Positions 1 to 46,788 of a stretch of 46,788 nucleotides of DNA are shown piece by piece; within the stretch, counting starts at the first letter, position 1, and the number at the start of each line of letters is the position of its first letter. Source of the stretch: a virus (lineage: Duplodnaviria > Caudoviricetes); the IMG/VR virus record IMGVR_UViG_3300045119_000148, positions 1-46,788 of that record; one strand, written 5' to 3'. Under the pieces are notes generated by a model. The model made no database searches, had not been told where the DNA came from, and saw only the letters and a list, made by a program, of their open reading frames with translations. The position numbers and the translations under genes are program-made.

Positions 1-135
1 TGACCGCAAAGCCCTGCTTGACTCGCGCTTCGACGGCGGTCTTCTTGATGGCGGTGAGGGCAACGGCCAGTGCCTTCTGCGCACCGACACGCTGCTCGCT
101 GGCGTTGGACCCTGCCCAATGTGCCCGCCCACCCA
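1..135. repeat. Terminal direct repeat, left copy (assembly circularity overlap)
   Basis: 1-135 is identical to 46654-46788 except at position 127 (G) vs 46780 (C). An ORF reads continuously through the junction. Confidence 0.95.
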
Positions 136-310
136 ACGCCCTGATGCGATGGCCTTCGCTCTTGCCGCTTGAACTCACACCGGCACGTGCAGTCCGGCAC
201 GCGAACTGGGTGGAGCAGTAGCCGCAGCAGACCATCGGCTTCTCGAAGCCCTCGTTGATGACCGTGCCCAACGAGGCGGGAACCTTGCCGAACGGGTATG
301 ACCGGGCCAT
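1..310 (-). CDS. Endolysin, C39-like cysteine peptidase: N-terminal part (continues at 46653-46004; 319 aa in total)
   Basis: ATG at 310 overlaps the upstream TGA and follows GGGAG. It reads MARSYPFGKVPASLGTVINEGFEKPMVCCGYCS..., in frame across the junction with ...FGHCAVLFG...YFDP, giving Cys/His/Asp in C39 order. Confidence 0.7.
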   Translation of the reverse strand, partial: MARSYPFGKVPASLGTVINEGFEKPMVCCGYCSTQFACRTARAGVSSSGKSEGHRIRALGGRAHWAGSNASEQRVGAQKALAVALTAIKKTAVEARVKQGFAV

Positions 311-411
311 CAGGCGCTCCCTGCTCGCCGGTGGATGATGAGGTGCGGGTTGATGCGGTCACGCCACGGGAGACACCAGCACAGGAGCCCGACTCCGGTC
401 CAGTGTGGCAT
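310..411 (-). CDS. Small 33-aa hypothetical protein in the lysis cluster
   Basis: MPHWTGVGLLCWCLPWRDRINPHLIIHRRAGSA, tightly packed between neighbours with a TGATG overlap. Confidence 0.4.
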   Translation of the reverse strand: MPHWTGVGLLCWCLPWRDRINPHLIIHRRAGSA

Positions 412-415
412 CAAC

Positions 416-592
416 TCACTCCCGGTTCCTGCGGATGCGCCAACCCACCGCGAACAGTACAGCAGCGATTGCGCCGAGAAGAGCCCCGCGCTCGTTGATG
501 CCCACACTGCCCGGTGTGAGGATGGCCCCGATGAGGACGAGGCAGATGGCGATGAGCGCCCAGAGGGCTGCCTCGTGTACGTCCAAGTTCAC
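416..592 (-). CDS. Two-TM membrane protein, holin-like
   Basis: GTG start overlaps the upstream TGA. Two hydrophobic helices and a basic C-terminus (WRIRRNRE). Lies next to the endolysin. Confidence 0.6.
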   Translation of the reverse strand: MNLDVHEAALWALIAICLVLIGAILTPGSVGINERGALLGAIAAVLFAVGWRIRRNRE

Positions 593-729
593 CCCACGAT
601 GTGCCAGAGCAGACCGATGCAGATGATGCCCACCGCCCACGCGAGGTAGTTGAGCCCACGCGAGCGGATGACCTCGATGACCGCGATGACCAGACCGATG
701 ATGTAGAAGATGTCCTCGGGGGTGTGCAT
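589..729 (-). CDS. 46-aa two-TM membrane protein, holin-like (not in ORF track)
   Basis: Strong RBS GGAGGAG; MHTPEDIFYIIGLVIAVIEVIRSRGLNYLAWAVGIICIGLLWHIVG. Confidence 0.7.
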   Translation of the reverse strand: MHTPEDIFYIIGLVIAVIEVIRSRGLNYLAWAVGIICIGLLWHIVG

Positions 730-738
730 GGTCTCCTC

Positions 739-3700
739 CTAGTACAGGCCGTTGTATTCGAGGATGAGGTCAGCCGCAACGTCGATACTCCCGACCGGGG
801 CGAACGTCGAGTCCGTGCGGTACTGCATCCCACCGCCGTTGTTGGCCACGAAGTTCAGCGGTGTGGCCAACACCAGAAATCCGTTCTGCCCACCGGCTGC
901 GATGGTCCCGATGTCCACGATGCTGCCACCGGCGATGGCACGCAGCACCAAGGTGCCTGTCGTCCACGGCGCAGACACGCGCCACGCCGCACCGAGAACG
1001 CGACCCGTCTTCGCATACATCGGGTTCGCCCGGTACGCCTCCGTGTACACGGGGTTGAACCTGCCCATCGCCACGTTGTTCGCGTTCGCCCCGATGTTGT
1101 CCACCATGAACCCGTCCATCCGCACAATCGAGCGGATGGTCTCAGCACGGTAGACCGCCATGTCGTCGATGAGGATGATGTCGCCAGCGGTCTGTGCGGG
1201 GAACGTCACGAACAGCATCGCCATCACGGCGTTCTTGGGGGAGACGACGCCAGCAAAGGACGGGTTGTACCGCTGCCACGACTGCGCCGTTCCCGACACG
1301 ACACTGCCGCTCAAGTTGGCGTCACCACCAATCTGCACGCCGTTGTAGTCGTACCAGCGCAGGTACAGCGCAGAGTTCGCCGTGTTGCCACCGGGATTGG
1401 AGGAGTAGCCGCACACCCAGCCCGTGCCCACGTACTCGGTGTTGCCATCGACCGGGAACTGAGCCGACGTGAGATACGACTGCGTCGCCATCGCACTCAC
1501 GCTCATCGACGCCTGCCCGGTGTGCGTGAACACGCTATTGGCGTCAGTCCGAGACACGGCGTTCGTCGCGCTCCAGCCGCGTGCGTTGCACGACGAGGTG
1601 GCGTCACGGACCTCAAAGCCGGGGTTGCCGACGAGGTTGCGCAGGTCCGCGCCCGACGAGATGGGCAGGATAGAACCACGCGGGGTGTCGATGAGGGAGT
1701 CGGTCTGGAGGTGCTTGGATGCAGGACTCCAGAGGTTGGCGTCACCGCCGAACATGAGGCCGTTGGCCCCACCATCGACGAGGTCACGCAGCCCGTTGGC
1801 GCTGCCGCGATAGCGCAGGATGCCGCCCTCGGAGCCGTCAATCTGCACGCCACCGGCGTCGATGATGACCGCCCCCACCGCGCTCGGTCCCCACGGGGTG
1901 GCAACGCTGGACTCCTCCAACTTGATGCCATCCCACCAGCACTGGGCACCAGCCGTGCCACCCGCCCGGACCACCACGTACACCGTCTGGTCCGATGGGC
2001 TCACCCACACCGGGGTGGCATAGCGGTTGACATCACGCAGGTCAGGCGTGAACCACTCGGCGTCACCCTGAATGGCCTGCACCGGCGGAGGCCCAGCACT
2101 GATGATGCTGGCGATGAGCGTGCCATCGGGGTTCGAGAGCGTGGCACCCCCACTGTCGGCCAGCCGGAACTGGGCACCCGAGTTGCCCACACTCTTCATC
2201 AGCCCAGTCAGGATGTACGACCTGCCAGCCCGCACCTGAATGGGCGCAGACGACATCACGTACGGACCGACTCCCGGCACCGTGCAGTGCAGCGAGCGCG
2301 AGCCGTACACGTACTCGCCGGTGTCGATGTCGTAGCCGCCAGCGGTGTTGAGGACGTATGCCCCACCGAGGTTGGCAGCCCACTTGTCGGCCACCTCGGT
2401 GCTGTTGATGGACGGGATGGTGACCTTGTCGAGGGTCGGACCAGCGGTGGCAGACGGGATGAACGTCGCCCGGTAGAAGACGTACCGTGCCTTGGGCACA
2501 CTGGACAGGGATGGATACCACGTGGCTGGCGAGGGGGCAGCCGTGGCCGTGGCGCTGGAGCCGTACTCGATGACGAGCGAGGCTCCCGACGGCACGGTGC
2601 TGGCAACGACCGGCGTACCCCAACTGGTGGGTGCAGCCCCGAGGTCACGCCGGTGGACGGTCTGACCCCAGCGTGGCGTAAAAGACTGGACGGCGCTCGC
2701 ATTCAGCGGGTCGCTCGTCTCGATGTAGACCGTGACGGCAACAGCCGTGCCGTTGGTGAGAGCAAGGGTACTGAGCAGCAGGCTCGTGGCACCGGAGGTC
2801 ACCAAGCCCGAGTCGTAGCCCGGAGCCGTGACCCGGTACTTGTACTGGGTCCCCGACCCGACGGTCCACTTCACCGTCAGGCGCGGTACGCCCGAGACGA
2901 ACGACATGTAGCGGGTCGTGTCAATGGTGACGGTCGGGTTGGCCTTGACGCTGAACGCCCGCTTGGCGCTGAACGGTCCGTAGCCGTTGGCGGCGTCAGC
3001 CGTGGCCACGTCCCACATGTAGGACACACCGCGAGGGAGCGCGGTCGGCCAGACCAGCGAGGCACCAGTACCACTGACCGTCTGTGTGGCACCAACCTGC
3101 GTGGTGCCAGCCGCGTCCCAGACCCGAACCTGTGCGCTCGCTTGCGGGTCACCCTGCGGGTCGCTGTGTGTCCACGTGAAGGTCGGCGTCTGGGTAACGG
3201 ACGCCGCTCCAGCCGCCGGGAGGTTCTGGATGGGGGCAACGGGCGGCGACTGAACGCTGTAGTTGATGGTGACGACGGAGTTCGAGTGCTGGTCGGACCA
3301 GATTTCCGTGTAGTCCGAGTTCGAGACTTGGTCGAACCCGAACACAATCTTCGATGCGTTGTTCTGCCAGTAGTACCTGATAGCCGCCGTGACATCGAGC
3401 GTCACCGTCCGGTTGGCAGTGGTGCCCGACGAGAACTGGACTTGGTCGGTGCCCGTCCAGCCCGCCGTGTCGGACCACTGGGTGGTGTTGCTCCCACTGA
3501 AGCCGGACTCGCACGACTGCGAGCCAGCGCCGCGCAGCCACAGGCCCGCGACCGTCAGGCGACGGCAGTAAATCTGGGAGTTGCGGATGCCGACGTGCTG
3601 GAAGTCGGTGATGTAGAAGGTGATGGTCGCACTGTCGATGGAGGTCCAGCCCTGCCAGCCAGCAGGGACCGGGAAGCGCATCATCGAGCGGTAGCGGGCT

Positions 3701-3804
3701 GAGCCCCACGACCCGACCGGCAGATGGGCACCCTGACCGGCACCGTACGCGGGTGACGCCCAGACTGCTGCGCTCGCCTCGCTGCCGACGCTGGTGGATG
3801 CCAT
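739..3804 (-). CDS. Tail / receptor-binding protein with beta-rich FN3-like and carbohydrate-binding-like modules
   Basis: 1021 aa, rich in S/T/G/W. Has a DNRLRE-like N-terminus (RSMMRF..IDSATITFY), a PTFTWTHSDPQGD FN3-like motif and an NLVGNPGFE CBM-like motif. Last gene of the tail module. Confidence 0.75.
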   Translation of the reverse strand: MASTSVGSEASAAVWASPAYGAGQGAHLPVGSWGSARYRSMMRFPVPAGWQGWTSIDSATITFYITDFQHVGIRNSQIYCRRLTVAGLWLRGAGSQSCESGFSGSNTTQWSDTAGWTGTDQVQFSSGTTANRTVTLDVTAAIRYYWQNNASKIVFGFDQVSNSDYTEIWSDQHSNSVVTINYSVQSPPVAPIQNLPAAGAASVTQTPTFTWTHSDPQGDPQASAQVRVWDAAGTTQVGATQTVSGTGASLVWPTALPRGVSYMWDVATADAANGYGPFSAKRAFSVKANPTVTIDTTRYMSFVSGVPRLTVKWTVGSGTQYKYRVTAPGYDSGLVTSGATSLLLSTLALTNGTAVAVTVYIETSDPLNASAVQSFTPRWGQTVHRRDLGAAPTSWGTPVVASTVPSGASLVIEYGSSATATAAPSPATWYPSLSSVPKARYVFYRATFIPSATAGPTLDKVTIPSINSTEVADKWAANLGGAYVLNTAGGYDIDTGEYVYGSRSLHCTVPGVGPYVMSSAPIQVRAGRSYILTGLMKSVGNSGAQFRLADSGGATLSNPDGTLIASIISAGPPPVQAIQGDAEWFTPDLRDVNRYATPVWVSPSDQTVYVVVRAGGTAGAQCWWDGIKLEESSVATPWGPSAVGAVIIDAGGVQIDGSEGGILRYRGSANGLRDLVDGGANGLMFGGDANLWSPASKHLQTDSLIDTPRGSILPISSGADLRNLVGNPGFEVRDATSSCNARGWSATNAVSRTDANSVFTHTGQASMSVSAMATQSYLTSAQFPVDGNTEYVGTGWVCGYSSNPGGNTANSALYLRWYDYNGVQIGGDANLSGSVVSGTAQSWQRYNPSFAGVVSPKNAVMAMLFVTFPAQTAGDIILIDDMAVYRAETIRSIVRMDGFMVDNIGANANNVAMGRFNPVYTEAYRANPMYAKTGRVLGAAWRVSAPWTTGTLVLRAIAGGSIVDIGTIAAGGQNGFLVLATPLNFVANNGGGMQYRTDSTFAPVGSIDVAADLILEYNGLY

Positions 3805-6800
3805 CAGATAGCCGTCATGGTGATGGTTGATGCCCCGGTCGTGAGGTTGATGTCAGCACCCTGCCGCGAGCCCGCCGCGTTCCAGTCGGCGGCGAGGTCC
3901 CACGTGTTGCTGACCGTGACCATCGCGCTGAACGCACCCAACTCGAACGAGGAGTTCTGCACGAGGTTGTGCCCACCCCGCATCTTGCCGAAGGTGACCG
4001 ACGAGGCGTCGATGCCAAGCGGCGTGATAGACACCACGGCCACCGGATTGAGCGGGTCGGTCAGGTCCCAGATGAACAGCCCGTCCTCGTCGAGCGTCAT
4101 CTTGTAGGTCGGGTCGGTCGGGTCGAGCAGCGCGATGCCGTTGGTGTCCCACGTACCGATGGGGTTGCCCCCACTGTCCACGACGGTGATTGCCACCACC
4201 TGCCCGACGCCAGCGCCAACCGTCAGCGAGCCAGCCGTCAGCCAGTCAGCACTCAACTTCCCGGCGAACAGGTTGGCAATCATCGCGTTGGTCCAGACCA
4301 GCGTGTCCGCCGGGATGGCCGTTGGACTCACCGTGCCGCCGGTGACCCAGCCCTTCTCGCCGTTGTTGACCGCGTCGGCGACCTTGACCGTCTCGTAGAT
4401 GTTGTTGCCGTCGGTGTCATCCGCGCCCGTGTCGTTGAGCGTGTTGCCCGACGTGTCCACGGAGCGCACGCGCACGTCGTACGACGCACCGTTGCTCACA
4501 CCGGCGACGACCAAGACCGTGCCCAAGACCTGCGACGACGACCACGACGCGCCCGACCCGGTCACCCGCCACTGGACCTCGTTGTAGGCGAGGTCAGGTG
4601 CGGGGTTCGGGTCCCAGTTGACCGCGAACGTGTTGTTGCCGGGGTAGGTCTGGATGCCCGACGGCGGCGTCGGACCCGTGTCGTCCGAGTCGGTGACGAG
4701 GGTGATGGTGTTCGACGGTGTCGCCTGTCGGTTGCCGGTCGAGTCCACCGCATAGGCCCGGACCCAGTACGTGGTGGCGGCAAGGACCGACGGCTGGATG
4801 ATGTTGGTGTCGAGCGTGCCGGTCTTGTCCACGCTCTGCGCTTGCCACTGGGTGGCCAAGGTCCAGTCGGGCACACCGCCAGACCCGAAGCGCGTGGACT
4901 GGATGATGAACTGGTCGAGGTCGGTGAGACCAACGGGTGGCGTGGCGTAGCCGACGACCGCCACCAAGTTCGTGAGCGAACTCCCGTCTCCCTGCTGGAT
5001 GCTCGTCGAGGTGACGCTCTTCAGGACGGGAGTCGGCGGCGGTGTGACATCAACGGTGGCGGGCGCACCGGCAGGTCCAGTCGGGCCAGCGGGACCGGTA
5101 CCTCCGGTCGCGCCGGTGGGACCCGGAGGCCCGGTCGGGCCGGGTGGTCCACTCCCACCAGCCGGACCAGTCGGTCCGGGGATGGCGATGGATGCATTCA
5201 CGCTGGCGTACAACGCTGGCGTGAGCGGTGTCGCCGTCGGCCACGTGACCGGGATGTTGTAGAAGATGCCGCCCGACGTCGGAGGTCCGGTCACTGTCAG
5301 GCGCAGCAGTCCAGCCGGGGTGAAGTCCAAGATGATGAAGTCGCCGGGAACGACCGAACCCCACGCCGCCGTGTGGTCATGGGCGGCGCTGTCAATCTTG
5401 GCAACCTGCAGGGTGTTGGCCCCACCAGCCACGACCGTGACTGCTGCCCCCACCTCGCCATCGGCGATGCTGCCAGCCGACACGGCCATCCATGCGTACG
5501 GCCCGACGATGCCCGACGCAGGACCCGGTGGTCCCGGCGGTCCGGCCATCGAACCAGTTTCCTCCCACGTCCCGTCGGGCTGCTTCTCGTAGACGAGACC
5601 GGTGTCGGTGTCGAGCCAGTAGATGCCGTCGTCGTCGGTGGTCGGCGGGTGGTCCTTCAGTTGCCACTCGGGGATGTCGAGGATGGGCGCAGACGGGATG
5701 AGGTCCGGGTTGGGGGGAACCGTATCCTCGCGTGGCAGCACCGAGAGGACGAGGTTCGAGTGCCCGTCCTGATGCGAGTTCCACGTCCAGCCCCAGACCG
5801 TCCAGTAGCCAGAGCCGAAGCGCGTGGTGTCAACGACCCCGCGCACGATGTGCATGGGGATGTGGTCGGTGATGTCCCACGAGTCCTTGACGTTGAGCCC
5901 ACCGACCCGCAACCCGAGACCCAACTGCTTGCCGACCTTGGCCACCTTCGACGCCGCCTGAGCAGACCGGCGCTGCAGGTCGTTGAGGTCGTCGATGTCC
6001 TGAAACAGCGTGGTGCTGGGCCACGCTCCGTAGGTCGCCTCGCTGATACCGGGCGCGACAGAGCGGGCGGAGTAGACCTTCAGTCCCTGTACCGTGCGCC
6101 CTGTCGCGTTGACAGCCGTGCCCCACGCGCCGAACGCCACCGTGCGGAAGCCCTGCACCAGCCCGCCGTACTCCATCCGCAGGTTGTCGCGGACGACACC
6201 GGGATTGAGCAGGACCCGCCACTTCCAGTTGCCGTTGACATCACGCTCGGCGACGAGCCGGGTTGCCCTCCCCGTGCCAGCCCGGCTGCTGTCGATGAGA
6301 CCGGCGATGAACGGGAGCCGCTGCTTGAACGAGGCGTAGATGGTGACGTGTTCGGTCATTGCCGCCACATCACCGACGGCGATGAACCCCAGCGGGCTGT
6401 TGGGCTTGGCCTGCTCCTTGGTCAACTGGTCCTTGACGATGAAGTCGATGGCCTTGTCGGCGTACTTGGCCCCACCTTTATCGACGGTCAGTTCGGCATC
6501 GACCGACGAGAACCGTTCCTCCACCATGCGCGACAGCACGGCGAGGTAGTCCTGCCCGTAGAAGACGACCTCGTCGTCGGTGGCATCGAAGTCGGTGATG
6601 AGCCCGAACGCGATGCCACGCCAGCCCTGCCCCGTGTGCAACTGCAGTTCGTAGTGGCACTCGTACGGCTCGATGACCGCTGCCTGCGGATGGATGGCAG
6701 GCAGCGTGAAGTAGAACTCACCGGCGGTGTTGTAGAACTCACTGGCCCCGACGTTGGCGGCGTCGGTCAGTTCGGCAAGGAGGGTGCCCGGTCCCCTACC

Positions 6801-8267
6801 CTTCCCCGCCGTCTTGTCCACGGCGTAGATACGGATACGGAATGGGGGCGTCCCCCCGTATCGACTGAGGTTGAGCAGGTCCCCCGGCTGTGGGACGTAC
6901 TGCTGGGCGAGGGTCACCGTCCCGTACAGCCAGCCCGAGAACGCCCCCAGCGCGTCCCGCGCCATCATCCTGAAGTTGTAGGTCCCAGCGGGCAGGCCCG
7001 GTCCCCCGTACAGAGACGACAGCCCCTGCGTCAGCAGGACTGCCGGGGTCGCCGCCGACCATGAGGTCTCGAACTCCTTGACCCCGTGTCGGGGCGGTGG
7101 GACTACCAGCCAGCCGGTGTCCCAGAGCAGGCTGTCCCCCCACGTCGGGTCCGTAGGGGCGAGTGGGGTACGTAGTTGGATTTTCCATGCTGAGGCTGGG
7201 GAGTGGCTTGTGGCCGAGGGGGTGTACATCGCTCGAAAGCGGACCGAGTCGAAGGTCTGGACCGTCCCGCTCGGACTCGGCAGCGTCAGGCCACCCGCTG
7301 CTTGTGTCCACCGCACCTGTGCGACGGCTGGATAGGGTGTCACCTCCCCACGTTGGTTGTAGACCCGTGCCGTCCAGTTGTATTGCGTCCCTGATTTGAG
7401 CGACACGGGCACTGCGACCGAGAAAGTAGATGTCGCCACGTCGTTGCTGGAGGCTGTCGTCTTCCATGTCTTGGTCGGCTCCCCGGTTGCTGTCACCTGA
7501 ACTTCGACCGACGAAATCTTGTCGCCCACGCGACCGGGCTCGTACTCGCCCGTGAAGAACTGTGGGGTCCCGCGAGCGATGTCGCCGTCCGGTGCGGTCA
7601 ACGTGACCAGACCCGGCCCGCCCTTGCGGTCGTAGGTGAGGACGAGGAATGGGCGGATGGCGGTGTTGACGTGGTTGTCCGACGCCTGCGCCGCGATGTT
7701 CACGGCGTTCTGCGCACTGCTCCCGCCGCCGACCTGCATCAGGAAGCCGTAGTTGGCGTGGCCGTAGCCGGTCCCGCCCGACGCCCACTTCACGCTCTTG
7801 GGTGCCCATGCCCGCACGATGCCGGTGACATCGAGAACGTTCTCGTGGAGGGCGATGTCGCTGACGTTCTTGTACGCCCGGTAGGTGTCGTTGCCCTCAC
7901 ACTGGCCAGCCGCCATGTCGCCGGTCCAGACCGTCTCGCCGCCACCGCCTTCGGCCCACGACTTGGTGTGGTAGTTCACCTTGAAGTTGTTGACGGTCGT
8001 CTTCTTGGTGGCCACACCTGCGTGGTCGGCAGCGGTGAACGTGTGCAGGACCGCCGAGTGCAGGGTGTCCACGTCACTCCACGTGCCCGCCCCCATGTCG
8101 AAGTGGAGGAGGTGGCGGAAACGGTCGAGCCCGTTGACGTGGTAACCGGTCAGGATGTGCTGCTCGCCCCGCGCCTGCGCCCAGTTGTCGGTGAAGGCCG
8201 CACTCTTCGACGAGCGGTGAGACCTAAGGCTGGTCCCCGCGATAGGGCTGAGGCTCTTGGTATCCAT
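3804..8267 (-). CDS. Large minor tail protein: siphovirus hub (Gp37-like) domain, collagen-like repeat and FN3 domains
   Basis: 1487 aa directly after the Dit-like gene. Hub-like segment AELTDAANVG..GEFYFTLP..GQDYLAVL, Gly-X-Y repeats, and FN3 motifs (YWVRAYAVDSTGN, YDVRVRSVDTSGN). Confidence 0.8.
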   Translation of the reverse strand: MDTKSLSPIAGTSLRSHRSSKSAAFTDNWAQARGEQHILTGYHVNGLDRFRHLLHFDMGAGTWSDVDTLHSAVLHTFTAADHAGVATKKTTVNNFKVNYHTKSWAEGGGGETVWTGDMAAGQCEGNDTYRAYKNVSDIALHENVLDVTGIVRAWAPKSVKWASGGTGYGHANYGFLMQVGGGSSAQNAVNIAAQASDNHVNTAIRPFLVLTYDRKGGPGLVTLTAPDGDIARGTPQFFTGEYEPGRVGDKISSVEVQVTATGEPTKTWKTTASSNDVATSTFSVAVPVSLKSGTQYNWTARVYNQRGEVTPYPAVAQVRWTQAAGGLTLPSPSGTVQTFDSVRFRAMYTPSATSHSPASAWKIQLRTPLAPTDPTWGDSLLWDTGWLVVPPPRHGVKEFETSWSAATPAVLLTQGLSSLYGGPGLPAGTYNFRMMARDALGAFSGWLYGTVTLAQQYVPQPGDLLNLSRYGGTPPFRIRIYAVDKTAGKGRGPGTLLAELTDAANVGASEFYNTAGEFYFTLPAIHPQAAVIEPYECHYELQLHTGQGWRGIAFGLITDFDATDDEVVFYGQDYLAVLSRMVEERFSSVDAELTVDKGGAKYADKAIDFIVKDQLTKEQAKPNSPLGFIAVGDVAAMTEHVTIYASFKQRLPFIAGLIDSSRAGTGRATRLVAERDVNGNWKWRVLLNPGVVRDNLRMEYGGLVQGFRTVAFGAWGTAVNATGRTVQGLKVYSARSVAPGISEATYGAWPSTTLFQDIDDLNDLQRRSAQAASKVAKVGKQLGLGLRVGGLNVKDSWDITDHIPMHIVRGVVDTTRFGSGYWTVWGWTWNSHQDGHSNLVLSVLPREDTVPPNPDLIPSAPILDIPEWQLKDHPPTTDDDGIYWLDTDTGLVYEKQPDGTWEETGSMAGPPGPPGPASGIVGPYAWMAVSAGSIADGEVGAAVTVVAGGANTLQVAKIDSAAHDHTAAWGSVVPGDFIILDFTPAGLLRLTVTGPPTSGGIFYNIPVTWPTATPLTPALYASVNASIAIPGPTGPAGGSGPPGPTGPPGPTGATGGTGPAGPTGPAGAPATVDVTPPPTPVLKSVTSTSIQQGDGSSLTNLVAVVGYATPPVGLTDLDQFIIQSTRFGSGGVPDWTLATQWQAQSVDKTGTLDTNIIQPSVLAATTYWVRAYAVDSTGNRQATPSNTITLVTDSDDTGPTPPSGIQTYPGNNTFAVNWDPNPAPDLAYNEVQWRVTGSGASWSSSQVLGTVLVVAGVSNGASYDVRVRSVDTSGNTLNDTGADDTDGNNIYETVKVADAVNNGEKGWVTGGTVSPTAIPADTLVWTNAMIANLFAGKLSADWLTAGSLTVGAGVGQVVAITVVDSGGNPIGTWDTNGIALLDPTDPTYKMTLDEDGLFIWDLTDPLNPVAVVSITPLGIDASSVTFGKMRGGHNLVQNSSFELGAFSAMVTVSNTWDLAADWNAAGSRQGADINLTTGASTITMTAI
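5062..5180 (-). repeat. Collagen-like Gly-X-Y coding repeat
   Basis: GPTGPAGGSGPPGPTGPPGPTGATGGTGPAGPTGPAGAP within the tail protein. Confidence 0.9.
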
Positions 8268-9203
8268 TCAGGCGAACGACTCGGAGTACATCAGGCGTGA
8301 GCCGCTGGCGATGGTCGTCACCCCGGACATGCGGATGTTGTAGACCATGCCGTCCTGCGCCTGCACCTTCGGGTGGGTCGTGTTGTTGAGGAACGACAGC
8401 ATGTCCATGCGCAGGGTGTCGGTAGATGCGCCCGACAACTGCAGGGTCAGCACCTTCAGCGTGCCCGAGTAGCGCACGACCGCGTTGCTCAGTGCGCCCA
8501 ACGCGATGTGCATGGTGCTGCCGCCCACGTCAATCTCGAACCATGAGCCAGCCGATGAGGCGGTGACCCCAATCAGGATGTCGAGCGGAGCCGGGTAGTC
8601 CCCACGGTTGACGATGGGATGAGCGGTCTGGGGTCCGAGGAACGGGACCCACACGTCGGGTCGAACGTACATCCGTGGGTCGGCGCACATCAGCGATGCC
8701 CGCCAGATGATGCCCCCACCACGACCGGAGCCCTCGCCGTTGAACGCGCCTTGGTCGCGCCGGATGCTGAACTGCGGCTGGCCCAGCGGGCGTGCGCGGA
8801 ACTCCAGTTCCTTGACGTATGGCGCGGTGCCATCGCCTGCCGCCGAGGCGAACTGGTCGTCCATCGTGGGCAGGCTGAAGGTGAGGGGAATGAACCCGTG
8901 GTCCGGCTGGTCCGTGGCGAGGCTGATGGTCGGCGTGAAGATGGTGCGGATGTTCTGGAGGTTGTCGAACAGTTCCGCGATGGTCCCACCGTAGACCGTA
9001 CCCGCAAGGTCGATACGACGCTGACCCATGTACACGTCGCTCGTGTCCATGCCGTCGTCCTGACTGCGCTTCTGGACGTAGCCCACACCTTGGCTCGCAC
9101 CGTAGTCGAACGACTCGATGAGACAGCCGGACCGCAGACCGTTGCCGAGGTCGATGACCGTGTTCAGGTCCACCCCGTTGTACTGGATGGGGGCGTCGAG
9201 CAT
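8268..9203 (-). CDS. Distal tail (Dit)-like protein
   Basis: Typical Dit pattern: DG......MGQRRIDLAGTV, ELFDNLQNIRTIF, ASLMCADPRMY, IVNRGDYPAPL. Confidence 0.75.
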   Translation of the reverse strand: MLDAPIQYNGVDLNTVIDLGNGLRSGCLIESFDYGASQGVGYVQKRSQDDGMDTSDVYMGQRRIDLAGTVYGGTIAELFDNLQNIRTIFTPTISLATDQPDHGFIPLTFSLPTMDDQFASAAGDGTAPYVKELEFRARPLGQPQFSIRRDQGAFNGEGSGRGGGIIWRASLMCADPRMYVRPDVWVPFLGPQTAHPIVNRGDYPAPLDILIGVTASSAGSWFEIDVGGSTMHIALGALSNAVVRYSGTLKVLTLQLSGASTDTLRMDMLSFLNNTTHPKVQAQDGMVYNIRMSGVTTIASGSRLMYSESFA

Positions 9204-9204
9204 G

Positions 9205-9906
9205 TCAGTAGACGTGCACGAAGGCTGACGTGGGCATCCTGCGCATCTTGGTGTTGCGTGCCCGCGAGTGCTGGTACGACGACTCGGCTTGGTTGTACAT
9301 GCCGGTCAACTGGGTTGGACTCACATCGGTGTTGTTCGTCGCAGCCAGCCACTGCTGGTACAACGCCCGGTCGTGGGTCAGCAACTCGAAGCCCTGACTC
9401 TTGCAGTGGTTGACCGCACACAGGAAGTCGGTCGAGTCGGCGAGGTCGAGGATGGAGTCATCGTCGTCGGGCTGGTCCCGGTCGGTGTAGCCCCAGACCA
9501 CCATGTTGGCGTCGTTGTCACCGATGGTCGCGTTGATGCGTGTGGACCAGAACGCGGGGAGGATGAGCGACCCGCCGAAGAAGTCCCAGCCAGCCCGATT
9601 GGTCTCACTCGATGCGTCGGCGTACGGGATGGAGATGGTCCGTATGTCGGTCGAGGTCGGGTCATCGACGACCACCACCTCCACCTTCCAGATGGCGGTG
9701 AAGTCGGTGAACGGTGGGGTGTAGATGTCGAGCGGCCAGACCGCCGTCTCGACCTGCTCCTTGGGGCGATAGCCCGATAGGTCCGAGAGCGCCTGTGCGA
9801 TGAAGTCGTTGACGGTGTCGGGCGGAAAGACTGTCCCGTTGGGGTCACGAAGCGCCCGCCAGATGATGGTTTGCATCTCGCTGCGAGAAGGCGCGGAGAA
9901 CACCAC
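9205..9906 (-). CDS. Putative head-tail adaptor/connector
   Basis: Follows the capsid gene. The helical N-terminus (IWRALRDP..VNDFIAQALSDL) is typical of adaptor proteins. RBS AGGAGG. Confidence 0.55.
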   Translation of the reverse strand: MVFSAPSRSEMQTIIWRALRDPNGTVFPPDTVNDFIAQALSDLSGYRPKEQVETAVWPLDIYTPPFTDFTAIWKVEVVVVDDPTSTDIRTISIPYADASSETNRAGWDFFGGSLILPAFWSTRINATIGDNDANMVVWGYTDRDQPDDDDSILDLADSTDFLCAVNHCKSQGFELLTHDRALYQQWLAATNNTDVSPTQLTGMYNQAESSYQHSRARNTKMRRMPTSAFVHVY

Positions 9907-9931
9907 GTGACAGACCTCCTGATGCGTGTGT

Positions 9932-9967
9932 CTGGGACCGGCTCACATGCCTGCCAGCCGGTCCCAG
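9932..9967 (-). terminator. Hairpin downstream of the major capsid gene (attenuator or mRNA stabiliser)
   Basis: 12-bp inverted repeat CTGGGACCGGCT / AGCCGGTCCCAG, with no strong U-tract. Confidence 0.5.
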
Positions 9968-10005
9968 TTCGTCAATCGTCCCACCGTACCCGGTGAGACG
10001 AGTGG

Positions 10006-11112
10006 CTACGTCGTCAGGTCCATCACCGCGAACCGCTGGGCCTTGATGTTGGTGGCCGGACCCATCGCCGGGGTGCCATCGACCTCGTTGGTCTTCAGCC
10101 CCCACATGCCCTTCCAGCCGACCAGCCCACGCTGGGCCAGCGGGTCGGAGTGGTCGCCACCGGGCGCAACGCGGTACGCCTGAATGGTCTGGTAGTCGCC
10201 CCAGATGAAGGCATCCGGGCCGAAGATGACGGTCTTGCTCCCGGCCACCCGGTTGGACTCGATGAACCGGACGCCCCGAAGGGTCCCGATTTCACCAGTC
10301 AGCAGCGCCTTCGCGTTGGCGTACTTCATGGTGTCGGTCCAGCCGATTTCACCGGTCTGGTTCATCAGCGCGGCGGACTCCGCCGGGTTGATGAGCGAGT
10401 GGTAGGTGCCGTCGGGGAAGGTCGGCACGTCGGCCAACTTCAGGGCGACGACCGCAGCGACCACCGACTGCGCGGCGTTGCCGGTGACACCAACGACGGT
10501 GACGCCGGTGTTCGCGCCCTGCACGAGCGCCGCCGCATCCTTCTCCGCCGTGTCGATGGCGTTCCACGCCAACTTCTCGGCGGCGATGCGGTAGAACTCG
10601 AACGGGCTGAACTGCTCCGCGAGGTCGGTGATGGCAACAATCTTGCCCTTCTGTGCCCCGGTGAACTCCTGCGTGTCCCACTGCAGACCCTCGGTCTGTG
10701 GCGGGACTCCCTCCAGCAGGGTCTCGGCAGCGCCGAGGTCCGCGAAGGAGGTGTAGCGCAACTGGTTCGTGCCGGGAACCGACGACGCCTTGATGAACTG
10801 GCCCTCCTGCAGGAAGACCGCCTTGTCCCGCAGGTTGTCGATGATGTTGCGAACGACCAGCGCCGTGACGATGTTGGCGAAGTTCGTGGCCGCGTTGGGC
10901 ACACCGGCGTAGGCCGTGCCGGTGACACCAAGGGCGGTGTCCGTACCGCCCGGCGGGGTGGCCAGTGAACCGGCAGCATCCTGACCACCGGTGTTGGCAT
11001 GGGGTGCGAGGATGAAGCCGGGGATGACTCCCTTGGCCCCACGTGCGTTGGCTGGGTAGTAGTCCGCCCAGCCGGACTCACGGGCAACGAGCCCGCCGAA
11101 GAACTGCTCCAC
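10006..11112 (-). CDS. Major capsid protein (N4-gp56-like, HK97 fold)
   Basis: Motifs LLEGVPP, GEIGTLRGVRFIESN and DPLAQRGLVGWK. Follows the scaffold gene. Confidence 0.9.
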   Translation of the reverse strand: MEQFFGGLVARESGWADYYPANARGAKGVIPGFILAPHANTGGQDAAGSLATPPGGTDTALGVTGTAYAGVPNAATNFANIVTALVVRNIIDNLRDKAVFLQEGQFIKASSVPGTNQLRYTSFADLGAAETLLEGVPPQTEGLQWDTQEFTGAQKGKIVAITDLAEQFSPFEFYRIAAEKLAWNAIDTAEKDAAALVQGANTGVTVVGVTGNAAQSVVAAVVALKLADVPTFPDGTYHSLINPAESAALMNQTGEIGWTDTMKYANAKALLTGEIGTLRGVRFIESNRVAGSKTVIFGPDAFIWGDYQTIQAYRVAPGGDHSDPLAQRGLVGWKGMWGLKTNEVDGTPAMGPATNIKAQRFAVMDLTT

Positions 11113-11132
11113 GTGCGAAGTCCCTTTCGCGG

Positions 11133-11771
11133 CTATGGCCGCTTCAGGTCGCCTCGCTCCACCGCCTTCTTCATCTCGGCTTCGAGTTCCGCCTTGTTCA
11201 TCTCACCCATCGGCTTGATGGGCAGAGGTGCAGTCCGGCGCGGGGCTGTCGGAGCGAACGTACCAGTGGATGAACCGTCGTCGTACTGGGCGTTCAACTT
11301 GGCGAGCGTGGCCTCGTCTGCCGTACTGAAGATGCTGTCTCCAGCCGGTCCGACACCACGAGCCAGTGAGGGGTACTTCGCCTTGCGCTGCTCGACGACG
11401 CGAGCCTGACGCTCGGACTCCGTGGCCCTCTTCTGTTCGTCCAGTTCCTGCCTGAGAGCCTCGACTGCTGAGTCGGTGGTCTCACCCGACTGTCCACTCG
11501 ACTGGGGACGAGGCGCGGTGGTGGCATTGAGCCGCCGTCGAAGCGCGTCGTTCTCGTCGCGGAGAGCCTGTTCCGCTGCCGCGTGTGCCCGGTCCTTCTG
11601 CGAGACCCGGTGCTTCCACTGGCTCTCGACTTCCTCGACCGTGAGGGGAACTCCGGGCGTCCCATCCGTTCCGCCTGCCCCATCAGCAGGGGGCTGGCCG
11701 TTGGGCTGGGAGGCTGAGTCTGTCCCTGACGGTGGAGTCTGGATGTCGTCCACTCGCGTTGACCTCACCAT
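11133..11771 (-). CDS. Capsid scaffolding protein
   Basis: Acidic, disordered N-terminus and coiled coils; immediately upstream of the capsid gene. Confidence 0.7.
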   Translation of the reverse strand: MVRSTRVDDIQTPPSGTDSASQPNGQPPADGAGGTDGTPGVPLTVEEVESQWKHRVSQKDRAHAAAEQALRDENDALRRRLNATTAPRPQSSGQSGETTDSAVEALRQELDEQKRATESERQARVVEQRKAKYPSLARGVGPAGDSIFSTADEATLAKLNAQYDDGSSTGTFAPTAPRRTAPLPIKPMGEMNKAELEAEMKKAVERGDLKRP

Positions 11772-11821
11772 ACACGCTGCGACCAGTCGTCTTCAAGATG
11801 GTGGTGGCAACGGGCTGGAGT

Positions 11822-14800
11822 CTACCGCACGGGCAACACGTCCTGAACGGGTGCCTGTGACTGGTCCTCGATGTTCCCACCCTGACCGGTGATGAACTGG
11901 CCCGCCGACTTCAGCAGTTCCCCGCCCATCCCCGCGACCTCGCTGACGGTGCGAATGGTGCCGAGTGGGCCGACTGCGTACTGAACGGCATCCATCGCAC
12001 CCTTGGTGTAGTCGATGGGCTTGATGGGTAGACCCTTCGCCTGCAGCGCCTCGTTGTCCAGACCCTGCTCGGCGATACGTCGCACCGGCAGCGAGGCGTT
12101 GGCCGGGATGTCGTTCGGTGTGGCGGGAAACATCATCGACATCAGCAGGAACGCCTGCTTGTTGTCGTCGAGAAACTTCTTCCACGACGGGTCGTTCTGG
12201 CTCTGGACCCTGATGGTGTCACTGATTTCACGGGCCACGTTCCACGCGAGGAACGGCGTGGTCATGCCGAACGGGCGCAGTGCGAGGAAGCGCACCATCT
12301 CGGGCAGGATTTTCCCCCACATGTACGAGGCCGGATACAGCCCGATGTAGGGGTGGTTGATGCTGCGCTCGAAGGCGCTCCGGTCGTGCTTGTAATACTG
12401 GGTCGCGTGGGCTTCCTCCCACCCGGAGCGCACCACCTGCCGTCCAGCCTGCCGCAGCACCTCCTGCTCGTTGGAGTACGGCACGGTCTCGACACCCGGT
12501 CGCTGGAACATGCGGTCCAACTTGGCCTGCATCTGGGGCGACGTGCGGATGGGCGGCATTCCACTCACCGTCCGCTGCTTCTGGGTCAACTGCAGCCAGT
12601 TGCGGAAATGCTCGAAGGCGTTGTTCATGTCGGGGTCGGTGGCCACACCCCGGTTCACCCAGTCCAAGACCTGCTGGACGAAGAACTCCTCCTGCGGCTT
12701 GCCCCACGCGCCGGGGTTCGGTGAGCCCAACCCGGCCCGCATGGCGGTGGCCCGGTTGCGCAACTGGGTGGCGGCGCTCCTGTTGGTGTGCGTGGCAGCC
12801 CGCGTCTCCAGCGCCTGAGCAGCGGTCTCGACATCGGTCGAGTACCGCTCGTACTCCCGCGTGATGGCATCGCGCAGCGACGGGTCCATGCCCGCGATGC
12901 TGAAGACGTGGATGAGTTCGTGCAGCCCGGTCAGGGCGTCGGCGGCTCCGAACCCTCGGACGACAGCGGACTGGGCTCCGGTGGGGGTGGTGGTACCAAA
13001 GACCTGTCCGCCTCGCTTGTCTTCGAGGGTGGTGGTGATGGGGTCACCGAGGACGGCTCGGCGGGTGTTCTTGGGGGCGACTTCGTTGAGCCCCCACTGG
13101 ACACGCTCGTCGTGCGCGGCGCGAAGACGGTCGAGGACTGCCCCATCGGGGGCGACTCCCCGTGATGCAAGACGACTGAGCGTGGCATCGAGATGTCCTC
13201 CCCAATCCGGTTCACCGTTGACGATGGCGGGTCCAGCCTTGTACGTCTTGCCGTAGTCCACCCACATGTCGGTGTCCAGACCCTCTTGGTCGAGCCCCTT
13301 CTGCGCGGCTTCGACCATTGACCTCACATAGTCCTCGTCCACCGTCCCATCGTCGAGCCGGGGCAGCGAGTGCTGGTCGTCGATGAACGAAATCTGCCAC
13401 GTGTGGTTCGGCATCTCGATGGCGGTCGCGCCCCGGATGTCGTCACGGATGGACGCCAGTCCCTGCGCCACGTGCTGCGCATCGCTGAATGACTGCAGGC
13501 TGCTGGACGGGAACGAGAGCGTCACCCGCGCATCGTGGTCGGCAGCATCGACACCCGCCGTGACGGCATCCACCGGGCTGAAGTGCCAGACCTCGCGCTG
13601 GCGCATGACGTACGACATGATGTCGGCGAGGTCGTTGCCCCGTATCGCGCTGCTGAGCATGGTCAGTGGGACCAACGGCTGCGGCGTGTCGGCGTCCCAG
13701 AACCCGATGCCCCGGTCGTCCAGCCCATCCACGACGATGCCGAAGTTGTCGCGCATGTCCTGCATCAGCCCGACCTGCACACCACGCATGAAGGCGTGAC
13801 GCTCGGCCCGGTTGGCTGGCTCGTTGAGCAGGTCGAGGACCGGGTTGGCCCACGACATCGTCGTCCCCTCGGGGAAGTAGATGTTGGCCGGGATGGTGCG
13901 CAACTGGCTGGCCACGTCCTGTGCGGGCATCGAGGTCGCCACCCGGCCACGCACCTCGCGGGCCTTGCCCGCCATCAGCGCCATGTCGGCAGCGGTCCAG
14001 ACCTTGTACCCGCCCAAGCCCTCGGCGTTCGCAGCCTTGGCCATCGCGTTGTAGTAGCCGACGAGGTAGGCGTGCGTCTCGTCGCTCTTCGAGGTGAGGG
14101 TCAGGCCGGTGGTGTCAACGCCGTTCTCCTTCAGGTCAGCCAGCGTCTCGGGCGTGACGTAGCCCGCACCCTCGTACGCCGCGTCGTCCGCAACGATGGG
14201 CATGGACCCGTCCATGCGCCCAATCGCTCGCCGGTTGCTGTTGCCCAAGAGAACGTCCATCGCGTCGTTGATGTCGGGCGGGACGTTGGGCACGTCGAAC
14301 GGGTACTTCAGCCCACGCAGCAGGTGCTGCGTCTGGAGTAGCGCGACCTGCGCATCCTTGCTCTCACGCTCGGCAGCCATCTCCGTGGCCGGGCGGAGCC
14401 CGCGCTGCCACGCCTGCTCCAGCGTATGGATGAAGAGGGTGACCGCGCCCCGCCCACCCCGTGAGGGCATCGCCGCTGCGATGGACGCCAACGCCCGCGT
14501 GTCGTTGCTGTTGAACACCTCGTCGGGGTCGAACCGCACACCATGCTCGTCGGCAGTGTCGGAGGTGTGCATCAACTCTTCGATGCGATAGCGGGTGTCG
14601 TCCCACGCCTCGGAGAAGGACGGCAGTTGGTCCTCGTCGATGACCGCCTTGATGTCCTCCAGCCCCTGCTCGGGCGTGATGCGCCCGAACCTGCGCTGGC
14701 CCACCACGACGGTGCCCTCGGGCGGGCGGGCTGCCTCGGCCTTGGCAATCTCCTCCTGCGCCACCTCGCGCAAGCCCTCCTGCGTCTCGGGTCGGGCACG

Positions 14801-17800
14801 TGTGGTCAGGTCGATGAGCGCCGCCGGGTCGGTGGCGGCAAGGTGCTGGGCGTAGGCGACGTTGCGCTCGTGGATGGGCGGGTCGCCAAGCATCAGGCGG
14901 TTCACGCCCGTGACGCGAGCCTCGCCGTCGGGCACAACCGTGAGGTGGATGATGTTGCCACCACCGTAGGCCCGTGGCTTGTCCTCCCGCCTGATGATGC
15001 GGAAGGGCTGGTCCCTCGGGAGCAGGTGTTCGCCCTCGTAGCCCTCGATGAGGTTCATGTGGTACCCGGCGGGCAGTTCGTAGTGGATGATGACGCCCTG
15101 ATGGTTGGCCCCACTCTGGAACTTGTGGCCACCGCCCTCGGCGAAGTCCATCGCCGACGACTCGTCATTGCTCGTTGAGACGAATGCCGGGTCCTGCAGG
15201 ATTTCACCGGGCTGCTTGTCGAACTCGGGCCGGATGTCGGTGCCCCACTCGTCCATCGCTCGGCTGATGTTGACCCCACGGTGGAACGTCCCCGGCTCGC
15301 GTAGCACGCCCTTCTGGATGGAGTGGTCGAGATACTCGACCAGTTGCTGGATGCGCTCGTCATCGAGGTGGATGGCGTCAGGGTCGAGTTCGAGCCCGCG
15401 CAGGAAGGTGTTGATGTTGGCGTAGATGGAGCCCTTGTAGTCCTCGGTCGCGCCCTGCTCCGCGATGGTGAGCATCTTCTTGAAGTCGATGGTCCACGGC
15501 GAGGTCGCACCCGCCTCACCGCCCTGCTGGAACAGTTCGTCCAGCCACGGCATCTGCTGGTAGCCCTCACGGAGGGCAGGCGTAGGAACCCCCTTCACCT
15601 CACCGACAGCCTGCTGGATGGGGACCCAGCCGTTCTCGGTGTAGACCTCCATCGGGACATCCCCGTAGTTGAGGTCTTGGCTGAGCAGGTAGTCGTGGGA
15701 CTTCTGGCGCTTCAGGTTGGTGGCCGGATGCTCCCGCTCGGCCTCGACTGCGCTGCGGTCAAAGCGGATGAGGTGCTGCGCGGAGGCGTCGTAGTTGGCA
15801 ATGGCACGCAGGGGATTGGTGCCGACCTGCTCGTACTGGGTCCCGATGGCACCAGAGCCGATGCCCTTGGCGGCGAACTTCAGGTTCTCCATCGTCTGCT
15901 CGGTGACGGGAATGTAGAGCAGGTCCCGGTTCTCGGACCCAGCCGTGATGGCATCGACGTGCTTCTGCAACTCGGGCGGCAACGAGTCGGCCACCCCGCC
16001 GTTGATGGAGTGACGGATGAGCCACGTCTTGTACGGCTTGTCGCCACCCTCGTTCTTCAGGATGGCGTGACCGATGTCGGACCGAACGTCGGTCAGCGCC
16101 TGTGGGGGCAACACCCCAGCGTCCACCGCCCAGCGCGGGATGTCATCGAAGTGGAGCCGGATGAACTCCTCCTCGGTGAGGTTCTTGCCAGCGGCTGCTC
16201 CCTGCACGAACGCCCGCGTGGCCTTGATGACGGCATCACGTGCGCGGCGAGTGGCCACCGCCGTCGGCCCGGTCAGTCCCCGGAGATACGTCGCACGGTG
16301 GCCGCGCCAGAACTCATCCACCGTCTGCCCTGTCGCCAGCCGCCAGATGTCCTCGGCTGCCTTGTCGCTGACCTTGCCCACGTGGGTGTCCATCCCGGCA
16401 CGGCTGACCTCGCTCAGCCAGTCGTCCTTGGTCATCGCCCGGAGGTCGCGCTGCAGCGCCTCGCCCGACGCCAGCCCCTCGGACTCCCGTGTGTCCAATC
16501 CCTGCTCGGTGCGAACGTGGTCGAGCAGTTGCTCCACGTCGCCGAACGTGTAGTCGCCCCGCCGGGAGCCGTCGGTGGTGAGACGAATGCGCCCCTGTCC
16601 CACGTTCTTCAGGTTGAGCAGGTCGTGGGTGAGACCAATCGCGTGACCGTCCTTGTCGGCCAGCGACAGGTTGGCTGCCAGCCAGCGTTCGGCAATCTCG
16701 GCCCGGTCCACCGTGCCGTACTCGTAGGCGAGGTCGCCCCAGTTGCGCTCGAACTGGTCACCCCAGATTTCATGGAACGCGGCGTACAGGTTGTCGCCGA
16801 TGATGCGCCGTGCCTCCATGCCAGCGGCTGCCTGCTTGCGCTCGGCGATGGCTGGCTTGGTGCCCTTGATGCGGCCCCAGACACTGCCCGCCCCGAAGTG
16901 GCTGCGGGCCTCGGCGGCTTGGTAGATGCGCATGGCGTTCATCTCGGCGTTCTCAGCCAAGAGACCGTCGGGCTCACGTGAGGCGAACACGTACTGGCGG
17001 ATGGCGTTGTACGTCGCCAGCCCCTGCTGGTACTTCGCGGCGTCCCGGCGCAGCGGCAGGGGGACGCCGCGCATGTAGTCGAGGATGTACGGCTCGACCA
17101 ACTCCATCGACATGAACACCGGGTTCAGCGTGAAGCGCATGAGCGGGTACAACTTCTCCGACAACTGGCCCCAGTAGTTGCCTGCCGCGCCGGGCGCTCG
17201 GGCCTTGACCATGCCGGTGAACTTCTGGGTTGCCCCCACCAGCGACACGTCGCCCTCCATCGCCCGGAGGAAACCCGTGACGACCTGACGCTCGGTGAGT
17301 TTGGAGGCGACGTTGCCGTACACCGACGTGTTGCCCTTCACGTCTTCGAGGACACCGTGAACGGCGTCCATCATCTGGTCGGGCGACATGCCCCGTGGGA
17401 GCAACCGGCCTTCCTGCGCCTCGAACATCAGCGCCTTGAACAGCCTGTCGGCGAGAGCAGGCGGCAGGGCGATGTTGCCCGACTCCTTCGACGCCATGTC
17501 GGTGATGAACCGGCGGCGTTGGTTCCACAGGATGCGCTCGCCCCGGATGCCCCTGAACATCGACATGTTCATGGACTGCCAGCGGCTCACCCGCTTGGCT
17601 GCCGGGATGCCGTCCGCCCAGAACTGCAGCCACGGCTGCGCGTTCTTGATGCCGCCGTCGGCGTTGTGGGTGATACGCCACTGGGCGTCGAGCGGTGCAT
17701 TCTCGGGGATGCCGTTGGCGAGGCCGTACTCGAAGTTCGAGCCGTCCTTCACCCAGTCCTGCAGTTCCTGCGGGATGTCGGTGCGGATGTTCCCGGCTGC

Positions 17801-19828
17801 GTCCTTCAGGTTGATTTCCTGCGGCAGCGACGAGCGGTTGGTATCGAGGTAGTCCCGCACGTCGTGGATGAGGTCGGCGTCCTTGACGGTCTGCCGGTTC
17901 ATCCAGTTGAAGTCGTCGTAGTTCTCGGTGAATGCCCTCACCTTGGCCACGTCGCCAGCCTTGATGGCGGCGTCCAGTTCCTTCACCCGCAGGTTGGTCA
18001 GGGTGCGGGGCGTAATCATCGTGATGTCGTGCGGGTCGATGTCCTTCGGCAGCACGCCTCGGGCAGCAGCATCGTGGATGGCAGCCATCACGTTGGTGTG
18101 CAGCACCTTGCCCTTGGTGTAGTAGTACAGCCCGTGGACGGCCATCGCCATGTCGGCGGAGACCTTGCCCACACGAGCCGCCACCTTGGCTGGGTCCACC
18201 TGCAGGATGGCAGCCAACTTGTTGACGGTCTGCTCGCGCATCTGGTCGGCGGGCAGGGACGCGACCCGGATGTCCTTGGTCTTCTCGACCTGCGTCTCGA
18301 TGTACTTCCCGATGTTGGTGTCGTACGCCCCACCGGCCAACTGCGCCCGCGTGGCCTCGGCGGTGTTCAGGGTCGGGTGCTTGGGGATGGCGTTGACGCG
18401 AGCCGCGTCGTTGGCTGTCTCGCCCGCCACTGTCTCCTGCATCCCGTTCGCGCCCCACGTTCCGACCGCCTCCATGATGCGGTCGCCGCCATCGGTGGCG
18501 AGGTCGTCAGCGATGGACGTGAGGTCGCGCACGACGTTGGGCTTCAGCGCCGCGACGACCGCCGTGGACGCCGCCATGTGCAGGGCTTCCATCGACCGCT
18601 GCGCAGCCCGCGACCCGCTGAAGAAGTTGATGGGGTCGCTGGCCTTGGCAATCTTGTCGGCCACCTTGTAGACGATGTTCTGGGTCGCCGTGTCGCTGAT
18701 GGGACCGAGGGCGCTCGTCCCGATGCGCTCCGAAATCTTCAACTTCAGGTGGTTGGGAACGTCCTCGCCGTTGCCCACACGGTCGAGCAGGTCGTGGTTG
18801 ACGGCCTGCTTCATCACGCTCAGGTCGCCACGCGACAGGTTGACCGCACTCAGGTCTTGCCCGTCCTGCGCCAGACGAGCAAGTTCGCCCACCCGCGTGC
18901 CGTCCCCCGCCAGCGCGGCGACCGTGCTGCCCTCGCGTGCTGCAGCCGACGAGAAAATGCGGGCGATGTCAGCCGTTCCCTCCACGGCACCGGCCACCGC
19001 ACCCACGCCCAGCGATGCCCAGTTCACGGGGTCAGTCAGGATTGACCACACCGTGTTGGCAATCGGGTCGTTCGTGAAGCCGCGCTGTGACAGGACCAGT
19101 TCATCCAAGGCCCGGTCACGGGTCCACTCGCCCGAGTCAATCTTCTGCTGGATGTCGTCGGGCAGCGCCCCACGCGCACCAGACATCCCGGCGTACGTCC
19201 GCTGGATGGCCTCACCGACCAGACCGGGGATGTTGAGGATGGACTGGAACGCCCCGCCCAAGTTGGTCGGTATCTTCAGTGTGTCGCGCAGGATGTACGG
19301 GGTGAACTGCTCGATTTGACTGTTGGCCGCGTCGATGATTGGTGCGAGGAACGGCACGCTCTGGATGCCCACCCCGCCAGCGATGGACAGCGGTGCCTCG
19401 ATGGTCTTGCCGATGTCGGCCCCGATGGTCTGGCCTGCCTCGCCCTGCCCCAAGATGCCGCCGACCGTTGACCCCACCGCACCCAGCAGTCCGGCGAACA
19501 GCCCGCCGGGCGTACTCGGCGAGTAGTACCGGGCCACCGACCCCAGCGGACTGTTGTCCTGCGCCGGGTCGATGGGGATGGGCGAGTTCATGCGCGAGGT
19601 AGAGAGCGGGTCGAGGAGATTGATGTCCTCCTTGCCCACACTAGCGAACTGGCGGACCTGCGTGTTGCCGTCAGCCGGACCGTAGTAGACCGCACTGCCG
19701 CCGTTGCGGGTCGAGACCGGCCCCAAGCCGTACGAACTGGCGGGTGCGTTCGAGCCCGACCCGAAGCCGAACCCCCCACCCGAGGTGGAGGCTGCCGCGT
19801 TCGCGCCCCACGTCCCGCCGAGGGTCAC
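11822..19828 (-). CDS. Giant (2668 aa) polyvalent internal virion/ejection protein with ADP-ribosyltransferase and HExxH metallopeptidase-like domains
   Basis: VIP2-like ART segment YKGSIYANINTFLRG..FHRG..FVSTS..YEGEHLLPRD at about 14930-15460. GLHELIH..EEFF at about 12680-12925. Located in the head module. Confidence 0.75.
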   Translation of the reverse strand: MTLGGTWGANAAASTSGGGFGFGSGSNAPASSYGLGPVSTRNGGSAVYYGPADGNTQVRQFASVGKEDINLLDPLSTSRMNSPIPIDPAQDNSPLGSVARYYSPSTPGGLFAGLLGAVGSTVGGILGQGEAGQTIGADIGKTIEAPLSIAGGVGIQSVPFLAPIIDAANSQIEQFTPYILRDTLKIPTNLGGAFQSILNIPGLVGEAIQRTYAGMSGARGALPDDIQQKIDSGEWTRDRALDELVLSQRGFTNDPIANTVWSILTDPVNWASLGVGAVAGAVEGTADIARIFSSAAAREGSTVAALAGDGTRVGELARLAQDGQDLSAVNLSRGDLSVMKQAVNHDLLDRVGNGEDVPNHLKLKISERIGTSALGPISDTATQNIVYKVADKIAKASDPINFFSGSRAAQRSMEALHMAASTAVVAALKPNVVRDLTSIADDLATDGGDRIMEAVGTWGANGMQETVAGETANDAARVNAIPKHPTLNTAEATRAQLAGGAYDTNIGKYIETQVEKTKDIRVASLPADQMREQTVNKLAAILQVDPAKVAARVGKVSADMAMAVHGLYYYTKGKVLHTNVMAAIHDAAARGVLPKDIDPHDITMITPRTLTNLRVKELDAAIKAGDVAKVRAFTENYDDFNWMNRQTVKDADLIHDVRDYLDTNRSSLPQEINLKDAAGNIRTDIPQELQDWVKDGSNFEYGLANGIPENAPLDAQWRITHNADGGIKNAQPWLQFWADGIPAAKRVSRWQSMNMSMFRGIRGERILWNQRRRFITDMASKESGNIALPPALADRLFKALMFEAQEGRLLPRGMSPDQMMDAVHGVLEDVKGNTSVYGNVASKLTERQVVTGFLRAMEGDVSLVGATQKFTGMVKARAPGAAGNYWGQLSEKLYPLMRFTLNPVFMSMELVEPYILDYMRGVPLPLRRDAAKYQQGLATYNAIRQYVFASREPDGLLAENAEMNAMRIYQAAEARSHFGAGSVWGRIKGTKPAIAERKQAAAGMEARRIIGDNLYAAFHEIWGDQFERNWGDLAYEYGTVDRAEIAERWLAANLSLADKDGHAIGLTHDLLNLKNVGQGRIRLTTDGSRRGDYTFGDVEQLLDHVRTEQGLDTRESEGLASGEALQRDLRAMTKDDWLSEVSRAGMDTHVGKVSDKAAEDIWRLATGQTVDEFWRGHRATYLRGLTGPTAVATRRARDAVIKATRAFVQGAAAGKNLTEEEFIRLHFDDIPRWAVDAGVLPPQALTDVRSDIGHAILKNEGGDKPYKTWLIRHSINGGVADSLPPELQKHVDAITAGSENRDLLYIPVTEQTMENLKFAAKGIGSGAIGTQYEQVGTNPLRAIANYDASAQHLIRFDRSAVEAEREHPATNLKRQKSHDYLLSQDLNYGDVPMEVYTENGWVPIQQAVGEVKGVPTPALREGYQQMPWLDELFQQGGEAGATSPWTIDFKKMLTIAEQGATEDYKGSIYANINTFLRGLELDPDAIHLDDERIQQLVEYLDHSIQKGVLREPGTFHRGVNISRAMDEWGTDIRPEFDKQPGEILQDPAFVSTSNDESSAMDFAEGGGHKFQSGANHQGVIIHYELPAGYHMNLIEGYEGEHLLPRDQPFRIIRREDKPRAYGGGNIIHLTVVPDGEARVTGVNRLMLGDPPIHERNVAYAQHLAATDPAALIDLTTRARPETQEGLREVAQEEIAKAEAARPPEGTVVVGQRRFGRITPEQGLEDIKAVIDEDQLPSFSEAWDDTRYRIEELMHTSDTADEHGVRFDPDEVFNSNDTRALASIAAAMPSRGGRGAVTLFIHTLEQAWQRGLRPATEMAAERESKDAQVALLQTQHLLRGLKYPFDVPNVPPDINDAMDVLLGNSNRRAIGRMDGSMPIVADDAAYEGAGYVTPETLADLKENGVDTTGLTLTSKSDETHAYLVGYYNAMAKAANAEGLGGYKVWTAADMALMAGKAREVRGRVATSMPAQDVASQLRTIPANIYFPEGTTMSWANPVLDLLNEPANRAERHAFMRGVQVGLMQDMRDNFGIVVDGLDDRGIGFWDADTPQPLVPLTMLSSAIRGNDLADIMSYVMRQREVWHFSPVDAVTAGVDAADHDARVTLSFPSSSLQSFSDAQHVAQGLASIRDDIRGATAIEMPNHTWQISFIDDQHSLPRLDDGTVDEDYVRSMVEAAQKGLDQEGLDTDMWVDYGKTYKAGPAIVNGEPDWGGHLDATLSRLASRGVAPDGAVLDRLRAAHDERVQWGLNEVAPKNTRRAVLGDPITTTLEDKRGGQVFGTTTPTGAQSAVVRGFGAADALTGLHELIHVFSIAGMDPSLRDAITREYERYSTDVETAAQALETRAATHTNRSAATQLRNRATAMRAGLGSPNPGAWGKPQEEFFVQQVLDWVNRGVATDPDMNNAFEHFRNWLQLTQKQRTVSGMPPIRTSPQMQAKLDRMFQRPGVETVPYSNEQEVLRQAGRQVVRSGWEEAHATQYYKHDRSAFERSINHPYIGLYPASYMWGKILPEMVRFLALRPFGMTTPFLAWNVAREISDTIRVQSQNDPSWKKFLDDNKQAFLLMSMMFPATPNDIPANASLPVRRIAEQGLDNEALQAKGLPIKPIDYTKGAMDAVQYAVGPLGTIRTVSEVAGMGGELLKSAGQFITGQGGNIEDQSQAPVQDVLPVR

Positions 19829-22678
19829 CTACGCCCCCGACGGATGCGGCTGGTAGTTGCTGCTCCCAGTCGGCTCGACGCTGGTCCCAACACCACCGGA
19901 GCCACCCGGTCCGCCGTACCACGTGTTCGGGTTGATGCCCGGAGGCGGCGCGGTGTTCTCTCCCGGCAAACCAGTCGCAGTCGGCATCGGTAGCGGCGGT
20001 GGCGGCTTGGGCGGTGCCGGTGGCGCTGGCGGCTTGGGCACAGCAGCCGTGGACGGACCGGGGACACCGGGGCCGAGTTGACCGGGCGCCTTCGGGATTG
20101 GTGCGACGTACGGCGTCGGGGTCTGCGGCATCCCGATACCCGGCGTCTGCCCGAGTGCGCCCATCCAGTCGGGCGCGAATGGGTTGACCGAACCGGGCAC
20201 CCCGGTCTGTGGCTGGAACATCTGCGGCATCCCCGGCACCTTGATGCTGGAGAGGGAGATGGACGGGTTGAGGACGTTGGCCTTCTGCTGGTCGAGGTTC
20301 GCCTTCGCGTTGGGGTCACCCGGAGTGTTGACGCCGTAGAGCAGGTTCAGGCCCAGCCTCTGCATGTTGCCGTTCTGCAGCCGCAGGTTGGCCTCGTCGA
20401 TGCCCTGCATCATCGACAGGCGGCGGTCGAACTCAGCCTGTCCGACGGACGATGGGGTGATGCCCGACCGCGCCAACTGGCTCTGCAGCACCTGCGTCTG
20501 CGGGTTGTACTGGTTGTCCTGCGCGTAGGTGGTGGCCATGACGTTGTCGGACGTGCCCGACTTGTACAGGTCCACCCGTGTGTGGAGTTGGTTGAGGTCA
20601 CGCAGGGCAGCGGCACGGTTCGGGTCGTTCCACGGCATGGCGGCGATGGACTGCTGGAAGGTCGTGACGTACTGGTCGGCCAGCCGCTGGGCGTTGGGGT
20701 CCTGCTTGTGGAACAGCGCACCCACGGCCAGTGAGGTCTGGGTCGCACCGGATGTGCCGTACGTCCCCATCGGGAAGTTGCCCGACGCCAGCGGGCGGCG
20801 GGCACCGGCAACGCCCGTCACGATGCCCGCGATGTCGGCGGTCGCCAGCGGCTTGCCGGTGCTGTCGGAGCCCACCGTGGTGGGAACGATGACCTGACCG
20901 GCAGTGTTCTTGGGGGTGGTGGCCGACACCGGCGGCTGCTCGTGGAACATGAACGGGTCATTGGCGCTGCCGTCGCCGGTTCGGTACAGCGTGCGACCAA
21001 CGCCGTCGGGACCCTTCACGCCGTGGATTTCCACCCACGGGGCATTGGTCGGGACACCCGGTCCATTGGTGAGGTGAACCTGCCCGGTCTGCTGCGGGTC
21101 AATCTTGTTGCCGTTGGCATCGACCAGCGCAAGTTGGGCCGGGATGGGTGTGACGTACATGGTGGGGACAACGGTGTGCGGGCCCGGCGTGCCGTCAGGA
21201 CCGGGCACCGACTGCGAGCCGTCGGTGAACATCGACGTGCCGGGGATGGCGACAGCACCCGGTGGGGTCGGCTCCTTCGGGCTGTGGATGTGGTAGTTGA
21301 AGAGGGGGTCGCCGTTGCCGTCGAGCGCAATCACGCCGTTCGCGTCCACGATGGGGTCGGTGGACATCCAGCCGCCCTGCGTCAGGTTGCCTGCGTCGGA
21401 GTTCATGCCGTTGAGCAGGTTCTGCAGGAAGCCGCTCGGGTTGCCGGGGGACAGACCCGCCGCCGCGTCGAAGATGGTGTAGTCGTCACCGGGCACCTTG
21501 CCCTGCGCTCCGGGTGCGGCCTGTGCGGTCCGCGCACCGGGTGCCGCGATGGGCTTGGTGGGGTCGCTCAGCGCCTGATTGACCTGACCGAGGGTGGCGA
21601 TAAACGCGCTCGCCGTCTTCACATCCACCGTCGAGAGCGTCAGCGGCCCGCCCTTGGTGACCGTGATGTTCTTCGCCTCGGCGACCAACTTGTCGTGGTA
21701 GGTCTGGGTCGCGTTCCTCGCGCAGAACGGGTCGCCGTTGCAGTCACTCAGGTCCTTCATGTAGTTGTTCGTCGCAATCTGGACGCGCTCGTTCGCGTCG
21801 GCCTGCCGGATGCGGGCACCGGCGTAACTCTGGTCGCCCGCCCGCTTGGTCCAGCCCTTGCGCTCGGTGTCGGAGGTGGACTTGCCGACCAGCGTGGCCA
21901 GCCCGGAGTCGCCGCGTGAGAGCAAGTCGGTCAGGTTCTGGCGGCTGTACGTCCAGTTCGGGTTGGTCTTCTTGATGTTGGCGTTCATCGCGTCGATGGC
22001 ACCCTGCACCGCAGGGTTGCCCTCGGCCTTGCCGTTGTCGAGGACATCGAGGAACTTGGCGTAGCCCGCACTGTTCTCGTCGATGTCGTCGAGGTTGTTG
22101 CCGGTCTGCGGCATGGCCCCGTACAACTTGGCGATGACCACCAAATCCTGTGTCGCCTCCTCGGCTCCCTGCACGTGGCCCTTGTAGAAGCCGTTGACCC
22201 AGTTGGCGTGCGCGGCAGCCGCGCTCCGCGCTCCACCCGCCGCCCGCTTGGCCGTGGCCGATGCGTTCCACTTGGCCGCACGGTCGAGCAGCGAGCGGTA
22301 GAACTCACTGTCCTGCTGCACGTCGGGGCGGGCTGCCCAGTTCTTGTAGAACTGGGCCATCTGGGCGTCACTGACCTTCTTCTGGTCGTTCTTCAGCACC
22401 ATCTTCGACTCGTTGATGCTGAAGTCGTACTGGATGTAGTTGTTGTTCCACTGGTCCCAGTTGGGGTCGGTGGGGTCAAGTTGGTCCCGCCGCATCTTCA
22501 TGTGGTCGAGCAGGCGCGAGTCGGTCACGCCCTTGCCATCGACCTTCCCGCCGTTCTTCCACGCATCGACGAAGTTCTGGTCTTCCTGCGCGTTGGCCTC
22601 ACGGACCAGCGCGACGATGGTGTTGGTCAGGTCTGGTGCTGCCTTCGGGATACGCCCGAAGGTCCCACTGCGGGCCAC
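19829..22678 (-). CDS. 949-aa putative internal virion/ejection protein
   Basis: Lies between the portal and the giant protein, with a helical N-terminus and Pro-rich C-terminus. Function inferred from position only. Confidence 0.5.
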   Translation of the reverse strand: MARSGTFGRIPKAAPDLTNTIVALVREANAQEDQNFVDAWKNGGKVDGKGVTDSRLLDHMKMRRDQLDPTDPNWDQWNNNYIQYDFSINESKMVLKNDQKKVSDAQMAQFYKNWAARPDVQQDSEFYRSLLDRAAKWNASATAKRAAGGARSAAAAHANWVNGFYKGHVQGAEEATQDLVVIAKLYGAMPQTGNNLDDIDENSAGYAKFLDVLDNGKAEGNPAVQGAIDAMNANIKKTNPNWTYSRQNLTDLLSRGDSGLATLVGKSTSDTERKGWTKRAGDQSYAGARIRQADANERVQIATNNYMKDLSDCNGDPFCARNATQTYHDKLVAEAKNITVTKGGPLTLSTVDVKTASAFIATLGQVNQALSDPTKPIAAPGARTAQAAPGAQGKVPGDDYTIFDAAAGLSPGNPSGFLQNLLNGMNSDAGNLTQGGWMSTDPIVDANGVIALDGNGDPLFNYHIHSPKEPTPPGAVAIPGTSMFTDGSQSVPGPDGTPGPHTVVPTMYVTPIPAQLALVDANGNKIDPQQTGQVHLTNGPGVPTNAPWVEIHGVKGPDGVGRTLYRTGDGSANDPFMFHEQPPVSATTPKNTAGQVIVPTTVGSDSTGKPLATADIAGIVTGVAGARRPLASGNFPMGTYGTSGATQTSLAVGALFHKQDPNAQRLADQYVTTFQQSIAAMPWNDPNRAAALRDLNQLHTRVDLYKSGTSDNVMATTYAQDNQYNPQTQVLQSQLARSGITPSSVGQAEFDRRLSMMQGIDEANLRLQNGNMQRLGLNLLYGVNTPGDPNAKANLDQQKANVLNPSISLSSIKVPGMPQMFQPQTGVPGSVNPFAPDWMGALGQTPGIGMPQTPTPYVAPIPKAPGQLGPGVPGPSTAAVPKPPAPPAPPKPPPPLPMPTATGLPGENTAPPPGINPNTWYGGPGGSGGVGTSVEPTGSSNYQPHPSGA

Positions 22679-22681
22679 GGA

Positions 22682-24760
22682 TTACCGCCCTGTCTTCTGT
22701 ATCTGGCTCTGGCTCACGATGCGCGGCTTGCTCTGCCCGCCTTGGATGCGGACCTGACTGAGCATCTGGCTCGGCACCGGCGGTCCACCGGGGGCACCGG
22801 GCGCATTCGGCGCGGGGGTCTCGCCCGGTGCGCCCGGTGGCGGTGGGGCAGCACCCGGCCCACCCATGCCCTCGGGACCAGCGGCACCCATAGCCGCTCC
22901 CTCGGGGGTGTTACCGGGCTGCTGCTCAGGTGGTGTGTTGGGCGACTCGCCGGGGCCGTTGCCCGATGGCGTGCCCTGCGCCCCGCCCTGTCCCCGAAGC
23001 GCGGCCATGTTCGCGGCCATGCCCTGCTCGGCTTCCTGCCCCTGCTGCTGCAGACCCTGCGGCTGCTGCTGCTGCAACTGCTGCATCATCGCCATGAGGC
23101 TGACCATGACCTGAACGCTGGCCGGATTGAGGGTCGCGTCGGTCTGCTCCTCGCGGATGACATCCTGCTCGGCCTCGGGGTCGTCCACGCCGGTGCGGTC
23201 CATCGCCCGCTTGGCCGACCACAACTTGCCTTCCTTCATGTTCAGCGCGATGGTGGACATCTCGGCGTCGTCGCGTGGGGTCAACGACGGGGACTCGATG
23301 TACAACTTCGTCGTGCCTTCGAGCATCGGCTTCAGTTCGGGCATCTTCTCGATGAACATGGTCCGGGCGATTTCCCAGTTGTCCTGCCGCCACTGGTAGT
23401 ACATGTCACGCGGCATGGTCATCCGGGTCTCGTAGTTGCTGACCAGCGCAGCCACGGCCTTGCCCGAACTCATCACCTGCGTCGGGGCCATGCCGCGCAT
23501 CAGGTCGTTGAGCCCACTGACATCGACCAGTTCGCGGTCAACGCGAGACATGTACTGCTCGATTTGGAACTCGGGCATCCACGGCTGGAGTGCCTCGACC
23601 CTATTGCCCCCACCGGGCGCGATGATTTGGTTCGGGGTGGGATGGAGGTTGGGGTCAACCTCGGAGGGCGCTTCGGCTCCGGTCAACTGCCACATCTGCC
23701 CAGCGATGGCCCGGTGAATCATCTGCGCGTTCTCGGACAGCCTCTCGTCCTTCTCGCGCATCAACTGCTCGATGTCCCAGAAGTTCGACTTCCCGTTGGG
23801 CAGGCCGGGGATGAACGAGTTGAACAGTGGGACGTACGGCAGTTTGCCCCGGTACTCCTTGTGGACCTCGTTCTTGACCATGCAGTTGCCGACGAAGATG
23901 GCGTTCCACGTCTCGAACTTGACCGGCTTGCCGTACTCCCAGCGGGCATCGGCGCGGGGCTTGCGGTACCAGTAGTCGCTGACCTCGATGCGCAGGTCGG
24001 TGGACGGCGTCCAGTTGGCGAGCGGATACGGGTCGTACGGGCCGAGACCGGTGATGCTGTCCACCATCCCGAGGCGCTGGGGATAGGCGACGTACGGGTA
24101 GGACTCACCATCGGCGGTCATGCCATGCTCGATGGTGACGCCCCAGTCCTCCAGTGCTTGGTCGGGTGTGACCAAGTACGAGTAGCACGCCCAGTCCAAG
24201 CGGTTGTACTGGGTCGATGACCAGCCCAGATACAGGTTCCGAGGCTGGTCCACCACCTCGAACTTGGGCATCTTCTCGTCGTTGTCCCACGTGATTTTCG
24301 AGGCGGTCCGGCCATACAGACCCTTGGTCACACATGCCCGGTGGCAGAGCATCTCGTAGAAGTTCTGGTCCTTCCACGCCCAGTACAGGCGCTCGACCAG
24401 TTGCGCCGTCGTCCGGCCCGCGTCGGTCTGCGCGGTGGGGACAACGTTCTCGATGGGCTGGAACGAGGTCAGGGCAGCGGGGATGTCCACGTACGGGGCG
24501 TAACCGTTGACACTGACGTGGGCCATGCCCGACCCCGGCTGTGCGGAGAAGTCGTTGCCCCAGTGGTCGGCCCCACCAGCGGTGAAGACCTGCGGGTAGT
24601 AGAGGTTGTCCCAGCGGTCGCACAGTGTGGCGAACACGCGCTGCTCGGGCTCCGTGGCGAGCCGTCGGCCATGCAACACGTTGAGGAGATTGATGGCCTC
24701 TTCGTCGTTGCCCTGCTGTTCGGCGACTGCTGCGCCCTGATGTACGTCGAGAACGTACAA
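22682..24760 (-). CDS. Portal protein (P22/podovirus-like)
   Basis: Follows TerL. Motifs KLPYVPLFNSFIPGLPNGKSNFWDIEQL, ELVDVSGLNDLMRG and SGKAVAAL, plus a Q/P/G-rich tail. TTG start. Confidence 0.85.
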   Translation of the reverse strand: MYVLDVHQGAAVAEQQGNDEEAINLLNVLHGRRLATEPEQRVFATLCDRWDNLYYPQVFTAGGADHWGNDFSAQPGSGMAHVSVNGYAPYVDIPAALTSFQPIENVVPTAQTDAGRTTAQLVERLYWAWKDQNFYEMLCHRACVTKGLYGRTASKITWDNDEKMPKFEVVDQPRNLYLGWSSTQYNRLDWACYSYLVTPDQALEDWGVTIEHGMTADGESYPYVAYPQRLGMVDSITGLGPYDPYPLANWTPSTDLRIEVSDYWYRKPRADARWEYGKPVKFETWNAIFVGNCMVKNEVHKEYRGKLPYVPLFNSFIPGLPNGKSNFWDIEQLMREKDERLSENAQMIHRAIAGQMWQLTGAEAPSEVDPNLHPTPNQIIAPGGGNRVEALQPWMPEFQIEQYMSRVDRELVDVSGLNDLMRGMAPTQVMSSGKAVAALVSNYETRMTMPRDMYYQWRQDNWEIARTMFIEKMPELKPMLEGTTKLYIESPSLTPRDDAEMSTIALNMKEGKLWSAKRAMDRTGVDDPEAEQDVIREEQTDATLNPASVQVMVSLMAMMQQLQQQQPQGLQQQGQEAEQGMAANMAALRGQGGAQGTPSGNGPGESPNTPPEQQPGNTPEGAAMGAAGPEGMGGPGAAPPPPGAPGETPAPNAPGAPGGPPVPSQMLSQVRIQGGQSKPRIVSQSQIQKTGR

Positions 24761-24763
24761 GAC

Positions 24764-26443
24764 CTACCCTCGGCGACGTTCCATGTCGGTGACGGAGGAG
24801 TAGGTGGCGACCCGAGACCCGAACGCTGCGGTGGGTGGCCCGCTACTGACACGGGACTGTACACCACGGGGCGAGGCTCCGAAGTAGTCGAACGGCGCAG
24901 AGCGCACCCCGTTGGCCGGGACGAACTTCACCATCGACCACGCGACAGCGAGGGCCATGACCGCGTCAGTCTGGAGTTTCTTGTCGTCCAGACGGTAGCC
25001 AAGGAGTTGCCGACGCAGGGTCAGCCACGGCCCCTCCCTCGGGAACTTCACCTTCGAGGTCTCCAGCGCCCGCTTCAGGTCGATGAGCAACTTCAGTTTC
25101 TTCCCCCGCGTACCACCGAACTCGACGCTGCGGATGGGGATGGGCAAGGAGTCGCGGAACAGCGCCCCGCCGAACCCAGTGGTGTCTACGCCCGTCATGC
25201 ATGACACGCCCTTCCCTGTGTAGGCCATGTGCTGGTTGGTGACGAGTGCGGCGATGACGGGTCCCGTGGTCCGACCGGTCTGGTGCTGCGCGTTGACCCC
25301 GAAGACGTGGTCGTGGTTGGTGACATCGAGGACGATGGACCACGTGGAGTCGAAGGTGAGCGCCGGGTCCACGCCCTGCACGTAGCGATGTGAGGGCAAC
25401 GCCGCGATGGCCAGTGGGTAGCCCTCGATGAACGCTGCGTCCACCGCGCTCTGGGCGAAGAACGAACTCTTCCCTTCGAGGAACTCGCCGTCGATGTTCT
25501 GTGGGACCAACTCGACCGGCATCTGTGACACCAGTCTGTCAAAGACGGCTTCATCAATGCCAAAGCCCACGTTCTGGCGGGTAGACATCCGAAGGGACAT
25601 CTTGTCCTGCTTGCGGTCAGGTGCGGTGGGGTCGCCTTCGTACCACGCATCGGCGAATGCGGTGAGACCTTCGGTCGCGGTGCCCACCAACCAGAGTTGT
25701 CCACCGGTACTCAACCGTCGCATGTGGAGAACTTCGTTGACGACGAACTCGAAGTTGGGGTCGAACCCGCATTCGTCGTACGAGATGCCGTTCATGTCCT
25801 TGCCCAGCGAGCCGATGGCCTTCTCGCCGGTGGTCCGGTAGTGGATGGTCCCACCGCCGAAGACGGGATGTATCTGCGCCCACAGGTACTCGGAGCGGTA
25901 CTTCTTGTCCATCTCGACCACCTGTGGGCCCAACTCTTGGGTCAGCGGGCAGCCGTTCTTCTGCGCTTCGTGGTTGCCTTGGAGCAGACGGCGCAACTCG
26001 ATGTACGCCAACTCCGAGGTCTCCTGCGCGATGGCCAAGTGGTACCACTCGTAGGCTTGGGCGGTCCATTTCGCCAGCGATGAGCGGGAAGACAGCCTCG
26101 GTGGGGGCAATCCCAACTTGTAGAACGTCGAATGGAAGTGACAAATCGTCTCGATGAGGGTTTTGCCCGCACGATTACCCGCCGCGAGGGCGATGTCGAA
26201 GTAACGGGGTCGCCATCCGGTCAGGTCGCGCATCAGGACGGCGTGAGCGAACTCAATCTGCCCCGGATGGAGGGTCACGCCTAAGAAACGGGCGGCGAAG
26301 AACTCGATGTCCCACCGACCACGGGCAATATCGTGCGCGAACGCCCCCGACACGAGGGCGGTGGGGTCAAACGCCGCCTCTTTGCTGGCATCTGCCCGCT
26401 GACGGGACCCGTGCTTGCTCTCTGGGGTCCTCGGTGGGGGCAT
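24764..26443 (-). CDS. terL: Terminase large subunit
   Basis: Walker A-like AAGNRAGKT, Walker B ISYDE, and nuclease motifs QGVDPA and TDAVMALA. Confidence 0.92.
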   Translation of the reverse strand: MPPPRTPESKHGSRQRADASKEAAFDPTALVSGAFAHDIARGRWDIEFFAARFLGVTLHPGQIEFAHAVLMRDLTGWRPRYFDIALAAGNRAGKTLIETICHFHSTFYKLGLPPPRLSSRSSLAKWTAQAYEWYHLAIAQETSELAYIELRRLLQGNHEAQKNGCPLTQELGPQVVEMDKKYRSEYLWAQIHPVFGGGTIHYRTTGEKAIGSLGKDMNGISYDECGFDPNFEFVVNEVLHMRRLSTGGQLWLVGTATEGLTAFADAWYEGDPTAPDRKQDKMSLRMSTRQNVGFGIDEAVFDRLVSQMPVELVPQNIDGEFLEGKSSFFAQSAVDAAFIEGYPLAIAALPSHRYVQGVDPALTFDSTWSIVLDVTNHDHVFGVNAQHQTGRTTGPVIAALVTNQHMAYTGKGVSCMTGVDTTGFGGALFRDSLPIPIRSVEFGGTRGKKLKLLIDLKRALETSKVKFPREGPWLTLRRQLLGYRLDDKKLQTDAVMALAVAWSMVKFVPANGVRSAPFDYFGASPRGVQSRVSSGPPTAAFGSRVATYSSVTDMERRRG

Positions 26444-26973
26444 CAGCCCTGTCGCAGGTGGTCAGGAGCGAGGTTCTCCTCGCTGTAGGAGCCCTCGATG
26501 ATGTCCGGGTCCTCGTCGCGGGGGTTCGGCAGGTACTTGATGGGCGTTCGGGACCCGCCACCGGCCAGCGCAGCCGCCAAGTTGAGCATGAAACTCCTGT
26601 CAGCGGCCTTCTCGGCGCGTCGGTCGAGCAGTTGCTGGGCCGTGAGGCCATCGCGCAGGGTCGGGACCACCTTGCCAGCAGCCATCCGACGCATCGTCTG
26701 GCGGACCACGGTGGCGGCAAGGTCGTCGGTGTCGGCGATGACATCCTCGGGGATGACATCGGGTGCGGTCGCGGGGTCGGCGACGATGATGGGGTCACCC
26801 CGGAGGATGGCGTTCTTGTCGTTGGCCCACTGACGACGGGCTGCGCCCTCGGCTGTGGCAATCCGGGGTCGCCCGCGCCGACGGGAGGGCAGCGGCGCGG
26901 GCTTGACCACGGCGGACACTACCTTTGGAGCGACGGGCAGGTCGTCCTCGCCTATCTCGATGAACTCGACCAC
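26443..26973 (-). CDS. Putative terminase small subunit
   Basis: Directly upstream of and overlapping terL; contains RRRGRPR (AT-hook-like). Confidence 0.5.
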   Translation of the reverse strand: MVEFIEIGEDDLPVAPKVVSAVVKPAPLPSRRRGRPRIATAEGAARRQWANDKNAILRGDPIIVADPATAPDVIPEDVIADTDDLAATVVRQTMRRMAAGKVVPTLRDGLTAQQLLDRRAEKAADRSFMLNLAAALAGGGSRTPIKYLPNPRDEDPDIIEGSYSEENLAPDHLRQG

Positions 26974-27113
26974 GCCCCGCAGGGTACACGAACGCCCCGA
27001 CTGCCTTCGCAGGAAGCCGGGGCGTTCGTTGCTTTCCCCATCCCTAGGGAACGCTTTGAGAGTAGTGCGAGCCCCCCTCGGTCCGCAACTACCCTCGCTT
27101 CATTCGGCTCCGC

Positions 27114-27659
27114 TCAGAAGGGGAGGTCCGCGTCGGGGTCCTCGGCAGCGGCGACGGGTGCCGCCGAAGCCTTCCTCGGGCTCACAACCTCCGGGGCGCT
27201 AGCGGGACTCGCCGTCGGAGCCTCGCCCGCAGCGGCCCGATTGGTCGGGCGAGTGGGAGTGGCGGAGACGGGGGTCGGCGTGGCCCCGATGACCTTGGCA
27301 TAGCCCGAGTCATTGAGGTCCGTCTGGATGAGGCAGGTCTTGCCGATGAGGTCGTTCATGGTGAACGTCGCACCGGGCTGGACCGCCGATGGCCCAAGGA
27401 GGGCGACCAAGAAGGCCGCAGTCTTGGACTTGGGACCGGTCATCTGGGACGACAGGCCCGAGACGCTGATGGGGTCGCCGGGGCTACCATCGTCGTTCAC
27501 GGTGGGGACGGCGAACGTCCACTCGAACACGTCGCGGGACTCGCCCTTCACCTCGATGGTGCGCTCCACGACGGAGGTCAGCGAGGCGGGGTAGTTGCCG
27601 GGTGGCAACTGGTCGTCGGGAACGCCCGAACCGACCGTGATGGTGAGGGGTGTAGCCAT
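27114..27659 (-). CDS. Single-stranded DNA-binding-like protein (181 aa; true start at 27659)
   Basis: RBS CAGGAG. Contains LPPGNYPASL..FEWTF..DLIGKTCLI and an acidic C-terminus DPDADLPF typical of SSBs. Confidence 0.65.
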   Translation of the reverse strand: MATPLTITVGSGVPDDQLPPGNYPASLTSVVERTIEVKGESRDVFEWTFAVPTVNDDGSPGDPISVSGLSSQMTGPKSKTAAFLVALLGPSAVQPGATFTMNDLIGKTCLIQTDLNDSGYAKVIGATPTPVSATPTRPTNRAAAGEAPTASPASAPEVVSPRKASAAPVAAAEDPDADLPF

Positions 27660-27881
27660 CGTGGCTGTCTCCTGCTGGTGCGCTTCGTGCGGGTGGCTCA
27701 GTGCCGTTCGCTCCTGCGCATGAGAAACATAACACAAAACCCCTGTCAAGTGCGTGCCGGGGGGCCACGCACCATCAAGGGGTTCTGTGTCTTCTTTGCA
27801 CCTACCCGGAGGCGCAGACACAGCATACAACACTGGAGTATAGTCAACCCCTTCTTTGCGACGACCACCTAGGAGCAGCGC
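27660..27881. promoter_or_regulatory. Divergent promoter region between the late arm and the replication gene
   Basis: AT-richer intergenic region. Minus strand has TTGACA..TATGTT and TTGACT..TATGCT; plus strand has TATAGT. The spacers are non-canonical. Confidence 0.45.
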
Positions 27882-29744
27882 ATGGCCCCCGTCCCTGACA
27901 CGCACCCCGACTCCCTGACGACCGCACTGGCGCTTGCCGAGTTCGGGTTCGGGGTCTTCTCGGTCTGGGGCATCAAGGACGGGATATGTCGCTGCCCCAA
28001 GGGCGCGAAGTGCGACCAGAAGCCGGGCAAGCACCCCATCCCGCCCAACGGCTTCAAGGCCGCGAGCCTCGACCCCGACCGCATCAGGGCGATGCTGCGA
28101 GCGGCGGGCAGTGCGGGCAACTACGGGGTCTGCCCCGCCGAGAACACCATCATCATCGACGTGGACGGGGAGGGCTGGCGAGAGAAGTTGGCCACCCTCG
28201 GGCTGCCCAAGACCCTCGCCGTCCTGACGGGCAACGGCATCCACCTGTACTTCTACTGGCCCGCCAAGTACGGCCCCGCCCCGACCCACCTGTTCGGCTG
28301 GAAGGTGCGCTCCATCGCCCACATGGGCTACACGCTTGGGCCGGGTTCACTCCACGAGAGCGGGGTGTACTACCGGTTCGCCCACCAGAACGGACACACC
28401 AACGAGGAGATGGTCGCCACCATCAAGCCCTTCCCCGCTGAGTTGGTCCCACAGGAGAAGCCCAAGGCCAACGGACTGGTCGGCAGCGTTGCGTCCATCA
28501 CCGTCGGTGGCGCAGTCGAGCCCGAGACCATCATGGAGGGCGGGCGCTACGACTACCTGCGCGATAGGGCGCGTCCCCTGTGGGGCATCGGCCTGTCGGG
28601 CGAGGCTCTGTTCAACGCGGTCGATGCGTTCAACCAGCGGTTTCCCGTGCCCCACGACCGGGCCACGGTCGAGCGAGCGATTGACGAGTCGCGGCTGAAC
28701 AGGAACTTCCAGCGCGATGCTCCCACGTACGTCCCACCGGCGGTCATCCCACCGGGGCTGTTCACCAGACAGCCCGACTACCACAAGCAGAACGCCGCCG
28801 TGCCCACGTACGTCTCACCGCTGGTGGCGTACGGGACGGTGACGCTCATCTCGGGTCCGCCCAAGGGCGGGAAGTCCACGCTCATCTCGAACCTGTTGGC
28901 CGCACGCCAGAACGGGACCGTGTTCCTGTGGGGCGACCCTGTCCCGCAAGGCCCGATGGCGCTCGTCACCGAAGAGGGCGGCTACCCCGTGGTGCGCAAG
29001 ACGCAGGGTCTGGCGGGACTCGACATCTTGGACAGGATGGCGTTCGTCGTGGCTGGCTTGAAGAGCCTCGACCACCTGCTGGCTGCGCTCGACGCATGGG
29101 TCGCCACGCAGGAGGGACCCGCACTGGTGGTCATCGACACCCTCGCGGTGTGGGGCGACATCAAGGACGAGAACGATGCGACGGCTGCGACCAACGCCAT
29201 CACCGCCCTGCGTGTCTGGGCGCAGCACACGGGCAGCGCGGTCGTCCTCGTTCACCACACACGCAAGGGTGGCGGTGACCACGGTGAGGCCATCCGTGGG
29301 TCGGGTGGCATCTTCGCTGCCGTTGACCAGAGCGTCGAGTTGGCCTTCACCAACGACAAACAGAGCGACGACCGTGGGCTGGACATCGCCGGGCGGCTGA
29401 CGTTCGGTGAGACCAAGACCCTCGCCTTCGATAGGCCGACCATGACCTACAGCGTGACGACCCGCGTCCTCGTCGAGAAGTACCCGACCGACAAGTTCCC
29501 CGTCGATGGGTCGAGCCAGATGGGCTGTACCAACGTCGAGGCAGGTGGCGTCTGGGGCATGAGCCCCGCCAGCGCCAACAAGCACCTGAAGGAACTGACC
29601 GACAGCGGTGTGCTGGTCGCCCGCTTCGAGCAGTCACCCGGCTCGCGGGCCAAGCACTTGGTCTACGTCCGGGCACGTCCACTGTTGGACTTGGACAACC
29701 GTTCGGTGGGGGAGCAGATGGCCGACATCTTTGCCAAGGACTGA
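27882..29744 (+). CDS. Bifunctional primase-polymerase fused to a RecA-like (AAA_25) helicase with C-terminal HTH
   Basis: Prim-Pol motifs CRC..C..PGKHP, IIIDVD and TGNGIHLYF. Helicase motifs GPPKGGKST, VVIDT, LVHHTRK and IRGSGG. Confidence 0.9.
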   Translation: MAPVPDTHPDSLTTALALAEFGFGVFSVWGIKDGICRCPKGAKCDQKPGKHPIPPNGFKAASLDPDRIRAMLRAAGSAGNYGVCPAENTIIIDVDGEGWREKLATLGLPKTLAVLTGNGIHLYFYWPAKYGPAPTHLFGWKVRSIAHMGYTLGPGSLHESGVYYRFAHQNGHTNEEMVATIKPFPAELVPQEKPKANGLVGSVASITVGGAVEPETIMEGGRYDYLRDRARPLWGIGLSGEALFNAVDAFNQRFPVPHDRATVERAIDESRLNRNFQRDAPTYVPPAVIPPGLFTRQPDYHKQNAAVPTYVSPLVAYGTVTLISGPPKGGKSTLISNLLAARQNGTVFLWGDPVPQGPMALVTEEGGYPVVRKTQGLAGLDILDRMAFVVAGLKSLDHLLAALDAWVATQEGPALVVIDTLAVWGDIKDENDATAATNAITALRVWAQHTGSAVVLVHHTRKGGGDHGEAIRGSGGIFAAVDQSVELAFTNDKQSDDRGLDIAGRLTFGETKTLAFDRPTMTYSVTTRVLVEKYPTDKFPVDGSSQMGCTNVEAGGVWGMSPASANKHLKELTDSGVLVARFEQSPGSRAKHLVYVRARPLLDLDNRSVGEQMADIFAKD

Positions 29745-29882
29745 CGCTGCGACGCTGCTCCCCCTAAAGGGGGACATCGCAGCGTCGCAGCGTCAGTGCG
29801 CTGCTCTGGGCCTTGGGAGGCCCAGAAGCAGCGACCTGTCCACGCTGCGCCAACGCAGCGTCAGCGTAGCGTCGTAGCGTCA
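29740..29882. repeat. Inverted repeat and GCAGCGTC iteron cluster; candidate replication origin
   Basis: Perfect 19-bp inverted repeat at 29740-29758 / 29779-29797 enclosing TCCCCC-TAAA-GGGGGA. Further (GC/GT)AGCGTC copies run to 29882. Confidence 0.6.
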
Positions 29883-29894
29883 AATAGGAGACCC

Positions 29895-30137
29895 ATGACC
29901 ATCCCGAAGGAACGAGAACTTCACACCGCCGTGGACACCAATGACGACGGGGACATCCGTCTGGTCGCGGAGTGCGATGACGAGATGACGATGCTTGTCA
30001 TCACCAACCCAGCCGCTCTCGGAAAGACCCCACAGGACTACATCGACTCGATGGACGAGTGGGGTCCGATGCTGCTGACCGACCACATGGCGCAGTGCAA
30101 GTCGTGCCAGACACACCTGAAGGTCCGCCGTGCGTGA
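29895..30137 (+). CDS. Hypothetical protein (80 aa)
   Basis: RBS TAGGAG; C-terminal H..CKSC motif. Confidence 0.65.
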   Translation: MTIPKERELHTAVDTNDDGDIRLVAECDDEMTMLVITNPAALGKTPQDYIDSMDEWGPMLLTDHMAQCKSCQTHLKVRRA

Positions 30138-30726
30138 GCCCAAGCAGAAGACACCCATCGAACAGGCCATCGAAGCCATCCAAGCGGCACAGGCCAGAGG
30201 CGTCCCTCCGCCCACCAGCATCACCCTGAGCGAGGGTGCGATGGCGCAGGTACGCGACCTCGTCAAGAACTCACCCGTCGCTGGAACGGGCAGGGCGAAC
30301 ACCCTGCTGGGCGTGCCCATCAACGTGACCACGCAGCCGTCGGGTGGGCCATTGATGAAGGCGCACGAAGCGCAGAAGAAGCGAGCGGCTCAGGTGCAGG
30401 GCAGGCGCATCGAGGGGCTCGTCTTCGACGAGAGTGGGACGCAACTCCAGCGTGACCTCGAAGACTCCTTGTGGGCTCTGTCCACGCTGCACACGCCCTG
30501 CTTCACGAGGGGCGCACTCGCCAACCATGTGGGACCGGGACATATGGAGGGCGACTGGTACGTGAAGCATCTCTACGAGGAAGAGGTGCAACTGCTGTGC
30601 AAGTGCCGGATGATTTTGGTCATGGCACGTTGCCAGTTCGTGTGCCAAGGGCAGCCGTGTGAGGAACCAGCCTTCCCCAAGGAGGGAACCTTTCGCAGGG
30701 ACGTGAGGTGTTCTCAGCATGAGTGA
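30130..30726 (+). CDS. Hypothetical protein with Cys-rich C-terminus
   Basis: Overlaps both neighbours; CKC, CQFVC..C and CSQH motifs. Confidence 0.6.
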   Translation: MREPKQKTPIEQAIEAIQAAQARGVPPPTSITLSEGAMAQVRDLVKNSPVAGTGRANTLLGVPINVTTQPSGGPLMKAHEAQKKRAAQVQGRRIEGLVFDESGTQLQRDLEDSLWALSTLHTPCFTRGALANHVGPGHMEGDWYVKHLYEEEVQLLCKCRMILVMARCQFVCQGQPCEEPAFPKEGTFRRDVRCSQHE

Positions 30727-31084
30727 CGACAGCCCGCTGGTGTTCGCCGTCGATGCCAAGCACAGCATCCATGTCAAGCCGCCAGAGCGTCCGGTCTTTC
30801 AGAGTGCACCGGTCAGGAGTCGCATATCCAAGGCGCAGGAGGAGTACGACGCCAAGAGGCGTCCTCAGGCAGCGAAGTTGTACAGACTGCTTAGGGACTG
30901 TGCTGAGAAAGGTTCATCTTGGCGTGAGTGCTGGGCTCTCGGTGAGGGCAATGAGGGCTGGGATGTGGGACCAATCGTCATCTGGCTGCGCTCTAGGAGT
31001 GTGGACATCGAGGCGGTCTACGACCCTGTGCGTGGCGAGACGCGGTTCTACCTGAGGCTCGCTCAGGCTCGCAGTGGACGGTAA
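30719..31084 (+). CDS. Hypothetical protein, possible winged-helix DNA-binding protein
   Basis: The C-terminus (IVIWLRSRSVDIEAVYD..RFYL) resembles a helix followed by a wing. Confidence 0.5.
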   Translation: MSDDSPLVFAVDAKHSIHVKPPERPVFQSAPVRSRISKAQEEYDAKRRPQAAKLYRLLRDCAEKGSSWRECWALGEGNEGWDVGPIVIWLRSRSVDIEAVYDPVRGETRFYLRLAQARSGR

Positions 31085-31150
31085 CCCCTGAGTTACGGTT
31101 CCCCCCACCTCACGTTCTAGAGGGGCAGCGTTCCACACACACACTCGCTT

Positions 31151-31826
31151 GTCACCAAAGGTGGCGGGGGTGGGGATTGAGCGTCAGCGGAGTTTTTGGC
31201 CTCGGCGCGGAGTACATACACAGACCTCGGTCTGTGTATGTATGAGCGCACGGTGAGAGCAACAACGAAGTTGTTGCTCTCACATTCCCTCGTGCCGGAG
31301 CCTATGGCTATAGGCCCTTAGGGCCAATAGCCAATGGCCAATCGGCGATGGGGCTGACAGTCACCGGTAGCCTAGGGAGTCACGGCGACCAATGGACCAA
31401 GGTCCATAGGTCTATGCGCAGGTGCATCCAGTTCCAAGGAACTGGACGCCACGTGTGACTGAGTTCTAAGGAACTCAGTTCAGCCACTGACCGAAGCGGG
31501 GTCTGAAACCCCAGCACCATGTCTACCCCCTTTAGGGGTAGGTCGCCGAACCCTATGTGAGGGCAACACCGTAGGTGTTGAGGCTCTGCTTCCAAATCCT
31601 TCCAATCCTCATGTCATGTCAGTAGCGCCCACTTCCCTCAGGAAGTGGGCGCTACTGCACTGATACTCGGAGGACTACGTCCTCCGTAAGACTTTCGGTG
31701 AGACCAACAAGTGACAAGTCACTTGTCGCGCACATGACCCCAACTCACCCCCTCTGAAGACTACGTCTTCAGGACACTCAGTCCATCAGCCTCCCGCCAG
31801 CCCCCTGTTCTGAGACTACGTCTCAG
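31151..31826. repeat. Array of about 14 near-perfect short-loop palindromes (hairpins/cruciforms)
   Basis: Examples: 31213-31242 (14 bp), 31253-31283 (14 bp, GAA loop), 31427-31446, 31458-31479, 31564-31580 (GTA), 31620-31657 (17 bp), 31668-31686, 31707-31726, 31754-31772, 31810-31826. Confidence 0.9.
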
Positions 31827-31959
31827 GTCGTCGCCGACCGAAAGCCTCGCGCACGTCCCTGCTTGCACGAGAGTCGCGCACAACCCACCCTGCGCTCTTC
31901 GCCCGCGTGACTTTTGGGCGCGTGCATGAGTCGTTCCACGACTGGTACGCCCGTACACG

Positions 31960-32479
31960 TTGGTTGAGCCGTTGACGCCGACCTAGGGCAGCGGTTCCAG
32001 CCACCGACGGGCCACCGGCATGTTGCCGGACCGGGGACGGATGGAAACTCAGGCAAGGCAACGTTCGACCCGACACGAGGTCGCTGCTCGCAGTCCTTCG
32101 GACCGCAGAGCGCCGGGCAACGGACGTTCACCTACCTGACAGAGACGCGAAACACCCTTTGGGTGTTAGGAACCTCGACCGTGCCCACTGCGATAGCAGT
32201 GGGTCGCTGAAGAGGCCGTGGGACATGCCGCCCCCTGACGTAAGTCAGGGCGCTGCCCGGTGAGAGTGCCGGGCGGTCGGAGTCTGCGCCACGGTCGTCA
32301 GACCGTCATGTGAGATGTATGGGTCTTCCGTAGGAAGGGAGAACCGCAAGCCTCGCCGGTTACTGACAGGGTCACGGGTACACCGACATCGAAGATGCCA
32401 CGTCATCCGTGGAAGTAGCGCCAGCAAGTGTGCTGTCCGGTCTGTAAGACCAGACAGATGCGTCACACGAGGCTGCCTC
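31960..32479 (+). ncRNA. Putative large structured non-coding RNA, class unassigned
   Basis: Nested long-range stems, G-U pairs that work on the plus strand, UUCG/GCAA/GUAA loops and no credible ORF. The 5' boundary is uncertain. Confidence 0.6.
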
Positions 32480-32554
32480 AGGGCTCCAGTCCCCACCAAA
32501 GGTGGGGCGAACCCTCTGACGATGACCTCGGGGACGGGGTCGAAAGGGAACCTT
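32469..32554 (+). ncRNA. Type III hammerhead ribozyme-like motif (predicted cleavage after C32479)
   Basis: CUC at 32477-79; stem I AGGG/CCCU; core CUGACGA at 32516-22 plus one inserted U; stem II GACCUCG-GGGA-CGGGGUC; GAAA at 32542-45; stem III CCU/AGG extended by GAGG/CCUU. Confidence 0.6.
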
Positions 32555-32557
32555 TCG

Positions 32558-32797
32558 ATGGCAACGCTCACCGCCGAGTCCTTCGCCGCTGCTGAAGCAG
32601 CGTGGCTCGCCACCAAACCCTGCACGGTCCCTTCGGGACACCGCGCCGGTTTCATGGGGTTCTGCTCTCACTGTGAGACAGATGTCCTCTTCGAGGACAG
32701 CCCGGAGTACGAGGCTCTGTTCCCCGATGCCGACCAGCCCGGCTGTAAGCCGGGTTGCAAGGGACCGAACCCTTGCGGAGAGACCTGCGACATCTGA
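32558..32797 (+). CDS. 79-aa Cys-rich (putative metal-binding) early protein
   Basis: MATLTAESF..C..H..CSHC..CKPGC..C..C. The putative RBS AAAGGG lies within a hairpin, and a 9-bp hairpin (32794-32814) follows the gene. Confidence 0.6.
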   Translation: MATLTAESFAAAEAAWLATKPCTVPSGHRAGFMGFCSHCETDVLFEDSPEYEALFPDADQPGCKPGCKGPNPCGETCDI

Positions 32798-32847
32798 AGC
32801 CCCATAGGGCTTCAGCACACACCCCCATCCCTTCAGGAGGACACGAA

Positions 32848-32937
32848 GTGTCTCAGTGCGAAAGGTCGGACTGCAATCCGGCGACCTGTCCCCATTCCTC
32901 TCACCGCCGACCCAAAGGGTCGAAGCGCACCCACTAG
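32848..32937 (+). CDS. 29-aa Cys/His micro-protein (not separately listed in the ORF track)
   Basis: RBS AGGAGG, GTG start; MSQCERSDCNPATCPHSSHRRPKGSKRTH. Confidence 0.5.
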   Translation: MSQCERSDCNPATCPHSSHRRPKGSKRTH

Positions 32938-32991
32938 CCGAAGGCTAGTCCAACCCTCTGGATTGGCCCCTTAGGGGCCAACGTAGAGCGT

Positions 32992-33042
32992 TTGACTCGC
33001 TCTTGGTGCCACTGGTACAGTGGTGCTATCAATCCCCATCCC
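32992..33042 (+). promoter_or_regulatory. Sigma70-type early promoter with conserved leader
   Basis: TTGACT-18 bp-TACAGT with an extended TG, then 6 nt, then ATCAATCCCCATCCC. Confidence 0.65.
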
Positions 33043-33070
33043 ATTGCCCTAAAGGGCAGAAAGGAACGGC

Positions 33071-34561
33071 ATGGCGAACATCGCCAAACTGCCTGACGGC
33101 ATAGCCGTCGCAGCGAACCCTCCCGGCATGGTGGTGCCCTACGGGCCACACCTGACGGCGGCGTTCGAGGCGACGACCGGCTATGCCATTCTGGCGAAGC
33201 CAGATGGCACGGCTCTGGCCAAGATTGGTGTGACCAATCGGCCTCTCGTTCAACTCGTAGAGTTGGACCCCATCACGGTTCCCTATGTGAACCGGTTCAT
33301 CAGCCCTTCGGGGCTGGTCATCATCAAGGACTGGCGGACCGGGCTCTACCGGACCAAGGTCCGGCGTGGTGGCAAGGCCAAGCGGGCACTGCCTCTGGCA
33401 GTGGTCACGGAGACGCCCAAGGCGGCTTCAACGCACACTGCAGCACCGAAGGTGCAGCAGGACGCACCGAAGATGTCGGCTGGTGCCGTCATCACCGTCA
33501 GTGGCGATACGGAGTATCGCTCGACAATCCCCGGCATGGTCATGCTCCCCAAGGTCACCCTGAAGGGTGCCGGACGGGGCAACACGGACTGTGGCGGCAT
33601 CATCCTGCCCACAGAACAGTTCACTGTTCTGGAAGATGCGTGGCACCTTGCACAGCAGGGAGACCCTGCTGCGGTGCTGCTGACCGGTCCCGCAGGGACC
33701 GCCAAGACGATGCTCGTCAGAGCATTCGCCGCTTATCTCGGTGTCCCCTACCTGAAGGTAGACGCCGGGGCCGTTCGGACTGCCGACGATTGGGCCGGTG
33801 CCTTTAGGCAAGACCCCAACACGAAGACGTGGGCTCACCGCTGGTCGCCTTTGGCGATGGCTCTGCGTGAGGGCAAGCCATGCGTCCTGCACATCGACGA
33901 ACTCACCCGCACAGAGACCCCCGCTGCGCTCAACGCCTTCATGGGTCTGCTCGACGAGACAGGGACCCTGTTGGTCCCTGATGCCAATGCCGTCCTGACA
34001 ATGCCGAAGGGCATTCTGGTGGTGGCAACGGCCAACATCGGGCCAGAGTTCGTCGGAACTCTGCCTCTGGACGGTGCAGTCCGGCAGCGGTTCCCCTACG
34101 GGGTTCGCATGGCCAATCCCAGTGAGGCCAATGAGTCGAAACTCATTGTCAAGCGAACCGGGGTCAGCGACGAAGTCGCTGTGGCTCTGGTCCGCATGGC
34201 CAATCAGCAGCGGCAGCATCGGGACGATGCTCAGCAGTACCCGTCCGGGGCCATCATCAGCACTCGTATCCTGCTTAGCATCGCTAAGCGGATTGCGGTC
34301 CGCCACGCTGACCCCCGCGAGGCTGTCATCTCTGTCCTGCAAGGACAGTTCGACCCCGGCGACGACGCCGCTCTCACCGTGGTCATCGACTCGCAGTTTC
34401 CGAAGAAGCCGGTGGCTACGCCACCGGTGGCTGCCGGTGCTGCCTCGATTGTGACGGAACGTCACTGGTTCAACGGCTCGGGCCCGGCTTGCGCTTACGT
34501 GCTGAGCAACGGCACCACTTGTGGTGCCCCGGCCAAGAGCCCTATCCACTTCGGCTCCTGA
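33071..34561 (+). CDS. MoxR/CobS-like AAA+ ATPase with N-terminal extension
   Basis: Walker A GPAGTAKT, Walker B LHIDELTR, sensor VATAN, arginine finger LDGAVRQRF, and ISTR. Confidence 0.9.
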   Translation: MANIAKLPDGIAVAANPPGMVVPYGPHLTAAFEATTGYAILAKPDGTALAKIGVTNRPLVQLVELDPITVPYVNRFISPSGLVIIKDWRTGLYRTKVRRGGKAKRALPLAVVTETPKAASTHTAAPKVQQDAPKMSAGAVITVSGDTEYRSTIPGMVMLPKVTLKGAGRGNTDCGGIILPTEQFTVLEDAWHLAQQGDPAAVLLTGPAGTAKTMLVRAFAAYLGVPYLKVDAGAVRTADDWAGAFRQDPNTKTWAHRWSPLAMALREGKPCVLHIDELTRTETPAALNAFMGLLDETGTLLVPDANAVLTMPKGILVVATANIGPEFVGTLPLDGAVRQRFPYGVRMANPSEANESKLIVKRTGVSDEVAVALVRMANQQRQHRDDAQQYPSGAIISTRILLSIAKRIAVRHADPREAVISVLQGQFDPGDDAALTVVIDSQFPKKPVATPPVAAGAASIVTERHWFNGSGPACAYVLSNGTTCGAPAKSPIHFGS

Positions 34562-34574
34562 AAGGAGAGCGACA

Positions 34575-35909
34575 ATGGACCTAGAGGTCTTCGACCTCAA
34601 ACTCGGGAAGGGTGCCACGGTGCCCTACATGACCGACGAGTCCAGAGGACTCGTGGCAGTGAAACTGCTGGACGCAGTCCAGACAATCGCTGATGTCCTC
34701 ACCGTCAACGACGGTGGCAAGGGCTGGACGGTGACGTTCGACCCCGGCCTCAACGCCTACACCGACCGCTCGGCCAACCGCAGCATCGTCGTCAGTGGCA
34801 AGCCACTGTTCGACGCCAAGCCGGGGACCCCGCTGGTGGACGTAGCGAAGGTGATGAGTGGGTTCGTGGTCCACGAAGTGGGCCACACCGGACTCGACTT
34901 CTTCACGGCGGTCAAAGACCGCTGGCCGGGCAAGACTCTTCCCCTCACATTGGCCAACATCATCGAGGACGTAGTCCTCGAACTCAGGACGGTGGACCGC
35001 TATCGCGGCTTCGCCGACCACGGTGACGGCAACATCTTCCGCCCCACTCTAGAGTGGGTCGCCGAGAAGACCTCACCGAAGACTCCACTGAAGTGGAGCG
35101 GCTCGACCGGCCACAAGGTCAACGTCACCGGCCAGATTGTCCGCTACCGAGACTTCGTCTCGTTCGACACCGACGAGGTCACCCAGACCCACCTTCGGTG
35201 GGTCGAGGACGAGTGGATGCCGGGTATCACCATCGACCTGACACCCGAAGGGTGTGTCGCCCTCATCGAGCGATGGCTCGACCACGTCATGGCGACCAAG
35301 CAGATGGACGAGCCCACCCCCGAACCCCCGAAGCCGCCGACCACCGATGGTGGTACCGGCTCCGACCAGACCCTCCCGAACGAGGACGAGGACGAGGGCA
35401 AGGGCAGTGGCGAGGGTGGCGACACCGAAGGTGAGGACGGCGACGGTGAGGGCAATCCCGGCGGTGGTGACACCGAAGGTGATGACTCCGACGACGACGA
35501 CTCCACCGAAGGTGGTGGCGACTCCGACGACGACGGCGAGGACGGAACCTCCGGCTCCGAAGACGGCGACGAAGACGGCGAAGGTGGCCAGCCCGGTGAT
35601 GACGGTGACGGAACGTCCCGTTCCGGTGATGGCAACGATGCCGACACCATGAACCGGGTCGATGCTCCGAAGGGAGCAAACGACGGACCGGGCAAAGGTG
35701 GAAGCGGACAGGCGGTGGCCGAGGCTGCCGACGAGAACGAAGTTCTCGACGACTTCGAGCCCGATGACCTCACCGACTCGTTCGACGAGACGGCGAAGCC
35801 GGAAGGCCAGTACGAGCAGCGCCGCCTCAACGAGGCGGAGCAGATGGAGCGCGTCACCACTCGGGTGGACGCCGGTGCATTCGGGAAGATGCGAGTCGTC
35901 TTCAAGTAG
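34575..35909 (+). CDS. CobT N-terminal-like protein with HExxH metallopeptidase motif and acidic linker
   Basis: RBS AAGGAG; HEVGH..ANIIED, followed by a long D/E/G-rich linker. Confidence 0.75.
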   Translation: MDLEVFDLKLGKGATVPYMTDESRGLVAVKLLDAVQTIADVLTVNDGGKGWTVTFDPGLNAYTDRSANRSIVVSGKPLFDAKPGTPLVDVAKVMSGFVVHEVGHTGLDFFTAVKDRWPGKTLPLTLANIIEDVVLELRTVDRYRGFADHGDGNIFRPTLEWVAEKTSPKTPLKWSGSTGHKVNVTGQIVRYRDFVSFDTDEVTQTHLRWVEDEWMPGITIDLTPEGCVALIERWLDHVMATKQMDEPTPEPPKPPTTDGGTGSDQTLPNEDEDEGKGSGEGGDTEGEDGDGEGNPGGGDTEGDDSDDDDSTEGGGDSDDDGEDGTSGSEDGDEDGEGGQPGDDGDGTSRSGDGNDADTMNRVDAPKGANDGPGKGGSGQAVAEAADENEVLDDFEPDDLTDSFDETAKPEGQYEQRRLNEAEQMERVTTRVDAGAFGKMRVVFK

Positions 35910-35939
35910 CCCTCACCGAAGGTGAGAGAAAGGAGAACC

Positions 35940-36749
35940 GTGGCAAGGAAAGAGCGGGACCGGTCCACTGAAGTGGTCCGGTATGAGAGCCGCAAGCCGT
36001 ACATCAATGCCGCCACAGCGGCTGGCATCCAGACCGTGTTCAACAGAACACGGCTCAGCCACCAGACATGGGAGTCCCGTCAGTTGACGGGGCGTCTCGA
36101 TGGTCGGGTGGCATGGCGCAACGATGCTCGCGGCAGCATCGACATCTTCCGTGAACGGAAGCAGCCCTCGCCGACCCGGCTCGACGTTCACATCCTCGTG
36201 GACAGCAGCGGGTCGATGAGCGGGGACCGTATCTGCAGGGCGCAGGACATGGCGGGAACCTTGGTGGATGCGTTCAAGCGCATCCCCACGGTCCGGGTCC
36301 ACGTCTACCAGCACTTCGCCAACAGCGGGGTGACGGAAATCCACCGGGTTTATGAACCCGGTGACAGCCTCGACGGGCTCAATCACATGCCGGAACTCAT
36401 TGCCGGTGGCAATGCCGACGGGTTCGCACTGGAAGCCGTCGGGATGCGTGCCGCTTCGATGAAGCGGCCCGACTGGAAGTCGCTCGTCATCATGGTGTCC
36501 GACGGCTTGCCGTCGGTGAGCGGGGTGGGAGCAACGGCCAACATCCTCGACCACTCGGTCATGGTGACCGCGAACCTGAAGCGCAAGGGCGTGCAGGTCA
36601 TGGCGGTAGCCATCGCTGGTGACAACGCGGCTCACGAGTACATGTACGGGAAGGGTTCGTCGGTCCTGTTCACCGGTGACTGGAACGAACTCAACCGCTC
36701 CTTCGGAGCGGTGTTCGGCAAGGTGCTGTCAACGGCGAAGGTGGTGTGA
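35940..36749 (+). CDS. von Willebrand factor A domain protein (CobT C-terminal-like)
   Basis: RBS AAAGGAG; TGRLD, MIDAS motif ILVDSSGSM, GNADG and MVSDGLP. Confidence 0.9.
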   Translation: MARKERDRSTEVVRYESRKPYINAATAAGIQTVFNRTRLSHQTWESRQLTGRLDGRVAWRNDARGSIDIFRERKQPSPTRLDVHILVDSSGSMSGDRICRAQDMAGTLVDAFKRIPTVRVHVYQHFANSGVTEIHRVYEPGDSLDGLNHMPELIAGGNADGFALEAVGMRAASMKRPDWKSLVIMVSDGLPSVSGVGATANILDHSVMVTANLKRKGVQVMAVAIAGDNAAHEYMYGKGSSVLFTGDWNELNRSFGAVFGKVLSTAKVV

Positions 36750-36910
36750 TGAACCCCGACTTCACCCGCTACGACGAGGGGGTCCCGGTCAAGGACCGGA
36801 CCCCCAAGTTGGCCGCACGAAAGGGCCGGATGAAACTCAATGGTCGCAGCCTGAAGAGGCTGCTCAACGAACGTGCCGCCAAGGCACAGAGAGGCAACCC
36901 ATCCCGATGA
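36749..36910 (+). CDS. 53-aa basic hypothetical protein
   Basis: TGATG overlap with the vWA gene; MNPDFTRYDEG..RGNPSR. Confidence 0.55.
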   Translation: MNPDFTRYDEGVPVKDRTPKLAARKGRMKLNGRSLKRLLNERAAKAQRGNPSR

Positions 36911-37083
36911 ACACCAAGGCGGTCGTCGCCGCCATCGTTGGGACCCAGTTGATACTGGGTCTCATCCTCATTCTCATCCTCATCACCGTCGGCAATCAGG
37001 GAAAGACAAGTGTCTTCCCCTGCTACCAGTCGGACGGGAAAGGTGGGTTCGCATACTCGCCCATCTGCACGAGCCAGCCGTGA
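36907..37083 (+). CDS. 58-aa single-TM membrane protein
   Basis: ATGA overlap; hydrophobic stretch LILGLILILILITV. Confidence 0.6.
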   Translation: MNTKAVVAAIVGTQLILGLILILILITVGNQGKTSVFPCYQSDGKGGFAYSPICTSQP

Positions 37084-37361
37084 GCCCTCGTCGATGGCGA
37101 AAGCCATTGCCCCCACCACCAGTGGCCGAAGGCCAGACCGAGGCATTCGATGCCGACGGCTTTGACCTGATGGACCCGAAGCCCGAGGTCGAATACATGT
37201 GCCGGGAGTGTTACTCCCGGCGCATCGTGGGACCAATCACCAAGACTGTTGACCCTCGTTGGGTCGGCGGTACCTGTCTGGACTGCGGCGAACGAGTCAT
37301 CGCCAACGTCCGCCCCATCCCGAAGGAGGTCACCAAGGGTGACGACACCGACCAAGGCTGA
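37080..37361 (+). CDS. Zinc-ribbon protein (93 aa)
   Basis: GTGA overlap; CREC..CLDC. Confidence 0.6.
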   Translation: MSPRRWRKPLPPPPVAEGQTEAFDADGFDLMDPKPEVEYMCRECYSRRIVGPITKTVDPRWVGGTCLDCGERVIANVRPIPKEVTKGDDTDQG

Positions 37362-38004
37362 ACAAGCAGCCGACCTCGACCGCTTCGTAGAAGAGGGTCG
37401 AGAAGCAGCAGCACGGGCCACGGTCCTGATGGACCGTGACCCGAAACTCCCGTACATCAGCGCCTACATCATCGCCCGCGACATGATGGGCAGTGACCGG
37501 TCACTGCAGTGGATGCGCGAGGGCATGGAGTGGGACGAAGCCGAACGGTGGTGCGGTTCCTACGGACGGCTCGACCTCAGGGTCAGAGCCCTCGAAGAGG
37601 GGCTCATCACCGAGGTTCAGGCGTACGAGGGGCTGGCCTCGGCTTGGTCACACAGTGACCCCGACGACACCGACCCCCGGTTCCTCACCCTGTGGGTGGA
37701 AGCGTTCGCTGCCAACAGGCAGCGGTACCTTCGGGACCACACCGACAAGCGACTGCCGAACGGCAGTCGGCTGACCATCTATCGCGGTCAGGACGAGGAC
37801 CAGTCCTTCGGACTGTCGTGGTCGCTGAACCGCAAGACGGCGGAGAAGTTCGCCAACGGTGCCGCCACCCGTGAGGCCAACCGTGGTGGTGTGGTCTACA
37901 CGGCGGTCGTTGACCGCCGCGATGTCATGGGCTACATGCCCGGACGTGGTGAGGCCGAGGTCATCGTGAACCCTGACGATGTCAGGGATGCAGGGCTCCG
38001 ATGA
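37339..38004 (+). CDS. ADP-ribosyltransferase-fold protein (R-S-E type)
   Basis: RBS AAGGAGG; TIYRG, GLSWSLNRKTAEKFA and RGEAEVIV. Confidence 0.65.
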   Translation: MTTPTKAEQAADLDRFVEEGREAAARATVLMDRDPKLPYISAYIIARDMMGSDRSLQWMREGMEWDEAERWCGSYGRLDLRVRALEEGLITEVQAYEGLASAWSHSDPDDTDPRFLTLWVEAFAANRQRYLRDHTDKRLPNGSRLTIYRGQDEDQSFGLSWSLNRKTAEKFANGAATREANRGGVVYTAVVDRRDVMGYMPGRGEAEVIVNPDDVRDAGLR

Positions 38005-38072
38005 GCGGTCGGACCTGCCGCTTCTGCGGCTACTGGACCAAGGGTCGGCACTGCCAGTGGTGCGGTAAGTAG
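38001..38072 (+). CDS. 23-aa CxxC-CxxC micro zinc-finger (not in ORF track)
   Basis: ATGA overlap with the ART stop; MSGRTCRFCGYWTKGRHCQWCGK. Confidence 0.5.
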   Translation: MSGRTCRFCGYWTKGRHCQWCGK

Positions 38073-38127
38073 GCGGACTCTGTCCGCTTCGGAGCCCGTA
38101 GCCAACAACAGCAGAACATTTGTTCTC

Positions 38128-38176
38128 TTTGCCACTCACTACCCGTAGGGTATAGTGGCCCCATCAATCCCATCCC
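38128..38176 (+). promoter_or_regulatory. Second sigma70-type early promoter with the same leader
   Basis: TTGCCA-16 bp-TATAGT, then 6 nt, then ATCAATCCCATCCC. Confidence 0.6.
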
Positions 38177-38195
38177 GCAGGAAGGAACGCACACC

Positions 38196-38384
38196 ATGCG
38201 CCACACCACACAGCCGAACGGGTCACGTGACCTCAATCGCCTAACTCTCACCACCGGTCGGCGAACGGAGCCCCGACTCTACATGGCTCACCCTATGGGT
38301 GAGACCAAGCGGAGGTCGTGGTTGCCGGTCATCTTCGTCATCGCGGTGGTCGTCATCATCGGCCTCGCCGGAATGTCCCGATGA
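38196..38384 (+). CDS. Small membrane protein
   Basis: RBS GAAGGA; C-terminal TM helix. Confidence 0.6.
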   Translation: MRHTTQPNGSRDLNRLTLTTGRRTEPRLYMAHPMGETKRRSWLPVIFVIAVVVIIGLAGMSR

Positions 38385-38581
38385 AGGGCCGACCTTCGGT
38401 CGCCAACGAGGGCAGAGTCTGCATCCTCGTGCCCGACCACGGACCCTCGCTCATCATGCGGAGCGGGCGGGAGTGGTGCCCTCATCAGCAGCACGACGGG
38501 CTTGGTCGTCGCAAAGCGACGACGCCGTGGCTGGACAAGCAGGTCACCGATGACTCGGCTGACCGACCTGACGCAGCCTGA
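38381..38581 (+). CDS. Hypothetical protein (66 aa)
   Basis: ATGA overlap; C..DH..WCPH motif. Confidence 0.5.
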   Translation: MKGRPSVANEGRVCILVPDHGPSLIMRSGREWCPHQQHDGLGRRKATTPWLDKQVTDDSADRPDAA

Positions 38582-39956
38582 ACTCGATGTCGTTCTGCTG
38601 CTCGCACAGGGGAGGGTGACAGCAAGTGCTGTCACCCTCGCTGCTGACCTGTGGCGGACGACCGACACATGGCTGGCCGAGGACCCGTACCCGCTCATCA
38701 CCTACATCCTCGACTCGTTATCGAGTCGAGGACTGGTGCGCTTCCGACTGGCCGCGCCGAAGGATGCCATCCACTCGATGGACTTCCCGATGGACATTCG
38801 TCTCACCCCGAAGGGGTGGGAACTACTCGGCTACTCGCACAAGACAGCCGAGGTCGGGTCGCGTGGACGGCATGAGCGCGAGCCCATCCCCGGCGACCTC
38901 ACCGACTACCTCAACCACAAGTACCACTCCGAAGGAGGTGCAATCGAAGTCGAGGATTTCCCTACCCACCGTGACCGTTTCCCCCACCACGAACACATGT
39001 ACGGAGTACCCATCCTCATGGCAAACACAGCAACCCATCCCAAGCCACGGCGTTCACGCGCCGAGCGTCTTGCAGACCCTACGGTTCTGCAAGACCCGGA
39101 CGGTGACGGCTCGCGTGGCTACATCCGCGTGACCGCAGACATGGAAGCGATGGTCATAGCCGCTCGCTCGCGCATGGGCACCGTCTCCTACGGAGACGTT
39201 GCCGAAGCCGTCGGTCTGCCCGAACGGACCATCCGCTACATCCTCACCGACCTGCCCCGACTCCGTCGGGCCAACGGCGGTGATGAGCGGCTGGAGAAGT
39301 CGCTCAAAGAGCGAGTGTTCGCCACCATCGAAGTCCTCGGTGAGGTCAAGGACGTAGCGGAACTGCGCCGCATCCTTGGCATGGCCGACCCTGAGCATGA
39401 CGTGATGCACGTGCTGCATTCTCTACACACACAGGGCCGCATCGACTTCACCGAACGTGGCACAGGCAATGGCGACACGACCGTCATCCACATCCGGCCT
39501 ACGAAGAAGGGCACACGACGCCTGACCCAGACGCAGGTCGATGCCCTTCCAGAAATCGTGGCGGAGCGACTGCCCGAAGCAGTCCAGCCGCTGCCGGTCA
39601 TCAGCCGGGAAGAGGAAGAGCGGGCAATCAGCGCCGCTCACAACGCAGAGACCGGGTTCGAGGCGACAACGCCGGACACCCCAGCCACAGCGCCGTCCGC
39701 ACCCGAACCCGAGAGCGAAGGATACCCACTGCTCGACGCCCTGTTGGACCGAGAGCGCACACGACTCGACGGTGACAGCAAGGGCATGGCCTTCGTCGTC
39801 GCAGCCGAGGCAATCCAAGCCATCGACCCCGATACCGCACGCTCCCTGATGGAGAAGGCGAAGCAGTACGACGTACCGTTCCCCTCACCCATCGAGCAGG
39901 AGTACATCCGCTATGTGGCAACGCATCCGCCAGTTGTGGTCGCCGATGAGCAGTGA
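38550..39956 (+). CDS. Multi-HTH DNA-binding protein, probable transcriptional regulator
   Basis: wHTH-like segments LDSLSSRGLVRF..IRLTPKG and LHSLHTQGRIDF, and the HTH SYGDVAEAVGLPERTIRYIL. Confidence 0.65.
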   Translation: MTRLTDLTQPELDVVLLLAQGRVTASAVTLAADLWRTTDTWLAEDPYPLITYILDSLSSRGLVRFRLAAPKDAIHSMDFPMDIRLTPKGWELLGYSHKTAEVGSRGRHEREPIPGDLTDYLNHKYHSEGGAIEVEDFPTHRDRFPHHEHMYGVPILMANTATHPKPRRSRAERLADPTVLQDPDGDGSRGYIRVTADMEAMVIAARSRMGTVSYGDVAEAVGLPERTIRYILTDLPRLRRANGGDERLEKSLKERVFATIEVLGEVKDVAELRRILGMADPEHDVMHVLHSLHTQGRIDFTERGTGNGDTTVIHIRPTKKGTRRLTQTQVDALPEIVAERLPEAVQPLPVISREEEERAISAAHNAETGFEATTPDTPATAPSAPEPESEGYPLLDALLDRERTRLDGDSKGMAFVVAAEAIQAIDPDTARSLMEKAKQYDVPFPSPIEQEYIRYVATHPPVVVADEQ

Positions 39957-40140
39957 CCCGTACGCCAAGGGCTGGAACGAAGGACGTGACCAAGCCATCA
40001 AGGACATCCGGGCTGCCCTCTTGCGAGAGTTGCCCTCACTGACCGTGCTTCACGCCGTGGACACGGAGTACATCGACGTGGGGGAAGTCCTCCGCGTCAT
40101 CGACCAAGTCAGAACCCATCCCGAAGGAGCATCCCGATGA
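39946..40140 (+). CDS. Hypothetical protein (64 aa)
   Basis: Overlap-coupled; YAKGWNEGR motif. Confidence 0.55.
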   Translation: MSSDPYAKGWNEGRDQAIKDIRAALLRELPSLTVLHAVDTEYIDVGEVLRVIDQVRTHPEGASR

Positions 40141-40346
40141 CCATTCCCGCCACCACCACCCTCGTCACCGAGTTGATGGTCGCCCGTGCCACGGGTACCG
40201 TCCGCATCAGGGACATCCCCCTGAAGGTCGAGCAGCGCCGTGGCTACTACGACCTCGACTTCACGGTGCCCACTCTTGGGGTCACCATCCGGCTCAGCGG
40301 GGCCGAGCGCATCGCACTCATCGAAGCGTTGGGCGGTCATGTCTGA
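40137..40346 (+). CDS. Hypothetical protein (69 aa)
   Basis: RBS AAGGAG, ATGA overlap. Confidence 0.6.
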   Translation: MTIPATTTLVTELMVARATGTVRIRDIPLKVEQRRGYYDLDFTVPTLGVTIRLSGAERIALIEALGGHV

Positions 40347-40524
40347 CTGGAACCAGCCCATCTGCTGGCGGTGCTGGGGCCGACGCAATCCGGGCCGGGT
40401 CCCGGTGCGCGTTCACCCACCCGTGCAGGAGAAGTGCGCCTACTGCGGGACGCCCACCATCAGCGGCATCTACGTGCGGGACGACCCCAAGTTGGTGCCT
40501 TACCGCACGCCGGATGACGTGTGA
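40339..40524 (+). CDS. Small zinc-finger protein (61 aa)
   Basis: CWRC..CAYC. Confidence 0.6.
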   Translation: MSDWNQPICWRCWGRRNPGRVPVRVHPPVQEKCAYCGTPTISGIYVRDDPKLVPYRTPDDV

Positions 40525-41039
40525 GTGAGACCAACCGCCCGCGACTTCGACTGCAGTTCGAGGTCGCGGGCACACCCATCCCGCAAGGCAGCAAGCGGGC
40601 GTGGATAAGCAGCAAGACGCATCAGGTCGTGATGACCGAGGACGCTGGCGTGCGACACAGCACGTGGCGCAACGAGGTCACGGGTCAGGCGCGTCAGGCG
40701 ATGGCCAACCTTGGCCGCTTCGGTGAGCCCTTCCGTGAGCCCATCAGTTGCTCGCTCACGTTCCAGTTCCACCGGCCACTGAGTCATTACGGCACCGGCA
40801 AGAACGCGGAGAAGGTGAAGGCGTCGGCTCCGCCGTCACCGACCAAACCACCAGACCTCGACAAGTTGACCCGTGCGATATGGGACTCGCTCACATCTGT
40901 GGTTTGGGTCGATGACGCTCAGGTCATTGCCGCCACCATCAGGAAGCAGTACGTCGAACGCTGGCAAGCAGAGGGTGTCCTCATCCTCGTTGGCACGTTC
41001 CCCACACCCGGAGGAGAGAACGAGCATGGGCTTGAATGA
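40521..41039 (+). CDS. rusA: RusA-family Holliday junction resolvase
   Basis: GTPIPQGSKR, KPPDLDKLTRAIWDSL and WVDDAQV. Confidence 0.9.
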   Translation: MSETNRPRLRLQFEVAGTPIPQGSKRAWISSKTHQVVMTEDAGVRHSTWRNEVTGQARQAMANLGRFGEPFREPISCSLTFQFHRPLSHYGTGKNAEKVKASAPPSPTKPPDLDKLTRAIWDSLTSVVWVDDAQVIAATIRKQYVERWQAEGVLILVGTFPTPGGENEHGLE

Positions 41040-41286
41040 CCTGCGCCCCGTTGGCGCGTTCATATCACACACACCCGGACCTGACTGCGACCGCTACGAG
41101 TCGCACACCCACATGGCCGACGGCTCTATCCGTACACCCGCCGGTTTTGCCCCACATCCCGGTGAGCAGCACGAGTTCAAGACCAAGTGCATCAAGTGCG
41201 GGGATTACGGGCAACTGTTCGTCGCCATCCTTGGGTCCGATGAACGGGCTCGCATCGAACCTATCGAGCAGGTTGATGGCAAGTAA
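41026..41286 (+). CDS. Hypothetical protein with CxxC (86 aa)
   Basis: RBS GGAGGAG; CIKC. Confidence 0.6.
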   Translation: MGLNDLRPVGAFISHTPGPDCDRYESHTHMADGSIRTPAGFAPHPGEQHEFKTKCIKCGDYGQLFVAILGSDERARIEPIEQVDGK

Positions 41287-41527
41287 GGACATCAAGCCCG
41301 GCGCACTGGTCCACATCGTCTTCGACGATGTGCAGCACCAGACCAAGGGCTGGTCACTGAGGGGCAACTGGCCAGAGCGGGGTCGCTTTGTCGCCGTCGG
41401 CTATCTCCTGAAGCAGACCAAACGTTCGACCTACGTCGCCAACGTGATGGACGGGGACTACGCCTTCTGCTCGTACACCATTCCCACGTCGAGCATCCGC
41501 TCGATGACACGACTGCGAGTGAAGTGA
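41276..41527 (+). CDS. Hypothetical small beta-barrel protein (83 aa)
   Basis: LVHIVFDD..GW..VGYLL..TIPTSSI, a pattern common in phage proteins. Confidence 0.6.
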   Translation: MASKDIKPGALVHIVFDDVQHQTKGWSLRGNWPERGRFVAVGYLLKQTKRSTYVANVMDGDYAFCSYTIPTSSIRSMTRLRVK

Positions 41528-41760
41528 TGGCAAGCAATGACCCAGAGCCCACGCCCATCGAACCCCCCGACAACGGAGCGGTCGCGTTCCTCACACGCAT
41601 CGTTCGCATCCCCGGTCGCAATGACCAGACCCCGCTGCGTGCGGTGTACCTGTGCATCATCGCGGCCACCCTGTCGGTGACCCCAATCCCGTTCAATGCG
41701 GTGGGCTTTGTGTTCCTCGTAGCACTAGCCCTGTCTCTTGGCCGCATCACGGAGAAGTGA
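41527..41760 (+). CDS. Small membrane protein
   Basis: Two hydrophobic segments; TGATG overlap. Confidence 0.55.
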   Translation: MASNDPEPTPIEPPDNGAVAFLTRIVRIPGRNDQTPLRAVYLCIIAATLSVTPIPFNAVGFVFLVALALSLGRITEK

Positions 41761-41796
41761 TAACCTAAACCCTGCCAACCCCATCAGGAGGAACCT

Positions 41797-42111
41797 ATGA
41801 CGAAACCAATCCAGACATCCCCCGCCAGTCCCCGGTTCGTCCGGGTACCTGACGAAGAGGCATCACAAATCATGCAGGACGCCAACGGTCGGCGCGACTG
41901 GACCGAGGTCAAGGTCGCACTGAAGCGTGGCGGTCGCCTGTTCCTGACCGACGACCAGTTGCCCGCGTCGGGCGTCAAGTACCTGTCGCTGGCGTTTGCT
42001 CGTCGGCAGTTGAACCGGACCCTTCATGTCCGGCGCGTGACCCATGACGGCAAGCGCGGACGACTCATCTGGCTGGGACCGGATACGACCAAGGCCGAGG
42101 CTGCGTCGTGA
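41797..42111 (+). CDS. Hypothetical protein (104 aa)
   Basis: RBS AGGAGG. Confidence 0.65.
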   Translation: MTKPIQTSPASPRFVRVPDEEASQIMQDANGRRDWTEVKVALKRGGRLFLTDDQLPASGVKYLSLAFARRQLNRTLHVRRVTHDGKRGRLIWLGPDTTKAEAAS

Positions 42112-42407
42112 GCGTCATTCGCATCACGGACAAGGCAGCCTCATCGGAAGAAGTCGTCACCCAACTGCGCAAGACGGCGGACTTCATCGAGGGACTCGGC
42201 CTTGTCGGTGAGGCCCGCGTCATCGTGACCGGTGAACTCAACGTCGAGGTCCACTACGAGCCCCCGGCATGGGAAGAGAAGCGTCGGCTCATCGCCGACA
42301 TCAGGCGGATGCTCCCGTTCCTTCGTGCCGAACATCCCGAGTTGGTCTCACAGATTGAGGTCGCCATGAAGCAGGTCGAACAGGAAGAGGAGGAAGTCGC
42401 GTCGTGA
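42108..42407 (+). CDS. Hypothetical protein (99 aa)
   Basis: GTGA overlaps on both sides. Confidence 0.6.
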   Translation: MSVIRITDKAASSEEVVTQLRKTADFIEGLGLVGEARVIVTGELNVEVHYEPPAWEEKRRLIADIRRMLPFLRAEHPELVSQIEVAMKQVEQEEEEVAS

Positions 42408-42616
42408 ACAACGGTGACCTCGACCGCATCTTCGACTCACATCCACCCAAGAACGACGCCGAAGCACTGGCTCACGAGCAGGTGCGCCAAGCCTTCAAGG
42501 ACGTTGCCCGCACCATGAGCAACCTGCCGCAGGGCAGGGAGCGCAGCATCGTCCTCACCAAGTTGGAGGAGGCATCGTTCTTCGCACACGCCGCCATCGC
42601 CCGCGACCCCCAGTAA
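42404..42616 (+). CDS. Acb2/Tad1-like helical-hairpin protein (putative immune-signal sponge)
   Basis: 70 aa; RIFDSHPP..LPQGRERSIVLTKLEEASFFAHAAIAR matches my recollection of the family's R-E-x-S-x3-TKLEEA-x3-A-x-AAIAR pattern. Confidence 0.65.
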   Translation: MNNGDLDRIFDSHPPKNDAEALAHEQVRQAFKDVARTMSNLPQGRERSIVLTKLEEASFFAHAAIARDPQ

Positions 42617-42641
42617 CCTCACCCCATCCCAAGGAGAACCC

Positions 42642-43499
42642 ATGAGTCTCAGCATCACCGTGTCCGCGACCGGACCCAAGAACGCAACGACCGACCCCGA
42701 GACGGGGCTCCGGTACTACGACTGGAAGGGACGCAAACTCCCTTCGTCCACCAGCCTCCGCCGCATGGCTGGTCTTCCCTTCCGCCTCCACCAGTGGGCC
42801 ATCAGCAAGGTGGTCCAGCGTGCGGTGGACGAACACCTCATCCTGCGCCAGATGCTCGACCGGCCCAAGCGCCCACGTGAGCGGGTGCGTGACAAGAACG
42901 TGGCCAAGGAGGCGGGCAAGTGGCTCCGCTCTGCGGCTACCGAGGAGCGTGACGCAGCCAGCGAGTTGGGCACCTACGTCCACGACTGCGCGGTGAGGCG
43001 AACCCCTCTGAGTCAGGTTGACCCGGTTGCCCGCCCGTACCTCATCAACTTCTACGACTGGGTGGCGTCGAGTGGGGTCAACATCATCGCCACCGAGAAG
43101 CAGGTCTTCAACCTGACCGAGGGCTACGCCGGGACGTTCGACTTGCTGGTCGAGTGGCCGCTCACCGGGGACATCGGGGTCATCGACATCAAGACCAGCC
43201 GTGGGACCTACGCTGACCACGCCCTGCAGGTGGTGAGTTACGCGATGGGCGAGTTCATCGGCGAGGACGATGTCATCGACGTTGCCCTCACCAAGGCACT
43301 GCACTCGGCGAACACGATGGCCCTGCTTCATCTGACCGAGGACGGCTGGCGCTACCAGCGGGTGCCCGCCACGCCTGAGTTGTTCGATGCGTTCAAGGGA
43401 CTCATCGCCTACGCCACGTTCATGGCTGCGTACCCGGAGATTGAGGCGCTGCTGGACTTGGAAGTGGCGGGCGGCATCCCGCTCACGGCCCAGCCATGA
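42642..43499 (+). CDS. PD-(D/E)XK exonuclease (RecB/Cas4-like)
   Basis: LPSSTS, ASELGTYVH, GYAGTFDLL, VIDIKTS and LQVVSYA. Confidence 0.85.
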   Translation: MSLSITVSATGPKNATTDPETGLRYYDWKGRKLPSSTSLRRMAGLPFRLHQWAISKVVQRAVDEHLILRQMLDRPKRPRERVRDKNVAKEAGKWLRSAATEERDAASELGTYVHDCAVRRTPLSQVDPVARPYLINFYDWVASSGVNIIATEKQVFNLTEGYAGTFDLLVEWPLTGDIGVIDIKTSRGTYADHALQVVSYAMGEFIGEDDVIDVALTKALHSANTMALLHLTEDGWRYQRVPATPELFDAFKGLIAYATFMAAYPEIEALLDLEVAGGIPLTAQP

Positions 43500-43837
43500 C
43501 CGCCACCATCCGGTCGAGGAAGGGCCGTACGCCCACCAGACGACACGGACTGGGGAAGAGCGGCGTCGATGCCCTGTTGGCCCAGCAGGGCGGCTCCTGC
43601 GCCATCTGTGGCGTGCCGTACGAGGACAAGCCGGGGTCCCGGCTGGCGATGGACCACGACCACCGGCACTGCGCCGGTGTGAAGGGCTGCCCGCAGTGCG
43701 TCCGTGGGATGCTGTGCAACGGTTGCAACAACATCGTGCGGCTGGCGCACGATGACCCGGAGGTACTGCGCAAGGCGGTCGCGTACCTCGAACGAGCCAG
43801 CAAGCGGGCGTTCTGGTGGGAGGCCAACGGTGAGTGA
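43496..43837 (+). CDS. Recombination endonuclease VII-family protein
   Basis: QQGGSCAICG, LAMDHDH and VRGMLCNGCN. Confidence 0.9.
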   Translation: MTATIRSRKGRTPTRRHGLGKSGVDALLAQQGGSCAICGVPYEDKPGSRLAMDHDHRHCAGVKGCPQCVRGMLCNGCNNIVRLAHDDPEVLRKAVAYLERASKRAFWWEANGE

Positions 43838-44075
43838 GCCGAATGGATGGGCCATCATGCACGACCGCACGCTGCTGCACGAAGAGGGCGAGCCGTTCTA
43901 CCTGTTCGGCCCGTTGCCCTCACGTGAGATAGCCGACCTCATCGTGGCTTCATTGGAGTGCGAATGCACCAAGCGGGTGGTCCCCCTCTTCTTCCCCGGT
44001 GGAGTGACTATGAGGCTCGAAGCGACGATGCCCTCAGTCCTCCCCCTCCAACCCGCCGACGGCCACATCCACTAG
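43830..44075 (+). CDS. Hypothetical protein (81 aa)
   Basis: GTG start overlapping the Endo VII stop, with GGAGG upstream. Confidence 0.5.
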   Translation: MSEPNGWAIMHDRTLLHEEGEPFYLFGPLPSREIADLIVASLECECTKRVVPLFFPGGVTMRLEATMPSVLPLQPADGHIH

Positions 44076-44175
44076 CGCCACCACCCAAGCCCGGATGGCT
44101 GGCCCACATCGTGGGTGTGGCCATCATCCTCACTGCACTCGCCATCGTGGTGGTCGCAGCCCAACGCTTCATCTG

Positions 44176-44216
44176 AATAGGCCCGGTCCCCAAGGGGACC
44201 GGGCCTATTTCTGTTT
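44176..44216. terminator. Intrinsic terminator between the convergent early and late arms
   Basis: 16-bp inverted repeat AATAGGCCCGGTCCCC-AA-GGGGACCGGGCCTATT followed by TCTGTTT. Confidence 0.85.
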
Positions 44217-44235
44217 CACGTGCAACGCGGGTGGG

Positions 44236-44646
44236 TCAGCCCTTCTTGCCCTCACCCTTGTGCGTCTTGGTGTCCGGGCCCGTCTGCGGGTGGGCCATCG
44301 CGTCGTGCGCCTTGGCCTCGAACGAGCCAGCAGACGCGGGCTTGGCCGCGTCCTCGGCCACCTGCTTCTCGCCCTCGGACTCGGTGGTGTCGCCAACGCC
44401 CGGTCGCCTGTCCTCGGCACCGGGCACGCGCCCGTAGACCGCGTCGTCGCGGGCCTCCTGCTCCGCGCCGAGTTCCTCGGCGGTCTGCTTGGCCTCCTCC
44501 TCGGCATCGCGCCGCTCGGCGGTGCGCTTCTCGGTCAGTTCCTCGTTGGCCTCACGAGCCATCTGGTCCTGCTTCGCCATCGCCTCTTCGAGGGTGGCTG
44601 CGCTCTCCTGCTCGGGGGCTTCGGTGGTCTCGGGTTCGGCGCTCAT
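44236..44646 (-). CDS. Acidic hypothetical late protein (136 aa)
   Basis: MSAEPETTEAPEQESAATLEEAM..; TGATG overlap. Confidence 0.7.
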   Translation of the reverse strand: MSAEPETTEAPEQESAATLEEAMAKQDQMAREANEELTEKRTAERRDAEEEAKQTAEELGAEQEARDDAVYGRVPGAEDRRPGVGDTTESEGEKQVAEDAAKPASAGSFEAKAHDAMAHPQTGPDTKTHKGEGKKG

Positions 44647-44798
44647 CAGTAACCTCGCTTCATCTTCTGCTTGGCTTGCCGCCGCATCTTGACCTTCATC
44701 TTGACCTCGGGCTGCATGTTGTACATGCGCCGCGCAAGACGACCCGCGTCTGAGTGCCGGTACTCCGCTTGCTTCTGCTTCTTCCCGGCGCTGGCCAT
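44646..44798 (-). CDS. 50-aa basic protein
   Basis: RBS GGAGG; MASAGKKQKQAEYRHS..KMKRGY. Confidence 0.6.
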   Translation of the reverse strand: MASAGKKQKQAEYRHSDAGRLARRMYNMQPEVKMKVKMRRQAKQKMKRGY

Positions 44799-44800
44799 GA

Positions 44801-44998
44801 CTATCCCTCCTCGGGAGCCTCCGCAGGGACTTCGTCCTCGGTCGTGCCATTGCGCTCACGCGCCAACTTGTCCTGCAGGACCATCGCCTCTTCGAGGGTG
44901 GCCGCGTTCCGCTGGCCGGACTGCTCGGGACCGGTCCCGGTCATCGTCTCGGCCTCGGCGATGGCCTCAGCCTTCTTGGTCTCTTCCTTTGCCGTCAC
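44801..44998 (-). CDS. 65-aa acidic protein sharing the AATLEEAM motif with 44236-44646
   Basis: RBS AGGAGG. Confidence 0.65.
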   Translation of the reverse strand: MTAKEETKKAEAIAEAETMTGTGPEQSGQRNAATLEEAMVLQDKLARERNGTTEDEVPAEAPEEG

Positions 44999-45007
44999 GG
45001 GTTCCTC

Positions 45008-45367
45008 CTACGGGGTGGCGTTGTTGACCTGAAGGTTGAACGGCGGGGTCAGCGCACCGCCGACCTCCTTCAGGGGAGCGGCACCGCCACCGGCATAGCG
45101 GATGCGCACGGTCTGGCCGTTGACCACCGGCGCAGCGAGGACGACGGCCACGCTGGCGGCTGATGCGGTGGCCGACGTGACGCCAACCGCTGCGCCGTTC
45201 ACGGTGGCCGACCACTGGGATGGCGTGGTCGCACCGGCGACCAGCGCGGGTCCCGTGAAGGGAATGGTGAGGGCAGCCCCGTTCACCGAGGGGTTGTTGC
45301 TCGGCCTCGGCGCGAGGTTCGCTGCGTTCCAGCCGAACTGGATGAACCGGAGTGCCTGTGCTACCAC
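45008..45367 (-). CDS. Ig/SwmB-like beta-sandwich virion protein
   Basis: LTIPFTGPAL..WSATVNGAAVGVTS..VVLAAPVVNGQTVRIRY. Confidence 0.55.
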   Translation of the reverse strand: MVAQALRFIQFGWNAANLAPRPSNNPSVNGAALTIPFTGPALVAGATTPSQWSATVNGAAVGVTSATASAASVAVVLAAPVVNGQTVRIRYAGGGAAPLKEVGGALTPPFNLQVNNATP

Positions 45368-45374
45368 GTTGCCC

Positions 45375-45503
45375 TCACTTCTTGCTCTTCCCAGCCTTGC
45401 GCATGGCGATGGCGATGGCTTGCTTCTGGGGCTTGCCAGCCTTCATCTCGGTCTTGATGTTCGCGCTGATGGTGGCCTTGGAAGAGCCGGACTTCAGTGG
45501 CAT
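45375..45503 (-). CDS. 42-aa basic conserved phage peptide
   Basis: [42 protein letters not shown], a pattern I recognise as recurrent in phage genomes. Confidence 0.75.
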
Positions 45504-45620
45504 CTACTTGCCCTTCTTGGCCTCACGCTTCTCTTCGGCCTTGCTCGGCATCTTGCCGGTCTTCTTCAGTTCCGCCCGGTCCTCGGCGTCCATCTTGGGC
45601 TTTGGTTTGGGAGCGGCCAT
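45504..45620 (-). CDS. 38-aa Lys-rich peptide
   Basis: RBS AAGGAG; MAAPKPKPKMDAEDRAELKK... Confidence 0.6.
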   Translation of the reverse strand: MAAPKPKPKMDAEDRAELKKTGKMPSKAEEKREAKKGK

Positions 45621-45866
45621 CTACGTCTCCTTGGTCTCACTCTCCGTGGTGGCGGGCTCGTCCTCTTCGGTGTCGTAGGCGTTCAACTTCGCCTTGGCAT
45701 CGTCGAGCGAAGTCGCGCTGACGTGGTTGCCGGTGAACGTGAACGATGTGGTGGCAACGCTGGCGTCCTCATCGACCGACTCGACCAGCGCCCGAAGGAG
45801 TTCGTACTCCTCGTCCCGCCACGTCTCGGTCTTGTGGTGGCCCGATGCACTCACGCTCCACGTCAT
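45621..45866 (-). CDS. Acidic hypothetical protein (81 aa)
   Basis: RBS GAGGAGG; MTWSVSASGHH... Confidence 0.65.
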   Translation of the reverse strand: MTWSVSASGHHKTETWRDEEYELLRALVESVDEDASVATTSFTFTGNHVSATSLDDAKAKLNAYDTEEDEPATTESETKET

Positions 45867-45867
45867 G

Positions 45868-45996
45868 TCAGCCCTCCTCGTCGGTGCCGACGCCGACATC
45901 CCGCTTGTCGTCGGGGTCGTCGTCGCCCTTGTCCTCGTCCGCGATGGGGGTTTCGGGTTCGGGCTCATCCGCTGGGATGTCGCGCTCGTCGGTCAT
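45868..45996 (-). CDS. 42-aa very acidic peptide
   Basis: RBS GAGGGG; MTDERDIPADEPEPETPIADEDKGDDDPDD... Confidence 0.55.
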   Translation of the reverse strand: MTDERDIPADEPEPETPIADEDKGDDDPDDKRDVGVGTDEEG

Positions 45997-46003
45997 GTTC
46001 CCC

Positions 46004-46788
46004 TCACGTCGGGATGGCAGGTGGCTGGATGATAGACCCCCGCGTCACCCGCTCGTACTCCGCCTTGCGGATGGCGAGTATCTGCTCCTTGGTCGGGGCA
46101 CCGGGCGGGACGACCGGTGGTGGGTACGCCTTCAGCGTGCCGTCCGCCTTCTTCAGGTACATCACCTTCAGGTTGGTGGGCACGTTGCTGCTGGGCTCGT
46201 AGCCCACCGCGTAGTCGCCCGCCTTGGTGTACCCAGCCAAGGGCATGTCGCGGGCCGGGGAAATCTGGATGTTGCCGTTGTCGGTGCGGAAGTCCGAGTA
46301 GATGTACAGCCACTTGCCCGACGGCACATCCACCTGCATGGGCTTGGCGGGCGTGGTCACGTAGTCGTCCTCCGTACTGGAGCCAGTGGGCGGGGTCACG
46401 GGCGGCGGGGTGGGCTTGACCGGGGGCACGTACTTGACCGTGGTCGTGTTGTGGCCCGCGTCCCACAACGCTTGGTCGATGTCGGCCCACTTGGTCCACG
46501 TGCCCTGCGAGCCCTGTGCGTAGAGCGGGTCGAAGTAGCCGATGTAGGTCACACCGTTCTCGACCCGGTGCCCGAACAGGACGGCGCAGTGGCCGAAGTC
46601 GTTGGTCTGCACCTTCAGGTACGAGGGAAGGCGGATGTACTGGAGGGAGATGGTGACCGCAAAGCCCTGCTTGACTCGCGCTTCGACGGCGGTCTTCTTG
46701 ATGGCGGTGAGGGCAACGGCCAGTGCCTTCTGCGCACCGACACGCTGCTCGCTGGCGTTGGACCCTGCCCAATGTGCCCCCCCACCCA
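46004..46788 (-). CDS. Endolysin, C39-like peptidase: C-terminal part (starts at 310 across the junction)
   Basis: GHCAVLFG..IGYFDP, then a Pro-rich linker and a putative cell-wall-binding C-terminal domain. Confidence 0.7.
   Translation of the reverse strand, partial: GGGAHWAGSNASEQRVGAQKALAVALTAIKKTAVEARVKQGFAVTISLQYIRLPSYLKVQTNDFGHCAVLFGHRVENGVTYIGYFDPLYAQGSQGTWTKWADIDQALWDAGHNTTTVKYVPPVKPTPPPVTPPTGSSTEDDYVTTPAKPMQVDVPSGKWLYIYSDFRTDNGNIQISPARDMPLAGYTKAGDYAVGYEPSSNVPTNLKVMYLKKADGTLKAYPPPVVPPGAPTKEQILAIRKAEYERVTRGSIIQPPAIPT
46654..46788. repeat. Terminal direct repeat, right copy
   Basis: Matches positions 1-135. Confidence 0.95.

Follow-up and report, generated by a model that had tools for sequence, protein, structure and literature searches.

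A structured phage RNA family with a predicted hammerhead ribozyme at its 3' end

The DNA analysed here (the window) is a virus record of 46,788 bases with a CheckV completeness of 99%. Its minus strand carries the portal, capsid and tail-fibre genes, and its plus strand those encoding a primase-polymerase, AAA and vWA proteins, RusA, an exonuclease and endonuclease VII; from this gene content, the RNA element described in this work would belong to the early region. The element sits in the gap between the end of a plus-strand ORF at 31084 and the start of a 79-aa ORF at 32558, with the primase-polymerase gene upstream, and it heads a long plus-strand gene block; the genes it stands in front of are small and probably early. 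In database searches no similar DNA and no matching capsid protein were found among cultured phages, a capsid profile search showed the family to be sparse, and the AAA matches among cultured phages show about 30% identity over half of the protein. Elsewhere in the same plus-strand block, positions 42404-42616 encode a protein with the Acb2/Tad1 hairpin domain (PF24729, E 1e-14), which probably works as a sponge to counter nucleotide-signal defences. On the minus strand (11822-19828), a 2668-aa protein located among the virion genes carries an ADP-ribosyltransferase domain (PF03496) at residues 1448-1613, and outside this domain it matches no family. The features of the gap and of its downstream border are the following:

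31213..31727, strand not assigned: palindrome array, perfect palindromes with stems of 7-17 bp
31731..31959, plus: upstream part of the cassette, a possible promoter or 5' extension of the RNA
31961..32003, plus: hairpin B, variable stem, UGAC bulge, 3-bp stem and 7-nt loop with the palindrome CUAG
32004..32048, plus: variable hairpin domain with a conserved GAAAC at its end (alignments, pairing judged by eye only)
32049..32139, plus: domain C, exchangeable, with covariation
32151..32167, plus: hairpin D, position kept, sequence variable
32177-80/32370-73, plus: helix J, closing a junction (32177..32373) that holds hairpin E, the insertion and arm F
32184-32203, plus: hairpin E, inside the helix J junction
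32204..32293 (approximate limits), plus: two-hairpin insertion, window genome only
32294..32368, plus: arm F, covarying outer helices around a core (32310-32356) whose asymmetric internal loops are invariant
32397..32419, plus: hairpin H, a covarying stem of 3 bp with a 5-nt loop, flanked by invariant GCC and AGUAGC
32433..32457, plus: variable 3' hairpin with compensatory changes relative to locus L001
32476..32547, plus: type III hammerhead, stem III 32476-78/32545-47, predicted cut after C32479
32480-83/32512-15, plus: hammerhead stem I, with an internal loop and a distal hairpin
32516-22, plus: hammerhead core, followed by an extra U (32523), stem II (32524-41) and GAAA (32542-45)
32558..32797, plus: first downstream ORF, 79 aa, Cys-rich, for which correct-frame searches find no family
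32992..33021, plus: sigma-70-like promoter of the AAA-vWA genes (promoter scan)

Relatives were gathered by AAA protein searches, which led to 2 loci from viruses, 28 from metagenomes and 1 from a genome; the comparison set was formed by the 19 loci (window included) whose AAA gene is preceded by at least 750 nt, and 12 others are too short to judge the RNA element. The hammerhead, arm F and hairpin H occur in identical order in 18 of the 19, with 13 distinct core sequences. The sole exception is L002, a complete phage genome with a 44% identical AAA protein, which has neither arm F nor the hammerhead core; in another locus that is cut short (L013), hairpin H and the hammerhead are visible. 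Since every locus was collected through the AAA gene, an association of the RNA with AAA is built into the sample. Motif scans of viral contigs returned the L001 contig as the only real match, 6 of 7, 12 of 13 and 46 of 47 matches being due to chance, and across these scans and the L002 genome the RNA core had no match outside the phage family collected through AAA. A scan of GTDB yielded one short contig with insufficient upstream DNA. At the equivalent place in L002, about 780 non-coding bases that carry neither hammerhead nor arm F come after a strong sigma-70-like promoter (3594-4420, z -1.0); this is possibly a different RNA. Regarding the host, the AAA relative L042 (50%) gives a weak hint, its 3-kb contig being part of an Acidimicrobiia MAG.

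The 3' border of the element is defined by a type III hammerhead (32476-32547) that had been overlooked in the sequence-only reading that flagged the stretch 31960-32479; the predicted cut base, C32479, is the exact 3' end of that stretch. The plus strand of the window has a single CUGAnGA...GAAA core, and 18 other loci carry one at the same place (19 of 19 examined). In all of the 14 cases, the NUH triplet is CUC or GUC; the U16.1-A15.1 pair is there, as are stems I to III with stem III open, and these position numbers, as well as A9 and G10.1 below, follow the usual hammerhead numbering. Among the 12 distinct sequences, 138 of 144 anchored pairs are formed, the maximum in shuffles being 119, and all six unformed pairs correspond to the fourth pair of stem III. 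The full descriptor gave one match in the window and one in 200 simulated genomes. Loop II is complementary to the bulge of stem I, with at least 3 bp in 8 of 10 own pairs versus 37% of cross pairs (permutation p 0.0055, in a sample that includes close relatives); stem I-stem II contacts of this kind were described as pseudoknots by Perreault et al. 2011 (PMC3088659), who also report that 14 of 18 consensus hammerheads were active in vitro. An extra U follows A9 in 9 of the 12 sequences, and in the other 3 there is a bulge after the first pair of stem II. Insertions of up to 1-2 nucleotides in the hammerhead core are known (PMC10085705), and an extra U between A9 and G10.1 was reported to increase cleavage 3-4-fold in a viroid hammerhead (PMC3705267). 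The hammerhead does not score above the cut-off of RF00008, perhaps because this model is poorly suited to a long bulged stem I. Folding models give stem III, which has only 3-4 bp, a probability of 0-0.17, and in 3 of the 12 sequences, among them that of the window, an alternative hairpin of 7 bp competes for GAAA.

Upstream of the hammerhead, the best conserved part is arm F, present in 18 of the 19 loci with cover. Over 13 sequences, 97.8% of its 273 cells are paired, with 34 two-sided changes and 0 of 500 shuffles reaching this level; these shuffle counts, here and for domain C, are not probabilities, because the structures were drawn from these same, related sequences, of which there are only 13 distinct cores, and relatedness inflates the controls. 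Slid controls gave 30-46% of pairing, and arm F was recovered unaided by RNAalifold. Its inner loops are invariant across all lineages. At 32318-32319 and 32346 a bulged U or G co-varies with G or A across the helix in 18 of 18 loci, which suggests a non-canonical pair. Helix J was found by a complement search that also returned some weaker alternatives; 12 of 13 sequences form all 4 of its pairs, using 7 different helix sequences (it was missed in L015), and it was not recovered by RNAalifold on a MAFFT alignment. This pairing indicates that the arms belong to one fold. The 3-bp stem of hairpin H is kept in the 19 loci examined. As shown by the aligned sequences, an invariant core of some 150 nt is formed by arm F, the closing helix J and hairpin H.

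The periphery is much more variable. Domain C consists of a long arm, two CA internal loops (one of them a CA/UCA loop resembling that of twister-sister) and a junction with an invariant loop. In 10 sequences, 99.4% of its 169 cells are paired, with 15 two-sided changes (0 of 500 shuffles); it was found in 13 of 18 loci, and in L029, L033, L035, L036 and L039 its place is taken by unrelated folds. Two of these replacements, at about 430-540 in L033 and about 55-150 in L029, are multi-branched domains unrelated to each other, and neither has a match in Rfam. Hairpin B is present in 16 of 18 loci as two variants, is absent at its place in L020 and was not seen in L029. From hairpin B to the cut, the RNA measures 416-463 nt in 11 relatives and 519 nt in the window. 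Upstream of it (31731..31959), a -35-like hexamer was observed by eye at a similar offset in 13 loci with no consistent -10, the consensus fold is weak, and a promoter scan of this segment found none.

When the window is compared with L001, the palindrome array (measured over 31085-31730), the first ORF and the downstream spacer are 93%, 97% and 95% identical, whereas the segment 31731-31959, the RNA and the hammerhead show 50%, 70% and 71%. With 50-71% identity inside and 93-97% in the flanks, the cassette has most likely been exchanged between phages as a block. Modules are mixed as well: the distant locus L020 carries the domain C sub-hairpin of the window genome. The array itself probably acts at DNA level and lies outside the RNA. 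Many of its palindromes have GAA, GTA or AA loops, and the changes of loops and arms seen in L001 keep the symmetry; relatives carry different arrays at the same place, and an origin, a genome end or an injection signal are possible roles for them.

Taken as a whole, these data uphold the original proposal of a multi-domain structured plus-strand RNA, given the family-wide covariation, the G-U polarity and the absence of an Rfam match. Covariation was found in four separate parts (arm F, domain C, the hammerhead and helix J), and compensatory changes among the collected homologues are many. The 520 nt fold better than shuffles, with z of -4.3 for the plus and -4.0 for the minus strand; as both strands fold well, z alone cannot assign the strand of the RNA. 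The polarity of the G-U pairs is informative in this respect, since 24 G-U versus 2 A-C pairs were counted on the plus strand, as had been claimed. Of the tetraloops put forward as a further sign of the plus strand, cUUCGg is weak evidence: read on the opposite strand, it becomes a C-GAA-G triloop hairpin of the type found in the palindrome array upstream.

The helices quoted in the sequence-only reading are all complementary at the positions given there, and they fared differently when confronted with the relatives. The helix of its domain 1, which corresponds to domain C, stands with pair probabilities of 0.82-0.96 and the covariation mentioned above. In contrast, those proposed to close domain 2 (32176-83/32290-97) and domain 3 (32309-20/32458-67) have a pair probability of 0 and conflict with covarying helices of the relatives, namely GACC with GGUC (32177-80/32370-73, helix J) and GUGAG with CUCGC (32310-14/32352-56, arm F). 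Much of that domain 2 corresponds to the insertion limited to the window genome. The 5' hairpin is retained on weaker support (80% paired, 9 two-sided changes). In terms of energy, the comparative model has -231.9 kcal/mol and the earlier one -224.6 (7.3 apart); the free MFE, -241.2 kcal/mol, lies 9.3 below the comparative model and matches neither. The comparative helices also have a probability of 0 in the single-sequence ensemble of the window, and arm F and helix J are absent from its MFE.

The claim that the RNA falls in no known family agrees with the search of Rfam, in which neither the window nor 15 loci gave a match at gathering level; at relaxed E-values only weak matches appeared, with none in 9 loci. 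The covariance models of GOLLD, ROOL and OLE gave no match, and ARAGORN found neither tRNA nor tmRNA in the window genome, in agreement with the exclusion of both from the sequence. An HDV-like ribozyme (RF02682) was discarded, since it scores 17.6 bits against a cut-off of 44 and the strand that would form its P4 pairs elsewhere with covariation. Likenesses to group I introns, the hairpin ribozyme, T-boxes, tetraloop receptors and c-di-GMP riboswitches were also rejected, their motifs being either not kept across lineages or unscored by Rfam. No reading frame over the RNA is conserved: from the same ATG, which lies inside arm F, the frames run for 5-200 aa in 12 loci, so that the RNA is not a conserved coding region, and coding in a 160-aa frame over it was rejected. 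On the basis of sequence comparison, therefore, this appears to be a real RNA family outside Rfam with a 3' end defined by a hammerhead, a variant of the large non-coding RNAs of phages.

The gene next to the RNA varies between lineages. At least five different kinds of ORF come directly after the RNA among 12 relatives, and in the window the Shine-Dalgarno-like AAGGGA of the 79-aa ORF overlaps the 3' strand of hammerhead stem III. An ORF for a 26-28-aa Cys/His peptide (32848-32927, plus strand, in the window) recurs near the hammerhead in several relatives, and directly after it in L020, L022 and L028. Boxes similar to those of the AAA promoter were seen by eye in relatives. The suggestion that the RNA works with the adjacent Cys-rich proteins or with the AAA-vWA module is thus not supported, as the first ORF varies, AAA has its own promoter and the L002 phage carries an AAA gene but neither arm F nor the hammerhead; we found no tie of the RNA to these genes. 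The first two of these facts favour an RNA that is itself the product over a leader specific for a gene.

Our preferred reading, to which we would give a little less than an even chance, is a non-coding RNA released by its ribozyme that acts in trans by binding protein. The host RNA polymerase would transcribe it early in infection from just upstream of the RNA, and the predicted cut after C32479 would free a non-coding RNA of 420-520 nt. The products would be this RNA, ending in a 2',3'-cyclic phosphate, and a downstream mRNA starting with 5'-OH. The invariant internal loops may constitute the binding surface, as decoy or scaffold, for a host protein or complex, and the fast-changing periphery could track a host target.

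The main competitor, appreciably less probable, is a leader acting in cis, in which the nascent RNA would serve as an antiterminator on RNA polymerase or control the first genes, the hammerhead afterwards detaching the leader and insulating the mRNA. The model for such antitermination is the put RNA of phage HK022, which promotes read-through of terminators in cis. The position of the RNA at the head of a long plus-strand gene block fits this idea, as does the fact that in 9 of 12 sequences the first ORF has its Shine-Dalgarno-like sequence within the 3' strand of stem III; in addition, the hammerhead of haloviruses HF1/HF2 lies 13 nt before the first early ORF and matches a mapped 5' end (PMC3088659). 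However, the promoter of the AAA genes is about 500 nt downstream, no plus-strand terminator was found in 30900-33200, and the first ORF is not the same between relatives. Predicted access to the Shine-Dalgarno sequence does not increase after cleavage either, and its release by the cut was accordingly rejected as a mechanism.

Two further proposals are improbable to a similar degree. One is a multimer made only of RNA through palindromic kissing loops, like the cages of GOLLD and ROOL. CUAG is kept in the loop of both hairpin B variants and is frequent in the RNA region (0-5 copies per locus), and symmetric palindromic kissing loops join the chains of GOLLD and OLE (10.1101/2024.12.08.627333); nevertheless, no switch from one palindrome to another was seen among the loci, hairpin B was not seen in its place in the two loci noted above (L020 and L029), the non-coding DNA of these phages is rich in short palindromic hairpins throughout, and no covarying pseudoknot was found. 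The other is that domain C is a second, twister-sister-like ribozyme that cuts at C32129/A32130 and together with the hammerhead excises an RNA of 255-350 nt, whose 5'-OH and cyclic-phosphate ends could be joined into a circle by a host ligase. The full version, a ligated circular core RNA acting on the host in the first minutes of infection, is slightly less probable still. In its favour, the domain C loop, G-C-A opposite U-C-A, is invariant in 13 of 13 sequences and matches G5, C6, A7, U61, C62 and A63 of twister-sister L1 (PMC5660989), and the would-be ends of L017 and L031 can pair along 14-16 bp, starting at the equivalent of A32130, at about -24 kcal/mol, in the best 1% of 22-mers. Nonetheless, in the remaining 9 of 11 sequences, window included, this end pairing is unremarkable, and position 64 is always a C that pairs with G5 instead of the U that in twister-sister forms a non-canonical G5-U64 pair leaving N1 of G5 free; a comparable change nearly abolished the activity of a twister-sister-like ribozyme (PMC11620745). 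Likewise, the G59-A8-U61 triple is not kept, given that positions 8 and 59 vary, the candidate for SL4 (G31, C32, A33; a GNRA-like fold with A7) has A and G in its loop at those positions, RF02681 gives no match at E 10, and 5 of 18 loci lack domain C altogether.

A natural aptazyme, whose upstream domains would sense a signal and switch hammerhead cleavage and hence the first genes, is also quite unlikely: stem III is short, the competing hairpin described above occurs in 3 of 12 sequences and, in L017 and L031, stem III has its 5' strand covered by a long helix, but these competing helices are not conserved, the downstream genes lack a common function and there is no match to a riboswitch family. 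The idea that the folds work as single-stranded DNA (injection, origin or packaging signal) and continue the palindrome array, next to which they lie downstream of the primase-polymerase gene, draws on the good folding of both strands and is the least probable, because a hammerhead functions only as RNA, the G-U polarity speaks for RNA and the invariant asymmetric loops are unlike the perfect palindromes of the array.

Large structured RNAs of bacteria and phages are rare and their functions are open, and the RNA reported here adds a family outside Rfam. Its invariant core and exchangeable domains make up a natural series of deletions and swaps that shows what to mutate. It would also give phage hammerheads a concrete job, an open question in the literature, that is, making the 3' end of a non-coding RNA.

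Among known systems, a literature search that covered few subscription journals turned up no account of this RNA, nor of any large RNA from a phage that ends at a hammerhead. The candidates of Fremin et al. 2023 (PMC10690425) were likewise predicted from phage intergenic regions by covariation, although they are 29-151 nt long, unlike this RNA; a fragment of it could be among them, although six of its motifs were not found in the part of the supplement that was searched. The likeness to twister-sister (RF02681) is confined to the G-C-A/U-C-A internal loop, and the pairing register of domain C differs. GOLLD and ROOL are the closest in kind, being large multi-junction non-coding RNAs of phages and prophages whose function is unknown, and in GOLLD, as in this RNA, the 3' region is conserved and the 5' region variable. 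The present RNA, of 416-519 nt, is shorter than the ROOL average of 581 and than GOLLD, often over 800, and it differs from both in that the window genome has no tRNAs, the RNA ends at a hammerhead and Rfam has no match for it; the GOLLD and ROOL literature retrieved in our search makes no mention of hammerheads. With the type III hammerheads described in phages and prophages (PMC3088659) it shares the full core, the three stems, the stem I-stem II contact and the location just before a start codon, and it departs from them in the extra U or bulge, the bulged stem I, the stem III of 3-4 bp and the lack of an RF00008 score. In those systems the hammerhead flanks genes, whereas here it closes a large conserved RNA.

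Follow-up and report, generated by a model that had tools for sequence, protein, structure and literature searches.

That a phage genome has a real type III hammerhead ribozyme between a large structured RNA and a small gene is strongly supported: across relatives the core is conserved and each of the three stems covaries. The ribozyme likely cleaves after C32479, which would give the large RNA its 3′ end and the small gene a separate mRNA; judging from the sequence, we put the probability of this reading at roughly 0.6.

The viral record, referred to below as the window, is 46,788 bases long (99% complete by CheckV, GC ~65%). Its minus strand has portal and major head genes, and its plus strand has genes for a primase, a MoxR-type AAA ATPase and VWA proteins. 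Near the portal and head genes, minus-strand positions 11822-19828 encode a probable virion protein of 2668 aa, inside which lies an ADP-ribosyltransferase domain (PF03496, E 5e-8). The ribozyme region is a 2-kb gap from an ORF end at 31084 to the AAA gene start (Table 1). Searching an annotated phage collection with blastn gave no match.

Using the AAA gene as anchor, 48 loci encoding homologues of its protein were gathered, comprising 29 of a close clade (best-segment AAA identity of at least 46% over a long match), 16 distant loci (27-45%) and 3 short spurious matches. The hammerhead was found in all 18 close-clade loci with at least 500 bases upstream of the AAA gene, at 214-736 bases from that gene; the remaining 11 of the 29 have shorter upstream sequence, gave no match and are uninformative for its presence. 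Ten distant loci have 900 or more upstream bases; one of them, L120, has a hammerhead, of the canonical GUA kind. The window and the 18 clade loci were reduced to 11 distinct hammerhead versions.

Table 1. Features at and around the predicted ribozyme, in window positions; the last row lists hammerheads found elsewhere.
Feature	Position	Strand	Remark
Conserved core of uncatalogued structured non-coding RNA	31974..32421	+	would end at 32479 after cleavage
Stem III 5′ strand (C16.3, C16.2, U16.1) and C17	32476..32479	+	U32478-C32479; predicted cut 32479/32480
Stem I (AGGG 32480-83/CCCT 32512-15), internal loop, cap hairpin 32491-32507	32480..32515	+	
UCC in stem I internal loop	32485..32487	+	predicted pseudoknot partner of loop II GGA (32532-34)
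Core CUGACGA (32516-22) and extra U32523 between A9 and G10.1	32516..32523	+	
Stem II (32524-30/32535-41), 7 bp including one U-G; G10.1-C11.1; loop GGGA	32524..32541	+	
G12-A13-A14-A15.1 (GAAA 32542-45) and stem III 3′ strand, GAAAGGGA	32542..32549	+	doubles as likely Shine-Dalgarno of ORF 32558-32797
Competing 8-bp hairpin masking GAAA and Shine-Dalgarno	32540..32558	+	
79-aa Cys-rich ORF, first gene of predicted 3′ product	32558..32797	+	homologues in L005, L090
29-aa Cys/His peptide ORF	32848..32937	+	motif directly 3′ of ribozyme in L095, L097, L098
Sigma-70-type promoter-like site, extended -10, ahead of MoxR operon	32992..33021	+	
MoxR-type AAA ATPase gene	33071..34561	+	anchor for gathering relatives
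Compact extra-U type III hammerheads, unrelated viral contigs	L059, L060, L069, L074, L079, L081, L082, L084, L085		

Hammerhead identity and anatomy

The original prediction had described a hammerhead-like type III element, and its coordinates for U16.1-C17, the stems, the core, the extra U and GAAA were all verified. Type III topology is present, with loops closing stems I and II and stem III open. The core, on whose conservation that prediction had staked its assignment, is intact in the window and in 11/11 distinct homologous versions when compared with the consensus given in the accessible text of PMC3088659 (C3 U4 G5 A6 N7 G8 A9, G12 A13 A14 A15, U16 H17). The core-flanking pairs 1.1-2.1, 10.1-11.1 and 15.1-16.1 are each formed in 11/11 versions, with covariation: the cut-adjacent pair 1.1-2.1 is A-U in 4, U-A in 3 and G-C in 4, and next to the invariably paired U16.1-A15.1, positions III.2 and III.3 switch from C-G to G-C in 2/11.

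A descriptor for type III/type I hammerheads (stem I of at least 4, stem II of at least 4 and stem III of at least 3 pairs, one optional extra base after A9), run as originally suggested, matched solely the site at 32476-32549 in the 46.8-kb window and gave no match in 100 dinucleotide shuffles of it. With the core as anchor, all 132 stem cells (4 bp of stem I, 5 bp of stem II and 3 bp of stem III in 11 related versions, so that the cells are not independent events) pair with varying letters, while shuffles gave a mean of 96 and a maximum of 109 in 5000. An unguided MAFFT alignment paired 96.3% of the hammerhead cells with 21 two-sided changes; slid controls paired 28-56%, and none of 500 shuffles equalled the value. 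Upholding the type III identity rests on this core conservation and three-stem covariation. A second model match at 14920-15007 (E 1e-4) was rejected, since it has no stem II and is antisense to a virion gene.

The element might instead be a chance union of a Shine-Dalgarno sequence with two hairpins of the local array. The region holds 10-20 perfect hairpins per kb, and Rfam hammerhead models do not match: no hammerhead was reported at the locus at E≤10, nor with RF00008 (Hammerhead_3) alone, the gathering threshold not being reached. However, CUGAYGA is invariant, the motif is kept where GG does not follow GAAA (the L087 group), and stems I and III are not local hairpins; because these two stems covary, a Shine-Dalgarno sequence plus local hairpins was ruled out as the cause, and we regard a chance origin as extremely improbable.

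In the window, stem III runs as 3 pairs, a mismatch, a pair, a mismatch and 4 pairs. The inner 3 bp of the stem as first drawn are conserved, but its outer GAGG/CCUU part is not, and the fourth position (III.4) pairs in just 6/11 versions; by this comparison the conserved stem III is 3 bp. A CUC site and an extra U after A9 occur together in 9/11 versions, the other 2 having a GUC site, no extra base after A9 and a 1-nt bulge after G10.1. CUC sites cleave more slowly than GUC. They are nevertheless permitted, as the original prediction held, because the NUH consensus in the accessible text of PMC3088659 allows them; no mention of CUC sites was found in the accessible part of PMC1636495. The strict consensus bars an insertion between A9 and G10.1, and U32523 departs from it. 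We read this base as the mark of a variant and not as an exclusion, because the site tolerates insertions in natural hammerheads, a point on which the original prediction agrees with what is available of a review of the CChMVd (+) hammerhead, in which a U at this place raised the cleavage rate 3-4-fold (PMC3705267, citing De la Pena and Flores 2001).

Two features absent from the original prediction emerged, an overlap with the Shine-Dalgarno sequence (see below) and a likely short pseudoknot between loop II and stem I. Between loop II and the 5′ strand of the internal loop in stem I, complementarity extends over at least 3 bp in 8/11 versions (p=0.02) and over 2 bp in the other 3 (L090, L107, L108). 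The letters vary, with UCC/GGA in the window and CCA/UGG, GGC/GCC, AUGC/GCAU and AGCG/CGCU in other versions, and the summed length gave a permutation p of 0.0046 on 11 versions and 0.006 on 8 lineages. Stem I-stem II pseudoknots are a known tertiary contact, reported for ~40% of the phage and prophage examples in the accessible text of PMC3088659.

A pattern for the extra-U core had 32 viral matches. Of these, ten give a perfect or clade-type type III hammerhead when folded (the contig of L005 and nine unrelated ones, Table 1), one is a poor long-range match and 21 do not fold. Because nine unrelated contigs carry folding examples, the extra-U variant is not limited to the clade; its association with CUC in those contigs is partly imposed by the search pattern. 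At least four of the unrelated hammerheads were checked with Rfam at E≤1 and gave no match. Rfam being blind to the variant, similar phage ribozymes are therefore probably undercounted.

The large structured RNA upstream

The original prediction had placed a large structured RNA ahead of the ribozyme, and the region does contain a covarying non-coding structure. Shared motifs span 400-510 bases ahead of the cut in homologues, and the element is taken to be a large RNA of about 450-510 nt; upstream of 31974, toward its 5′ end, the alignment is poor. In a 13-sequence alignment, 19/38 predicted pairs show two-sided changes and 96.1% of cells pair, compared with 27-45% in slid controls, although scoring the structure on the alignment that yielded it favours the result. 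When the halves were realigned, two long irregular helices were obtained, with 14/32 and 15/26 covarying pairs. The RNA also has probable pseudoknots. Alternation among U-G, U-A and C-G, with its U-G wobbles, indicates an RNA on the plus strand, and because similarity is equal in all six reading frames no conserved protein is encoded there. A search for a helix closing the 5′ part of the RNA onto the cut site gave none that was credible, just a 3-bp helix, and no promoter that would drive the large RNA was identified.

A model of the 3′ domain matched 7/7 further clade loci containing the region (one of them cut off); of the distant loci and unrelated hammerhead loci searched, none matched. 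A 16-base motif of the RNA had 44 matches in viral contigs, 1 of them homologous, and a pattern for the RNA core had 5 viral matches (1 homologous) and 35 genome matches (none credible). Two similar-looking matches from Anaerolineae were set aside as weak (E 0.04-0.06) and apparently within a protein-coding gene on the opposite strand. A clade-style hammerhead pattern had 24 viral matches, and solely L184, the same contig as L005, had the RNA domain with it.

Rfam returned no family match for 31000-33200 at E≤10 or for 14 loci (10 of them clade members) at E≤1. Among specific candidates, eight group II models, covering group II and CP group II introns, had no match at the locus, and a descriptor found no domain 5 with an AGC/CGC triad at a shared position in 18 loci; RF00010 (RNase P RNA type A) did not match the upstream RNA, nor did the models of GOLLD, ROOL or any other Rfam large RNA. 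By these searches the element represents a family of large structured RNAs that Rfam does not contain.

Predicted cleavage, competing folds and the early genes

In the reading that we favour, a single transcript would span the large RNA and run into the ribozyme, which would likely fold during transcription, ahead of completion of the competing hairpin at 32540-58, assisted by the extra U and by a pseudoknot of 3 bp between loop II and stem I. The 3-bp stem III would let the products separate at once. Hammerhead cleavage leaves a 2′,3′-cyclic phosphate and a 5′-OH; the upstream RNA would thus keep the cyclic phosphate, and the mRNA would receive a 5′-OH end with a structured leader. The last conserved motif of the RNA (AGTAGC) lies 57-67 nt before the cut in 17/18 loci and 33 nt before it in one, and the first downstream ORF belongs to five unrelated types, mostly small and Cys-rich. 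With the spacing to the upstream RNA near-fixed and the downstream gene variable, 3′-end processing of the RNA is therefore favoured.

The first ORF in the window, of 79 aa, belongs to no Pfam or PHROG family. Relatives carry the Cys/His motif of the 29-aa peptide in shuffled contexts, in some as an ORF by itself and in others fused at a C-terminus. The motif CCCCATCCC precedes early-gene ribosome-binding sites in the window (32823-32831 and 33034-33042) and in relatives, and in the GUC subtype it lies directly 3′ of the ribozyme. Because a promoter-like site precedes the MoxR operon, this operon need not be in the ribozyme transcript; -10 boxes resembling the site occur in many relatives, and it may drive the AAA operon separately.

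Alternatively, the ribozyme could serve to give the early mRNA a standard 5′-OH structured leader, as other phage hammerheads do, the upstream RNA being a neighbour with a 3′ end of its own. A start codon follows G12 by 11-29 nt in all 11 versions. In unrelated viral contigs, too, type III hammerheads with the extra U precede genes, with the RNA domain absent in the loci searched. In the distant locus L120, early genes are preceded by a type III hammerhead of the canonical GUA kind (L120:266-350) and the large-RNA model has no match, and so the ribozyme can exist without the large RNA. The halovirus HF1/HF2 hammerhead, according to the accessible text of PMC3088659, precedes a start codon by 13 nt, and a 5′ end has been mapped close to its cut. 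Nevertheless, the near-fixed spacing with swapped downstream genes speaks against this account, as does a plus-strand search between the large RNA and the ribozyme in which no terminator-like site was found. We consider it unlikely as the ribozyme's role, although a leader and RNA processing are not mutually exclusive.

The ribozyme core also coincides with what is likely the Shine-Dalgarno sequence of the next gene. In 9/11 versions an ATG or GTG comes after GAAAGG, 11-19 nt from G12 (16 nt in the window), and GAAAGG probably has this function in all nine; the two GUC versions (5 loci) have a separate Shine-Dalgarno sequence and a start codon 28-29 nt after G12. Because stem III occupies Shine-Dalgarno bases, uncleaved RNA in the active fold would be poorly translated. 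The main function could accordingly be conceived as a translation switch, in which ribozyme fold, masking hairpin and ribosome compete for the same bases, control of the small gene lying either in cleavage or in a ligand of the upstream RNA. The overlap in 9/11 versions, which recurs in the unrelated L081 and L084, is consistent with a switch. So is the recurrence of the masking hairpin in L095 and L106 as well as the window; in these three, the first five Shine-Dalgarno bases of the 3′ product have a predicted unpaired probability of 0-0.04. Against it stand the two GUC versions with their separate Shine-Dalgarno sequence, the lack of the masking hairpin in 6/11 versions, including the nearest relative L005 (6-bp form in 3, the window among them, 3 bp in 2), and the likeness of this hairpin to the surrounding mini-hairpin array; moreover, GAAA followed by GG yields a Shine-Dalgarno sequence almost free. 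A switch as the main function is quite improbable on this balance.

The original prediction had doubted the activity of the window copy, and this doubt stands, as ViennaRNA favours competing folds. In these calculations, in which pseudoknots are not modelled, the hammerhead fold lay 0.5-3.5 kcal/mol above the ensemble in minimal constructs (window 2.5) and 0.5-6.6 kcal/mol above it with flanks (window 4.6 and 6.6, the latter the worst of the 11 versions). The minimum-energy fold of the window pairs 32478-83 with 32514-19 and 32542-47 with 32551-56, masking both core strands. Such misfolding means that cleavage would need to occur during transcription or with assistance; parts of the traps are located 3′ of the ribozyme, which leaves an interval for co-transcriptional folding. 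One could also suppose a functional family of which the window copy is slow or inactive through misfolding. The burial of both core strands fits this supposition, as does L005, which has neither trap; however, all core bases and stems of the window copy are intact, and L087 and L093 carry similar penalties yet are conserved, which makes a crippled copy very unlikely.

The masking hairpin resembles a wider pattern of hairpins. Perfect hairpins with stems of at least 6 bp number 11-19 per kb at 31-38 kb, versus 0-7 elsewhere in the window. The array spans ~31000-39000 (8 kb), takes in non-coding DNA and at least 5 genes, and fades with distance; many of its hairpins have a C-GNA-G triloop, on one strand or the other. 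The AAA gene has 15 triloop hairpins, whereas 100 synonymous-codon shuffles averaged 1.0 and never exceeded 3. Between 11 and 18 were counted in each of 15 AAA genes of the clade; the array is common to the close clade and weak in distant relatives. Of 216 triloop hairpins in the clade genes, 70 have GNA on the coding strand and 57 on the other, and G-U counts are 30 vs 27. Because GNA loops occur on both strands without G-U bias, the array appears to act at the DNA level rather than the RNA level, and because the stem I cap and the competing hairpin both fit its design, neither need mean anything at the RNA level. At the array start, positions 31116-31340 form a block conserved in 8 aligned clade members, with a TCTAGAG motif, a CA run, a hairpin, a G run, a 14-bp palindrome and CCTATGG-like repeats; this block is a candidate genome end, packaging site or origin.

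A broader proposal is offered tentatively, at less than even odds: the upstream element would be a new class of large ornate phage RNA (~450-510 nt) with a function of its own, its 3′ end produced by a dedicated hammerhead that doubles as the ribosome-binding-site gate of the first early gene, at a hairpin-coated, first-entering end of the genome.

Comparison with known systems

Large structured RNAs are rare, and often catalytic or structural. A resemblance of some motifs of the upstream RNA to group II domains I and III led to a comparison with these introns. In size and in its long irregular helices this RNA is like group II and CP group II introns, as far as these are described in the accessible text of PMC8637638; unlike them it has neither a conserved domain 5 catalytic triad nor an Rfam group II match. 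GOLLD and ROOL, in what is available of PMC5737381 and PMC12286853, are likewise phage-encoded, multi-helix RNAs of several hundred bases. They lie near tRNAs, whereas the window has none, and the accessible part of PMC5737381 mentions no terminal ribozyme for either.

Among hammerheads, the closest comparison is with the intergenic type III ribozymes of phages and prophages, which are described as cutting polycistronic RNA and were shown to be active (Perreault et al., 2011; PMC3088659, accessible text). The present ribozyme shares with these the core consensus, type III topology, a position between phage genes near a start codon and a proposed role in processing polycistronic RNA; its predicted stem I/II pseudoknot would be a further likeness. 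Unlike those described in that text, it is a single copy tied to a large structured RNA, has an extra U9a, a 3-bp stem III and a long stem I with an internal loop that RF00008 misses, and has its core over a Shine-Dalgarno sequence. Four 9-letter core strings had no match in 11 supplementary files of that paper, in which gapped alignments could mask matches. The CChMVd (+) hammerhead also carries an additional nucleotide between A9 and G10.1; in contrast to the phage ribozyme it serves viroid replication, its natural residue is A, and its tertiary contact is loop-loop (PMC3705267, accessible text).

In the literature searched, largely open-access papers, there was no account of the present upstream RNA, of a hammerhead ending a large phage RNA or of a natural core overlapping a Shine-Dalgarno sequence. 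Phage hammerheads and the extra U were already known, and it is the coupling to a large new RNA that was not found in print. The purpose of self-cleaving ribozymes in phages and bacteria is called an open question in the accessible parts of two reviews (PMC6155905, PMC6765202). In the present case a specific substrate can be seen, as a conserved large RNA lies at a near-fixed distance from the cut; this makes a defined ribozyme role testable, and a natural hammerhead core that is also a Shine-Dalgarno sequence would parallel engineered ribozyme translation switches.
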